Assembly (NCBI GenBank): GCA_034659855.1
Contig: JAYEIA010000053.1
Span: forward strand, 1 to 40,565
Reading direction: 5' to 3'
Length of the DNA stretch: 40,565 nucleotides
Source: Bacteroidota bacterium
Lineage (GTDB): Bacteria > Bacteroidota > Bacteroidia > Bacteroidales > JAADGE01
Part shown: piece after piece, positions 1-40,565 of the stretch
Layout: the number at the start of each line of letters is the position of its first letter
Numbering within the stretch: position 1 is the stretch's first letter
Notes under the pieces: model-generated
The model's database searches: none
What the model was told of the DNA's origin: nothing
The model's input: the letters and a program-made list of their open reading frames with translations, nothing else
Made by a program: the position numbers and the translations under genes

Positions 1-201
1 CCGGGTGTTCCGACGGCATCGTATTTAAAAGATTTTTTTTCCGCTTCATCGCAAGAAAATAGTAATAAGCCAATAGCTGCAAGGAACAAAATTAGATGAT
101 ATTTCATGGTTATTTTTTTGCTAAAATTAAAAAAGAAACTCGAATACTGTTTGTATAAAGCGAGTTTCTTTTCGGAATATTGTTATTTTCGGGTGCTTTC
201 T

Positions 202-1524
202 TTAAAAGAAATTATTTACAATATCATTTTTAAGGGCAAAAATCATCAACCCGATAAGTAGTACAAAGCCTACAATTTGAGCTACTTCCAGAAATTTATC
301 TCCCGGCTTTCGTCCGGTAATCATTTCGTATAACACAAACATGACGTGCCCGCCGTCGAGTGCCGGAATGGGCAAGATATTTACAACGCCCAGAATAATT
401 GACAAAAAGGCGGTGAGTGACCAGAAACTGTGCCAATCCCAAAGTTTAGGGAATAAGTTTCCGATGGTAATAAAACTGCCTAAAGATTTGTATGCTTTTG
501 TTTCCGGATTAAAAATAAGTTTGAATTGTTTGAGATAGTTTTTCGTTTGGTCAATCCCTTTTTTTAGTCCGGCCGGTACCGATTCAGCTAATGAATAATC
601 TTTGTGAGCAATCGTGAATTGGTTTCCTGATATTGTTATAATTCCAATTTTACCGTCCTCGTCTGTTTCCAACTGAATATCTAATGTATCGCGGTTTCGA
701 AGTATTTTGGCTGTAAATTCAGTAGCCGGATTACCGGTGAATTTTTTTACATATTGGTCATAAAATTCTAATTCTTCACTATCTAACCCGATGAATTGAT
801 CCCCCTTCAGAATCCCTGCTTTCTCAGCATTTGACTTGGGCAATATGGTATCAGCCGTAAATTTAAAGCGTGGTGATATGAGCTTGCTTTTTCCGTTTGT
901 GCTAATGATTTTGGCCACATGATCTTCGTTAATAGTAACTGTCTTTATCGTTCCGTTGCGCTCCAATTCAACTCTCGCCGGCGTATTCAGTATTATCTCC
1001 GGTATAATTTGAGTAAAACGATCAGGCGTATTATCATTAATTTTAAGGATTTTATCCCCATCCATAAATCCCAATTCATAGGCAACAGAGTCACCGGCAA
1101 TGCCGTATTTTGCATTTTCCACAGGCAAATAATCATCGCCCCACGCAAAAAGAATAGCAACATAAATGAGTCCGGCCAAAATAAAATTTACCATTACACC
1201 GCCAAGCATAATCAGTAGGCGTTGCCAGGCCGGTTTTGAACGAAATTCCCACGGTTGAGGCGGTTTTTTCATTTGTTCTTTATCCATGGATTCATCAATC
1301 ATACCGGCAATTTTTACATAACCGCCGAGGGGTATCCAACCTATTCCGTATTCAGTATCTCCTTTTTTGAATTTAAAAAGGGAAAACCATGCATCAAAGA
1401 AAAGATAGAATTTTTCAACTTTTGTTTTGAACAATTTTGCGAAAGCAAAGTGTCCAAACTCATGAAAAATTACTAATATGGATAAACTTAGTATAAGTTG
1501 TGCTATTTGTATTAAAACGTCCAT
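202..1524 (-). CDS. rseP: RIP (site-2) zinc metalloprotease RseP, M50 family with PDZ domain
   Basis: 440 aa. An N-terminal TM helix is followed by an HEFGHFxxAK zinc-binding motif. A central PDZ-like region and a C-terminal LDGG motif within TM helices are typical of RseP/S2P. It lies downstream of dxr, as in many bacteria. Confidence 0.88.
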   Translation of the reverse strand: MDVLIQIAQLILSLSILVIFHEFGHFAFAKLFKTKVEKFYLFFDAWFSLFKFKKGDTEYGIGWIPLGGYVKIAGMIDESMDKEQMKKPPQPWEFRSKPAWQRLLIMLGGVMVNFILAGLIYVAILFAWGDDYLPVENAKYGIAGDSVAYELGFMDGDKILKINDNTPDRFTQIIPEIILNTPARVELERNGTIKTVTINEDHVAKIISTNGKSKLISPRFKFTADTILPKSNAEKAGILKGDQFIGLDSEELEFYDQYVKKFTGNPATEFTAKILRNRDTLDIQLETDEDGKIGIITISGNQFTIAHKDYSLAESVPAGLKKGIDQTKNYLKQFKLIFNPETKAYKSLGSFITIGNLFPKLWDWHSFWSLTAFLSIILGVVNILPIPALDGGHVMFVLYEMITGRKPGDKFLEVAQIVGFVLLIGLMIFALKNDIVNNFF

Positions 1525-1648
1525 TATCTATTGTATTCTGTTTAAAATTTGAGTGTGCAAAATTATGAAATTATTTTAGTTTGAGAAATTTGATTTCACC
1601 GATGACCGGCGTGATTATAATTTTATCAAAAGTGTATTTTTGTGGATA

Positions 1649-2803
1649 TTATAAAGTACCGATTATTTTTTGTGCCTCCCTGTATGCCGCCTTGTGACAA
1701 TCAATGAGATTTTCTATAGTCGGGTTTTTGATGTACCGGGCGTTTGATACGGTTAATTCAGTAATATTTGCCAAGTCTGAGAATTTGATATTGTCATTCA
1801 GAAATGCTTCCACAACAGCTTCGTTGGCGGCATTCATTACACAGGGGATATTTCCGCCTTCATTCATGGCATAAAATGCAGTTTTCAGATTTTTAAATTT
1901 ATTAAAATCAGGTGGTTGAAAATTTAGTTCCGGATAATCCGTAAAGTCAAATCGCGGGGCTTTATGGGGTATGCGTTCCGGATAGGTAAAAGCATAGAGT
2001 ATAGGTAGTTTCATATCGGGCAAACCCAATTGAGCTTTTAAAGAGCCGTCGGCAAATTGCACCAAAGAATGTACTATTGACTGGGGGTGAACAATTACTT
2101 CGATCTGCTCCGGCTTGAGGTTAAATAACCATTTAGCTTCTATGGCCTCCAGGCCTTTATTCATCATGCTGGCCGAGTCAATCGTAATTTTAGCCCCCAT
2201 GTCCCAGTTGGGGTGTTTTAAAGCCTGTTGCTTGGTGGCCGTATTCATAAATTCAATACTCTTATTTCTGAAGGGCCCGCCGGACGCTGTCAATATTATT
2301 TTCTCCACAGGATTGTCTCCTTCTCCCACTAAGCATTGAAAAATGGCCGAGTGTTCGGAGTCAACCGGGATAATACTGACCTTATGTTTTCGGACTAGCT
2401 TCGAGATTTGATCTCCGGCTATAACCAAAGTTTCCTTATTTGCCAACGCAATGTTCTTGCCTGCTTTTATGGCATTTATGGTGGGAACCAAACCTGAAAA
2501 CCCGACCATGGCTGTTAAAACAATACTTGCTTCGCCGTAGCCGGCAATTTCTTCAATCGCTTTACGACCGGCAAAAACTTTTATCGGCAGGTGACTTAGA
2601 GCTTCAGACACGTTATTGTATTGGTTTTTATCGGCAATGGCCACAAAGTTGGGTTTGAATTCCAGAGCTTGCTGAATGAGTAGATCGGCATTTTTACCGG
2701 CCGTCAGAATTTCAACAGAAAATTTATCGCTGTGGCGGCGTATAATCTCAAGGGCTTGTGTCCCGATGGAACCTGTTGAGCCCAGAATACTGATCTTTTT
2801 CAT
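1649..2803 (-). CDS. dxr: 1-deoxy-D-xylulose 5-phosphate reductoisomerase (MEP pathway)
   Basis: It has the ILGSTGSIG NADPH-binding N-terminus and is conserved along its full length. The track ORF extends to 2869, but the ATG at 2803 (MKKISILGSTGSIG) gives the canonical N-terminus. It does not overlap the upstream M23 gene, whose stop is at 2821. Confidence 0.88.
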   Translation of the reverse strand: MKKISILGSTGSIGTQALEIIRRHSDKFSVEILTAGKNADLLIQQALEFKPNFVAIADKNQYNNVSEALSHLPIKVFAGRKAIEEIAGYGEASIVLTAMVGFSGLVPTINAIKAGKNIALANKETLVIAGDQISKLVRKHKVSIIPVDSEHSAIFQCLVGEGDNPVEKIILTASGGPFRNKSIEFMNTATKQQALKHPNWDMGAKITIDSASMMNKGLEAIEAKWLFNLKPEQIEVIVHPQSIVHSLVQFADGSLKAQLGLPDMKLPILYAFTYPERIPHKAPRFDFTDYPELNFQPPDFNKFKNLKTAFYAMNEGGNIPCVMNAANEAVVEAFLNDNIKFSDLANITELTVSNARYIKNPTIENLIDCHKAAYREAQKIIGTL

Positions 2804-2820
2804 AAATTGAATGTTCTTTT

Positions 2821-3693
2821 TTAGAATGAGATGTAATCTTCCGGATTTACCGGTGTACCGTTCTTCCAAAGTTCAAAGTGAAGGTGTGTTCCTGTGGTGT
2901 TCTCTCCCGAATTTCCGGCAATGGCAATGGATTCGCCTGCCGCAACACGGTCTCCGGTTTTCTTCAACACAGAGGAATTGTGTTTATAGAATGAGACGAT
3001 ATTATTGTCGTGTTGAATGGCAATAACATGGCCGGTTTTGAGACTCCACTCCGTAAAAATAACTGTTCCCGACAGGGTTGCTAATACGGCATTATCCGTT
3101 CCGGGGGTTATATCTACAGCATAATGTCCGTCGTTGCTGTTGAACTTTCTGCTGATTGAGCCTTTGAGCGGTGTGATAAAATGCAGATTTTTGACATTGC
3201 CCTTTTGGCTTGCATTACTTTTAATTTTTGCAAAGGTTTTATTTTCAACATTAGTAATTTGCTCCTGCATAACGGAATCTAAATAGGAGGTAGAAAAATC
3301 CAATTTCTTTTTGGAAATACTGCTGTCATATAGTGTCGCAATTTCTTCTGTTGTATCCTCGGGGATTTTTCCTTGGATAATGTATTTTATTTGTTTGACG
3401 TAATTTTGTTCTTGTTCCAAACTTGCACTTAGAGAGTCTATTACGATTGAGTTCTGTATGATTTGCCGTTGTAAATTGATATTTGAACGTGAAGGGAATA
3501 AAAAGTTTAGCGGGGTGTATATAAAAAGTATACTCATCAGGACAGCGAGGATAATCAATACTGAGATTACTCCCAAGGTTATGCCGGTTTTTGAAAATCG
3601 GTAGCTTGAGATTTGATTCAGTGAAGCATCATCCAGAACCAATAATCTAAATACTTTAGTGCTCGGTTTTTTCTTGTTATTTTTCTTAGCCAT
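2821..3693 (-). CDS. M23 family (LytM-like) peptidoglycan endopeptidase, membrane-anchored
   Basis: 290 aa. An N-terminal basic stretch and TM helix are followed by a coiled-coil-like middle. The C-terminal LytM motifs (HYAVD...GNSGENTTGTHLHFELWKNG) are typical of peptidase M23. Confidence 0.8.
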   Translation of the reverse strand: MAKKNNKKKPSTKVFRLLVLDDASLNQISSYRFSKTGITLGVISVLIILAVLMSILFIYTPLNFLFPSRSNINLQRQIIQNSIVIDSLSASLEQEQNYVKQIKYIIQGKIPEDTTEEIATLYDSSISKKKLDFSTSYLDSVMQEQITNVENKTFAKIKSNASQKGNVKNLHFITPLKGSISRKFNSNDGHYAVDITPGTDNAVLATLSGTVIFTEWSLKTGHVIAIQHDNNIVSFYKHNSSVLKKTGDRVAAGESIAIAGNSGENTTGTHLHFELWKNGTPVNPEDYISF

Positions 3694-3713
3694 TGTATTT
3701 TATATAATTCATG

Positions 3714-3721
3714 CAAATTTA
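3714..3721 (-). promoter_or_regulatory. Candidate Bacteroidetes -7 promoter element (TAaaTTTG on minus strand) for the M23 peptidase gene
   Basis: The plus-strand caaattta reads TAAATTTG on the minus strand, about 20 nt upstream of the ATG at 3693. It matches the Bacteroidetes sigma-A -7 consensus TAnnTTTG. Confidence 0.3.
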
Positions 3722-3924
3722 TATAATTTCCTTGATATGATAAAGGAATGGAAGGTTAATATTTAATAAAATTGAGGGGGTATTTTTTATTTTTATGATA
3801 TGGACGCTAATTTTGGGTGATATTTCAAAGCTATGGCTAAATTCAAAATTTAAGAGAGGTATGAATATTGGAAACTGCTCGAAAGCAAGATATTAAACAA
3901 CTTTGCTGTTTTAACATTTAATTC

Positions 3925-3932
3925 TACTTTTG
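3925..3932 (+). promoter_or_regulatory. Candidate Bacteroidetes -7 promoter element (TActTTTG) with a TTTG -33-like element about 20 bp upstream, for queE
   Basis: tacttttg matches TAnnTTTG. A tttg sits at 3902-3905 and the start codon is at 3982. Confidence 0.35.
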
Positions 3933-3981
3933 TGCTCTTTTGTAAAATAAGTGTACAGAATGCCTTAGGAAAACAACAAAA

Positions 3982-4602
3982 ATGAATAATATATTTAAAG
4001 ACGGAAAAAGACTACCGTTAATTGAAGAGTTTTATACTATACAAGGTGAAGGATATCAAGCCGGTAAAGCGGCCTATTTTATCAGAATAGGGGGGTGTGA
4101 TATTGGTTGTCAGTGGTGTGATACAAAATATTCTTGGCAAGTTGATGTTGATTCTGCTGTAAAAACCTCTGAAATTATGAGCAGAGCATCTGCTGAACCT
4201 GCAAAAGCAATTGTAGTTACCGGAGGAGAGCCTTGTTCTTATAATTTGGATTTCCTGACCCAAACAGCGTATAAAGAAGGTTTAAAAACATTTTTGGAAA
4301 CCTCAGGTTCGTATAAAATTACCGGCAATTGGGATTGGATATGTGTTTCTCCTAAACGACAAAGCCCCCCCTTGTCCGAAAATTATGCCTTGTCTGATGA
4401 ATTGAAGTTTATTATTTATGAAGAGGCCGATTTTGAATGGGCCGAGGCTTGTGCAAAGCATGTTGGCGAAGACTGCAAATTATATCTGCAACCGGAATGG
4501 AGCAGAAGAAAGGAAAATACACCCAAAGTTGTGGAGTATATTAAGCAAAACCCCCAATGGCAGCTTTCCTTGCAATCTCATAAGTTAATAAATATTCCGT
4601 AA
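3982..4602 (+). CDS. queE: 7-carboxy-7-deazaguanine synthase (radical SAM, queuosine biosynthesis)
   Basis: 206 aa. It carries a CDIGCQWCDT (CX3CX2C) radical-SAM cluster motif near the N-terminus. The size and motifs fit the short QueE family. Confidence 0.8.
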   Translation: MNNIFKDGKRLPLIEEFYTIQGEGYQAGKAAYFIRIGGCDIGCQWCDTKYSWQVDVDSAVKTSEIMSRASAEPAKAIVVTGGEPCSYNLDFLTQTAYKEGLKTFLETSGSYKITGNWDWICVSPKRQSPPLSENYALSDELKFIIYEEADFEWAEACAKHVGEDCKLYLQPEWSRRKENTPKVVEYIKQNPQWQLSLQSHKLINIP

Positions 4603-4606
4603 AAAG

Positions 4607-4632
4607 AAATCCCGGGGTGAGCGGGATTTTTT
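4607..4632 (+). terminator. Rho-independent terminator after queE
   Basis: The stem aaatcccg / cgggattt flanks a GGGTGAG loop and is followed by a T-run. It lies 5 nt after the queE stop. Confidence 0.6.
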
Positions 4633-4880
4633 GAAACCGACCTAAATTGAGCGATTATGAATAAAGAGAAGTGCCAATATTTTGAGAACAAAAGCTTTAC
4701 AAAAAAATTAAGTGCATTCAATTGGGACATAATGTTTTTTTTGTAATGTCTTTTCGCTCAAGGGCGAAGCCCTCATAAACACCTTATTAAATTATTTTAA
4801 AATTAGTGAATAAAAGATTGCTGCTTATCGAAGTTCATAATCGCTCATTTTAGATCTGAACTGTATTTACAGGAGGTGTT

Positions 4881-5837
4881 TTATTTTTCCTCAAAAACTC
4901 CCATCTCATTAAACTTGTTTATACGATCATTTATTAGTTTGTCTTTTGGGGTTTTCATCAATGTTTTAATTTCCGAGGCCAATTCTTTTTTTACGGTACG
5001 GAATGTTTCTTCCGGATTAGTATGAGCTCCGCCAATAGGCTCTTTAATAATTTTGTCAATAAGTTTTTGTTTAAGCATATCTACGGCAGTTAATTTTAAT
5101 GCCTCCGCAGCTTCCTTTTTATGATCCCAATTGTGCCATAAAATAGAAGAACAAGATTCCGGAGAAATTACGGAATACCAAGTATTTTCGAGCATGAGAA
5201 CCCGGTCGCCGACTCCGATACCTAAGGCACCTCCTGATGCACCTTCGCCGATTATAACTACAATTATCGGGACTTTTATTCGAAACATTTCAAAAATATT
5301 TCTTGCAATGGCTTCGCCTTGTCCCCGTTCTTCGGCTCCCATACCGGGATAGGCTCCCGGAGTATCGAGCAATGCGACTATCGGGCGATTAAATTTTTCG
5401 GCCAGATGCATAAGTCGCAAGGCTTTTCTGTAACCTTCAGGATTTGACATACCGAAGTTTCGATAGGCACGCATTTTTGTGTTTTCGCCTTTTTGTTGGC
5501 CTATGAACATTACCGTTTGTTCTCCAATGGTTCCGAATCCGCCCACCATAGCTTTGTCATCTGCTTCTCTTCGGTCTCCGTGAAGTTCCATAAAGTCTCC
5601 GTCAGTTATTGCATTGATGTAATTGAGTGTATAAGGTCGATCAGGATGTCGAGAGACTTGTACGCGCTGCCATGAAGATAAATTGGAATATATTTCTTTG
5701 CGTTTGGCTTCAATGACTTTCTCTAACTCGTTTACAGTTTGAGTAACATTGACTCCGGACTCCTCTCCAATAGCTTTTGCTCTGCTAAGTTGTTCTTCCA
5801 GTTTTTGTATGGGTTCTTCAAAATCAAGATAGTTCAT
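4881..5837 (-). CDS. accA: Acetyl-CoA carboxylase carboxyltransferase subunit alpha
   Basis: 318 aa. Full-length similarity to AccA includes the [11 protein letters not shown]-terminus, an RHPDRP motif, and the GG/AGG carboxyltransferase motifs. Confidence 0.88.
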
Positions 5838-5935
5838 ATATTTTTATTATGTATTTTTATTATGGAATATTCTCAGCTACAAATATTAGAAAAATTATAG
5901 AATTTTCGGTATGTTTGACAAAAATAATTTTCAAA

Positions 5936-6757
5936 ATGGTTTGTTTTCCTCACGCAAAGATTAATCTTGGGTTGTATATTACGGAGAAACGAAAAGATGG
6001 ATTTCATAATATTGAAACGGTCTTTTATCCTATTCCTGTTTATGATGTATTGGAAATAAATCGGTCAGATTCTGTTTCAGGAATTGAATTGACCGCCTAT
6101 GGGCTGAAAATTGACGGCAGACCGGAGGATAACTTGGTGGTTAAGGCCTATAATCTGTTGAGCCGCGATTTTGATTTGGGAGGAGTTGAGGTCGCTTTGT
6201 TTAAGCATATTCCCTTTGGTGCAGGTTTGGGTGGCGGTTCTTCTGATGCTGCTTTTATGCTGAAATTACTAAATCAGGAATTTGACCTACAACTTAGTGA
6301 TACGGATTTGGAGCATTATGCCGCCCAATTGGGCAGTGATTGTGCATTTTTTATAAAAAGCCGGCCGGTATATGCTACCGGACGAGGCAATCTGTTTTCT
6401 GCCGTAGATTTGGATTTGTCTGCCTATTTTTTAATATTGGTTCTCCCTACCGGAAAAGTCTCCACGCCCGATGCTTATGCCGGGGTAAGCCCTTCTCCGA
6501 GTAAGGATTCTTTGCCCGATTTATTGAGTAAAGATATTAACCTGTGGAGTAAATCTGTGAAAAACGATTTCGAAGAATCAATTGTTAAAACAATTCCCGA
6601 AATCAGGACTATAAAACGTAAGATGTATGCCCACGGAGCGATGTATGCTTCAATGTCCGGCAGTGGTTCGTCGGTTTACGGAATTTTTAAGGAAAAGCCG
6701 GAGCCGGCTTTATTTGAAAATTACCGGTTTTATAAAGTTACCGGATTGGGAGTTTGA
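5936..6757 (+). CDS. ispE: 4-diphosphocytidyl-2-C-methyl-D-erythritol kinase (MEP pathway)
   Basis: It belongs to the GHMP kinase family. It has the N-terminal motif PHAKINLGLYI and the ATP-binding loop PFGAGLGGGSSDAA. The track ORF starts at 5849, but the ATG at 5936 (MVCFPHAKINLGL) is the canonical start. Confidence 0.85.
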   Translation: MVCFPHAKINLGLYITEKRKDGFHNIETVFYPIPVYDVLEINRSDSVSGIELTAYGLKIDGRPEDNLVVKAYNLLSRDFDLGGVEVALFKHIPFGAGLGGGSSDAAFMLKLLNQEFDLQLSDTDLEHYAAQLGSDCAFFIKSRPVYATGRGNLFSAVDLDLSAYFLILVLPTGKVSTPDAYAGVSPSPSKDSLPDLLSKDINLWSKSVKNDFEESIVKTIPEIRTIKRKMYAHGAMYASMSGSGSSVYGIFKEKPEPALFENYRFYKVTGLGV

Positions 6758-7075
6758 ATGGGAGGTTTATTTATTCTGACTTTATATCTATGAGTCCACT
6801 CCGAAAACACCGTTTTTGGAAAATCTTGTAAATACAAAAACAGTATTGTGCTAATAATAAGAACTTTATGATTTAACAAAAACATGTAAATCTTGTCAAT
6901 CCTGTCAAAAAAGACTTTTCGGAGTACACTCATCTATTGGATCTTTCGCTTTTTTGTATATTATAATTCCAAATCGGGGAAGTTTGTCTTGTTGAATATT
7001 ACGGCCTCGAAATCTAACCAATCTTAAATTTTAGTCTCTTCAGTAATTTATACTGCGTACTATTTTATTCTGAGT

Positions 7076-7909
7076 TTAGTCTTCAAAAAACAAAATAGAA
7101 GCATACCCTACGACACTGTCCGATTTTTTCACTTCCCCCGAATGACCGTAGCGTAATAATTTGGCTTTACTTTTAAAATTGACATAGTTTGAATACTCAA
7201 TGAGAGCCGTTGCCGGACCGTAGCCACACATACTGATATCATACTTTTTGACTGTTTCAATCAGTCCTCGGCTGTCTTTTTTCAGTATGGCATCTATGGC
7301 TCTTTGGTCATTCCTTTGAGCTTTCTGTGGAGTAACGTGGTGAGAGAAATCAGTGGAAGCAATAAACATTATTTTCTTGTTTTGTGCTTCAGCCGATTTA
7401 TAGATATTACGAGCAATTGCTTTTCCGTTCAGATAATTTTGATTACCCATGGAAACCGGTAAAATTTTAAAATCAAAGTCGGTAAAATACGTCATCATCG
7501 GAAGAATGACTTCTGCAGCGTGTTCAAATTGGTGTGCTTCTTGAGATCGCGGGAGCCCTGTTGCTTCTGCAAAATCCGAATCCACTTCGATATCCCCGAA
7601 AGGCGTTTCCCACTTATCGGCAAGATCCAAACCAATTTCTTTTCCGCGTCCGGTATGATTTGGATTTATTATAACCAGTGTATCAAATTTTTGCTGAGAC
7701 AATCGCAGAATCTCAAAAAAGTGAACCGACTGATAGGCAGAATATGTATAGCCGGCATGAGGTAATACAGCACCGAGTATTGATTTTTCCGATAAATCGG
7801 TATTAATCGTTTTGAGTTCTGATTCTGTAATTTTTTTGAGGAGTTTTTTTATTTCTTCCGGATCTGACGGATAAAATGATCCGGCAACGACTGGTTTTCT
7901 TTTTATCAT
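7076..7909 (-). CDS. AmmeMemoRadiSam system protein B (MEMO1 family)
   Basis: 277 aa. The N-terminus RKPVVAGSFYPSDPEE and the histidine-containing motifs (LPHAGYTYS, DFSHH) are characteristic of Memo-like proteins. It is the last gene of the AMMECR1 - radical SAM - Memo triad. Confidence 0.8.
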   Translation of the reverse strand: MIKRKPVVAGSFYPSDPEEIKKLLKKITESELKTINTDLSEKSILGAVLPHAGYTYSAYQSVHFFEILRLSQQKFDTLVIINPNHTGRGKEIGLDLADKWETPFGDIEVDSDFAEATGLPRSQEAHQFEHAAEVILPMMTYFTDFDFKILPVSMGNQNYLNGKAIARNIYKSAEAQNKKIMFIASTDFSHHVTPQKAQRNDQRAIDAILKKDSRGLIETVKKYDISMCGYGPATALIEYSNYVNFKSKAKLLRYGHSGEVKKSDSVVGYASILFFED

Positions 7910-7921
7910 AATATAATCTGA

Positions 7922-8956
7922 TTAATTTAGATGAACTGTATGACCACACTTAGGACACTTTCCCTCCGGATTCACAAACAGCTGAGTTTGATAAGCATTT
8001 CTTTTGATTAATTTTGTTTTGCATTCAGGACAAAAAGTATCCTTACCAAAATCGGAATTGATGTTTCCAACGTACACAAAGTTAATAAATTTTTGTGCTT
8101 CTTCAAAAAATCTTTTCAAAGTGGCTACCGGTGTTGGGCTTTCCTGTGATTTGAAGGAGGGGAAATAGCGTGATAAGTGAATAACTGTATTTTGTCCGGT
8201 ATGGTCTTTCACGAATTTTAATAATTCTCTGAACCGGTTTAAATCATCATTCAAATTCGGAATAATGAGGAATGTAATTTCCAAATGTTTGTTGAGACTT
8301 GAAATATACTTTATGGTTTCTTTTACCGGTTTTAATGTTCCGCCTGCCTGTTCTTTATAAAACTTATTATCGAAAGCTTTCAAGTCAATATTAAAAGCAT
8401 CAATATTGGGAAACAATCGTTTCGCCGGTTCTTTATTGATAAACCCGTTAGATACCAGAACATTTTTTAATCCGACCTTTTGTGCAATTATGCTTGTTTC
8501 CAAAACATATTCGTACCAAATTGTCGGCTCGTTATAAGTATAGGCAATTCCGATATTATCCGGAATTGATTGAGCCTTTTTTACCAAATCCTGCGGGCTG
8601 AGTTTAAAAGTCGTTGTTAAATCTTCGCCTGAGGATTGTGAAATGCTGTGATTTTGACAAAAATTACAATGCAAATTACAACCAAAAGTTCCTGCCGATA
8701 AAATTTTGCTTCCCGGTTTGAAATGGTAGAGCGGTTTTTTCTCAATGGGGTCGGCATGTAATGCTGTGAGTATCGAGTAATTTTTACTGAATAATTCTCC
8801 TTTTTTATTTTCTCGGACATGGCAATCTCCGATTTCTCCGGGTTTTAGGATACAAAAATGCGGGCATAGAGTACATTGGACTTTTTTTTTGGGTAGTTTG
8901 TATTGAAATTGTGCTTTCATTTTATCGGTTAATATTTTTGAGTAGTAAAACGCCAC
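7922..8956 (-). CDS. AmmeMemoRadiSam system radical SAM enzyme
   Basis: 344 aa. An N-terminal cysteine cluster (CTLCPHFC...C) is followed by a canonical CX3CX2C radical-SAM motif (GCNLHCNFC). It resembles the PflA-like radical SAM of the AmmeMemoRadiSam system. It overlaps the upstream AMMECR1 gene by 28 bp, so an alternative start at 8920 is possible. Confidence 0.78.
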   Translation of the reverse strand: MAFYYSKILTDKMKAQFQYKLPKKKVQCTLCPHFCILKPGEIGDCHVRENKKGELFSKNYSILTALHADPIEKKPLYHFKPGSKILSAGTFGCNLHCNFCQNHSISQSSGEDLTTTFKLSPQDLVKKAQSIPDNIGIAYTYNEPTIWYEYVLETSIIAQKVGLKNVLVSNGFINKEPAKRLFPNIDAFNIDLKAFDNKFYKEQAGGTLKPVKETIKYISSLNKHLEITFLIIPNLNDDLNRFRELLKFVKDHTGQNTVIHLSRYFPSFKSQESPTPVATLKRFFEEAQKFINFVYVGNINSDFGKDTFCPECKTKLIKRNAYQTQLFVNPEGKCPKCGHTVHLN

Positions 8957-9453
8957 ATGTTGAGTTCATCAATACTCTTATTTTTTATCCCGGCCTTTTT
9001 CTTTACAATTTTTATTTGTTCATCAATGGTTTCAATGCCGGAGATATTCGGTAACAGAACCCCGCGTTGCTTCGTTATTCTATCTTCAAGGATGAGTCCG
9101 AATTTATGTGGATCAAGGGCAGAAGTTTGCGAAATTCTTTCGGGCGTATCCAAAATCTCAATTGAAAAGGTTAGTTTATCTAATTCGCTCAATGTTACCG
9201 GAGCAAATCTATAGTCTCGAGATGCTGCGGAAACCGTATTACGTATAATTTCGAGAGACAGGTTTTTGTAGGTTGGTTTGAGAGTTCCTATACATCCTCT
9301 AAGCTCCTTGTTGTCTTTTTTCAGCGTAACAAAGCAAGCCTTTTTATCTTGAATCCGGTTCGAAAATTTCTTTTCGGCTTTGACAGTCTGTCCGGTTCCT
9401 ATAAATTCATTTAACGTGTATGCAACTATTTCTCTGAATAATTTGTTGTTCAT
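8929..9453 (-). CDS. AmmeMemoRadiSam system protein A (AMMECR1 domain)
   Basis: 174 aa. The AMMECR1-domain hallmarks are present (ACFVTL...ELRGCIGT), and it is the first gene of the triad. Confidence 0.75.
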   Translation of the reverse strand: MNNKLFREIVAYTLNEFIGTGQTVKAEKKFSNRIQDKKACFVTLKKDNKELRGCIGTLKPTYKNLSLEIIRNTVSAASRDYRFAPVTLSELDKLTFSIEILDTPERISQTSALDPHKFGLILEDRITKQRGVLLPNISGIETIDEQIKIVKKKAGIKNKSIDELNMWRFTTQKY

Positions 9454-9672
9454 GTGTAAACGGAGTTATTAAAATGCAAAATGGCTTAGTTATTGTCGAC
9501 AGTCATCTAATGAAATGTTAATTTCATCAATAAATATAAAAAAAATATATTAAAGTTTACGAAAGATATAATAAATTCCTTTTATTTGCATTATAGTTGT
9601 ACTGTGGATTTGAATTTAACTTTATAAATCTGCTTTTTAAACTAAGAGTATTATTGAAAATAAGATCAATAT

Positions 9673-9876
9673 ATGAGACGAAAAATACTATCAGCGTTGT
9701 TTGTTTTTTTATTTATGGCTTTGCCTGCACTTATATATACTGCAGCCGCTCAGCCTCCGCCGCCACCACCCGAACCCATACCGTTGGATGGCGGTTTAAG
9801 TGCACTTATTGTAGCCGGCTTGGCCTATGGTGCCAGAAGACTTTATAAACAGCAGAAAAAAGACGACTCGGTCTAA
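9673..9876 (+). CDS. Small secreted or anchored protein with a signal peptide, a PPPPPP run and a PEP-CTERM / GlyGly-CTERM-like C-terminus
   Basis: 67 aa. The signal peptide MRRKILSALFVFLFMALPALIYTAAA is followed by QPPPPPPEPIPLDGG, a hydrophobic helix LSALIVAGLAYGA and a basic tail RRLYKQQKKDD. A terminator hairpin lies immediately downstream. The overlapping 9597..9848 ORF is in another frame and lacks these features. Confidence 0.5.
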   Translation: MRRKILSALFVFLFMALPALIYTAAAQPPPPPPEPIPLDGGLSALIVAGLAYGARRLYKQQKKDDSV

Positions 9877-9896
9877 TTTTAAAAACTTTAAGTAAT

Positions 9897-9922
9897 AAAG
9901 GCTGCTTTCGGCAGCTTTTTTA
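9897..9922 (+). terminator. Rho-independent terminator after the 67-aa ORF
   Basis: The hairpin aaaGGCTGC-tttcg-GCAGCttttttatt has a GC stem followed by a T-run. Confidence 0.65.
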
Positions 9923-10459
9923 TTGTTCAATTTCCCCGAGTTTCCTTGATCTGTCCCGATAATCCTAAAAAAGTGTCGTATAATGATGAATAACCCTTTC
10001 TATGTTCTAAATTAGACTCAGATTATTAAGAAACGGAAACAAAATTCCAACTAACGTTAAAATTAGTTACTGATTATCAATGGTTTATTTTTTTAAATTT
10101 TAGTAAAAATATTCAATAGAATTTTACCATAGTACAATAACAATAGTTCGTTAAATTTTTATAATTACCTTATATTCAATACTTTATAAAGCAAGCCGTA
10201 AGCGAGTTAAAATGTTGATTATTACCTGCTTAGTTCGTAATTAATAATTACCTACGGTGAGGGCTTCGCCGTTCGTAATTTAACGAAGTGTTGCAATAAT
10301 ATTCAAGCGATAGTCGAAGTGCCTAACTATTATAACTTATTTCGTATCCGTTCCTAAGAAATTCTATAGATTTTGTAAAAAAAACAGCTTTTATGGAAAT
10401 AACATTTCCGAATACTACAATTTGTTGTATATTGGTACAAAATATAAAAAAACATTAAA

Positions 10460-11041
10460 ATGGACTTATCATTGTGGTGGGATGCCTTATCTCTTCTTGA
10501 AAAAATTTATTGGGGAATTGCAATGCCCTCAACTTTTATTTTTGTAATCCAGTTAATCTTATTGTTCGTAGGAGGTGATGCAGCAGAGGCAGATATTGAT
10601 ACAGATGCTGATTTTGCAGGAGATCACGGAGCAGGAATAGATATTTTTTCTGCAAAAAGTGTCATCTCATTTTTGATGTTCTTTGGCTGGACCGGTTTGG
10701 CTGCATACGATAAAGGAGTAGAAACTTGGTGGTCAATTACCGGAATTTCTTTTGTTGCCGGCTTGATTATGATGTTTTTTACCGCTTGGATATTTTGGCT
10801 GATGCTGAAACTCCAAGTCAGCGGAAACATGAGAACAACCGATGCCATAGGAGCTGTAGGTGAAGTGTACTTAAGTATTCCTGGGAAAAAGAATGGAAAC
10901 GGAAAAATTCAAGTCGTTGTTTCCGGCGGATTAAGAACCCTTGATGCAGTGACCGAAGATATTGATACCATCAAAACCGGAAATTTCGTTGAAGTGGTTG
11001 ATGTGGTGAATGACATGCTGGTAGTCACTCGAAAAAGGTAA
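10460..11041 (+). CDS. NfeD-family membrane protein (YqiJ-like), partner of flotillin
   Basis: 193 aa. N-terminal TM helices are followed by an acidic stretch. The C-terminal OB-fold region (GEVYLSIP...GKIQVVVSGG...DMLVV) is typical of NfeD. A flotillin gene lies immediately downstream. Confidence 0.7.
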   Translation: MDLSLWWDALSLLEKIYWGIAMPSTFIFVIQLILLFVGGDAAEADIDTDADFAGDHGAGIDIFSAKSVISFLMFFGWTGLAAYDKGVETWWSITGISFVAGLIMMFFTAWIFWLMLKLQVSGNMRTTDAIGAVGEVYLSIPGKKNGNGKIQVVVSGGLRTLDAVTEDIDTIKTGNFVEVVDVVNDMLVVTRKR

Positions 11042-11148
11042 CTCCTCATGGATTGTTAAATGTTAATGTCTTAATGTTGTGAAGTAAATTAATTAAAAAT
11101 TGATTAAATAATAGAACAAACAGAATTTTAATCTAAAAATCAAAATTT

Positions 11149-12597
11149 ATGGAATTCACCATTGTATTAGTAGTAATAGTCATACTATTATTGTTAGGTT
11201 TTTTTGCCTTTTTAGTGAAAAGGTATAAACGTTGCCCTTCTGATCGAATACTTGTAGTTTACGGTAAAATAGGGGGAAAGCAAGGAACAGCAAAATGCGT
11301 ACACGGAGGAGCAGCCTTTATAATTCCGGTTATTCAGGATTACGAATATTTGGATCTAACACCCATACCTATAGAAGTCGGTTTGGAAAATGCATTGAGT
11401 CGTCAGAATATTCGTGTCAATGTTCCGTCTCGGTTTATGGTCGGTATTTCTACGGAGGCAGCGGTTATGGCTAATGCTGCAGAACGCCTTTTAGGACTTA
11501 CTCAAGCTGAAATTCGGCATTTAGCTGCTGATATTATTTTTGGTCAATTGCGTGTAGTTATTGCCACTATGGATATCGAAGAAATAAATGCCGATCGAGA
11601 AAAATTCCTTACCAATGTTTCTTCCGGAGTAGAACATGAACTCCGCAAAATTGGGTTGAAATTAATCAACGTAAACGTTACAGATATCACTGATAACGAC
11701 GGCTATATTGAAGCACTCGGTAAAGAGGCCACAGCCCATGCAGTAAACGATGCTAAAAAATTAGTAGCTGAGAAAAACAGAGACGGTGAAATTGGCCAGG
11801 CTAATGCCGTAAGAGAACAGAGAATTCAAGTTTCTGAAGCAAACTCGCAAGCTGAAATTGGAGAGGCTGACGCCACCCAAAGACAGAGAGTTGCTGTTTC
11901 GGCTGCCAATGCAAAAGCTGTTGACGGAGAAAACAAAGCGAAAGTGAATATTGCCAATTCAAATGCACACAGACGTGAGCAGGAGGCTGTTGCAACAAAA
12001 CTTGCCGTTACCGCAGAAAAAACAAATGAAGCAAAAGCTTTGGAAGACTCTTATGAAGCCGAGCGTTTAGCTGAAATAAAGCGTGCCGAAAGAGAAGAAG
12101 CGACTCAAAAGGCCAATATTATTATTCCGGCTCAAATTCAGAAAGAAAAAATTACAATTGATGCTGATGCTGAAGCTGAAAGAACAAGAAGAGAGGCCAA
12201 AGGTGATGCCGATGCATTATTGTTGGAATTACAGGCTGAAGCGGAAGGTAATTTCCAAATATTAGCCAAACAAGGAGAAGGTTTCAAGAAACTTGTAGAT
12301 GCTGCCGGCAAAAACCCGAGAGAAGCTGTATTAATGATGATCGCAGACAGACTGCCACAGCTTGTAGAAACGCAGGTTGAAGCCATTAAAAATATTGAAA
12401 TTGATAAAGTAACTGTTTGGGAAAACGGGAACAGCGAGAATGGAAGTTCAACGGCCAATTTCATGAAAGGAATGATGGGAGCAGTTCCTCCTTTGCAGGA
12501 TTTGTTTAATTTAGCGGGAATGGAGTTGCCCTCTTATCTTAAAGGAGAAAAGGGAGAAGACGCCGAACTTTCTACGGATGTAAAATCTGAAGGATAA
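11149..12597 (+). CDS. Flotillin-like SPFH/band-7 protein (YqiK/FloA-like)
   Basis: 482 aa. An N-terminal TM helix and SPFH domain are followed by a long Ala/Glu-rich coiled coil with EA repeats (AEIGEADATQRQRVAVSAANAKA...). It is co-oriented with the upstream NfeD gene, the classic NfeD-flotillin operon. Confidence 0.82.
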   Translation: MEFTIVLVVIVILLLLGFFAFLVKRYKRCPSDRILVVYGKIGGKQGTAKCVHGGAAFIIPVIQDYEYLDLTPIPIEVGLENALSRQNIRVNVPSRFMVGISTEAAVMANAAERLLGLTQAEIRHLAADIIFGQLRVVIATMDIEEINADREKFLTNVSSGVEHELRKIGLKLINVNVTDITDNDGYIEALGKEATAHAVNDAKKLVAEKNRDGEIGQANAVREQRIQVSEANSQAEIGEADATQRQRVAVSAANAKAVDGENKAKVNIANSNAHRREQEAVATKLAVTAEKTNEAKALEDSYEAERLAEIKRAEREEATQKANIIIPAQIQKEKITIDADAEAERTRREAKGDADALLLELQAEAEGNFQILAKQGEGFKKLVDAAGKNPREAVLMMIADRLPQLVETQVEAIKNIEIDKVTVWENGNSENGSSTANFMKGMMGAVPPLQDLFNLAGMELPSYLKGEKGEDAELSTDVKSEG

Positions 12598-12619
12598 ATT
12601 TTCCGACATAATTATTATT

Positions 12620-12648
12620 AAGCCGATTGTTTTCAATCGGCTTTTTTA
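12620..12648 (+). terminator. Rho-independent terminator after the flotillin gene
   Basis: The stem agccgattg / caatcggct with loop ttttc is followed by tttttt. Confidence 0.65.
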
Positions 12649-12906
12649 GTGTTTGTCAGAATGGCTTATGTTTTGGGGAAATTGAAGTGTTATGAAAATA
12701 GTTTTACTATTGAAATAAACATTACCTTAAATTGTTAATTTAAGTACTCTTACAAAATTCTTCCACTTTTTATTAACGTAAGTCGCTAATTAAGAGCTAA
12801 GAAGTTTCGAATAAAATAGGTCTTAGACCTTAAGTTTTAAAATTCTGTGTATTTTCTTTGTGGTGTTTGTTGAATGTCAATTTTCCGGATATTTGAAATT
12901 CAGTAT

Positions 12907-13695
12907 TCAACGATCAAGAAGCTGCGCCTTAATTATCGAATTCCAAATCTCATATCCTTTTTCATTCATGTGTACACGGTCTTTTAAGAAAATATCATTT
13001 TTCAACTTTCCGTTTTTCTCAAACATGGGCGTGCTGACGTTTATATAAGTGAGCCTGTTGTTATTTCTGCATTTATCTTTAATGAGGCGGTTTCCTTTTT
13101 GCATTTTGTCAAAATACCGCATTCTTGCCGGTGAGGGCTTTATGGATATAAAATAAATTCGAGAGTCGGGCAATACATCAGCACAAATTTCAAGAAACAA
13201 ATCAAACACCTCTGCAAATTGCTCAGGGCTGTTTCCCGCAGTACTCAAATCATTGTCGCCTTCATAAACCAGAATGTTCTTGGGTTTATATTTATAGACA
13301 ATGCGCGGAAAATAAAACACAAGTTCTTCCATGGTAGAACCTCCAAACCCTCTGTTAATTACGGTAATAGGCTTCATGCTGTCTTTCAAATTGCTCCATT
13401 TTCGAATGGATGAGCTTCCCACAAATAAGGCAGCGTATAGAGGAAAACCGTTTAGAGAATCTTCTTCTTCAAACTTCAAAATCTCTCGCTCAAACCGTTT
13501 TAAGTGGCTTGTATCAGCTAATTTTGAGAGTTTTTCTAAGTATGGTTCAAAAACAAGTGAGTCTTTTCGTATTTTATTAATTGGGCGCTCAGTGTATTGC
13601 GATTTGGTCTGTTCACTTTGAACCTGTGAGCAAGAATAAAAGGAGAGAGAAACAAAACCAAGAATTATTACAGAGAATTGAAAAATGAGTTTCAT
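12907..13695 (-). CDS. SGNH/GDSL-family hydrolase (lipase/acylesterase-like) lipoprotein
   Basis: 262 aa. It has a signal peptide with a lipobox-like FYSC. The motif VINRGFGGST and the YEGDNDL / DRVHMN blocks are typical of SGNH hydrolases. Confidence 0.7.
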   Translation of the reverse strand: MKLIFQFSVIILGFVSLSFYSCSQVQSEQTKSQYTERPINKIRKDSLVFEPYLEKLSKLADTSHLKRFEREILKFEEEDSLNGFPLYAALFVGSSSIRKWSNLKDSMKPITVINRGFGGSTMEELVFYFPRIVYKYKPKNILVYEGDNDLSTAGNSPEQFAEVFDLFLEICADVLPDSRIYFISIKPSPARMRYFDKMQKGNRLIKDKCRNNNRLTYINVSTPMFEKNGKLKNDIFLKDRVHMNEKGYEIWNSIIKAQLLDR

Positions 13696-13838
13696 TGCAA
13701 ATCATATTTTGTTATAAAATAAAATGGGCTGAAAATAGTATAGTTGCCCACTATATAAGCCGGCAACCGCACTTACCTTTTGATAATCTTTTTAAATCAA
13801 TTACATTTGTATTAGGAAAACAAATATATATAAAATTC

Positions 13839-15239
13839 ATGACACTTATAAAATCAGTATCCGGAATAAGAGGAACTATCGGAGGAAATCCGGGAACAAA
13901 TTTAACACCCCCTGACTTAGTAAAATTTATCAGTTCATTTGTAGAATTACTGAAACAAAAGTATCAAAAAGATCGCCTGAAAATTATACTCGGAAGAGAT
14001 TCTCGAATTTCAGGGCCTATGGTGGCAAGTATTGTTTCCGGTACATTGTCGGCTTGCGGAGCAGACATCATTGATATCGGACAAGCCACCACACCGACTA
14101 CAGAAGTTGCGGTAGTAAAACTTCAAGCAGACGGGGGTATTATTCTGACGGCAAGTCATAACCCCAAACAGTGGAATGCCTTAAAGTTACTCAATAATGA
14201 AGGCGAATTTCTTTCGGCTCAAGACGGAGACCGCTTACTGGAACTAACTTCCGAAGCAAATACTGAAAGACAATATGCCGATGTGGAAAATATCGGTGCA
14301 ATGACCAAAAATGAGACAATTCTTAAAACTCACATAAAAGGTATTCTGGCTCATACATTGGTCAAACCGGAATTAATAAGAGAGAAAAACTATAAAATTG
14401 TAGTTGACGGTATAAATTCCGTCGGTGCTTTTGCAGTCCCTCAAATATTAAAGAGTCTGGGTGTAAACGACGATAATATTATTTTATTGAATGGAGAACC
14501 CAATGGGGAGTTTGCCCATAATCCCGAGCCGATTCCACAGAATTTGACCGGAATTGTGAATGCCGTCAAAGAGCATAAAGCAGATCTTGGTATCGTGGTT
14601 GACCCGGATGTTGATCGTTTAGCTTTTGTAACTGAACAAGGTGAATTGTTTGGCGAGGAATATACTTTGGTGGCGGTTGCCGATTATATTTTATCCCATA
14701 CTAAAGGGAATACCGTGTCCAACTTATCTTCGAGCAGAGCTTTACGTGATATAACTGAAAAGCATGGCGGACAATATTCTGCTTCTGCTGTAGGAGAAGT
14801 TAATGTTGTGGCAGAAATGAAACGCACAAATGCTGTAATCGGAGGCGAAGGCAACGGTGGGGTTATATATCCGGAGATGCACTACGGCAGAGATGCTTTA
14901 GCAGGGATTGCTTTGTTTTTAAGTCATATGGCAATAAGTAATAAATCTTGCAGCCGGCTTCGAGCACAATATCCGAATTATGAAATTATAAAGTCAAAAA
15001 TATCTCTTGATGAAGGCATAGACGTGGATGAAATTTTGAACAAGATAAAAGCTCATTTTAGTCACAATCCGGAGGTGAAAATTAATACCGTTGATGGAGT
15101 AAAAATAGATTTTTCCGATTCGTGGGTGCATCTGCGTAAGTCAAATACCGAACCAATTATTCGTATTTATGCGGAAGCAAAAACTGCACAGCAGGCCAAT
15201 GATTTGGCTTCAAAGGTAAATCAATTGGCAATTGGATAA
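13839..15239 (+). CDS. glmM: Phosphohexomutase (phosphoglucosamine mutase / phosphomannomutase family)
   Basis: It has the active-site loop TASHNP and the Mg-binding DPDVDR motif, within the four-domain phosphohexomutase architecture. The track ORF begins at 13695, but the ATG at 13839 (MTLIKSVSGIRG) gives the canonical N-terminus. The glmM assignment versus a manB-type mutase is uncertain. Confidence 0.75.
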   Translation: MTLIKSVSGIRGTIGGNPGTNLTPPDLVKFISSFVELLKQKYQKDRLKIILGRDSRISGPMVASIVSGTLSACGADIIDIGQATTPTTEVAVVKLQADGGIILTASHNPKQWNALKLLNNEGEFLSAQDGDRLLELTSEANTERQYADVENIGAMTKNETILKTHIKGILAHTLVKPELIREKNYKIVVDGINSVGAFAVPQILKSLGVNDDNIILLNGEPNGEFAHNPEPIPQNLTGIVNAVKEHKADLGIVVDPDVDRLAFVTEQGELFGEEYTLVAVADYILSHTKGNTVSNLSSSRALRDITEKHGGQYSASAVGEVNVVAEMKRTNAVIGGEGNGGVIYPEMHYGRDALAGIALFLSHMAISNKSCSRLRAQYPNYEIIKSKISLDEGIDVDEILNKIKAHFSHNPEVKINTVDGVKIDFSDSWVHLRKSNTEPIIRIYAEAKTAQQANDLASKVNQLAIG

Positions 15240-15245
15240 GATATT

Positions 15246-16091
15246 GTGAAAAAGAACAAAGAATATATTAAAAGTCACAAATTTTTAAAGGCTGTTGTAA
15301 CAGATCTTGACGGTACACTGTTAAACAAAAACCATACTGTGGCTCCGAAGGATATAGAGGCACTTCAGGAAATTGGAGAACAAGGAATTTGCCGAATTAT
15401 TGCTACGGGGCGATCTTTATACAGTTACTCCCAAGTTTTACCGTCTGATTTTCCGACTGATTATTTGATTTCATCTGCCGGCGGAGGGATTACTGAACTA
15501 AAAACCGGGAAACTCATACGGGTTGCTAAGATCGATTCTGTAAAAGTCCGAGAGATTGCCCGTAAACTGGATGCCTATAAAATTGATTTTCAGGTAAGGG
15601 AAGCAATTCCTCGAGGACATTGTTATGCTTATAAGCGATATTTTGATCACAATCCGGATTTTGATCGCTTGAATGCCAATTACCGGGAGTTTTCTTACCC
15701 TATTGAGTCAATAGATAAGCTGGGCGATGCATCAAGAATCATTAGTATAGCTCCCAACTTAGATTATATTGAATACTTTAACAGTTTTTCGGAATATAGT
15801 ATAATTAGGGCAACCTCACCAATTGACGGACAGTCGGTTTGGATGGAGATATATCCATCGGGAGTAAATAAAGGAAATGCACTCAAATGGCTGCTTGACA
15901 GGCTTCAACTGCCTCTAAAGGATACTATAGGTTTAGGCAACGATTATAATGACATTCATTTCTTGGATATTACCAAAGAAAGTTTCGTGGTAAACGAAGC
16001 CCCTGAATCTCTTAAAAAAGTATATCGAACGACCGTTAGTCACAATAAAGCTCCATTGCATCAATGTTTGAAAACCTGCGGTATTATTTAA
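15246..16091 (+). CDS. HAD-IIB (Cof-like) sugar-phosphate phosphatase
   Basis: 281 aa. The DLDGTLL motif I is near the N-terminus and a GNDYND motif lies near the C-terminus. It has an apparent GTG start 7 nt after the mutase stop, so it is probably co-transcribed. Confidence 0.7.
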   Translation: MKKNKEYIKSHKFLKAVVTDLDGTLLNKNHTVAPKDIEALQEIGEQGICRIIATGRSLYSYSQVLPSDFPTDYLISSAGGGITELKTGKLIRVAKIDSVKVREIARKLDAYKIDFQVREAIPRGHCYAYKRYFDHNPDFDRLNANYREFSYPIESIDKLGDASRIISIAPNLDYIEYFNSFSEYSIIRATSPIDGQSVWMEIYPSGVNKGNALKWLLDRLQLPLKDTIGLGNDYNDIHFLDITKESFVVNEAPESLKKVYRTTVSHNKAPLHQCLKTCGII

Positions 16092-16588
16092 TGCCTGACT
16101 CTAAATTGTGCTTTTAAATCTTCGGTCCAATCACAATATGGATTTTGCGACAATTGAAGGTTGTAGAAATGGTTGATACCTGTAATTTCTTTTCCAAGCC
16201 AGTGTGGTTTTTTAAAGTGTTCATTTTCTTTTGTCAGTTCAATTTCTGCCAAAACTAAACCATGATTTTCCTTTTCAAAAACATCCACTTCAAACTTCAA
16301 ATGACCGGCCGGAACAATATATCTTGTTTTTATGACAAGAGCTCCGACAGATAATTCCAGAAGCTTTTCAGCATCAGAATATTTTATTTCGGTTTCGAAC
16401 TCCTCTCTGCTTATTCCATTATTTTCGGATATTCCCTTTATTGTGATAAATCCCTTACTCTCTGTCTGACGTACCCTCACAGTTCTGTGCGGGTCGGTGT
16501 TGAGATAGCCTTGCGTAATTCGATATTGATTTACTGCAAAAGATTTGAACGCATTATTTACTAAAAATTTTCTTTCAATTTCTTTCAT
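16088..16588 (-). CDS. CYTH-domain protein (CyaB / thiamine-triphosphatase-like)
   Basis: 166 aa. The N-terminal EIERKFLV (ExExK) signature and size are typical of the CYTH family. It overlaps the 3' end of the upstream M48 peptidase gene by 14 bp, which points to an operon. Confidence 0.75.
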   Translation of the reverse strand: MKEIERKFLVNNAFKSFAVNQYRITQGYLNTDPHRTVRVRQTESKGFITIKGISENNGISREEFETEIKYSDAEKLLELSVGALVIKTRYIVPAGHLKFEVDVFEKENHGLVLAEIELTKENEHFKKPHWLGKEITGINHFYNLQLSQNPYCDWTEDLKAQFRVRH

Positions 16589-17834
16589 CCTTTTGTAGAG
16601 CTGTTAGTCTTTGAAGTAATGTAGGGTGTGAGTAATAAAACTTAACGTAGAGAGGGTGTGGCGTAAGGTTGCTTAAATTCTTAGCAGTCAATTTTTTTAA
16701 TCCGGAAATGAGAGGTTCTGCCAGGCCATATTGTTTGGCAAAATTATCGGCTTCGTATTCATTTTTTCTGGAAAGTTTGCTCATAAGTAAACCTAAAACA
16801 AACGATATGGGACTGTATAATAGGCTAAAGGCTATAAGATTAAGGGCAAAACTAAGTTTGTCGGCACCCAAGGCATGAGAAAGTGTTTTGCTCTCGGCAA
16901 ACAAAGAAAAAAGATAAAGCATAAATCCGCTTTGTAAAATTGATAATGCCATGCTGCTGATGATGTGTTTTTTCTTATAATGTCCAATTTCATGAGCCAG
17001 AACTGCCACAATTTCATCAACTTCCATGTCGTTTATTAAAGTATCAAATAAAACAATTCGTTTCTTTTTTCCGAAACCCGAGAAATAAGCATTGGCCTTG
17101 GTACTGCGCTTTGAGCCGTCAATGACAAAGATGTTTGTCACATTAAATCCGGCTTTATCTGCAAATTTATTAATTGCTGTTCGTAACTCTCCATCTTCCA
17201 GAGGTTTCTGCTTATTAAATAAAGGAACAATTAAAGTGGAATAGAACATTGCCATGAAAATTGAGAATAAACTCAGCATTGCCCAAACCAAAATCCAAAA
17301 ATAGTCTTGAGTTTGCAGGTAAAACCATATAATTGCAGCCAGAATCCCGCCGCCAATAACAGCCATTAGCAACCATGACTTTAATTTATCTGTAATAAAT
17401 GTTTTCAGCGTTGTTTTATTAAATCCAAATTTCTCTTCTATTACAAAAGTGCTGTATAATGAGAAGGGGGTTGATATTATATCTGATGCAAACATAAGTA
17501 TTGCAAAAAATAATAGAGTAGATACGATAATGTTTTCTGATAAGCTGATTGTTAGTGAGTTAACAATAGAGAACCCGCCGAGCAGCAGCATAGCAAGAAT
17601 GATTACGGTATCGAAACTATTTTTGAAAAGTGATAATTTTGTGTTTGCAGCACCATATTTTTGCGATTTTAAGTATTTCTCTTTGTCGTATATGCCCTGT
17701 AATACTTCCGGGATGTTTTTGTTGCGATATGAAGCGTTTAAATAGGACAAATATTCCGAGAAAACATAAGAAGATATGATAAGTAATACAATAAGAGCTA
17801 AAATGTAAATTTCCATTTCTGTTTTTTTTGACAA
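16575..17834 (-). CDS. M48-family zinc metalloprotease (Ste24/HtpX-like), membrane
   Basis: 419 aa. Multiple TM helices precede an HEIGHYKKKH (HExxH) motif and a downstream E, as in peptidase M48. Confidence 0.8.
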   Translation of the reverse strand: MSKKTEMEIYILALIVLLIISSYVFSEYLSYLNASYRNKNIPEVLQGIYDKEKYLKSQKYGAANTKLSLFKNSFDTVIILAMLLLGGFSIVNSLTISLSENIIVSTLLFFAILMFASDIISTPFSLYSTFVIEEKFGFNKTTLKTFITDKLKSWLLMAVIGGGILAAIIWFYLQTQDYFWILVWAMLSLFSIFMAMFYSTLIVPLFNKQKPLEDGELRTAINKFADKAGFNVTNIFVIDGSKRSTKANAYFSGFGKKKRIVLFDTLINDMEVDEIVAVLAHEIGHYKKKHIISSMALSILQSGFMLYLFSLFAESKTLSHALGADKLSFALNLIAFSLLYSPISFVLGLLMSKLSRKNEYEADNFAKQYGLAEPLISGLKKLTAKNLSNLTPHPLYVKFYYSHPTLLQRLTALQKDERN

Positions 17835-17920
17835 ATATAAAAAAAATATATTTACTGTTTCCTTTATTAAAAAATGATTAAATTTGATTCACATTTGTAA
17901 AACAAAACTTCTCGGCAGTT

Positions 17921-18592
17921 ATGATCGTTTTTCTTAATATACGATATGTCTATTTTTCTTTACTTTTTTTACAGGCTTTACTGTTTTATACTTCCTGCAA
18001 ACCAAAAAAACAACCCGACTTGCTTCCTGAATATGCTGAAAATAAGAATCTTATCCAAAGTAAACGTTTAGTTGACAATGGTAAACCTGAACCGGAGAAA
18101 ATAGCTTATGTAAAAAACAAATCCGTTATGTTCTTTAGAGTCAATGCCGATGAGTATAGAAAAATTATAAAGATGTCGGGAGATTATGCAGCTTATGAGT
18201 TCAAATTTTTGTTTAAACGCTTTGGTCGTGAGGCTGTTGAATACCGTCGAATACTATCGGGTATGGGAATAGAAAGTGATATGCTTTTTGAAAAAAAGAT
18301 AGTTTTTGTAACCAATACCGGAGAGTATCTTTTCGACAGAGAACAGGAGGATATGATGATGGGACAAATACTTTTTGATGGGAAGGACAGTATTTCCGTA
18401 GAGGAGGGGTTTGTTGAGCCGGATGAGTTAAATGAGATAATCAGGAAATTTTTTCAAATAGATTCCTTTTCTGTTAATCAAGAAAATGTGTATCTCGAAA
18501 TTGATACTGTACAAGAAGAAGTTGATGATACTGCTACTTTGAATGTCATTGACAGCTCATCCGTTTCTGATACGATAACTTCCGGCACGTAA
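17921..18592 (+). CDS. Hypothetical lipoprotein with an acidic C-terminus
   Basis: 223 aa. It has a signal peptide with a lipobox-like YTSC. I recognise no known catalytic motif. Confidence 0.5.
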   Translation: MIVFLNIRYVYFSLLFLQALLFYTSCKPKKQPDLLPEYAENKNLIQSKRLVDNGKPEPEKIAYVKNKSVMFFRVNADEYRKIIKMSGDYAAYEFKFLFKRFGREAVEYRRILSGMGIESDMLFEKKIVFVTNTGEYLFDREQEDMMMGQILFDGKDSISVEEGFVEPDELNEIIRKFFQIDSFSVNQENVYLEIDTVQEEVDDTATLNVIDSSSVSDTITSGT

Positions 18593-18635
18593 ATTGAATT
18601 CTCTTGATTAATCAAACGTAAAAAAAACAAGGAAA

Positions 18636-19337
18636 ATGAAAAAATTATTTTATTTAATCGTAATTAGTATGCTGAGCTTTTCAGCGACAACTGCACAAAG
18701 GCATTATGATCATTCAAGATTGACCATCCGTATGTGGGACAGAGCCTTTATGACAGTTAGCATTGGAGACCGGGGGTATGATGCACCTGACGGCGTTTTT
18801 AGAAAGCAAAACATCAGTGCCGGGCAACACCATATTACTGTGTCCAGAAGGGTGGGACGTCACGGTCATCAGCGTATTGTTTATCGCGGAAGTATTTATA
18901 TACCCAGAAATCGTCATGTCATTGCCAAAATTACAAAGCACAACCGTTTGGTTGTTCTCGAAAAGCGGTATATCGAATCTGAACGAAGCTATCATAACAA
19001 CCGGGATTATCGTCAAAATAACCCTCGTTACGACAGACCCACACGGCGTTATAATATGGTAAATATTCCGGCCGTTGTGAGCTCGATGAACCGTGCGACT
19101 TTCGGAAGCGATAAATTGATTATCGCCAAGCAAGCTTTGCGTAACAGCAATATTGATGCTGCCGGCGTTGAGCGTATTATGAGGCAGTTTTCATTTGATG
19201 ATGCTCGTTTGGAATTTGCTACTTTCGCCTACGGCTATTGTGTTGATCCCGAGAACTATTATCGTGTTAACAATGCTTTCACATTCAGCAGCAGTATTCG
19301 CAAACTGGAAGCTCATATCAATTCGTATAACCGTTAA
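18636..19337 (+). CDS. DUF4476-domain secreted protein (Bacteroidetes-specific)
   Basis: 233 aa. It has a signal peptide and an Arg/His-rich middle. The C-terminal block (FGSDKLIIAKQALRNSN...RIMRQFSFDDARLEFATFAY) resembles DUF4476. Confidence 0.6.
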   Translation: MKKLFYLIVISMLSFSATTAQRHYDHSRLTIRMWDRAFMTVSIGDRGYDAPDGVFRKQNISAGQHHITVSRRVGRHGHQRIVYRGSIYIPRNRHVIAKITKHNRLVVLEKRYIESERSYHNNRDYRQNNPRYDRPTRRYNMVNIPAVVSSMNRATFGSDKLIIAKQALRNSNIDAAGVERIMRQFSFDDARLEFATFAYGYCVDPENYYRVNNAFTFSSSIRKLEAHINSYNR

Positions 19338-19352
19338 AAGAACTCAGGTTAT

Positions 19353-19559
19353 TTGTCAGCATTTATTATAGACATTAATAAAACAGAAGGAATAATGAAA
19401 AAGATACATATTAATATAATAGTAATTGTTGTGATTGCTATATTTTTAATATCAATTGATATGTTTAATTTGCTTGAAAAATCAGCAAAATTTATGTTGA
19501 TACCAATCTTAGCATTTTATTTTATTGGACAATATTCAGAACAGAAATTTCATAAATAA
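19353..19559 (+). CDS. Possible small two-TM membrane protein
   Basis: 68 aa. It has two hydrophobic helices. It is very AT-rich with no recognisable motif, and it could be non-coding. Confidence 0.25.
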   Translation: MSAFIIDINKTEGIMKKIHINIIVIVVIAIFLISIDMFNLLEKSAKFMLIPILAFYFIGQYSEQKFHK

Positions 19560-19720
19560 GAGTTAAATTTCACACAAGTGTGCGAGTTGTGGACAATTAC
19601 AATTTATAATATTGATGGAAAATTAGATAAATTGAAGATAAAAACATCTTATGTAATACTGTTGGCTACCGTTTTGGCGACTTTTTTTGTTTTTCCCAAA
19701 AAAGAGGTATTTTTTGATGT

Positions 19721-20070
19721 TTTTTCAATAAATCGCAGAGCGATGACCTATCGGTAGCCCCGTATGTAGCCGTAGGCGGAATGCGGGGTTAAATATGATT
19801 TTAAAATTTCTAAAATTCCGTAGGAATGATCTATGTTTTAGAGACCATCCCTACGGGATTTTTATATTTTGATATATCATAGAATCCCCGCATTCCATAC
19901 GGGGCTACCGATAGATCAAGCCTACGGCTTTTTTTTTCAATAAATCGCAGAGTGATGATCATTATGTAGGCACGGGTGGAAACCCGTGCAAATAAACGGT
20001 TTTATCATTTTTAAAATTCCTTAGGAGGGACCATATACAAAAACGCTCCAACCGAGCGTTTTTGTATTTT
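19721..20070. repeat. Structured intergenic element of two degenerate tandem units, each starting CAATAAATCGCAGAGYGATGA, containing long inverted repeats and hairpins
   Basis: The direct repeat caataaatcgcagag[c/t]gatga occurs at 19726-19746 and again at 19938-19958. The inverted repeat tatcggtagccccgtatg...gaatgcgggg (19749-19788) pairs with ccccgcattc/catacggggctaccgata (19886-19913). An inner hairpin ccgtaggaatg (19819-19829) pairs with catccctacgg (19846-19856). A further hairpin is cacgggt-ggaaa-acccgtg (19971-19988). The motif ttttaaaattcc recurs at 19808 and 20010. A terminator-like hairpin aaaacgctc-caacc-gagcgtttt lies at 20039-20062. Confidence 0.6.
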
Positions 20071-20206
20071 AGGAAGATCATTAACTCTTCAAAAATCGGA
20101 AATATTAAAATAAAGAACAAATAATCTCAGAGCCTTTATGGAATCTTTATCAAAAAGTTATCTAATCATTGAATTCAGAAATATTTTAACTTTAATACTA
20201 TTAGTT

Positions 20207-21334
20207 ATGAAAACAAATGCAATTTTCGGAATATTATTGGCTTTGGCTTTACTTATAAACCTCAGCACATATGCTCAAAAATCAGATGACAATGGATCTA
20301 AAATCCAAGTAGCCTTACTTTTGGATACCAGTAACAGTATGGACGGTTTGATAGATCAAGCTAAAACAGAACTGTGGAGTGTGGTCAATGAATTGGCAAC
20401 GACAACTTATAAAGGAAATCGCCCGGAACTGGAGATTGCTCTGTATGAATACGGGAACGACAATTTGGAAAGTGCCGACGGATACGTTCGTTTGGTAAGT
20501 CCACTGACTACAGACTTGGATGCAATTTCTGAGCAATTATTTTCACTTAAAACCAACGGAGGCTATGAATATTGCGGAACAGTCATTAGAGATGCCTCTG
20601 ATGAGCTCAAATGGAGTAAATCGGACAAAGACCTGAAAATGATTTTTATAGCCGGGAATGAAGAGTTTACTCAAGGCGCAGTAGATTATAAAACTTCTTG
20701 CAAAAATTCAATTGCCGAAGGGATAATTATTAATACTATATTTTGCGGCAATGCTACCGAGGGAATTAATACCATGTGGAAAGACGGAGCCGACTTGGCC
20801 GACGGAAAGTATATGAATATTAATCAAAATCAGCAAGTAAGCTATATTGAAACACCTTTTGATGATCAAATTTTAGGATTGAACACAAAATTAAATAAGA
20901 CTTATATTGGATACGGAAGTCAGGGCGAAGCTTTTGGTTCCAGACAATCAGTTCAAGATATAAATGCCGTAAAAATGAGTAAAAAGGCCTCTGTGGGGCG
21001 GGCAGTTTCTAAAAGCTCTTCAGCCTATCGTAACTCCAATTGGGATTTGGTTGATGCTGTAGAAGATGAATCCGTTGATATTGAAGAAATTAAAGAAGAA
21101 CAGTTGCCTGAAGAAATGAAGGGTATGGATAAAAAAGAAAGGAAAGCATATGTTGAAGGAAAAAAGGAGGAGAGAGAAAAAATTCAGAAACAAATTAATG
21201 CGCTTAATAAAAAGCGAGAAGCGTTTATAGCAAAGGAAAAGAAAAATAATGCTGAGGAGGGTACTCTGGGGTCAGCGTTAATAAAAGTGGTGAGAGAACA
21301 AGCTCAGGATAAAAATTATATTTTTGAAAAATAA
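20207..21334 (+). CDS. Secreted von Willebrand factor A (vWA) domain protein with a C-terminal charged coiled coil
   Basis: A signal peptide (MKTNAIFGILLALALLINLSTYAQ) is followed by a MIDAS motif (ALLLDTSNSMDG) and a Lys/Glu-rich C-terminus. The track ORF starts at 20138, but the ATG at 20207 gives the signal peptide. Confidence 0.7.
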   Translation: MKTNAIFGILLALALLINLSTYAQKSDDNGSKIQVALLLDTSNSMDGLIDQAKTELWSVVNELATTTYKGNRPELEIALYEYGNDNLESADGYVRLVSPLTTDLDAISEQLFSLKTNGGYEYCGTVIRDASDELKWSKSDKDLKMIFIAGNEEFTQGAVDYKTSCKNSIAEGIIINTIFCGNATEGINTMWKDGADLADGKYMNINQNQQVSYIETPFDDQILGLNTKLNKTYIGYGSQGEAFGSRQSVQDINAVKMSKKASVGRAVSKSSSAYRNSNWDLVDAVEDESVDIEEIKEEQLPEEMKGMDKKERKAYVEGKKEEREKIQKQINALNKKREAFIAKEKKNNAEEGTLGSALIKVVREQAQDKNYIFEK

Positions 21335-21645
21335 GGGCAGTAACTTAAATTCAGTACTATACAGCAGTAGCAAAGCGTGTGAGGGGGGAGGAATTAATAA
21401 CACGCTTCCCCTCAACATACAAAGAAAACCTCACTTTTAATAAACCAAATATGAGTTCAGTATAAAAAGTATAAAGTATTAATGTAAAACGTGTTATTTG
21501 CCTAATATTCAAACAGCTGTTAAAATATAGTAATTCTATATAATTTGTTGAATATCAAATAATTAACTTTACAAACTTTCAACTTTTAACCTTTTTAAAC
21601 TACACTCAAATATAAACAGCCGCTTTTCGGCAAAAAGTCAAAACC

Positions 21646-23883
21646 ATGAAAACTTTAAAAACACTATTCGTATTTGCCCTATTGTTTGGAGTTCTATTGC
21701 CCGGGTTTTCAGGAGGATTTATTATTGTGGCACCTCCGGGGTCTAATGGAATAAATTCAAACGCTTCATCGTATATGTTGGAAGTTAAAAATTTGAAAGT
21801 AGAAACTCAAATTGATGAGTTAATTGCCTTTACATCAATTGATCAAACATTTTATAACCCCGGTTCGCAACGGCTCGAAGGCTGGTTTTTATTTCCGGTT
21901 CCGGAAGATGCTGTTTTGAGTAATTTCAGTATGGAGATAAACGGAAAACAAACGCCGGCTGAACTACTGGATGCAGATAAAGCGAAGAAAATTTATGAAG
22001 ATATTGTCCGAAAAATGAAAGATCCGGCTTTATTGGAATATGCAAACCGCGGGTTATTCCGAGTGAGAATATTCCCTATAGAGCCGCATTCGGAGAAACG
22101 TATCAAAATTTTTTATCGTGAAATTTTGAAGAAAGACAACAACACCGTGTCATGGACTTTCCCTTTGAATACTGAAAAACATTCGGCGAAACCGCTCAAA
22201 AATTTAAGTTTTAAAATTGATATTAAATCAGCTCAAAATATTAATTCCATTTATTCGCCACACCATGTGGCAGAGGTCATTCGACAAAGTCCGAACAAAG
22301 CGGTTGTCGGGTATGAGGCCAAAGCCGTAAAGCCCGACAAAGATTTCAGGCTGTTCGTCAGCTACTCCGGAGAAGATGTCGGCATGGCAGTTATGTCTTA
22401 TCAAGAAGCCACGCCTTCTGAAGAAGACGGATTTTTTTTAATGAATATCAGCCCGGCATTTATTGATGATAAAGCAAAATTGAGTAGTAAAGATATAACT
22501 TTTGTACTCGATGTGTCGGGAAGTATGCGAGGAGATAAGATGCAGCAAGCTAAGGATGCTTTGGATTGGTGTGTGGATAATTTAAATAAGGGCGATCGCT
22601 TTGAGATTGTAAAATTCTCAACTGTAGCGTCCTCATTGTTTGGTAAACTGGAAACTGCCAATTCTTCAAACATAGCAGAAGCTAAGAAATTCATAAGCAA
22701 ACTCGCGGCCGTAGGAGGAACAAATATGGATGAAGCCTTTGAGATTGCTTCAAAAATAAAATCCGAGAACAATCGCCCGCATATGATTGTATTCATTACT
22801 GACGGAAAGCCAACAATTGGAGTGACAGATACAAAAAAGCTACTCAACAAAATTCCCGGCAACTCCAATTCGCAAACCAGAGTGTTTACTTTTGGTGTAG
22901 GCGACGATATAAACACCCACTTATTGGATAAAATAACAAATAAGACCGGAGCCTACAGAGCTTATATAGGTGAAGGAGAAGATATTACCAAACATATTGC
23001 TTCATTTTATGAAAAGGTCAGTTCCCCGGTTTTGACTGATATTGATATAAAAAGTTCAGCTATACGATTGACAGAAATTTTTCCGCGTAATTATCCTGAC
23101 TTGTTTAAAGGGGGATCGCTTACTATATTGGGAAGGTATCCCAAATCGGGAAAAACACAAATAACGCTGACGGGAAAGGTAAACGGAAAGACGAAAACGT
23201 ACAAATACAATATTGTCTTTTCCGGAAAACAACACAATGATTTTGTTCCGGTATTATGGGCCGGTCGCAAAATAGGTTTTCTTCTTGATAAGATAAGGTT
23301 AAGCGGCGAGGAAAAAGAACTTACAGATGAAGTAAAGTCTTTGGCTTTAAAGTACGGAATAATAACTCCTTATACGGGTTATCTGATTTTGGAAGATGAA
23401 GAAATTCAAATATCGCAGGGAAATATTCGTGAGGATGATATTATTTTCAGAAACCGGTTTGGAGCCAAAAGAAGTGCGGTAGAATTTATGCTAAAGAATA
23501 AAAAAGAATATGATGACATGGAGGAAGAAAGCGGCTTTGCAGGTATTCAGAAAAGCTCCGAAATACAGTCTCAAACCAATGCAGTTACGACTAAAGATGT
23601 ATACCGGGGAGCATCAAGAATGAAATACAGAGACAAGCACGGAGTGGTCAGGAACTTTGCCCATCAGTCGGTCAACGTGCAGGGTAGGGCTGTTTACAAT
23701 AATGGAGATAAATGGATAGATCAATATTCGGTACAATCTGATTTGAAACAAAAAGATATATTATTTGCGAGCAGTTCATATTTTAATCTGCTGAGTCAAG
23801 AACCTGAGGTAGCTGAGTTCCTGGCACTCGGGAAAAACATACGTTTTGTTTATAAACAGACACTATATAATATAACAGATTAG
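21646..23883 (+). CDS. Secreted VIT-domain + vWA-domain protein (inter-alpha-trypsin-inhibitor heavy-chain-like)
   Basis: 745 aa. A signal peptide is followed by an N-terminal VIT-like region (YMLEVKNLKVETQI...GWFLFPVPEDAVLSNFSMEINGK). Then comes a vWA domain with a MIDAS motif (ITFVLDVSGSMRGDKM...TDG). Confidence 0.75.
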   Translation: MKTLKTLFVFALLFGVLLPGFSGGFIIVAPPGSNGINSNASSYMLEVKNLKVETQIDELIAFTSIDQTFYNPGSQRLEGWFLFPVPEDAVLSNFSMEINGKQTPAELLDADKAKKIYEDIVRKMKDPALLEYANRGLFRVRIFPIEPHSEKRIKIFYREILKKDNNTVSWTFPLNTEKHSAKPLKNLSFKIDIKSAQNINSIYSPHHVAEVIRQSPNKAVVGYEAKAVKPDKDFRLFVSYSGEDVGMAVMSYQEATPSEEDGFFLMNISPAFIDDKAKLSSKDITFVLDVSGSMRGDKMQQAKDALDWCVDNLNKGDRFEIVKFSTVASSLFGKLETANSSNIAEAKKFISKLAAVGGTNMDEAFEIASKIKSENNRPHMIVFITDGKPTIGVTDTKKLLNKIPGNSNSQTRVFTFGVGDDINTHLLDKITNKTGAYRAYIGEGEDITKHIASFYEKVSSPVLTDIDIKSSAIRLTEIFPRNYPDLFKGGSLTILGRYPKSGKTQITLTGKVNGKTKTYKYNIVFSGKQHNDFVPVLWAGRKIGFLLDKIRLSGEEKELTDEVKSLALKYGIITPYTGYLILEDEEIQISQGNIREDDIIFRNRFGAKRSAVEFMLKNKKEYDDMEEESGFAGIQKSSEIQSQTNAVTTKDVYRGASRMKYRDKHGVVRNFAHQSVNVQGRAVYNNGDKWIDQYSVQSDLKQKDILFASSSYFNLLSQEPEVAEFLALGKNIRFVYKQTLYNITD

Positions 23884-23912
23884 TTTTGATAATAATTTCA
23901 AAACGAGTTTGG

Positions 23913-23944
23913 AAGGCTGTCCCTCGGGGCAGTCTTTTTTATTT
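23913..23944 (+). terminator. Probable rho-independent terminator after the VIT-vWA gene
   Basis: An imperfect GC-rich hairpin ggctgtccc-tcg-gggcagtc is followed by ttttttatttt. Confidence 0.5.
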
Positions 23945-25033
23945 TGCCAAATACCTAATCAACAACAAAGCCCGGTTGGTGCGTCATGAGTAATTCAATT
24001 CATGAAATTTGGTACCACTTTGTATAAAGTCACTATACAGAAAAATAGGAGGTAAGTCAGACTGTTGCATTGAACAGCGTAGCTTTTTGTCAGACATTTA
24101 TCAGGATGAATAGTGTTTGTAAGCAGGTGGCAGGTATTAATTTTGCATTAAAGTGATTGTAATTGAACTAAATTCTCTATGATAAAACAGGCTGTTAGCA
24201 AAGCTCAAGGAACACAGTCTTCCGGAAATTTTATTGCAAACAATAAAAGATAAAACAGAAGCATAGTTTTTCTTACTGCGGGCATAAACTTAAAATGCGT
24301 TACATAATACTACGTTCTTATCATACACACAGGAGTTGTATATAGGGGGAACTGATGCTGTTTGTATATCCCAAGAGAGCTTGCTCAGAGCTTAAAAGAT
24401 TGTGAGCAGGATTAGCAAACAAAATATAAATTTCAGGAATGAGAATTAAGCAACCTACATGGCGTGCAATAATATATTGTAATTACAATAAGCGATAACA
24501 CGCAATATATTGGTTCAGATATTCTTTGATAATCTACGCTCTCTAAGCGCTATTAGCCGGTTATTTTGGTTCCCTAATACAGGGCTAAGGAGGTTTCAAT
24601 TTGACCTTTTTACAAAACAAATCATATTAAATAAGCAGAAAACGAAAAAATAATTAAATTTATTTTCTCCAATAGCCTAAGTTATGGAAATACATATTGA
24701 TATTTACAAAATACCTTGATATTTAGAGCTTTTAATAATTAAAAGTGTTTAATTTTTGAACAGATTTTCTATATAGCTGATATTCAATGTATAAGATTGT
24801 TGGTATATTGTTGAAAAAGGAGTATTAAAACGTTTGGTATGAAATACAATTGTTTTTATATTGCAAATTATTAGAATAAATCAGCTCATTGACGTTCATA
24901 TAGAATTAATATAAGTAAAAAGTATTTTTTGTAAAACAAACTTTAAAAAAGTTTTGGTATTCTGAAATTAGTTTTTACTTTTGTCATGAACAGAATGATA
25001 ACGAGCAATGTGTACTCTGTATAATACAATTCA

Positions 25034-26218
25034 ATGGAATTATTGTTTGAGCAATTTGTCTATAAGCTCAGAAGTATTGACTATAGGCATAAACGCTTTC
25101 TGTACGATGTCATTGATTGGAACCGCAACCCGGTTGTTATAAAAGGAGCACATTTTGTCGGAAAATCAAACCTGGCTTTACAATTTGTTAAGCAAAATTA
25201 TAAAATTAATACTCAAGTTCTTTATGTAGCAGCCGATCATATTTACTTTTCTCAAAACAGTTTAGGGGGTTTTGCAGAAAATTTTGCCAAACAAGGGGGA
25301 AAACATTTATTTATTGATGATATCCACAAGTATGACGGCTGGCATGAAGAAATTGAGCAAGTTCTTAGAAATTACGGGAATTTAAAGTTAGTTTTGATAG
25401 GCTCTTCAGTAGAGGACTATGAAAAAAACAGTTATATTAAAGAAAAATCGGCAATCTATGAGTTGCCCATTTTGTCTTTAAGAGAGTATATTCATTTTTC
25501 ATCAGGAGTCGATATTCCAAAAGTAAGTTTTGGGGATATTCTGAAGAACCATGTTGAAATAAGCTTAGAGATTACACAAAAGGTTGATCCCACAGCATAT
25601 ATGGATTCATACATGCGATACGGCGGTTATCCGTCTTTTACAAAAGACAGTAGTGGTTTGCTTACCCAATTGGCTGAAAAGTTTAATCGATTTATAGAAT
25701 CCGATTTAACTCAAGTGGGTGGGGTAGATTTTCAAAATTTGAAGAAAATTAAGCAGTTGATTCTGTTTTTAGCTACAGATCATTCCGATAAATTAAATAT
25801 TACTGATCTCAGTAAGTTGGTAAATGCCACCAGAGGAACCGTTCTGCAATATTTGGAACTTTTGCGCAAAGGTCGGATAATAAGTTTGTATAAGGAGAGA
25901 GGTAAGGAATCCGGTGTGATGACGAAGGCTGATAGTGTATTTATTAATAATACCAATCTGTTATATACATTTTCTGCCCAATTTAAAAAATGTTTAATAC
26001 AAAAGACATTTTTTCAACATCAACTTTCTGTATCTCAGGAGGTTTATTATTCTCAACAAGCTGATTTTGAGGTTTCCGGCATACTATTTGATATTTTGTG
26101 TAAAGAAAGTTTTTATCAAAAGAAATTTAATGAGCAATCAAAAATATACGCAGTGGATTCTATAGAAATAGGGGTTGAAAACTCTATACCACTGTGGTTA
26201 TTCGGATTTATGTACTAA
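25034..26218 (+). CDS. AAA+ family ATPase of the COG1373 / DUF4143 type
   Basis: 394 aa. Walker A is GAHFVGKS and the Walker B-like motif is HLFIDDIH. The C-terminal region resembles the DUF4143 of orphan archaeal/bacterial ATPases. Confidence 0.6.
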   Translation: MELLFEQFVYKLRSIDYRHKRFLYDVIDWNRNPVVIKGAHFVGKSNLALQFVKQNYKINTQVLYVAADHIYFSQNSLGGFAENFAKQGGKHLFIDDIHKYDGWHEEIEQVLRNYGNLKLVLIGSSVEDYEKNSYIKEKSAIYELPILSLREYIHFSSGVDIPKVSFGDILKNHVEISLEITQKVDPTAYMDSYMRYGGYPSFTKDSSGLLTQLAEKFNRFIESDLTQVGGVDFQNLKKIKQLILFLATDHSDKLNITDLSKLVNATRGTVLQYLELLRKGRIISLYKERGKESGVMTKADSVFINNTNLLYTFSAQFKKCLIQKTFFQHQLSVSQEVYYSQQADFEVSGILFDILCKESFYQKKFNEQSKIYAVDSIEIGVENSIPLWLFGFMY

Positions 26219-26280
26219 TCTTCGTGATTCTTTCTCAGATTTTAGGGGTATTATATTGAGAATTGCATAATTTCGATACA

Positions 26281-26318
26281 AAGGAACCATCTCGCTCGAG
26301 ATCGGTTCCTTTTTTTTG
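26281..26318 (+). terminator. Strong rho-independent terminator after the ATPase gene
   Basis: aaggaaccatctcg...cgagatcggttcctt forms a stem of about 14 bp followed by tttttttt. Confidence 0.75.
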
Positions 26319-26490
26319 GCTTCTTAACAGACTTCCCGGTTAGCGGTAAACCTTTGTTTTTATGAGTAAACCATTCTAAATTACAGGTTTTGATAATGCA
26401 ATAAAAATTAAGAAAGATTTAAGAAATATGGCTTTTACAAACGGATACAAAATAAATTATGATAGCTGGGCGAAGTTATTTTTTGATACA

Positions 26491-26524
26491 AAAAAAACCG
26501 TAAAGCTTTTACTTTACGGTTTTT
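26491..26524. terminator. Bidirectional hairpin terminator serving the minus-strand DUF1573 gene
   Basis: An A-run precedes accgtaaag-ctttta-ctttacggt, which is followed by tttt. Read on the minus strand, it is a stem plus U-run immediately after the stop at 26540. Confidence 0.65.
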
Positions 26525-26539
26525 AAAAATTATTGTACT

Positions 26540-26962
26540 TTACTTAATTTCTGCTTCTACTTGGAATTTTATTTTTTTTGTGGTTATCACCCCGGGTTCT
26601 TTTTGTTCCGTAGTTACAACGATAGTTTCTTTAAGTTTTCCTTTGGCTGCTATTGTCGGATCAATTGTTGCAAGAATAATTCCTTGCTTTCCGGGCTTAA
26701 TCGTACTTTCAACAATAGTGACTCCGACTTTTTCAGGAATTTTGATGTCCATAATTTTTAAGTTTGTTTTTCCTTTATTTTCAATTGTAAATTGATAAGA
26801 AACAGCGTCACCGCTTACCGTTTTAAAATTGTGTACGGCAGCGTGTGAAAAACTTCTTGTTGTTCCAAACATAGGAGCTTCGGCCTGCTCTTCTTGAGCA
26901 AAGCTAAATACAGTTAATGCAAAAATTGCAAATGATAATGTAATCAGATTTTTGAGTTTCAT
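26540..26962 (-). CDS. DUF1573-domain secreted protein (Bacteroidetes)
   Basis: 140 aa. A signal peptide is followed by an Ig-like region with the pattern YQFTIENKGKTNLKI...EKVGVTIV, typical of DUF1573. Confidence 0.6.
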   Translation of the reverse strand: MKLKNLITLSFAIFALTVFSFAQEEQAEAPMFGTTRSFSHAAVHNFKTVSGDAVSYQFTIENKGKTNLKIMDIKIPEKVGVTIVESTIKPGKQGIILATIDPTIAAKGKLKETIVVTTEQKEPGVITTKKIKFQVEAEIK

Positions 26963-27248
26963 AATTCTAAGTTTTGAAATTTAATTAATAAACGAGTTTA
27001 GTGATTATTTTTCCCTGAGATGCGAAATATTTTAAATTCCATAATTTCTTGTTAAAGATAATCATTTTTTTTTATTTCGATGTAAAGAATTTACAACCTG
27101 TATTTTGGTTGCTTAGTATTATTGTGTATTTACGTGTATATCAAGTAACGACTATAGTTTACTCCATGTTGCTCATTAGTTTATTTAAATGGAAGAATAC
27201 CCGGAAATGAGTACGGCGGTCAAAATGACAGCTTTGTAAGAATAATTG

Positions 27249-28667
27249 TTAATACAATGGTTTGCCGGCATAAAAATCCAAGATTTTTTTTCGAAACAGT
27301 AAATCATATTTTGATTGCAATAAATCAGATTCGGAATTTGTAAGTTGAGTTTTTGCTTGGTTATATAAATAGCTGTCTATTAAGCCCAACTCAAATCTAT
27401 TTTCTGAATTTTTAAAGGCTTTACGATTTGCCAAAACCGCCTTTTGACTGCTTAAATATCGAGCTCCGGCCGATTTTTCTTTAGCCAAAGCCGTCTGTAT
27501 TTCTTTGTATAATTGATTTTCTGTTTGTTTTAGAGACAAATGCGTTTGTTCTGCATAAAGTTCTGCATTTTTGACCCGGGTCCTCACTCTAAATTGGTTA
27601 AAGATAGGAATACTAAGCCTAAAAGACAGACTTTGACTGCGATTATCTTTTAGCTGATCCATTGCAGGATAATTAACGGCATTGTATGTGGGCATTACAG
27701 AATATACAATGTCACCGTTACTTCCTACATATCCAATCGGAGCAGAAATACTATCCCCGTACTGATATAATTGTCGGGCATCAGAGAAGCCGGTGGCTAT
27801 ATTAAACGCAACATTAAATTGGGGGTAGTACCCGCTTCGGGCTATCGAAATATCTTTCCTTGCTGCAGACTCTCTGTATTTTGCAGCTTTTAATTCCGGT
27901 AGTCCTTTTGAGAGCTGAAACAGTTCGTCCGCCGTATATTCAAGATTTATTTCGGTACTGTCGGAGTCCGGTGCAATGACTGCAAATTTATCAGATGTTT
28001 TCAAATCCATTAGTTGCAGCAGTAATAATTTTGAATCTCTAAGATTATTTTCTGCAGTTACCACATTATAGCTTTCATTACTTGCTTGAGCTAAAATATC
28101 AGTTAGATCACTTTCTGCTGATCTCCCGGCTTCAACCATTTGTTTTACACGCACCGTTTGTTTTTTTGTGAGTGCTAATTGTTTTTTTGCAACAGCCAGT
28201 AATTCTTTGTTGAATAATATTTGCAAGTAGGCTGTGGCAATATTCAGGGCAATATCATTTTTTGTTTTTTCGGTATCTTGAAGGGAAGCCCTATAATTCA
28301 ATCTGCTTTTATGAATTGTATGGTGTTTTCTGAAACCCTCAAATAAAGCAAGAGAACTGTTGAGGTATAAGTTCGCAGATTTTGCATTGGTTTCACTAAA
28401 TTCGTTGGTGTAGGGGTCAACAGCCCTTCCAAAGCTGAGGTTGTAGTCGCTGCCCGCATTTACTGACGGGAGCAGATCATATTTTGATTGATTGTAATTA
28501 TTTTTTTGAATTTTTGTACTTATCATTTGCTGTTTTACAGTGATATTTTTTTGTACTGCATAATCGATACATTGTTTAAGTGTAACTACAGAGTCTTGAG
28601 AATATCCAAAAAATGACAGAAAGGTGAACAGAATAAAGAAGTATTTCATCGGAGCAAATTTGTGCAA
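27249..28667 (-). CDS. TolC-family outer membrane efflux protein
   Basis: 472 aa. It has a signal peptide and the two-repeat alpha/beta architecture, with the TolC-like N-terminus LKQCIDYAVQKN. An alternative start lies at 28649. Confidence 0.8.
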   Translation of the reverse strand: MHKFAPMKYFFILFTFLSFFGYSQDSVVTLKQCIDYAVQKNITVKQQMISTKIQKNNYNQSKYDLLPSVNAGSDYNLSFGRAVDPYTNEFSETNAKSANLYLNSSLALFEGFRKHHTIHKSRLNYRASLQDTEKTKNDIALNIATAYLQILFNKELLAVAKKQLALTKKQTVRVKQMVEAGRSAESDLTDILAQASNESYNVVTAENNLRDSKLLLLQLMDLKTSDKFAVIAPDSDSTEINLEYTADELFQLSKGLPELKAAKYRESAARKDISIARSGYYPQFNVAFNIATGFSDARQLYQYGDSISAPIGYVGSNGDIVYSVMPTYNAVNYPAMDQLKDNRSQSLSFRLSIPIFNQFRVRTRVKNAELYAEQTHLSLKQTENQLYKEIQTALAKEKSAGARYLSSQKAVLANRKAFKNSENRFELGLIDSYLYNQAKTQLTNSESDLLQSKYDLLFRKKILDFYAGKPLY

Positions 28668-28775
28668 ACTTATTTTGATTAAATATCAACTAAAGTAAGG
28701 AATATTTTTTTCGAATAAAATTTTTTTATAAATTTTGGATTACACTTAAAATAATTAAATTTGCAATTGAATAAA

Positions 28776-28850
28776 CGGGGTATGGCGCAGCCCGGTTAGC
28801 GCGCTACGTTCGGGACGTAGAGGCCGTGAGTTCGAATCTCACTACCCCGA
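28776..28850 (+). tRNA. tRNA-Pro (anticodon CGG)
   Basis: A 75-nt cloverleaf. The acceptor stem is CGGGGTA/TACCCCG, the D arm GCGC-AGCCCGGTTA-GCGC, and the anticodon stem CTACG/CGTAG with loop TTCGGGA (CGG). The T arm is GTGAG-TTCGAAT-CTCAC and the discriminator is A. It closely resembles bacterial proK. CCA is not encoded. Confidence 0.9.
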
Positions 28851-28970
28851 CTTTATTCTTCCCGCACTTATTCTTTAAGTGTATACTTTTCTTTGCAGTC
28901 AACCATAGGCCATATGTGTAATGTTTACAAAATTATTTTATAAAAAATTACATTCGATTACATTAGTCCT

Positions 28971-29477
28971 TTATCTACCGACTTGAAGTTTTTTTCGCTC
29001 TTCTGTTATCACAATGTAGAATATTTTCCTTTTTATCTTCAATGAGCTATTATAATAAGGTCGTTTAATTGTGTAGAAAATTTGCTTATCGGGCAAATCG
29101 AGCATATAGGTAAATTGTGAAAAGTTCTCGTTTGAGTTTATCAAGCTTCCTGAATGATCCAGTATTTCTACATAAGTATTCAGAACATCCTCATTACGAG
29201 ATATAAAACCGTAGGTTATACATCTATCCATCAGGCGATCAATCTCATAAGTATGAGACGGATATATATTTGAAGATTGACAACTAATTAACAGTTTTCT
29301 TGAATTAATTGTATCTATTCGTATGGTGTACTCCGGATCTTTGTCATAAAATGACTTAATACTGCTGAGTGACTTTCCCAAAAGGATGTGTTGGGCTTGT
29401 AACTCATTGGTAAAAAAAGTATTAAGAAGAATACTAATACTGATGATTAAATATATGTGCTGAGATTTGGAGTACAT
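28971..29477 (-). CDS. Hypothetical secreted protein
   Basis: 168 aa. It has a signal peptide, is AT-rich with no recognisable motif, and lies immediately downstream of tRNA-Pro. Confidence 0.4.
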   Translation of the reverse strand: MYSKSQHIYLIISISILLNTFFTNELQAQHILLGKSLSSIKSFYDKDPEYTIRIDTINSRKLLISCQSSNIYPSHTYEIDRLMDRCITYGFISRNEDVLNTYVEILDHSGSLINSNENFSQFTYMLDLPDKQIFYTIKRPYYNSSLKIKRKIFYIVITEERKKLQVGR

Positions 29478-29546
29478 AGTTTTATTTTCTTAATACAAAA
29501 GTATGAAAAAATTGACAAGCAAAGGTTTCTTTTTGACGAATACCTT

Positions 29547-30110
29547 TTAATTTTTGACCCAATTTTTAATAATTTGTTCACCATAAGGAGTGAGTATCGA
29601 TTCCGGATGGAATTGTACAGCTTTGATGTTTGCCTTTTTATGTGCAATTGACATAATATTATTGTTCTGATCAATCGCCGTTATTTTTAACTCTTTCGGT
29701 AAATATTCCGGATCGGCAACCCATGAGTGATACCTGCCCGATAAAAATGGATTAGGTACTTTTCGGTAAATATTCTCATCGGAGTCTGATATTATTGTAT
29801 CTTTTTGAAGCCCGTGATTTACCGTCTTCATATGTTTAAGTTTTCCGCCGAAGATTTCATATATCAATTGAAGTCCCAGGCAAACCCCAAAAATATCAGC
29901 ATCAGGCAATTGCTTTTTAAAAAGTTTCATTATTTGAGTCTCGGAAGGTAGGCCCGGCCCCGGAGACAAAATAATTTTATCATAACCATTGAGATGCTCC
30001 ATGTTAATATCGTTACTTCTGAATACATCCAAATGGTTTGTGTATTTTTCGAGTATATGTACTAAATTATATGTAAATGAATCAAAATTATCAATTAACG
30101 CAATTTTCAT
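29547..30110 (-). CDS. Class-I glutamine amidotransferase (anthranilate / aminodeoxychorismate synthase component II, TrpG/PabA-like)
   Basis: 187 aa. The N-terminus is MKIALIDNFDSFTYNL and the catalytic Cys sits in GVCLGLQ. The HPES His-Glu pair fits a GATase type 1. Confidence 0.82.
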   Translation of the reverse strand: MKIALIDNFDSFTYNLVHILEKYTNHLDVFRSNDINMEHLNGYDKIILSPGPGLPSETQIMKLFKKQLPDADIFGVCLGLQLIYEIFGGKLKHMKTVNHGLQKDTIISDSDENIYRKVPNPFLSGRYHSWVADPEYLPKELKITAIDQNNNIMSIAHKKANIKAVQFHPESILTPYGEQIIKNWVKN

Positions 30111-30277
30111 GAGTTACAATTTTTTTGAGAATACAAATTTCTAATTTTTGCGGAACTTTGCTAAATTTTTTATAAATTGGTCGAAGATTTCAAGAATTTG
30201 AAACAAAACCAAAATAATTCTTATATTGCTTGGGTATTTTGCCGAGCAATATTAAATTTGTAGAGTTGTTTGTTAAT

Positions 30278-30565
30278 ATGGATAATATCAAAGAAATATC
30301 GGAATTAAAATCTAAGATAGCTGCAGTAATTACTCAACTGGAACATTACAGAGGGGAAAATAAGCAATTATCCGAAGAAAATACTCTGTTAAAAAAGCAG
30401 AACAATGTCTGCAAATTTGAATTGTCTGAATTACAGCAACAATTTCAAACGCTGAAAACAGCAAAATCTATCACAGCATCTGCAAAAGATGTGCATGATA
30501 CAAAAATTAGAGTTAACGGTATAGTGCGGGAAATTGACAAGTGTATAAGTATGTTAAATAAATAG
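30278..30565 (+). CDS. Coiled-coil cell-division protein (ZapB-like), upstream of zapA
   Basis: About 95 aa, entirely heptad coiled coil (ISELKSKIAAVITQLEHYRGENKQLSEEN...). It lies immediately upstream of ZapA and rny, as in Bacteroidetes. The track ORF begins at a TTG at 30230; the ATG at 30278 is preferred. Confidence 0.55.
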   Translation: MDNIKEISELKSKIAAVITQLEHYRGENKQLSEENTLLKKQNNVCKFELSELQQQFQTLKTAKSITASAKDVHDTKIRVNGIVREIDKCISMLNK

Positions 30566-30573
30566 CATAATTC

Positions 30574-30876
30574 ATGGCTGACGACAGATTATCAATAAAC
30601 ATACAAATAGCTGAACGCTCGTATCCTCTTACGATAAAGAGAGAGGATGAAGAAAAAATCAGAAAGGCGGCAAGCCTGATAAATCATAGAATATCTAAGT
30701 ACAGAGGGAAGTATTCTGATAAAGATACTTATGATTATTTGGCAATGACTACTCTGCAATACGGAATTGAATTGATTGAAAATGATTATGATTCATTTTC
30801 TCAGAGGTTTATTGATGAAATTAAGCAAATAAACAGTGATATTGATACATATTTAGATCAGAATTCAGAAGAATAA
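30574..30876 (+). CDS. zapA: Cell division protein ZapA
   Basis: 100 aa. It has the pattern INIQIAERSYPLTIKREDEEKIRKAA, and its position directly upstream of rny is conserved in Bacteroidetes. Confidence 0.7.
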   Translation: MADDRLSINIQIAERSYPLTIKREDEEKIRKAASLINHRISKYRGKYSDKDTYDYLAMTTLQYGIELIENDYDSFSQRFIDEIKQINSDIDTYLDQNSEE

Positions 30877-31165
30877 AACTGTAAGTCAATTTTTTTTTGT
30901 ACCTTTACATTAGAAATTAAAATCAAATTTAGTTGAAATAATCCCCGCATTATTTCTCAAGCATATTTGGAAGTTCAACACTGGTAAAAATCGGAACCAA
31001 GCTCATTCTTGCGGAAGACAGGCCGTAATCTCGACTTCGGTCGATTTCTGTCAAAAGCAACGGAAGTTTGAACCAAGAGGCAGTTCCGGGAATGACAAAA
31101 ATGGAGCTTATCCTAAATATTTGAGAAATTTGCGGGGTCTTTTTATGCATAAAAAAAAATAAACA

Positions 31166-32725
31166 ATGGAAATTATATGGATTGTATCAATAATTTTGGG
31201 CTTAATCGGCGGTATTCTCATCGGTTTTTTTGTCAGAATTAAACAAGTTAACAAGAAAGCAGAAGAAATAATTACAGAAGCCAAAGTTTCAGCAGAAGTT
31301 GAAAGAAAGGAGAAGGAACTTTTGGCCAAGCAGAAATTCATGGAACTCAAAGAAAAGCATGAAAGCTTTATAAAGAGGAAAAATGAAAAATTGGCTAAAA
31401 ATCAAAACAAAGTCAAACAAAGAGAAGCTTCATTAAAGCAACGAAAAGACGAATTTAATATAAAATTGTCAAATTATGATCAGCAAAAAGCTGCCACTGA
31501 AAAATTAAACAGTAATTTAGAAGCCAAGCTTCAAATTGTTGAAAATAAAGAAAATGACTTGGAGAAAATCAGAAACGAACATATCCAAAAATTAGAAAAT
31601 ATTGCCGGCTATACAGCACAAGAGGCCAAAGAAGAACTTACTGTTTCGCTAAAAGCAGAAGCAAAAACCGAAGCATTAAGTTACCGGAATGATATCATTG
31701 AAGACGCAAAAGTAAATGCCAAAAAAGAAGCCAAGCAAATTATCATAAAAACCATTCAAAGGATAGGTACCGAAACTGCGGTTGATAATGCCGTTACAGT
31801 TTTTCATATTGAGAGCGACGATTTAAAAGGACGAATCATCGGAAGAGAAGGACGGAATATCAGAGCCATGGAAGCGGCTACAGGAATAGAAATTATAGTT
31901 GATGATACACCGGAAACTATTCTATTATCCGGATTTGACCCTATCAGACGTGAAATTGCCCGACTTGCTTTGCATAAGTTAGTGACCGACGGAAGAATTC
32001 ACCCGGCACGTATCGAGGAGGTTGTCTCAAAAACCAAAGAACAAGTGGAAGAGGAAATTTTAGAAACCGGAAAGAAAACCTCAATAGATTTGGGTATTCA
32101 CGGATTAAGTAATGAGTTAATGAGAATGGTGGGTAAAATGAAGTATCGCTCATCATACGGACAAAACTTGTTGCAGCATTCAAGAGAAACGGCAAATCTA
32201 TGTGCAGTTATGGCCGGAGAGTTAGGACTGGATGCTCAAATGGCAAAACGAGCCGGATTATTGCATGATATCGGGAAAGTACCCAATGAGGAAATTGAAA
32301 TTCCACATGCCATATACGGAATGAAATTAGCCGAAAAATATAAAGAAAATCCGGAAGTATGTAATGCTATCGGAGCTCACCATGACGAGGTGGAAATGAC
32401 AACCTTGTTGGCACCCATCGTGCAGGTTTGTGATGCTATTTCCGGGGCAAGACCGGGAGCGAGAAGAGAAATTGCGGAGTCTTACATAAAAAGAATCAAA
32501 CAATTGGAGGATTTGGCACTTTCTGCCGACGGAGTAGTTAAAACCTATGCCATTCAGGCCGGTAGAGAATTACGAGTTATTGTGGGCAGCGATAAAGTAA
32601 CAGATAAGGATATTGAGAATATTTCAATGGATGTGGCCAGGCGTATTGAAGAAGAAATGACTTACCCGGGGCAAATTAAAATAACGGTAATCAGAGAAAG
32701 ACGTTCGGTGAGCTATGCGAAATAG
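31166..32725 (+). CDS. rny: Ribonuclease Y
   Basis: 519 aa. An N-terminal TM helix and long coiled coil are followed by a KH domain ([13 protein letters not shown]) and an HD domain (LLHDIGK...HHD). Confidence 0.88.
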
Positions 32726-32749
32726 GAATAGAATATAATTTATTACAAT

Positions 32750-33367
32750 ATGGATACCGATAATTCAAAAAGATATTTTTCACACGAAACGGCTGTAATT
32801 GATAAAAATTGCACTATAGGTTCGGGAACAAAAATATGGCATTTTTCGCACATTATGGAGAATTCTGAAATTGGAGAAAATTGTAATATCGGACAAAATG
32901 TAGTTATCGCACCGGATGTAATTTTAGGTAAAAACTGCAAAGTGCAAAATAATGTTTCGATTTATACCGGAGTTATCTGTGAAGATGATGTTTTCTTGGG
33001 GCCTTCCATGGTTTTTACCAATGTTACAAATCCCAGAAGTGCCGTTGTACGTCGCCATGAGTTTGAAAAAACGACGGTGAGAAAAGGTGCTACGATTGGA
33101 GCCAATGCAACCATTGTCTGTGGTCATGAAATTGGAGAGTATGCTTTTATTGGGGCAGGAGCCGTGATTACAAAAAAAGTAAAACCATATTCTCTCGTGG
33201 TGGGAAATCCGGCAAAGCGTATCGGGTGGATGAGTCAATACGGACACAGATTACAATTTGACGAAGACGGTTTTGCAACTTGCCCCGAGAGTGGGCAAAA
33301 ATATGAATACTTTAGGGGTAAAGTTAAACGCTTGGCAAAAGACGATACATTTGGTTATGAGGATTGA
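32750..33367 (+). CDS. Left-handed beta-helix (hexapeptide-repeat) sugar N-acetyltransferase (WbpD/WlbB/PerB-like)
   Basis: 205 aa. Tandem hexapeptide repeats (IGENCNIGQNVVI...) are followed by a C-terminal GNPAKRIGWMS tail, as in nucleotide-aminosugar N-acetyltransferases. Confidence 0.7.
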   Translation: MDTDNSKRYFSHETAVIDKNCTIGSGTKIWHFSHIMENSEIGENCNIGQNVVIAPDVILGKNCKVQNNVSIYTGVICEDDVFLGPSMVFTNVTNPRSAVVRRHEFEKTTVRKGATIGANATIVCGHEIGEYAFIGAGAVITKKVKPYSLVVGNPAKRIGWMSQYGHRLQFDEDGFATCPESGQKYEYFRGKVKRLAKDDTFGYED

Positions 33368-33517
33368 AATCCATGCTAAATAATCGGAACTAAAACGTCT
33401 CAAAATAATTTATATTAAATACCACTGAAACAAACTGTATCAGTGGTATATTTTTTTAGTTCAGTAAATACTAAAAATGAACCGTCCTCTCAAAATGATA
33501 CGAAAAAAGAATACAAC

Positions 33518-34318
33518 TTATTCTGCATTATATACAAGTCGTAAGCCTAAGGTTTTGGCAGCATGAGTTTTTGAATGGGAAAATCGTTTTGAAATACGCA
33601 ATGCTTCTGCACTGCCTTGGTATGAACCGCCTCTTGCCACTTTTCTGGACCCTAATTCAGCTCCGGTAGGATTATCACTTGCTCTCTTTTTGTAATAATC
33701 TTTGTTGTAGTTGTCATAACAAAATTCTAAAACATTTCCGGACATATCGTAAATACCAAGTTCATTCGGTTGTTTTTGTCCTACATCCTTTAATTCATGG
33801 CCCGAAAATAGAAACCAAGCTACATCAGCTGCACTATTACTTCCGCTGTATGAATAATACTTTGATTTGTTGCCGCCCCTTGCAGCATATTCCCATTCAG
33901 CTTCCGTCGGAAGTCTAAACCCGTTAGCTTCCGGAATCAGCGTTGCATAAAAGGATTTTTCGGTTTCTTTTACTTTATAACACATTTGTTTATTGTTGAC
34001 CATACTCAGCCAGTTGCAAAAAAGAATAGACTCCTGCCAGCTCATAGAATGTGCAGGCTTTTGGTCAGAGCCTCGAGGAATCTTTTTCCCGGCAGATTGA
34101 CAAAAGACCTTATATAATTTAATAGTAATTTCGTATTTGCTCATAAAATATGAATTCAGGCTAACATTATGTGCCGGAAACTCATCATAGAATTCACTTT
34201 CTTCATTACCCATAAGAAATGTGCCGCCTTCAACAATTACCATTTCGGGCATATAATCCTGGGCATATACGGATAGACTGAAAATAAAAATCAGAATTGA
34301 AAAAATTGTAATTTTCAT
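33518..34318 (-). CDS. Formylglycine-generating-enzyme (FGE/SUMF1) domain protein, secreted
   Basis: 266 aa. It has a signal peptide and the FGE-sulfatase motifs GFRLPTEAEWEYAARGG and RGGSY. Confidence 0.7.
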   Translation of the reverse strand: MKITIFSILIFIFSLSVYAQDYMPEMVIVEGGTFLMGNEESEFYDEFPAHNVSLNSYFMSKYEITIKLYKVFCQSAGKKIPRGSDQKPAHSMSWQESILFCNWLSMVNNKQMCYKVKETEKSFYATLIPEANGFRLPTEAEWEYAARGGNKSKYYSYSGSNSAADVAWFLFSGHELKDVGQKQPNELGIYDMSGNVLEFCYDNYNKDYYKKRASDNPTGAELGSRKVARGGSYQGSAEALRISKRFSHSKTHAAKTLGLRLVYNAE

Positions 34319-34530
34319 AATTTTATATATTAAGGTTTTTACAAATATAGTATATTTTGACTACCTTTCAGTTAAAATCTTTTAAGTATAACGAGGTTCA
34401 ATGGCTAATAGTTGCATTTTTATGGTATTTTTGCTGCTTTAAAATAATCAATAATCAGCCGACAGTCCGTAATATTGAGTGCAAATATTTAACAAGCCGT
34501 TTGTTCGTTTAATCATTTGTAATAATATTT

Positions 34531-35211
34531 ATGAAAATCAAGCTTGCAAAGTATATTTTGATGAGATACCTTTTTTATTACACCGGTGTGTTTTTAATCG
34601 CTTTTTCTTCATGCAATTTCAGACCGTACAATAAATATAATGTGGCCGAAGATACACAAGAAAATTACGGAGCTCAAATTCAAAAACAAGCTGAGCTGTT
34701 CAATTTGCCGGCAAGTTATCTTAGGGCATTGGTTGTTATAGAAGTCTCCGGAAATAAACAAATTCCGCATAGGTTTGAGCCCCATGTCTATGCAAAACTT
34801 AAAAAGGTTAAAAACGGTGAATTGAAACGGTTTGAAAACATCACCCCTGAATTGCTCAAAAATACCCCCGATTCCACACTAAAAGAAATGGCTAAATCTT
34901 GGGGCCCTTATCAAATAATGGGGTATAAATGTGTTTTTTTGCATATTAGCGTAGAGGAACTGAAAAAAAACAGTCTCTTTTTTGGAGCCAGATGGATAGA
35001 TTTAAGCTATGGCGACTTGTTGCGAGCAAAAGACTACAAAAACGCTTTTCATTTTCACAATGCCGGTAAATTATATCCCGACTCCGGTCCGCCGTTAACG
35101 TACGATAAAAATTATGTTCACAACGGCCTGATGTATTTAAGGTACTTTGAGAAAAAGGACAGCATTCAACGGGCTAATAAAAATCGAGTAAACGTCCGAT
35201 TGACTGATTAA
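34531..35211 (+). CDS. DUF3380-like N-acetylmuramidase family lipoprotein (putative peptidoglycan hydrolase)
   Basis: 226 aa. A lipoprotein signal (AFSSC) is followed by the motifs IEVSG...RFEPHVY and SWGPYQIMGY, which match the EVESGG/FEPHVF/SWGxFQIMG blocks of the DUF3380 muramidase family. Confidence 0.5.
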   Translation: MKIKLAKYILMRYLFYYTGVFLIAFSSCNFRPYNKYNVAEDTQENYGAQIQKQAELFNLPASYLRALVVIEVSGNKQIPHRFEPHVYAKLKKVKNGELKRFENITPELLKNTPDSTLKEMAKSWGPYQIMGYKCVFLHISVEELKKNSLFFGARWIDLSYGDLLRAKDYKNAFHFHNAGKLYPDSGPPLTYDKNYVHNGLMYLRYFEKKDSIQRANKNRVNVRLTD

Positions 35212-35359
35212 TCGCTTGGAGTCAATAAAACACTGCAGCTAAGTAATGATACAATTATTTAATGGTATAATGGTGCAATAATTCAACTGATTATCAGTAA
35301 TATAACAATATTAAAATACGGAAAAATTTATGTGTTACTACTTATCGTTTCCCCGCTTA

Positions 35360-36130
35360 CTATTCAGGTTTAGAACATAAATATATCAATTCATTTTGAT
35401 CCAGGCGATAGCGTGTTCGTTTAGTTTCGGGCAGTTGGTTGTATAAATCAATGGCATCAACCTCAAAACCGGCTTTTTTTAATCTATTCGGATAATCTTT
35501 TCCGTATACTCGAACATGATCATACTGACCAAAAAGTCGTTCTCGTTCTTTGGGGGCGGTTATTGCAGGGTCTTCGTAGGTCGTTTCCCTCTCGTAGTCA
35601 ATAGGAACCTGCAAAATAGCTTTACCTCCCGGTTTAAGCACGCGCCAAAGCTCTTTCATCGCCGTTTGCTCTTCATCGATATGCTCCAACACATGATTAC
35701 ACATAATAAAATCGAAACGGTTATCTTCGAATACCAAATTTCTGATATCTGTTTTTACATCTGCAATAGGAGAGACCAAATCGGCGGTTGTGTAATCTAA
35801 ATTCTCAAGGTTTCTGAAACGTTTTAAGAAAGGTTGTTCCGGAGCCATATGAAGCACCTGCATCGGTCGAGAAAAAAAATCAGTTTTATTTTTCAGGAAA
35901 AGCCATAATAACCGGTGACGTTCCAGTGATAAACAAGAGGGACACATTCTGTTTTCTTTTCCTTGATTTCCGTAGGGTAAAAATTTGCGAAACGATTTCC
36001 GGCACACCGGACAATCATAGTTATCTCCTGAGTATATCCAACTCGCCGGAACTCGTATTAAGTAACTCAATTTTATGAGAAGCGGCCGGGGTACTTTTCG
36101 AACCAGAAATTTTGCAATTGCTTTAATCAT
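35360..36130 (-). CDS. Zinc-ribbon + class I SAM-dependent methyltransferase (type 11)
   Basis: 256 aa. The N-terminal CPVC...CPSC four-Cys ribbon is followed by the methyltransferase motifs FDFIMCNHVLEHI and LKPGGKAIL. Confidence 0.7.
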   Translation of the reverse strand: MIKAIAKFLVRKVPRPLLIKLSYLIRVPASWIYSGDNYDCPVCRKSFRKFLPYGNQGKENRMCPSCLSLERHRLLWLFLKNKTDFFSRPMQVLHMAPEQPFLKRFRNLENLDYTTADLVSPIADVKTDIRNLVFEDNRFDFIMCNHVLEHIDEEQTAMKELWRVLKPGGKAILQVPIDYERETTYEDPAITAPKERERLFGQYDHVRVYGKDYPNRLKKAGFEVDAIDLYNQLPETKRTRYRLDQNELIYLCSKPE

Positions 36131-36227
36131 CGGTCAATTTTTTGCAAATATATCATTTTGTCGAAATAATAAGGAACGGATACGAAATAAATTATGATAG
36201 TGTAGGCGATGATATTTTGTTTGCGTT

Positions 36228-36401
36228 GCTAAGGAGTGTCTGAACGGAAATACCCAAAATTAGAAATGTTTTTTTTTGCGATATTTTTATTTTTTTTAAT
36301 TCGCTGATACAGTGGCATCACCAAATTTAAAAAAATAAAAATCTCATCAAAAAAAACTCATTTCGTAAAATTCGTCTATTTCCGTTCAGACACTAAGGAA
36401 C
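36228..36401. repeat. Perfect 15-bp inverted repeat (gtgtctgaacggaaa / tttccgttcagacac) flanking a 128-bp AT-rich segment, each copy adjoined by a taagga direct motif
   Basis: The left copy is at 36236-36250 and is preceded by ctaagga. The right copy is at 36379-36393 and is followed by taaggaac. The segment lies in the promoter region of the minus-strand methyltransferase gene. Confidence 0.6.
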
Positions 36402-36503
36402 AATTATTTTTCATTTCTATCGCTTCACATTATATCCAATATAATGAGCATTTTATTTGAAACAGTATAACCTTCTCCATTGGGTAAATATTGTGCTGCG
36501 TTT

Positions 36504-37043
36504 TTACTCCGTTTGTCCTGCTTTTATAAATTTATTTTCTGTATAATTAGTTGCTCTGTCAATTATTTTTAGTGTTTTTTTATCAGATGATAATTCAATT
36601 TTAATCCAGCCATAATTATAGTTTGTAAATCCGGACGGATAAAATCCAGACCTGTAGCCGATATATTTTTCTCCTTTCCCTGCAAATTCGTCTAAACAAA
36701 TACCGTTAACATTTTTCCAATTCCCATTTTCAGATATTACTTTATTTACATCAAAAAGCAATACATTTCCATTGTCAGAATCTGCTCTAATGTTATCAAA
36801 TCCATCACAATCAATCATTTTATCATTTAATTTTACTATTGCGGTGTTTTCAGATGAATTTATTTTTTCAATTTCAAATATTAGGTCTTTACAGGTTCCG
36901 CATATAGAATCAGGATTTGAGAACGTAATTATTTTATCTAATTCTACAAACATTATACGGTCAGCAGGCAAATCTTCAGTTTTATTGCAAGAAAAAAACA
37001 ATCCGGTAATCACAATTCCTATCAGAAGATTTAAATTCTTCAT
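36504..37043 (-). CDS. Hypothetical lipoprotein
   Basis: 179 aa. It has a signal peptide with lipobox FFSC and no recognisable catalytic motif. Confidence 0.45.
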   Translation of the reverse strand: MKNLNLLIGIVITGLFFSCNKTEDLPADRIMFVELDKIITFSNPDSICGTCKDLIFEIEKINSSENTAIVKLNDKMIDCDGFDNIRADSDNGNVLLFDVNKVISENGNWKNVNGICLDEFAGKGEKYIGYRSGFYPSGFTNYNYGWIKIELSSDKKTLKIIDRATNYTENKFIKAGQTE

Positions 37044-37115
37044 GTCAAATATTTTAAGTGTTTGGATATATTATTTTTAATTGATTCAATATAACCGCAC
37101 AATTTTTATTTTCGA

Positions 37116-37616
37116 CTAAAATGTATAACCGACAGACAGTCCGCCCATGATGGTTGGAACATTAACAATTACGGAAGGATTGATACTTGCTCTAATTAAA
37201 AATCCGGACTGTTTATGTTGGTATCTATATCCAAATCTTAAGACATAAATACTTCCTGCAATTCCAAATTTATTATCTTTTATTGCGATTGGCATTCCAT
37301 ATCCTGTTTCAAATTGATGATTTTTTTCACCAAATATGAAATTCACCTGTAGTGGTATAAATAATTGATAATCATTAATATAACTTGTTCCGCCGACGTG
37401 AATATACTTAGATAATGAAATTCCTACTCCCGGTGCAAAAATAATTTTCTTATTAATTGAAAAATTTCTTTCATAGTTTATGGAAAATGGTCCAAATCCT
37501 GTACCACCAAGTTCATAATAGATTGCATTCCTATCAATTTTGTTTTCTTGTCCAAAAATATTAATAGAATTAGTCACAATTAACAAAATAAAAATATATT
37601 GTTTAAAATCAGGCAT
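37116..37616 (-). CDS. Hypothetical small outer-membrane beta-barrel-like protein
   Basis: 166 aa. It has a signal peptide and alternating hydrophobic/aromatic beta-strand patterning. The C-terminal ...VGYTF with terminal Phe is typical of OMP beta-barrels. Confidence 0.45.
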   Translation of the reverse strand: MPDFKQYIFILLIVTNSINIFGQENKIDRNAIYYELGGTGFGPFSINYERNFSINKKIIFAPGVGISLSKYIHVGGTSYINDYQLFIPLQVNFIFGEKNHQFETGYGMPIAIKDNKFGIAGSIYVLRFGYRYQHKQSGFLIRASINPSVIVNVPTIMGGLSVGYTF

Positions 37617-37805
37617 ATATTTTAATAGTTTTTTCTATTGCTGAGCCAATTCCGAAAAGTCATTTAGTTTAAAGAACTCTAAAATTTCGACTTTTCGGAG
37701 TAGGTTCATTGTTTACATTTTCATAATGTCATTATCGCATGAGTTTTGTCTTTAATGCATGCTAACTCTGATACTTTACGCTTTTTTGACCTTCTGTAAA
37801 ATAAA

Positions 37806-38156
37806 TTACTTTAAGTATAATTTTACTATGGCAGAGTTTTGATTCGCTTTTATATTGGGATATACATAATAAGTTCCCGGGGTAAACGACAGTGCTTTTA
37901 CATTGGGGTCATTTTCTGTCCAGAATTTTTTGAATGTGCCCCCGTCTTTAAGAATCCAGAACCCGGCATTGTTACCCTCAACTTTATATGCCGAAACGGT
38001 TTGAGTAATTTTTACAGCCGTACATTTTAAGGAGGCGTTTTGGCCGGCATGTCCTTTGGCTTGGGTTCCGGAAATTGAATAATTCTGGGCACTGAGTCCA
38101 AAACTAAGCGTCGTAAATACTATTATTAAAGTACTTGAAAGTAGAAAATTTTTCAT
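37806..38156 (-). CDS. Hypothetical small secreted protein
   Basis: 116 aa with a signal peptide and no recognised domain. Confidence 0.4.
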   Translation of the reverse strand: MKNFLLSSTLIIVFTTLSFGLSAQNYSISGTQAKGHAGQNASLKCTAVKITQTVSAYKVEGNNAGFWILKDGGTFKKFWTENDPNVKALSFTPGTYYVYPNIKANQNSAIVKLYLK

Positions 38157-38574
38157 ATATCTGCTATAAAATTAATAATTTAAGTAAATATAAGAAAACT
38201 TGTATTAGTTGGATAAATATTTTTACAAACAAACGATATTTATTGATGGATTGTGCCTATTCGGAAATGATACTTGAAGTCAAACTTTGCCAAAAAGGAT
38301 TGTTCCGAAATAACTTGACGCTTTAAACTCGTTCTTTTGCCTTTGGTTTTGCTCGCTCGCAAAAAAAATTAAAAATCCTTTAAACAGCTCGCTATTCGCA
38401 GTATTTTCAAGCAATAAAAGAACAAAATAACTTTGTTTAAAACTGTCAATTTATTTCATCACAATTCCTAAATTAAAGACTACCGGTCAATTTTTTCAAT
38501 AATACTTATAAACAGTTGGCTGATAGTTATAAAAATATTAAATTTGTATGAATTCATATATTAAAATAAATCTT

Positions 38575-38991
38575 ATGAAAAACTTATCGTCCGTTGTTAT
38601 TGCATTAGTTGTGTCCATAGTAATTCTTGGTTCTTGCACAAAAAACCCTGAAGATAAAATTCAAGGTACTTGGACTATTGACAAAATTGAAAGTACTGCA
38701 GATATGACACCTGCAGATATGGAGTTATTTGAAAGTTCTGCCGAAGAACAAAAAGAAATTTTGACCTATAAATTTGATGAGTCCAAAATGACCATGAAAT
38801 ACGGCGATGAGATTTCTGAATGGGCTTGGAATATCGACAAAGTAAATGATAGTCTTAAGCTTAATATCAGTATAGAGGACAGAAATTTGGAATTTAATGT
38901 AAAAGAACTTACCGAGAATAAATTAATTTGGGAAGAAAATGTTTACGACGAATATATTGTAACAACTACACTGGTGAAGAAACCGGAATAA
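38575..38991 (+). CDS. Lipocalin-like domain lipoprotein
   Basis: A signal peptide with lipobox LGSC is followed by a GTWTIDKIES start characteristic of bacterial lipocalin-like domains. The track ORF begins at 38548; the ATG at 38575 gives the signal peptide. Confidence 0.5.
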   Translation: MKNLSSVVIALVVSIVILGSCTKNPEDKIQGTWTIDKIESTADMTPADMELFESSAEEQKEILTYKFDESKMTMKYGDEISEWAWNIDKVNDSLKLNISIEDRNLEFNVKELTENKLIWEENVYDEYIVTTTLVKKPE

Positions 38992-39343
38992 TATGGGCTT
39001 AGAAAACACCCTTATCGTCATTTTTACGATTTTGTGACCGGACCAAACAGACCATAAGAATAGGTCTGAAAGTTTTACTTTTCGGCCGGTTGCCGGTTAT
39101 GGATTGTTTGTAGTTTGATTGTTTATTAACCTCAATTATTCATAAACTTTCAATAGAAAGCAGTATAAAATATTGATTGAATTGACATTGTAACTATTAA
39201 TTAAAAAAATAAAATAGCTCAAATTTGGCTATCATCATTTTTTGCAGAAAAACAATCAATAGGTTAATATACAAATGCTTTCATTGAGGTTATTATTAAT
39301 TCCCGAATTATTCGGGTTAAAAGTAATTTAAAGATTTTTACCA

Positions 39344-40351
39344 ATGAAAAGTATATTTATAGCCTATCCGTCTCAGGATAAAAGTTTGGCAAAAAAATTA
39401 TCCTCTAAGTTGGAAGGCAAAGGGTATTCTTGTAAAATACTACCCAGAGACCATACTGACAGTGCCGGTAATGATGTTGAGCTTGAAGATATTATTGCCG
39501 ATTGCAGTATATTTCTTATGCTGTATTCTGATTTTGCTCAACAATCCGATAAATTGGCCGAACAACTTCATTGGGCCTATGATTACGGCTTAAAAATTAT
39601 TCCTTTTAAAACAGCAAAGCTTACAAATTCTCTCAGTTCCGGATTTTTATTGCATAAATATGAATGGCTGGATGCCTTCGGAGATGGGTTTGATTCGGCC
39701 TATGAAGTTCTGCTTGAGATTATACAGGAAGTTAATGACGGAAAATCTCCCGAGCGCATGATAAAACAAAAAATAAGCAAAAAAGAGTCTGTAGCTCCTC
39801 CAAATCAAAAGAAATATATTCTAATTGGGATTTTTATTTTAGCGGTGGCCTTGATAGTTTATGCGATATCAGAAAACTTTAGCAATAACAAAACGAATAC
39901 AGAATCTTCAACAAATACCGGTCAATTTACAGACCCTGCCGGAAACAGCCGAACAGATTTTACCGATAACGCTGATATTACAACCGTAAAAAAAGGTTCA
40001 AGATGGCTTGTGGGCGAGTGGGTGGTTTCTGATTATTTCGATGACCAAAAAGTTTCAGCGGGTGATAAGCAGATGATCAAAGATGCCATCGTAGGAAAAG
40101 GGAAATTAATTTTTAATGCCGATAAGCAGTTCTTTCGTATGGGCTTTGCACCACAAGTGCAACAAGCCGACTGGTCTTTTGATGCCATTAGAAGTACTAT
40201 TGTTTTGGAAGTTAACAATACTGTTCAGGAAATGAAATTGTCGCAGTATAACGATTCGGCTTTTGTGATGTTGACTACTGAACAAGTAACTGATTCGCTC
40301 GGAACGGTAAGCCCGGTTACTACCAAAATTGTATTTTCTAAGGTTAAATGA
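39344..40351 (+). CDS. TIR-domain (N-terminal, cytoplasmic) - single TM - C-terminal lipocalin-like domain protein
   Basis: 335 aa. The N-terminus MKSIFIAYPSQDKSLAKKL...GYSC..LPRD...CSIFLMLYS...LAEQLHWA...GLKIIPF matches the bacterial TIR_2 pattern (FISYS..D at the start, an alphaC Glu candidate, IIP strand). A TM helix (YILIGIFILAVALIVYAI) is followed by an S/T/N-rich linker. The C-terminal region (WLVGEWVV...) resembles the lipocalin-like domain of the upstream lipoprotein. Confidence 0.6.
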   Translation: MKSIFIAYPSQDKSLAKKLSSKLEGKGYSCKILPRDHTDSAGNDVELEDIIADCSIFLMLYSDFAQQSDKLAEQLHWAYDYGLKIIPFKTAKLTNSLSSGFLLHKYEWLDAFGDGFDSAYEVLLEIIQEVNDGKSPERMIKQKISKKESVAPPNQKKYILIGIFILAVALIVYAISENFSNNKTNTESSTNTGQFTDPAGNSRTDFTDNADITTVKKGSRWLVGEWVVSDYFDDQKVSAGDKQMIKDAIVGKGKLIFNADKQFFRMGFAPQVQQADWSFDAIRSTIVLEVNNTVQEMKLSQYNDSAFVMLTTEQVTDSLGTVSPVTTKIVFSKVK

Positions 40352-40565
40352 GTTCAGTTTAAAAAGTTATTAAGTTGAGAGTTTATAAAGTTAAAGTGCT
40401 AAAAATAAGAGTTTTAAGTTAGCAAAAAAATAATTCATAAAACTCTGATAATTAGGCATATAGCTTGTTTTGCTGAAATAAAACATACTTTTTAGACCAG
40501 ACTCTTAAATAAATACAAAAAAATAAGGACAAAGCATATTTTAAGTGCTTGTTACAAAATAAAGT

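Follow-up and report, generated by a model that had tools for sequence, protein, structure and literature searches.

The spacer between a DUF4476/small-protein operon and a vWA operon in an uncultured Bacteroidota lineage carries a structured stretch that consists of three copies of one ~100-nt, three-hairpin module, together with a separate strong terminator-like hairpin (Table 1). We propose, with a probability of roughly 0.45, that this element is a lineage-specific cluster resembling REP, REPIN and BIME elements, i.e., a non-autonomous selfish repeat that would occupy a hypervariable spacer and would terminate transcription of the upstream operon only incidentally. All coordinates refer to the window, which is the whole stretch of 40,565 nt that was analyzed. 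An initial annotation had described the region as two tandem units of ~210 bp, each opening with the same 21-mer.

Table 1. Coordinates of the element and its surroundings in the window
Feature	Position	Strand	Details
Small membrane-protein gene, 54 aa	19395..19559	+	5' gene boundary of the spacer; outside the repeat
Direct repeat, copy 1	19720..19746	+	T6 plus 21-mer CAATAAATCGCAGAGCGATGA; includes M1 hairpin A, ATCGC-AGA-GCGAT (19732-19744)
Module M1	19726..19838	+	Covariance model, 101 bits
Long interrupted palindrome	19744..19918	.	~175 nt, nested; M1 paired with M2
Module M2, inverted copy	19842..19937	-	Covariance model, 98 bits
Direct repeat, copy 2	19932..19958	+	26/27 identical; includes M3 hairpin A, ATCGC-AGA-GTGAT (19944-19956)
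Module M3, singlet	19938..20034	+	Covariance model, 104 bits
Terminator-like hairpin	20035..20070	.	14-bp perfect stem ATACAAAAACGCTC-caacc-GAGCGTTTTTGTAT (20035-20067), then TTT
Conserved block	20130..20206	+	Common to relatives' syntenic loci; downstream limit of the lineage-specific insert
vWA gene	ATG at 20207	+	Start from the annotated 375-aa product

All three modules lie within 310 nt, M1 and M3 in the plus orientation and M2 inverted. On its sense strand, the module is predicted to fold into three short hairpins (A, B and C), of which the central, GC-rich 8-bp hairpin B comes directly after a GTAG sequence. M1 consists of hairpin A, GTAG (19754-19757), hairpin B (19758-19788), an AT-rich spacer and hairpin C (19815-19827; ATTCC-GTA-GGAAT). 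Its hairpin B has the stem CCCCGTAT/ATGCGGGG and a 15-nt loop containing a 12-nt insertion (19767-19778). In M2, GTAG (19908-19905) precedes hairpin B (19904-19886; CCCCGTAT-GGA-ATGCGGGG). M2 hairpin A (AAGCC-GTA-GGCTT) occupies plus-strand positions 19918-19930 and is followed in terminator-like fashion by T9, and hairpin C corresponds to ATCCC-TAC-GGGAT at plus-strand positions 19847-19859. The M3 module has hairpin A, GTAG (19966-19969), hairpin B (19970-19989; GCACGGGT-GGAA-ACCCGTGC) and hairpin C (20016-20028).

This anatomy recasts the two-unit description. The tandem 21-mer with one mismatch is borne out: CAATAAATCGCAGAG[C/T]GATGA occurs exactly twice (19726-19746 and 19938-19958), where chance predicts no occurrence, and no third copy was found within three mismatches. 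With the preceding T6 it forms a 27-nt direct repeat, whose sole change, C>T in copy 2, creates a G-T wobble on the plus strand. The start-to-start distance is 212 nt. The homologous part of the second unit is ~100 nt long (M3), not 210 bp, and is followed by the separate terminator-like hairpin. Nor is the first unit a single unit, as its right half is the third, inverted copy of the module. The distinct GC hairpin assigned to the second unit exists, although its correct form is that given above for M3 hairpin B, and the motif said to be shared between the units is exact (ttttaaaattcc) only in the second, the first having ttctaaaattcc instead. The 27-nt repeat was judged not to stem from target-site duplication, because it is part of the module, including hairpin A, and homology runs past it into the modules.

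M1 and M2 together form the nested palindrome. Its outer arms (19744-19766 / 19896-19918) are 23 nt long and 96% complementary. The next arms (19778-19788 / 19886-19896) are complementary at 11/11 positions, and the inner arms (19812-19832 / 19842-19862; 21 nt) are 86% complementary. These inner arms correspond to a hairpin originally described as 11 bp (ccgtaggaatg / catccctacgg), although that pair of 11-mers has one mismatch. The 12-nt insertion in the left arm has no counterpart in the right arm. Folding relative to shuffled sequence gives z = -14.0 for the plus strand and z = -12.2 for the minus strand, and a single long hairpin spanning 19744-19918 is predicted on each, with equal stability.

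Patterns of mutation among the copies point to maintenance of the individual hairpins. A covariance model built from M1, M2 and M3 themselves scores 98-104 bits on each. The module hairpins comprise 18 pairs, which are 98% paired, and 8/18 change on both sides among the three copies. Out of 500 shuffles in the pairing and covariation test, which used five measures, none reached the observed values on four of them and one did so on the fifth; in slid controls, pairing drops to 33-48%. On the sense strand of the module, every non-Watson-Crick pair is G-T, and with RNA parameters the sense fold of each module is better than the antisense fold by 7-10 kcal/mol. Similarity among the copies is a mosaic: in region A, M1 matches M3 at 20/21 positions and M2 at 11/21, whereas in hairpin B, M1 matches M2 at 19/19 and M3 at 10/19. 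This distribution is not tree-like, and fits either gene conversion or sampling from a variant pool, as known for BIMEs.

In each of M1, M2 and M3, hairpin B has GTAG directly at its foot. Under a published REP descriptor, GT[AG]G lies 0-2 nt away from a stem that is paired throughout, measures 7 bp or more, and has a GC-rich base and a loop of 2-5 nt; the accompanying stem rule sets a basal stem of 7-20 nt, with at least three G/C among the first four positions and the same 2-5-nt loop (PMC6006769). Applied strictly, the descriptor has one match in the 40.5-kb window, which is M3 (8 bp, GGAA loop), against a null expectation of 0.02 per window. M2 matches only when one G-T pair is allowed, and M1, with its 15-nt loop, is outside the strict rule and within the 2-20-nt range of PMC3733652. 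GTAG or CTAC occurs 8 times in 356 nt, compared with 1.3 expected from the window rate, an observation on GTAG that is post hoc and was made after viewing the sequence.

Features shared with REP, BIME and REPIN elements, which are RAYT/TnpA_REP-associated repeats of E. coli, Pseudomonas and Stenotrophomonas (GTAG super-family, Di Nocera et al. 2013, PMC3733652; Bertels & Rainey 2011, PMC3116915), include a GTAG immediately 5' of the GC-rich 8-bp hairpin and, in M2 and M3 but not M1, the short loop of that hairpin. The arrangement of the copies is also similar. M1 and M2 form a head-to-head doublet with GTAG outside and a 97-nt structured spacer, and REPs typically occur as GTAG-outside dimers with structured spacers of 20-100 nt, or as trimers composed of a dimer and a singlet (PMC3733652). 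The inverted doublet, foldable as one long hairpin, is like a REPIN, and its clustering in a mosaic with a singlet whose stem differs is like a BIME. As with REP elements, the genes on both sides of the spacer are co-directional, and the element lies close to the 3' end of the operon upstream. However, REPs and MITEs are defined by many dispersed copies, for REPs tens to hundreds in a genome that also has a cognate single-copy RAYT gene, usually flanked by the repeats. Here one locus was seen, with no RAYT gene in the 40.5-kb window. Also, classical REPs measure 20-40 nt, whereas this module is ~100 nt long and has additional conserved mini-hairpins, A and C, that flank the REP-like hairpin.

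GTAG repeats of Bacteroidota are not listed in the 2013 survey (PMC3733652). Subclasses 2.4 and 2.6 of TnpA_REP occur in Bacteroidetes together with associated hairpin repeats (Quentin et al. 2018, PMC6006769), to which the present element, from the same phylum, can be compared by description only. Repeats of subclass 2.4 are long REPs of the canonical GT[AG]G type that have a GC base, and those of subclass 2.6 have "atypical secondary structures" and copies elsewhere in the genome (PMC6006769). Unlike these repeats, the element has no adjacent tnpA_REP gene, and no transposase, Y1 or other, was found among 38 ORFs of the window scanned against Pfam.

The element also shares features with MITEs that have long inverted repeats, such as the Correia/NEMIS elements of Neisseria, RUP and ERIC/IRU: a length of ~175 bp with near-perfect 23-nt terminal inverted repeats, an intergenic position, and an ability to fold as a long RNA hairpin and affect termination or mRNA stability. 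Differences are that no parent IS is known, that the structure is palindromic throughout and not just at its ends, that it includes the extra direct singlet M3, and that there is no target-site duplication. By eye, the arms, whose flanks are ...GCAGAGCGA / TGACC... and ...GATCA / AGCCTACGG, are not bordered by any short direct repeat. Of the possibilities listed in the initial annotation, a MITE-like or interspersed repeat comes closest to the evidence, given the bidirectional modules, the GTAG hairpins, the absence from relatives and a spacer whose inserts differ between lineages, although no second locus emerged from any search. We rejected an integron attC site, as the GTTRRRY/RYYYAAC cores are not in attC arrangement.

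Searches with BLAST and the covariance model detected no further copies in the rest of the 40.5-kb window outside 19726-20034, and none in twelve related loci. An exact 20-mer scan of GTDB representative genomes gave one chance match, located in high-GC coding sequence of an unrelated Bacteroidaceae MAG, and a scan of JGI metagenomes for ATCGCAGAGYGATGA-N(0-30)-TATGTAG likewise gave one chance match inside a coding region. Of four patterns sought in IMG/VR, a 16-mer had seven matches without flank similarity and the others had none. With distant-mode blastn, plasmid and phage sequences yielded nothing beyond AT-rich chance matches of 33 nt in Acinetobacter, and a 43-aa ORF overlying the element, used as a query, yielded no candidate. 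In Rfam 15, the sole match of the whole window at gathering thresholds is a tRNA (28776-28850), and at permissive E-values the best hit in 19500-20250 has an E-value of 0.18 and a bit score far below gathering.

The element is missing from the syntenic loci of the nearest relatives, whose vWA proteins are 69-77% identical. The initial annotation had named homologous regions without the element in related strains as grounds for refuting its reading; such regions exist, in relatives that are distant. Five loci, L003 to L007, lack it. Gene order is common to L004 and L005, and on the short L003 contig only the vWA / VIT-vWA pair is visible. The L004 spacer is 212 bp long with a simple terminator at the equivalent place, the L005 spacer contains MNT/HepT and other palindromes, and the L003 spacer has other sequence. 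Across these loci, the spacer is hypervariable, with different inserts in each lineage. Sequence shared with relatives restarts ~130 nt before the vWA ATG, near 20130, 3' of the element. The conserved block there probably holds the vWA promoter, and the element would therefore be located upstream of that promoter and not in the vWA leader. On the other side of the spacer, the 54-aa ORF is a real conserved gene that is present in unrelated contexts with no module nearby; the small protein was rejected as a travelling partner of the element, as its other contexts lack the module.

Independent assemblies bear on the integrity of the sequence. In the parts covered by Logan assemblies of two sequencing runs (19540-19782 and 19765 onward), the sequence is the same. 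The left flank through 19782 is reproduced by two independent assemblies from two runs, and the part from 19765 onward, which includes the inner palindrome, the right arm and M3, is reproduced base for base by another. Three Logan contigs end inside the element; palindromes of this type fragment short-read assemblies. The 18-nt loop segment TGTAGCCGTAGGCGGAAT lies at 19765-19782, and the contig breaks fit variation in its copy number; under the unlikely reading as an undescribed REPIN-like family, taken up below, the module might not yet be stable in the population. Palindromes are a known signature of chimeras, and the left arm is not crossed in full by any Logan contig, 19782 and 19765 being joined only in the MAG assembly; a fold-back chimera in the MAG contig must therefore be weighed. 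We regard such an artefact as extremely unlikely: both covered parts are reproduced, and the arms differ by the 12-nt indel and by diverged spacers, unlike those of a fold-back chimera.

Recombination, another function suggested at the outset, might take the form of a phase-variable segment between the 23-nt inverted repeats that controls surface or secreted vWA proteins. Inverted repeats around a segment upstream of such genes are the geometry of Bacteroidota invertons, and here they flank 129 nt upstream of secreted-protein genes. The breaks of independent assemblies inside the left arm in two samples could reflect population heterogeneity. Yet inversion would predict contig ends at the inverted-repeat boundary (19766/19767), and the observed ends are 19782 and 19765; moreover, the interior is quasi-palindromic, so inversion would change little. 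No exact TAnnTTTG promoter motif is present inside, either on the plus strand (by search) or on the minus strand (by eye), and the 40-kb window has no recombinase or integrase gene. An inverton, which would also leave M3 and the direct repeat unexplained, is thus very improbable.

Transcription of the element into one or two plus-strand structured RNAs, or into a long 5' leader, with ends near 19937 and at 20035-20070 and with vWA or other genes as targets, is distinctly unlikely. A near-consensus Bacteroidota promoter with one mismatch (TTTG at 19686-19689, an 18-nt spacer and TATTTTTT at 19708-19715) does occur just upstream of the first 21-mer, and each plus-strand unit is closed by a hairpin and a T-run. 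Hairpin covariation is also as expected for RNA, as is the better folding of M1 and M3 on their sense strand, which is the plus strand. In contrast, the second unit has no upstream promoter motif, M2 presents the same hairpins on the opposite strand, and the M1-M2 palindrome does not favor either strand. The conserved block upstream of vWA lies 3' of the strong terminator-like hairpin, which suggests that the element is probably not in the leader. Without an Rfam family match or a homologue in the relatives examined and the public collections scanned, the initial suggestion of a conserved noncoding RNA or cis-regulatory leader is not supported.

The terminator-like stem noted in the second unit is confirmed; at about -19.3 kcal/mol, with a symmetric A-run and T-run, this hairpin resembles a strong intrinsic terminator and could act in both directions. 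The T-runs that follow plus-strand hairpins are at 19859 (T5), 19930 (T9) and 20067. Two of these sites resemble Rho-independent terminators: 20035-20070, with its textbook stem, T-run and A-run, and 19918-19937, where a 5-bp stem is followed by T9. A rival possibility is that the element was generated locally and is not mobile, i.e., that an ancestral terminator or spacer was duplicated in tandem, once with inversion, and was kept or tolerated as a terminator stack insulating the vWA operon; neither a dispersed family nor a transposase would then exist. We consider such an origin somewhat unlikely. In its favor are the T-runs themselves, the confinement of all copies found to 310 nt, the simple terminator of L004, and the need for a terminator here that follows from the co-directional flanking genes. 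However, the mosaic similarity is incompatible with simple duplication and divergence, and compensatory upkeep of the M2 hairpins, which are antisense on the plus transcript, is unexpected for an RNA terminator. The small hairpins at 19918-19930 and 19847-19859 are weak (-4.5 and -4.8 kcal/mol), and the strong 20035-20067 stem, which is outside the modules, would be sufficient alone. One hairpin suffices for termination, leaving three bidirectionally oriented modules unexplained, along with GTAG tags that adjoin hairpin B in 3/3 copies and have no role in termination.

The reading as a REP/REPIN/BIME-like cluster envisages a selfish palindromic module lodged between the two operons. In known systems, a RAYT/TnpA_REP transposase of the Y1 HUH type acts in trans, recognizing GTAG with its hairpin on single-stranded DNA and cutting it. 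Mobility of the module here would depend on such a RAYT protein. M1 and M2, as a head-to-head inverted doublet, could fold as one 175-nt hairpin in the manner of a REPIN, with M3 as a singlet. Local effects would be incidental: most likely, the stacked terminator-like hairpins and T-runs end transcription of the upstream operon and insulate the vWA promoter. It is unlikely, on present evidence, that the module is the unit of an undescribed REPIN-like family, larger than classical REPs and differently organized, with two accessory GNA-triloop hairpins on either side of the REP hairpin, or that the plus-strand units are lineage-specific small RNAs.

Annotators should avoid labelling the structure as a riboswitch, small RNA or regulator of vWA. 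The element opens no long-standing question, and its identification as a REP or REPIN cluster would be relevant mainly to research on selfish repeats and HUH transposases. If that identification is true, the range of GTAG-tagged, RAYT-type palindromic repeats would come to include a sparsely sampled lineage of Bacteroidota, in which the module is unusually large and has three hairpins.

The structured stretch upstream of the vWA genes is real and lies far beyond chance. Its folding z-score against shuffled sequences, over the whole stretch, is -14.0 on the + strand and -12.2 on the - strand, and -10.5 with DNA parameters. As the initial annotation proposed, the same 21-mer, CAATAAATCGCAGAG[C/T]GATGA, opens two units, with C/T as the single difference. 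Together with the T6 run before it, it forms a 27-nt direct repeat (26/27 identical, spacing 212 nt). The 21-mer has no third copy in the window even at 3 mismatches, and chance predicts no occurrence at all. The long interrupted palindrome described in unit 1 is present as three nested arm pairs, and the terminator-like stem described in unit 2 is a perfect hairpin. The repeats led by the 21-mer exist, but the proposed layout of two ~210-bp units is better replaced by three modules of ~100 nt (M1, M2 and M3), an arrangement that emerges once unit 2 is aligned with both halves of unit 1, the right half being reverse-complemented.

Each module, read on its own sense strand, contains hairpin A (5 bp, triloop), a linker with GTAG at its end, hairpin B (8 bp, GC-rich base), an AT-rich spacer of ~26 nt, and hairpin C. 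Across the alignment of the three copies the 18 pairs are 98% paired, a value that falls to 33-48% when partner columns are slid as a control. Changes on both sides are seen in 8 of these pairs, with only three copies compared. In 500 shuffles, the observed values were never reached for four of five measures, and were reached once for the fifth. Every non-Watson-Crick pair is a G-T on the module sense strand, which folds better than the antisense strand by 7-10 kcal/mol per module with RNA parameters and by 1-2 kcal/mol with DNA parameters. Sense-strand loops are mostly of the GNA and GNRA types, which are stable; the others are AGA (hairpin A of M1 and M3), TTA (hairpin C of M3), and the long hairpin B loop of M1.

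Positions of the modules, associated structures and other features (window coordinates unless a relative's locus is named)
Feature	Position	Strand	Description
M1	19726-19838	+	A, ATCGC-AGA-GCGAT; B, CCCCGTAT...ATGCGGGG, 15-nt loop including 12-nt insertion; C, ATTCC-GTA-GGAAT
M2	19842-19937	-	A, AAGCC-GTA-GGCTT; B, CCCCGTAT-GGA-ATGCGGGG; C, ATCCC-GTA-GGGAT
M3	19938-20034	+	A, ATCGC-AGA-GTGAT; B, GCACGGGT-GGAA-ACCCGTGC; C, TTCC-TTA-GGAG
21-mer copies	19726-19746; 19938-19958
Palindrome, outer arms	19744-19766 / 19896-19918		23 nt, 96%
Palindrome, next arms	19778-19788 / 19886-19896		11/11
Palindrome, inner arms	19812-19832 / 19842-19862		21 nt, 86%
5-bp hairpin and T9	19918-19937
Perfect hairpin	20035-20067		14 bp
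Hairpin and T-run	20035-20070		-19 kcal/mol
54-aa protein ORF	19395-19559
54-aa gene and palindrome	19395-19600; L022 4166-4240; L023 4166-4200
MNT/HepT spacer, L005 (GCA_964472505.1)	4690-4930; 5590-5900
Dispersed motif	10326-10364	-
Dispersed motif	26440-26465	+
Dispersed motif	36163-36201	+
Second nested palindrome	36235-36394
Its outer arms	36235-36261 / 36368-36394		27 nt, 85%
Its inner arms	36268-36308 / 36317-36357		41 nt, 83%
Inverted repeat	4639-4856		45-nt arms, 76% complementary, 128 nt apart
Inverted repeat	21563-21608 / 40349-40394		46 nt, 83% complementary, 18.7 kb apart
TIR-domain gene	39344-40351		335 aa
AAA_14/DUF4143 ATPase gene	25034-26218

Segment identities among the modules are not tree-like. 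In region A, M1 matches M3 at 20/21 positions and M2 at 11/21; in the linker plus hairpin B the values are 16/30 and 29/30, and in the spacer 17/26 and 10/26. Such a pattern needs either gene conversion among copies or a variant pool from which each was drawn independently, the latter being the option that would liken the modules to BIMEs.

REPs recognised by RAYT/TnpA_REP transposases are characterised by a GTAG immediately 5' of a GC-rich hairpin. We coded the rule of Quentin et al., in which GT[AG]G lies 0-2 nt from a fully paired 7-20 nt stem with a 2-5 nt loop and at least three G/C in the first four stem positions (PMC6006769), and applied it to both window strands. In 40.5 kb the sole strict match falls at 19966, in M3, against 0.02 per window expected under the null; with one G-T permitted, M2 also matches, at 19908 (-). 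The 356-nt element contains 8 copies of GTAG/CTAC, versus 1.3 expected from the window rate. M1 and M2, with GTAG on the outside and a structured spacer of 97 nt, are arranged as an "HH dimer", the prevailing form among families of GTAG repeats, whose spacers of 20-100 bp often carry stem-loops and whose smallest described "group" is a dimer plus a singlet (PMC3733652). TnpA_REP subclasses 2.4 and 2.6, with associated hairpin repeats, are found in Bacteroidetes (PMC6006769). The element's neighbours are housekeeping genes, and no transposase, integrase or Y1 gene was found among the 38 window ORFs scanned.

Searches of GTDB representative genomes with a 20-mer and of JGI metagenomes with a 22-specified-base pattern from both + strand units each gave one chance match, the former in a high-GC coding region. 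Four patterns returned nothing from IMG/VR or only matches with unrelated flanks, blastn against plasmids and phages gave short AT-rich chance matches only, a spurious ORF over the element led to no candidate, and no Rfam family covers the region. Within their sensitivity, these negative searches imply that the element is unknown outside its source organism. A covariance model made from the modules scores them at 98-104 bits, and elsewhere in the window and across twelve related loci it reaches at most 17 bits (E at least 0.3, filters off). The syntenic loci of the nearest, still distant relatives lack the element; the initial annotation had listed such an absence, when coupled with no expression signal, as a refutation. 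The element appears to be previously unseen and lineage-specific, its own genome being covered over the 40-kb window.

Among the nearest relatives, identity in the vWA protein is only 69-77%. Two loci (L004 and L005) share the order PGM / hydrolase / CYTH / M48 peptidase / 226-aa protein / DUF4476 / spacer / vWA / VIT-vWA; in L003, on a short contig, only the vWA / VIT-vWA pair is visible. The DUF4476-vWA spacer differs in every lineage, comprising 212 bp with a plain terminator (L004), an MNT/HepT toxin-antitoxin pair with unrelated nested palindromes (L005-L007), or other AT-rich sequence (L003). In L005, palindromes such as ccctgttaaat...atttaacaggg and gcttcgacaag...cttgtcgaagc flank the pair, which suggests that the spacer is a hot spot for small insertions. 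The annotated vWA product is 375 aa, which places the start codon, an ATG, at 20207. An alignment of four loci places the start of a conserved block ~130 nt before this ATG, near 20130, and we infer that the block holds the vWA promoter. Both the element and the strong 14-bp terminator lie upstream of it, which would place the element outside the vWA leader if the block is indeed the promoter region.

A nearby ORF is a genuine gene for a small membrane protein of 54 aa. Homologues of 54 aa (58-76% identity), found in Bacteroidales and Ignavibacteria, lie in unrelated gene neighbourhoods; in one of these the gene and that for desulfoferrodoxin are translationally coupled within an oxidative-stress operon. 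A conserved short palindrome, TTCACA..GTGTGCGAG or its inverse, follows the gene in several loci. Elsewhere in the window, a dispersed intergenic motif of ~26-39 nt, AACGGATAC[G/A]AAATAA[A/G]TTAT[G/A]ATAG, occurs in three copies; it is unrelated to the element and may act as a regulatory site or form a further family of small repeats. Directly 3' of one copy is a second long nested intergenic palindrome, unrelated to the element in sequence but alike in layout (a short repeat, then a ~160-nt hairpin). Of two further inverted repeats, one is intergenic with inner hairpins, and the other has one arm in the spacer between the vWA genes and one close to where the TIR-domain gene ends. The TIR-domain and AAA_14/DUF4143 genes, unrelated to the element, may be defence-related.

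We tentatively read the element as a REP/REPIN/BIME-like cluster of a non-autonomous palindromic repeat (probability about 0.45). Because M2 has the opposite polarity, recognition of single-stranded DNA by an HUH Y1 enzyme fits better than function in one transcript, and the modules would owe their shape to selection for hairpin formation by their respective sense strands when single-stranded. The main rival, a terminator stack made by purely local duplication and inversion, is possible but clearly less probable: it accounts for the single location of all copies, yet leaves unexplained the mosaic pattern, the GTAG tags, and the upkeep of hairpins in the antisense copy. A small RNA or leader is doubtful. 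A Bacteroidota promoter motif with one mismatch (TTTG at 19686, 18-nt spacer, TATTTTTT at 19708) and the terminator-like unit ends favour it, but it is without any conservation and the promoter motif is absent at unit 2. Among the options first offered, the MITE-like mobile repeat is closest to the evidence, and a conserved regulatory RNA finds no support in Rfam or relatives.

An inverton is improbable, and an assembly artefact slightly more so; Logan assemblies from two sequencing runs match the window sequence at every base from 19540 to 19782 and from 19765 onward. No Logan contig crosses the left palindrome arm: contigs end at 19782 in both runs, another starts at 19765, and they overlap only in the 18-mer TGTAGCCGTAGGCGGAAT (19765-19782), the loop of M1 hairpin B. 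Since no exact repeat of at least 31 nt surrounds the break, no branching is expected at this point in a k=31 assembly graph. The ends fit exactly those that a mixture of one and two tandem copies of this 18-mer would give; alternatively, coverage may drop or a systematic sequencing error may arise in the hairpin.

Most probably the element belongs to an ordinary class, that of palindromic intergenic repeats of REP/REPIN/MITE type, here combined with terminators; we infer mobility, a RAYT partner and termination alike. Such a cluster would have inserted in a spacer that repeatedly takes up foreign DNA. Termination would proceed in two steps, at the M1-M2 hairpin followed by the 5-bp hairpin and T9, and then at the -19 kcal/mol hairpin and T-run. 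Locally, the cluster thereby probably terminates and insulates the upstream operon, which runs in the same direction.

Follow-up and report, generated by a model that had tools for sequence, protein, structure and literature searches.

The window analysed here is an entire contig of 40,565 bp. Two neighbouring genes close to one end of it are the subject of this analysis (Table 1). The first encodes a lipocalin-like lipoprotein and the second a bitopic membrane protein. Both open reading frames lie where the original prediction had placed them, with a gap of 352 bp between them and 214 bp from the second gene to the end of the window. The lipoprotein gene probably starts at the ATG at 38575 (Met10 of the listed frame), which would give a product of 138 aa; homologues align from Met10. 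The spacer between the genes is unusually long, as a tally of the gaps at other loci gives 6-155 bp with a median of about 17. It has no Rfam match and no terminator-like site on the + strand (a promoter and terminator scan found nothing above background), and its folding is at the background level (z-score -0.68). Because the genes are 352 bp apart, co-transcription of the pair in the window is uncertain.

Table 1. Features of the locus, with positions in the 40,565-bp window.
Feature	Position	Strand	Basis
Zn-ribbon and class I SAM methyltransferase, 256 aa	35360..36130	-	Methyltransf_11, E 9.8e-15
Lipocalin-like lipoprotein gene	38548..38991	+	listed ORF, 147 aa
Intergenic spacer, 352 bp	38992..39343		
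Bitopic inner-membrane protein, 335 aa (TIR, TM helix, linker, lipocalin-like domain)	39344..40351, including stop codon	+	
Cytoplasmic TIR domain, residues 4-123 (predicted topology)	39353..39712	+	Pfam TIR_2 match
Gln74 codon (CAA), at the catalytic-Glu position of TIR NADases	39563..39565	+	hhalign against SARM1 TIR
Single TM helix, about residues 158-178	39815..39877	+	hydropathy; helix 159-178 in AF2 model
Low-complexity S/T/N-rich linker, about residues 179-212 (predicted periplasmic)	39878..39979	+	sequence
Lipocalin-like (Lipocalin_4-type) domain, residues 213-335 (predicted periplasmic)	39980..40348	+	

The N-terminal part of the membrane protein had been read as a TIR domain, and this identification holds. 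Pfam TIR_2 (PF13676) matches residues 4-123 over profile positions 1-121 of 122 (E 8.5e-10; 39.6 bits, cut-off 28), and it matches 27/33 relatives with a best E value of 6.8e-24. The TIR strands can be picked out as IFIAY (betaA), IFLMLYS (betaC) and KIIPF (betaD), and an EW(V/L)D..DGF block is conserved. In an AF2 model of moderate confidence (pLDDT 55-89) the domain is flavodoxin-like, with the expected betaA-alphaE order of elements. Foldseek matched this model to the TIR domain of SARM1 (E 3.6e-5) and to SPARTA, MyD88, Hydra TRR-2 (target TM-score 0.76), RPS4 and BtpA. PDB sequence searches with the whole protein and with a three-sequence profile gave no significant match, and no meaningful NCBIfam family was matched.

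Does this TIR have the active site of an enzyme? Enzymatic TIRs carry a catalytic Glu at the start of alphaC (SARM1 E642, AbTir E208, ThsB E85). The original prediction had pointed to a conserved acidic alphaC position in LAEQL, which is E73, encoded by the GAA just before the codon of Gln74. E73 proved to be Lys in both of the closest relatives, in a column that varies across the family and holds Glu in 16/47 sequences. It is Q74 that falls on E642 when the family is aligned by hhalign with the PDB-verified SARM1 TIR. E73 was rejected as the catalytic residue, being both unconserved and out of register. The register itself is a predicted one, drawn from aligned profiles (hhalign 87.9%) and the spacing of a motif. 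The S-x5-S-x5-[E/Q]-hydrophobic motif is spaced as in AbTir, with a distance from the betaC Ser to the [E/Q] position of 12 in both sequences.

The position is occupied by Gln in most of the family. In the near clade (n=45) the column holds 36 Gln (80%), five Glu, two Leu and two Ala. In 13 divergent sequences it is never acidic; in this divergent clade the catalytic site is occupied by hydrophobic residues and the TIR domain is degenerate, with the overall architecture retained. Exchange of the Glu for Gln is known to abolish TIR activity, ThsB E85Q and TLR4 E750Q both being inactive. Because Gln replaces the Glu needed for NAD cleavage, the window protein has the look of a sensor in the envelope rather than that of a classic NAD-destroying defence enzyme. 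The five relatives with Glu, one of which (P0010) has the same partner gene, mean that the ancestral form may have been an enzyme and that activity may persist in part of the family.

What if the Gln does not mark an inert site? Its conservation could reflect ligand binding or some other chemistry. In this hypothetical scenario the pocket would bind NAD+, or a signal made from NAD, and leave it intact, coupling cytoplasmic nucleotide status inside-out to the periplasm or outer membrane, or it would carry out a different, non-canonical reaction. Drift would be expected to scatter the column, and the column is not scattered. S62, S68, A78, P87, W108, D110, D114 and F116 are conserved in the near clade too, and a Glu next to the Gln is frequent. 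However, the verified sequences of SARM1 and AbTir have a Trp with a role in the TIR active site four residues before the catalytic Glu, and this residue is Lys70 in the window TIR. A literature search found no precedent for a Gln-type TIR with a binding-only or alternative activity, and the degenerate site of the divergent clade, in proteins of the same architecture, argues for a structural role. A working Gln pocket is judged unlikely.

The rest of the protein was expected to consist of one transmembrane helix, a linker rich in S/T/N and a C-terminal domain rich in beta structure, and hydropathy and the AF2 model bear this out. A single transmembrane segment is present in 48/48 relatives. 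Residues 169-212 have pLDDT values below 50 in the model, and the linker is poorly conserved in the alignment. The N-terminal side of the helix is Lys-rich. There are five Lys and Arg residues before it and one after it in the window protein, and the family means are 3.6 and 1.6. By the positive-inside rule, N-in/C-out is favoured in 37/48 relatives. This orientation, which is also the one first proposed, is further backed by free-standing copies of the C-terminal domain that lie behind signal peptides or lipoboxes. Sequence evidence thus supports an inner-membrane receptor with a cytoplasmic TIR, one transmembrane helix and a periplasmic lipocalin-like domain, in a predicted topology.

The C-terminal domain is predicted to fold into an antiparallel meander barrel of eight strands. 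Strand 1 carries the GxW motif and is followed by a single helix, and G224-x-W226 and W277 are invariant. It had been suggested that the Lipocalin_4 family would match here, and the picture is mixed. The window domain itself has no match to PF13648 at E values up to 1, whereas the C-domain is matched in 17/33 relatives (best E 5.7e-6), and it is on these relatives and on the fold that the assignment rests. The window lipoprotein scores 20.2 bits against Lipocalin_4, just below the cut-off of 22.4, and the partner of P0010 is annotated as PF13648. The lipoprotein has a signal peptide with the lipobox ...ILGS-C30, and Cys30, G40 and W42 are invariant among its homologues.

The two barrels are related to each other. 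The proposal that the C-terminal domain shares the GxW beta-rich pattern of the upstream lipoprotein is confirmed at the profile level (hhalign 97.4%, E 9.9e-12), with reciprocal HMM matches and GxW in both. As a side point, pairwise BLASTP of the C-terminal domain against the lipoprotein finds nothing (E 1.1); taken alone, this null result would have wrongly refuted the paralogy that the profiles recovered.

By fold, the nearest proteins are potempin E, a protease inhibitor, and lipocalin-like proteins of Bacteroides that are uncharacterised. The likeness to potempin E and to the Bacteroides Lipocalin_4 lipoproteins (PDB 4qrl, 3hty, 2m4l) extends to fold, family and GxW motif and, for the free form, to the lipoprotein signal. 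Those proteins are free-standing and mostly without an assigned function, whereas here one copy is fused through a transmembrane helix to a cytoplasmic TIR. Because lipocalin-like lipoproteins of Bacteroidota can be protease inhibitors, as potempin E is, small-molecule binding by the barrels is not guaranteed.

These relationships also raise the possibility that there is no signalling at all. The lipocalin-like domains might be periplasmic lipid carriers, protease inhibitors or envelope tethers, with the TIR-like domain as a cytoplasmic module for oligomerisation or anchoring. The nature of the nearest folds would fit, as would the occurrence of the C-terminal domain in free or tandem secreted proteins that have no cytoplasmic part, and in the divergent clade the barrel is retained while the TIR decays. 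However, the TIR is well conserved in the near clade. Among the closest three sequences its identity to the window protein is 63% and 60%, and many near-clade positions are conserved at 85% or more, which points to selection for a specific role in the cytoplasm. In addition, so strict a pairing with a paralogous lipoprotein is reminiscent of sensor/co-sensor cassettes. A role for the pair outside signalling is, we think, improbable.

How widespread is the pair? Word-indexed homologue searches gave only 3-8 relatives, and the family was recovered by an exhaustive profile search. There are about 45 distinct close members, all from uncultured Bacteroidota or Chlorobiota assemblies. The lipoprotein almost always accompanies the TIR receptor. 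Among the 28 loci with enough upstream DNA to be assessed, 26 have a lipoprotein homologue as the next gene upstream in the same orientation, and two lack it. One sequence (P0004) seemed to be a variant with a TIR plus a T9SS tail, and was rejected. Its contig is probably chimeric, since it is 2 kb long, has low coverage and is 96% identical to L012 over 1,708 bp before it diverges.

The surroundings of the pair are also conserved. Across about 30 loci the neighbours are the lipoprotein, the methyltransferase, HDIG and DUF5684 genes and metabolic genes, with conserved synteny to the methyltransferase, FGE-sulfatase, Iso_dh and RNase Y, and the genomic position of the pair is stable across genera. 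In 17 loci a methyltransferase homologue is encoded upstream in the opposite orientation, directly adjacent in most; in the window three small genes (36504-38156) lie between it and the pair. This makes the methyltransferase a conserved divergent neighbour. A functional link with the pair is a candidate only. A functional link to an ECF-sigma/FecR/TonB-like operon, seen at L002 and L005, was rejected as the operon is not conserved at other loci. The concern that the end of the window might have cut off partner genes is not borne out by the contigs of relatives, which show only a convergent HDIG or DUF5684 gene downstream.

Could the pair nevertheless belong to a defence system? The original prediction leaned towards an NAD+-cleaving or signal-generating defence TIR. 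As an anti-phage or abortive-infection sensor, the pair would detect phage adsorption, injection or envelope damage through its barrels, and the TIR would deplete NAD+ or make a cADPR-type signal for a distant effector. Most bacterial TIRs characterised to date in the literature are indeed defence enzymes. Weak ThsB_TIR matches occur in four relatives and matches to CAP12/Pycsar TIR models in three, and the catalytic Glu is retained in the five relatives noted above. At L002 there is a Schlafen-AlbA_2/HATPase gene and a HepT/MNT toxin-antitoxin pair 2-5 kb downstream.

However, several observations do not fit. One is the Gln of the window protein and of most of its clade, given what the same exchange does to the ThsB and TLR4 TIRs. 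PADLOC matched neither the TIR protein nor the lipoprotein, and among ten neighbours its matches were to generic domains alone, HD ('Cas3') and SAM-methyltransferase ('mad2'). A ThsA-like, SIR2 or other effector had been thought worth looking for nearby, and none was found in the window or in those relatives whose contig extends beyond the gene. Thoeris requires a TIR gene beside a ThsA effector (SIR2/SLOG or Macro/TM), an arrangement seen at none of the roughly 30 loci. Among 2.9 million viral contigs scanned there are no relatives. The gene pair is in conserved housekeeping synteny, at a stable position, and not in a variable defence island. This protein shares the TIR fold and Pfam TIR_2 with the enzymatic bacterial TIRs (Thoeris ThsB, AbTir/BtpA, SPARTA TIR-APAZ and the CBASS/Pycsar TIR effectors). 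Compared with them, it has Gln for Glu, has a membrane anchor and a periplasmic domain, and has no partner effector, PADLOC match or defence island. An anti-phage function is considered very unlikely.

If not defence, what might the pair do? The closest precedents in layout are VtrA/VtrC and ToxR/ToxS of Vibrio, which sense bile acids with the help of a lipocalin-like partner. As in VtrA/VtrC, there is a bitopic protein with an N-terminal cytoplasmic output, one transmembrane helix and a periplasmic domain (in the predicted topology), and at the 26 loci mentioned above the neighbouring gene, in the same orientation, encodes a lipocalin-like partner for the periplasm. There are also differences. 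The output here is a TIR, whereas VtrA and ToxR have a winged-helix DNA-binding domain. Because the N-terminal domain is TIR_2 and has no wHTH match, the TIR protein is an analogue and not a member of the co-component systems. Unlike in those systems, the receptor bears a lipocalin-like barrel of its own, a paralogue of its partner. That partner is a lipoprotein whose gene lies upstream, whereas those of the VtrC/ToxS type are anchored by a transmembrane segment and encoded downstream or overlapping. Finally, these are Bacteroidota and Chlorobiota as opposed to enteric Gammaproteobacteria, and the likeness would appear to be one of layout. A lipoprotein acting on a sensor has another parallel in QseG-QseE. 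There, an outer-membrane lipoprotein serves as accessory to an inner-membrane sensor and works on the periplasmic portion of that sensor (PMC12691602). QseE is a histidine kinase, and QseG and the sensor domain are not known to be paralogues. The likeness to the TIR pair is functional only.

The reading we prefer, and to which we give about even weight, is that the pair is a co-component-type envelope receptor of the ToxR/ToxS or VtrA/VtrC kind, with a non-catalytic, assembly-type TIR as its output and a role in envelope physiology rather than phage defence. One or both barrels would bind a small hydrophobic molecule, perhaps a lipid, of envelope or environmental origin. The lipoprotein, as a paralogue of the periplasmic domain of the receptor, would be a co-sensor, and the two barrels would probably form a hetero-complex. 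Co-component systems of the VtrA/VtrC kind have an obligate periplasmic heterodimer; heterodimerisation of the present pair is an assumption of the model. Ligand binding might then change how the receptor oligomerises, and the signal would cross the single transmembrane helix to the TIR. The TIR would not cleave NAD+; it would act as an assembly or scaffold module that recruits or releases a putative cytoplasmic partner.

This arrangement invites comparison with Toll-like and IL-1 receptors, which likewise have an extracytoplasmic sensor, a single transmembrane helix and a cytoplasmic TIR. Most animal TLR and IL-1R TIRs also lack the catalytic Glu and act as scaffolds. The original prediction had spoken of an inverted Toll-like receptor layout, and structurally this is a fair description of a TLR-like topological logic. 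The chain order is reversed, with the TIR N-terminal in a type II protein as opposed to type I, and the ectodomain is a lipocalin-like barrel instead of LRR or Ig domains. In addition, no MyD88-like adaptor of the kind used by animal TLRs is known in these bacteria. The resemblance is a convergent layout and implies no orthology. More tentatively, and less probably than not, the pair might be seen as a bacterial core-genome counterpart of the Toll-like receptor principle, in which a periplasmic lipocalin pair would sense a hydrophobic molecule from the envelope or the environment and a catalytically dead, Gln-type TIR would undergo regulated assembly with a cytoplasmic partner.

The architecture appears to be undescribed. 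It had not been recognised when the sequence was first read, and a literature search found no description of a TIR-TM-lipocalin protein. Bacterial TIRs are now viewed almost wholly as NAD+-processing anti-phage enzymes or secreted virulence factors. The TIR of this family is conserved, inherited vertically and anchored in the membrane; it is joined to an extracytoplasmic fold of ligand-binding type, has a dedicated lipoprotein partner and carries Gln in place of the catalytic Glu. If the proposed receptor is correct, bacteria would also deploy TIRs as receptor-coupled, non-enzymatic modules, a mode long ascribed to animal TLRs, and the ToxR/VtrA logic would reach a new output domain and a new phylum. 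On the more tentative Toll-like reading, signalling by a scaffold-type TIR would for the first time be placed in bacterial physiology, outside immunity, and the co-component transmembrane receptors would gain a new output class. Within the family, forms with Glu and forms with Gln occur naturally beside the same partner gene, so a direct comparison of catalytic and non-catalytic forms is possible.

The N-terminal domain of the window protein, here called the receptor, is soundly assigned as a TIR domain, as originally predicted. Residues 4-123 cover the whole Pfam TIR_2 profile at 39.6 bits (cut-off 28). An AlphaFold model built on three sequences, which deserves moderate confidence only (mean pLDDT 59.8; 55-89 in the TIR part), has the expected beta-alpha order, and its Foldseek matches in the PDB are TIR domains (SARM1, SPARTA TIR-APAZ, MyD88, Hydra TRR-2, RPS4, and BtpA). 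In NCBI it is called simply 'TIR domain-containing protein'. A single strongly hydrophobic segment follows at residues ~158-178, and one such segment is present in all 48 relatives examined. Lys plus Arg average 3.6 in the 15 residues before it versus 1.6 in those after it, with the excess on the N-terminal side in 37 of the 48. The receptor has no N-terminal signal peptide, and in relatives the C-terminal domain (C-domain) also occurs free-standing behind signal peptides and lipoboxes. Therefore, the N-in/C-out topology that had been predicted is well supported on sequence grounds.

The catalytic site is where the original prediction of an NAD+-cleaving or signal-generating TIR has to be revised. 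It placed the conserved acidic residue at the Glu of LAEQL (E73), a position that is Lys in both of the closest homologues and variable across the family. When the family profile (47 sequences) is aligned with SARM1 (87.9% probability; checked against the PDB, the SARM1 TIR reference agreed exactly and that of AbTir after two corrections), Q74 falls on the catalytic E642, E73 on K641 and L75 on I643. This register is backed by spacing. AbTir (S...E in YELD) and the window (S62 to Q74) share a spacing of 12 between the betaC Ser and the catalytic residue, and SARM1 and the window agree in a distance of 13 to the betaD Pro. It is backed too by the five relatives that do have Glu: theirs is in the Q74 column with a hydrophobic residue next, the arrangement of known TIR enzymes. 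Among 45 distinct close members of the family this column holds Gln in 36, Glu in 5, Leu in 2 and Ala in 2, and it is never acidic in 13 divergent sequences. Mutating the catalytic Glu abolishes SARM1 activity, and E-to-Q specifically abolishes both ThsB function and cADPR production by the TLR4 TIR. With Gln in this column, it is very improbable that the window protein is a canonical NADase. Conservation of the Gln suggests that the site is still selected for something else. A nucleotide-binding or otherwise non-canonical TIR is one rival reading, possible though less likely than the receptor proposed below.

The lipocalin-like nature of the C-domain and its kinship with the upstream lipoprotein, both claimed from the sequence, are correct, although detectable at profile and fold level only. 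The window C-domain has no Pfam match, nor is its similarity to the lipoprotein picked up by BLASTP (E 1.1). However, an exhaustive profile search returned 46 relatives, and among 33 full-architecture members TIR_2 is matched in 27 and Lipocalin_4 in 17. A C-domain model from a 38-sequence alignment is confident (pLDDT 94.2, pTM 0.84) and consists of eight strands and a single helix that follows strand 1. The lipoprotein and C-domain profiles align over 98 columns at 97.4% probability (E 9.9e-12), and HMM searches with each find the other reciprocally. Elsewhere, tandem C-domain pairs occur in secreted proteins of ~260 aa (P0013, P0023, P0031, P0040), and 16 stretches of a 3,644-aa protein (P0007) match the C-domain. 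P0006, 1,956 aa long with 19 short matches and odd repeats rich in Arg, Val and His, is apparently a spurious ORF.

The window is one entire contig (40,565 bp) of a Bacteroidota MAG. Both open reading frames lie where they had been predicted. The lipoprotein probably starts at 38575, since its homologues align from its Met10.

Features of the window and their positions
Feature	Position	Strand	Remarks
Two adjacent VWA-domain proteins	20138-23883		one VIT + VWA (745 aa)
RNase Y	31166-32725
Zn-ribbon SAM methyltransferase	35360-36130	minus	divergent neighbour of the pair
Nested palindrome	36235-36394		near-perfect, ~160 bp; outer arms 27 nt at 85%, inner arms 41 nt at 83%
Three small genes	36504-38156	minus	179, 166, 116 aa; signal-peptide or lipobox-like N-termini
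Lipoprotein gene	38548-38991		147 aa as listed; signal peptide and lipobox
Receptor gene	39344-40351		335 aa

Genome, metagenome and exact-match look-ups yielded ~35 loci, all from uncultured Bacteroidales, Draconibacterium, Acetofilamentum and 'Chlorobiota' assemblies; the family is known from MAGs only. A same-strand lipoprotein homologue lies directly upstream in 26 loci, at gaps of 6-155 bp (median ~17) apart from the window's 352 bp, the longest. Only two loci with sufficient upstream DNA lack it (L014, L035). At 17 loci the methyltransferase is the divergent neighbour of the pair. Three small genes intervene in the window, and at L002 and L005 an ECF-sigma/FecR/TonB-like operon displaces it. 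L002, on a 205-kb contig, also carries a Schlafen-AlbA_2/HATPase_c_4 gene and a HepT/MNT (nucleotidyltransferase) toxin-antitoxin pair downstream of the homologous genes (13290-16366); these defence-like genes are not seen at the other loci.

A defence sensor is another possible rival, though an unlikely one. PADLOC matches neither the receptor nor the lipoprotein, and only generic domains among the neighbours; no relative was found in the viral contigs scanned. Recurrent neighbours are housekeeping genes: FGE-sulfatase, isocitrate/isopropylmalate dehydrogenase, an HMG-CoA-lyase-like enzyme, M20 peptidase, an HDIG protein, DUF5684 and RNase Y. This combination is characteristic of a core function passed on vertically rather than of a mobile defence island. 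It had been suspected that partner genes were cut off at the contig end, 214 bp past the receptor gene. Relatives on longer contigs have a convergent HDIG or DUF5684 gene next, so no operon partner is hidden there.

A divergent clade (L022-L026; P0046, P0050, P0051) keeps the TM helix and the lipocalin-like C-domain, has an N-domain that no longer matches TIR_2, and is without the lipoprotein partner. This counts in favour of a further rival, possible though less likely than the receptor proposed below, in which the function is purely periplasmic and the TIR serves as an anchor. In this clade a 464-aa TPR protein begins 8 bp downstream, a UPF0227 esterase-like gene lies upstream, and the housekeeping neighbours include RNase Y, ZapA and LysRS. 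Only a few kb separate RNase Y from the family gene in this clade (RNase Y at L022, 5356-6918), as in the window, a hint that the neighbourhood is ancient. Two loci are aberrant. P0004 (L006), a 224-aa 'TIR plus T9SS-tail-like' protein (...NCYPNPF...) on a 2-kb contig at ~3x coverage, was rejected as a real architecture; its contig is 96% DNA-identical to L012 over 1,708 bp, then diverges within the gene, and is probably a chimeric assembly or strain rearrangement. At L019 (6001-7175; MAG labelled Draconibacterium orientale) the gene is split by a frameshift or sequencing error into overlapping ORFs (6001-6687 and 6678-7175).

What might the pair do? Its layout of cytoplasmic N-terminal output, one TM helix, periplasmic domain and adjacent lipocalin-like partner gene is that of VtrA/VtrC and ToxR/ToxS. 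In those co-component receptors bile acids are bound by the lipocalin-like partner, and a DNA-binding domain receives the signal. In the window a TIR that lacks the catalytic Glu forms the output. The receptor belongs neither to VtrA-type systems nor to TLRs, which it resembles in logic only, nor to Thoeris or the enzymatic TIRs. Given this layout and output, we propose that the pair is an envelope receptor with an assembly-type TIR output. Capture of a small molecule by one or both barrels, which may heterodimerise, would alter receptor oligomerisation, and the TIR would signal by assembly with a cytoplasmic partner; the neighbouring methyltransferase may also have a role. The parts are known families. 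No paper describing the combination was found, in line with the original prediction, and it appears undescribed as far as we could find. The pair suggests that bacteria use TIRs for receptor-coupled signalling of a non-enzymatic kind.

The three small genes have no Pfam, NCBIfam or PADLOC match and look like a local insertion, because in other loci the methyltransferase directly adjoins the lipoprotein gene at this position. The 166-aa product terminates in ...GYTF, resembling an outer-membrane beta-barrel terminus. The palindrome sits at the left edge of this apparent insertion and folds as RNA at -39.1 kcal/mol (z -7.4); miRNA-precursor Rfam matches on both its strands are spurious, caused by the palindrome itself. 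The VWA-domain proteins bear no relation to the pair.
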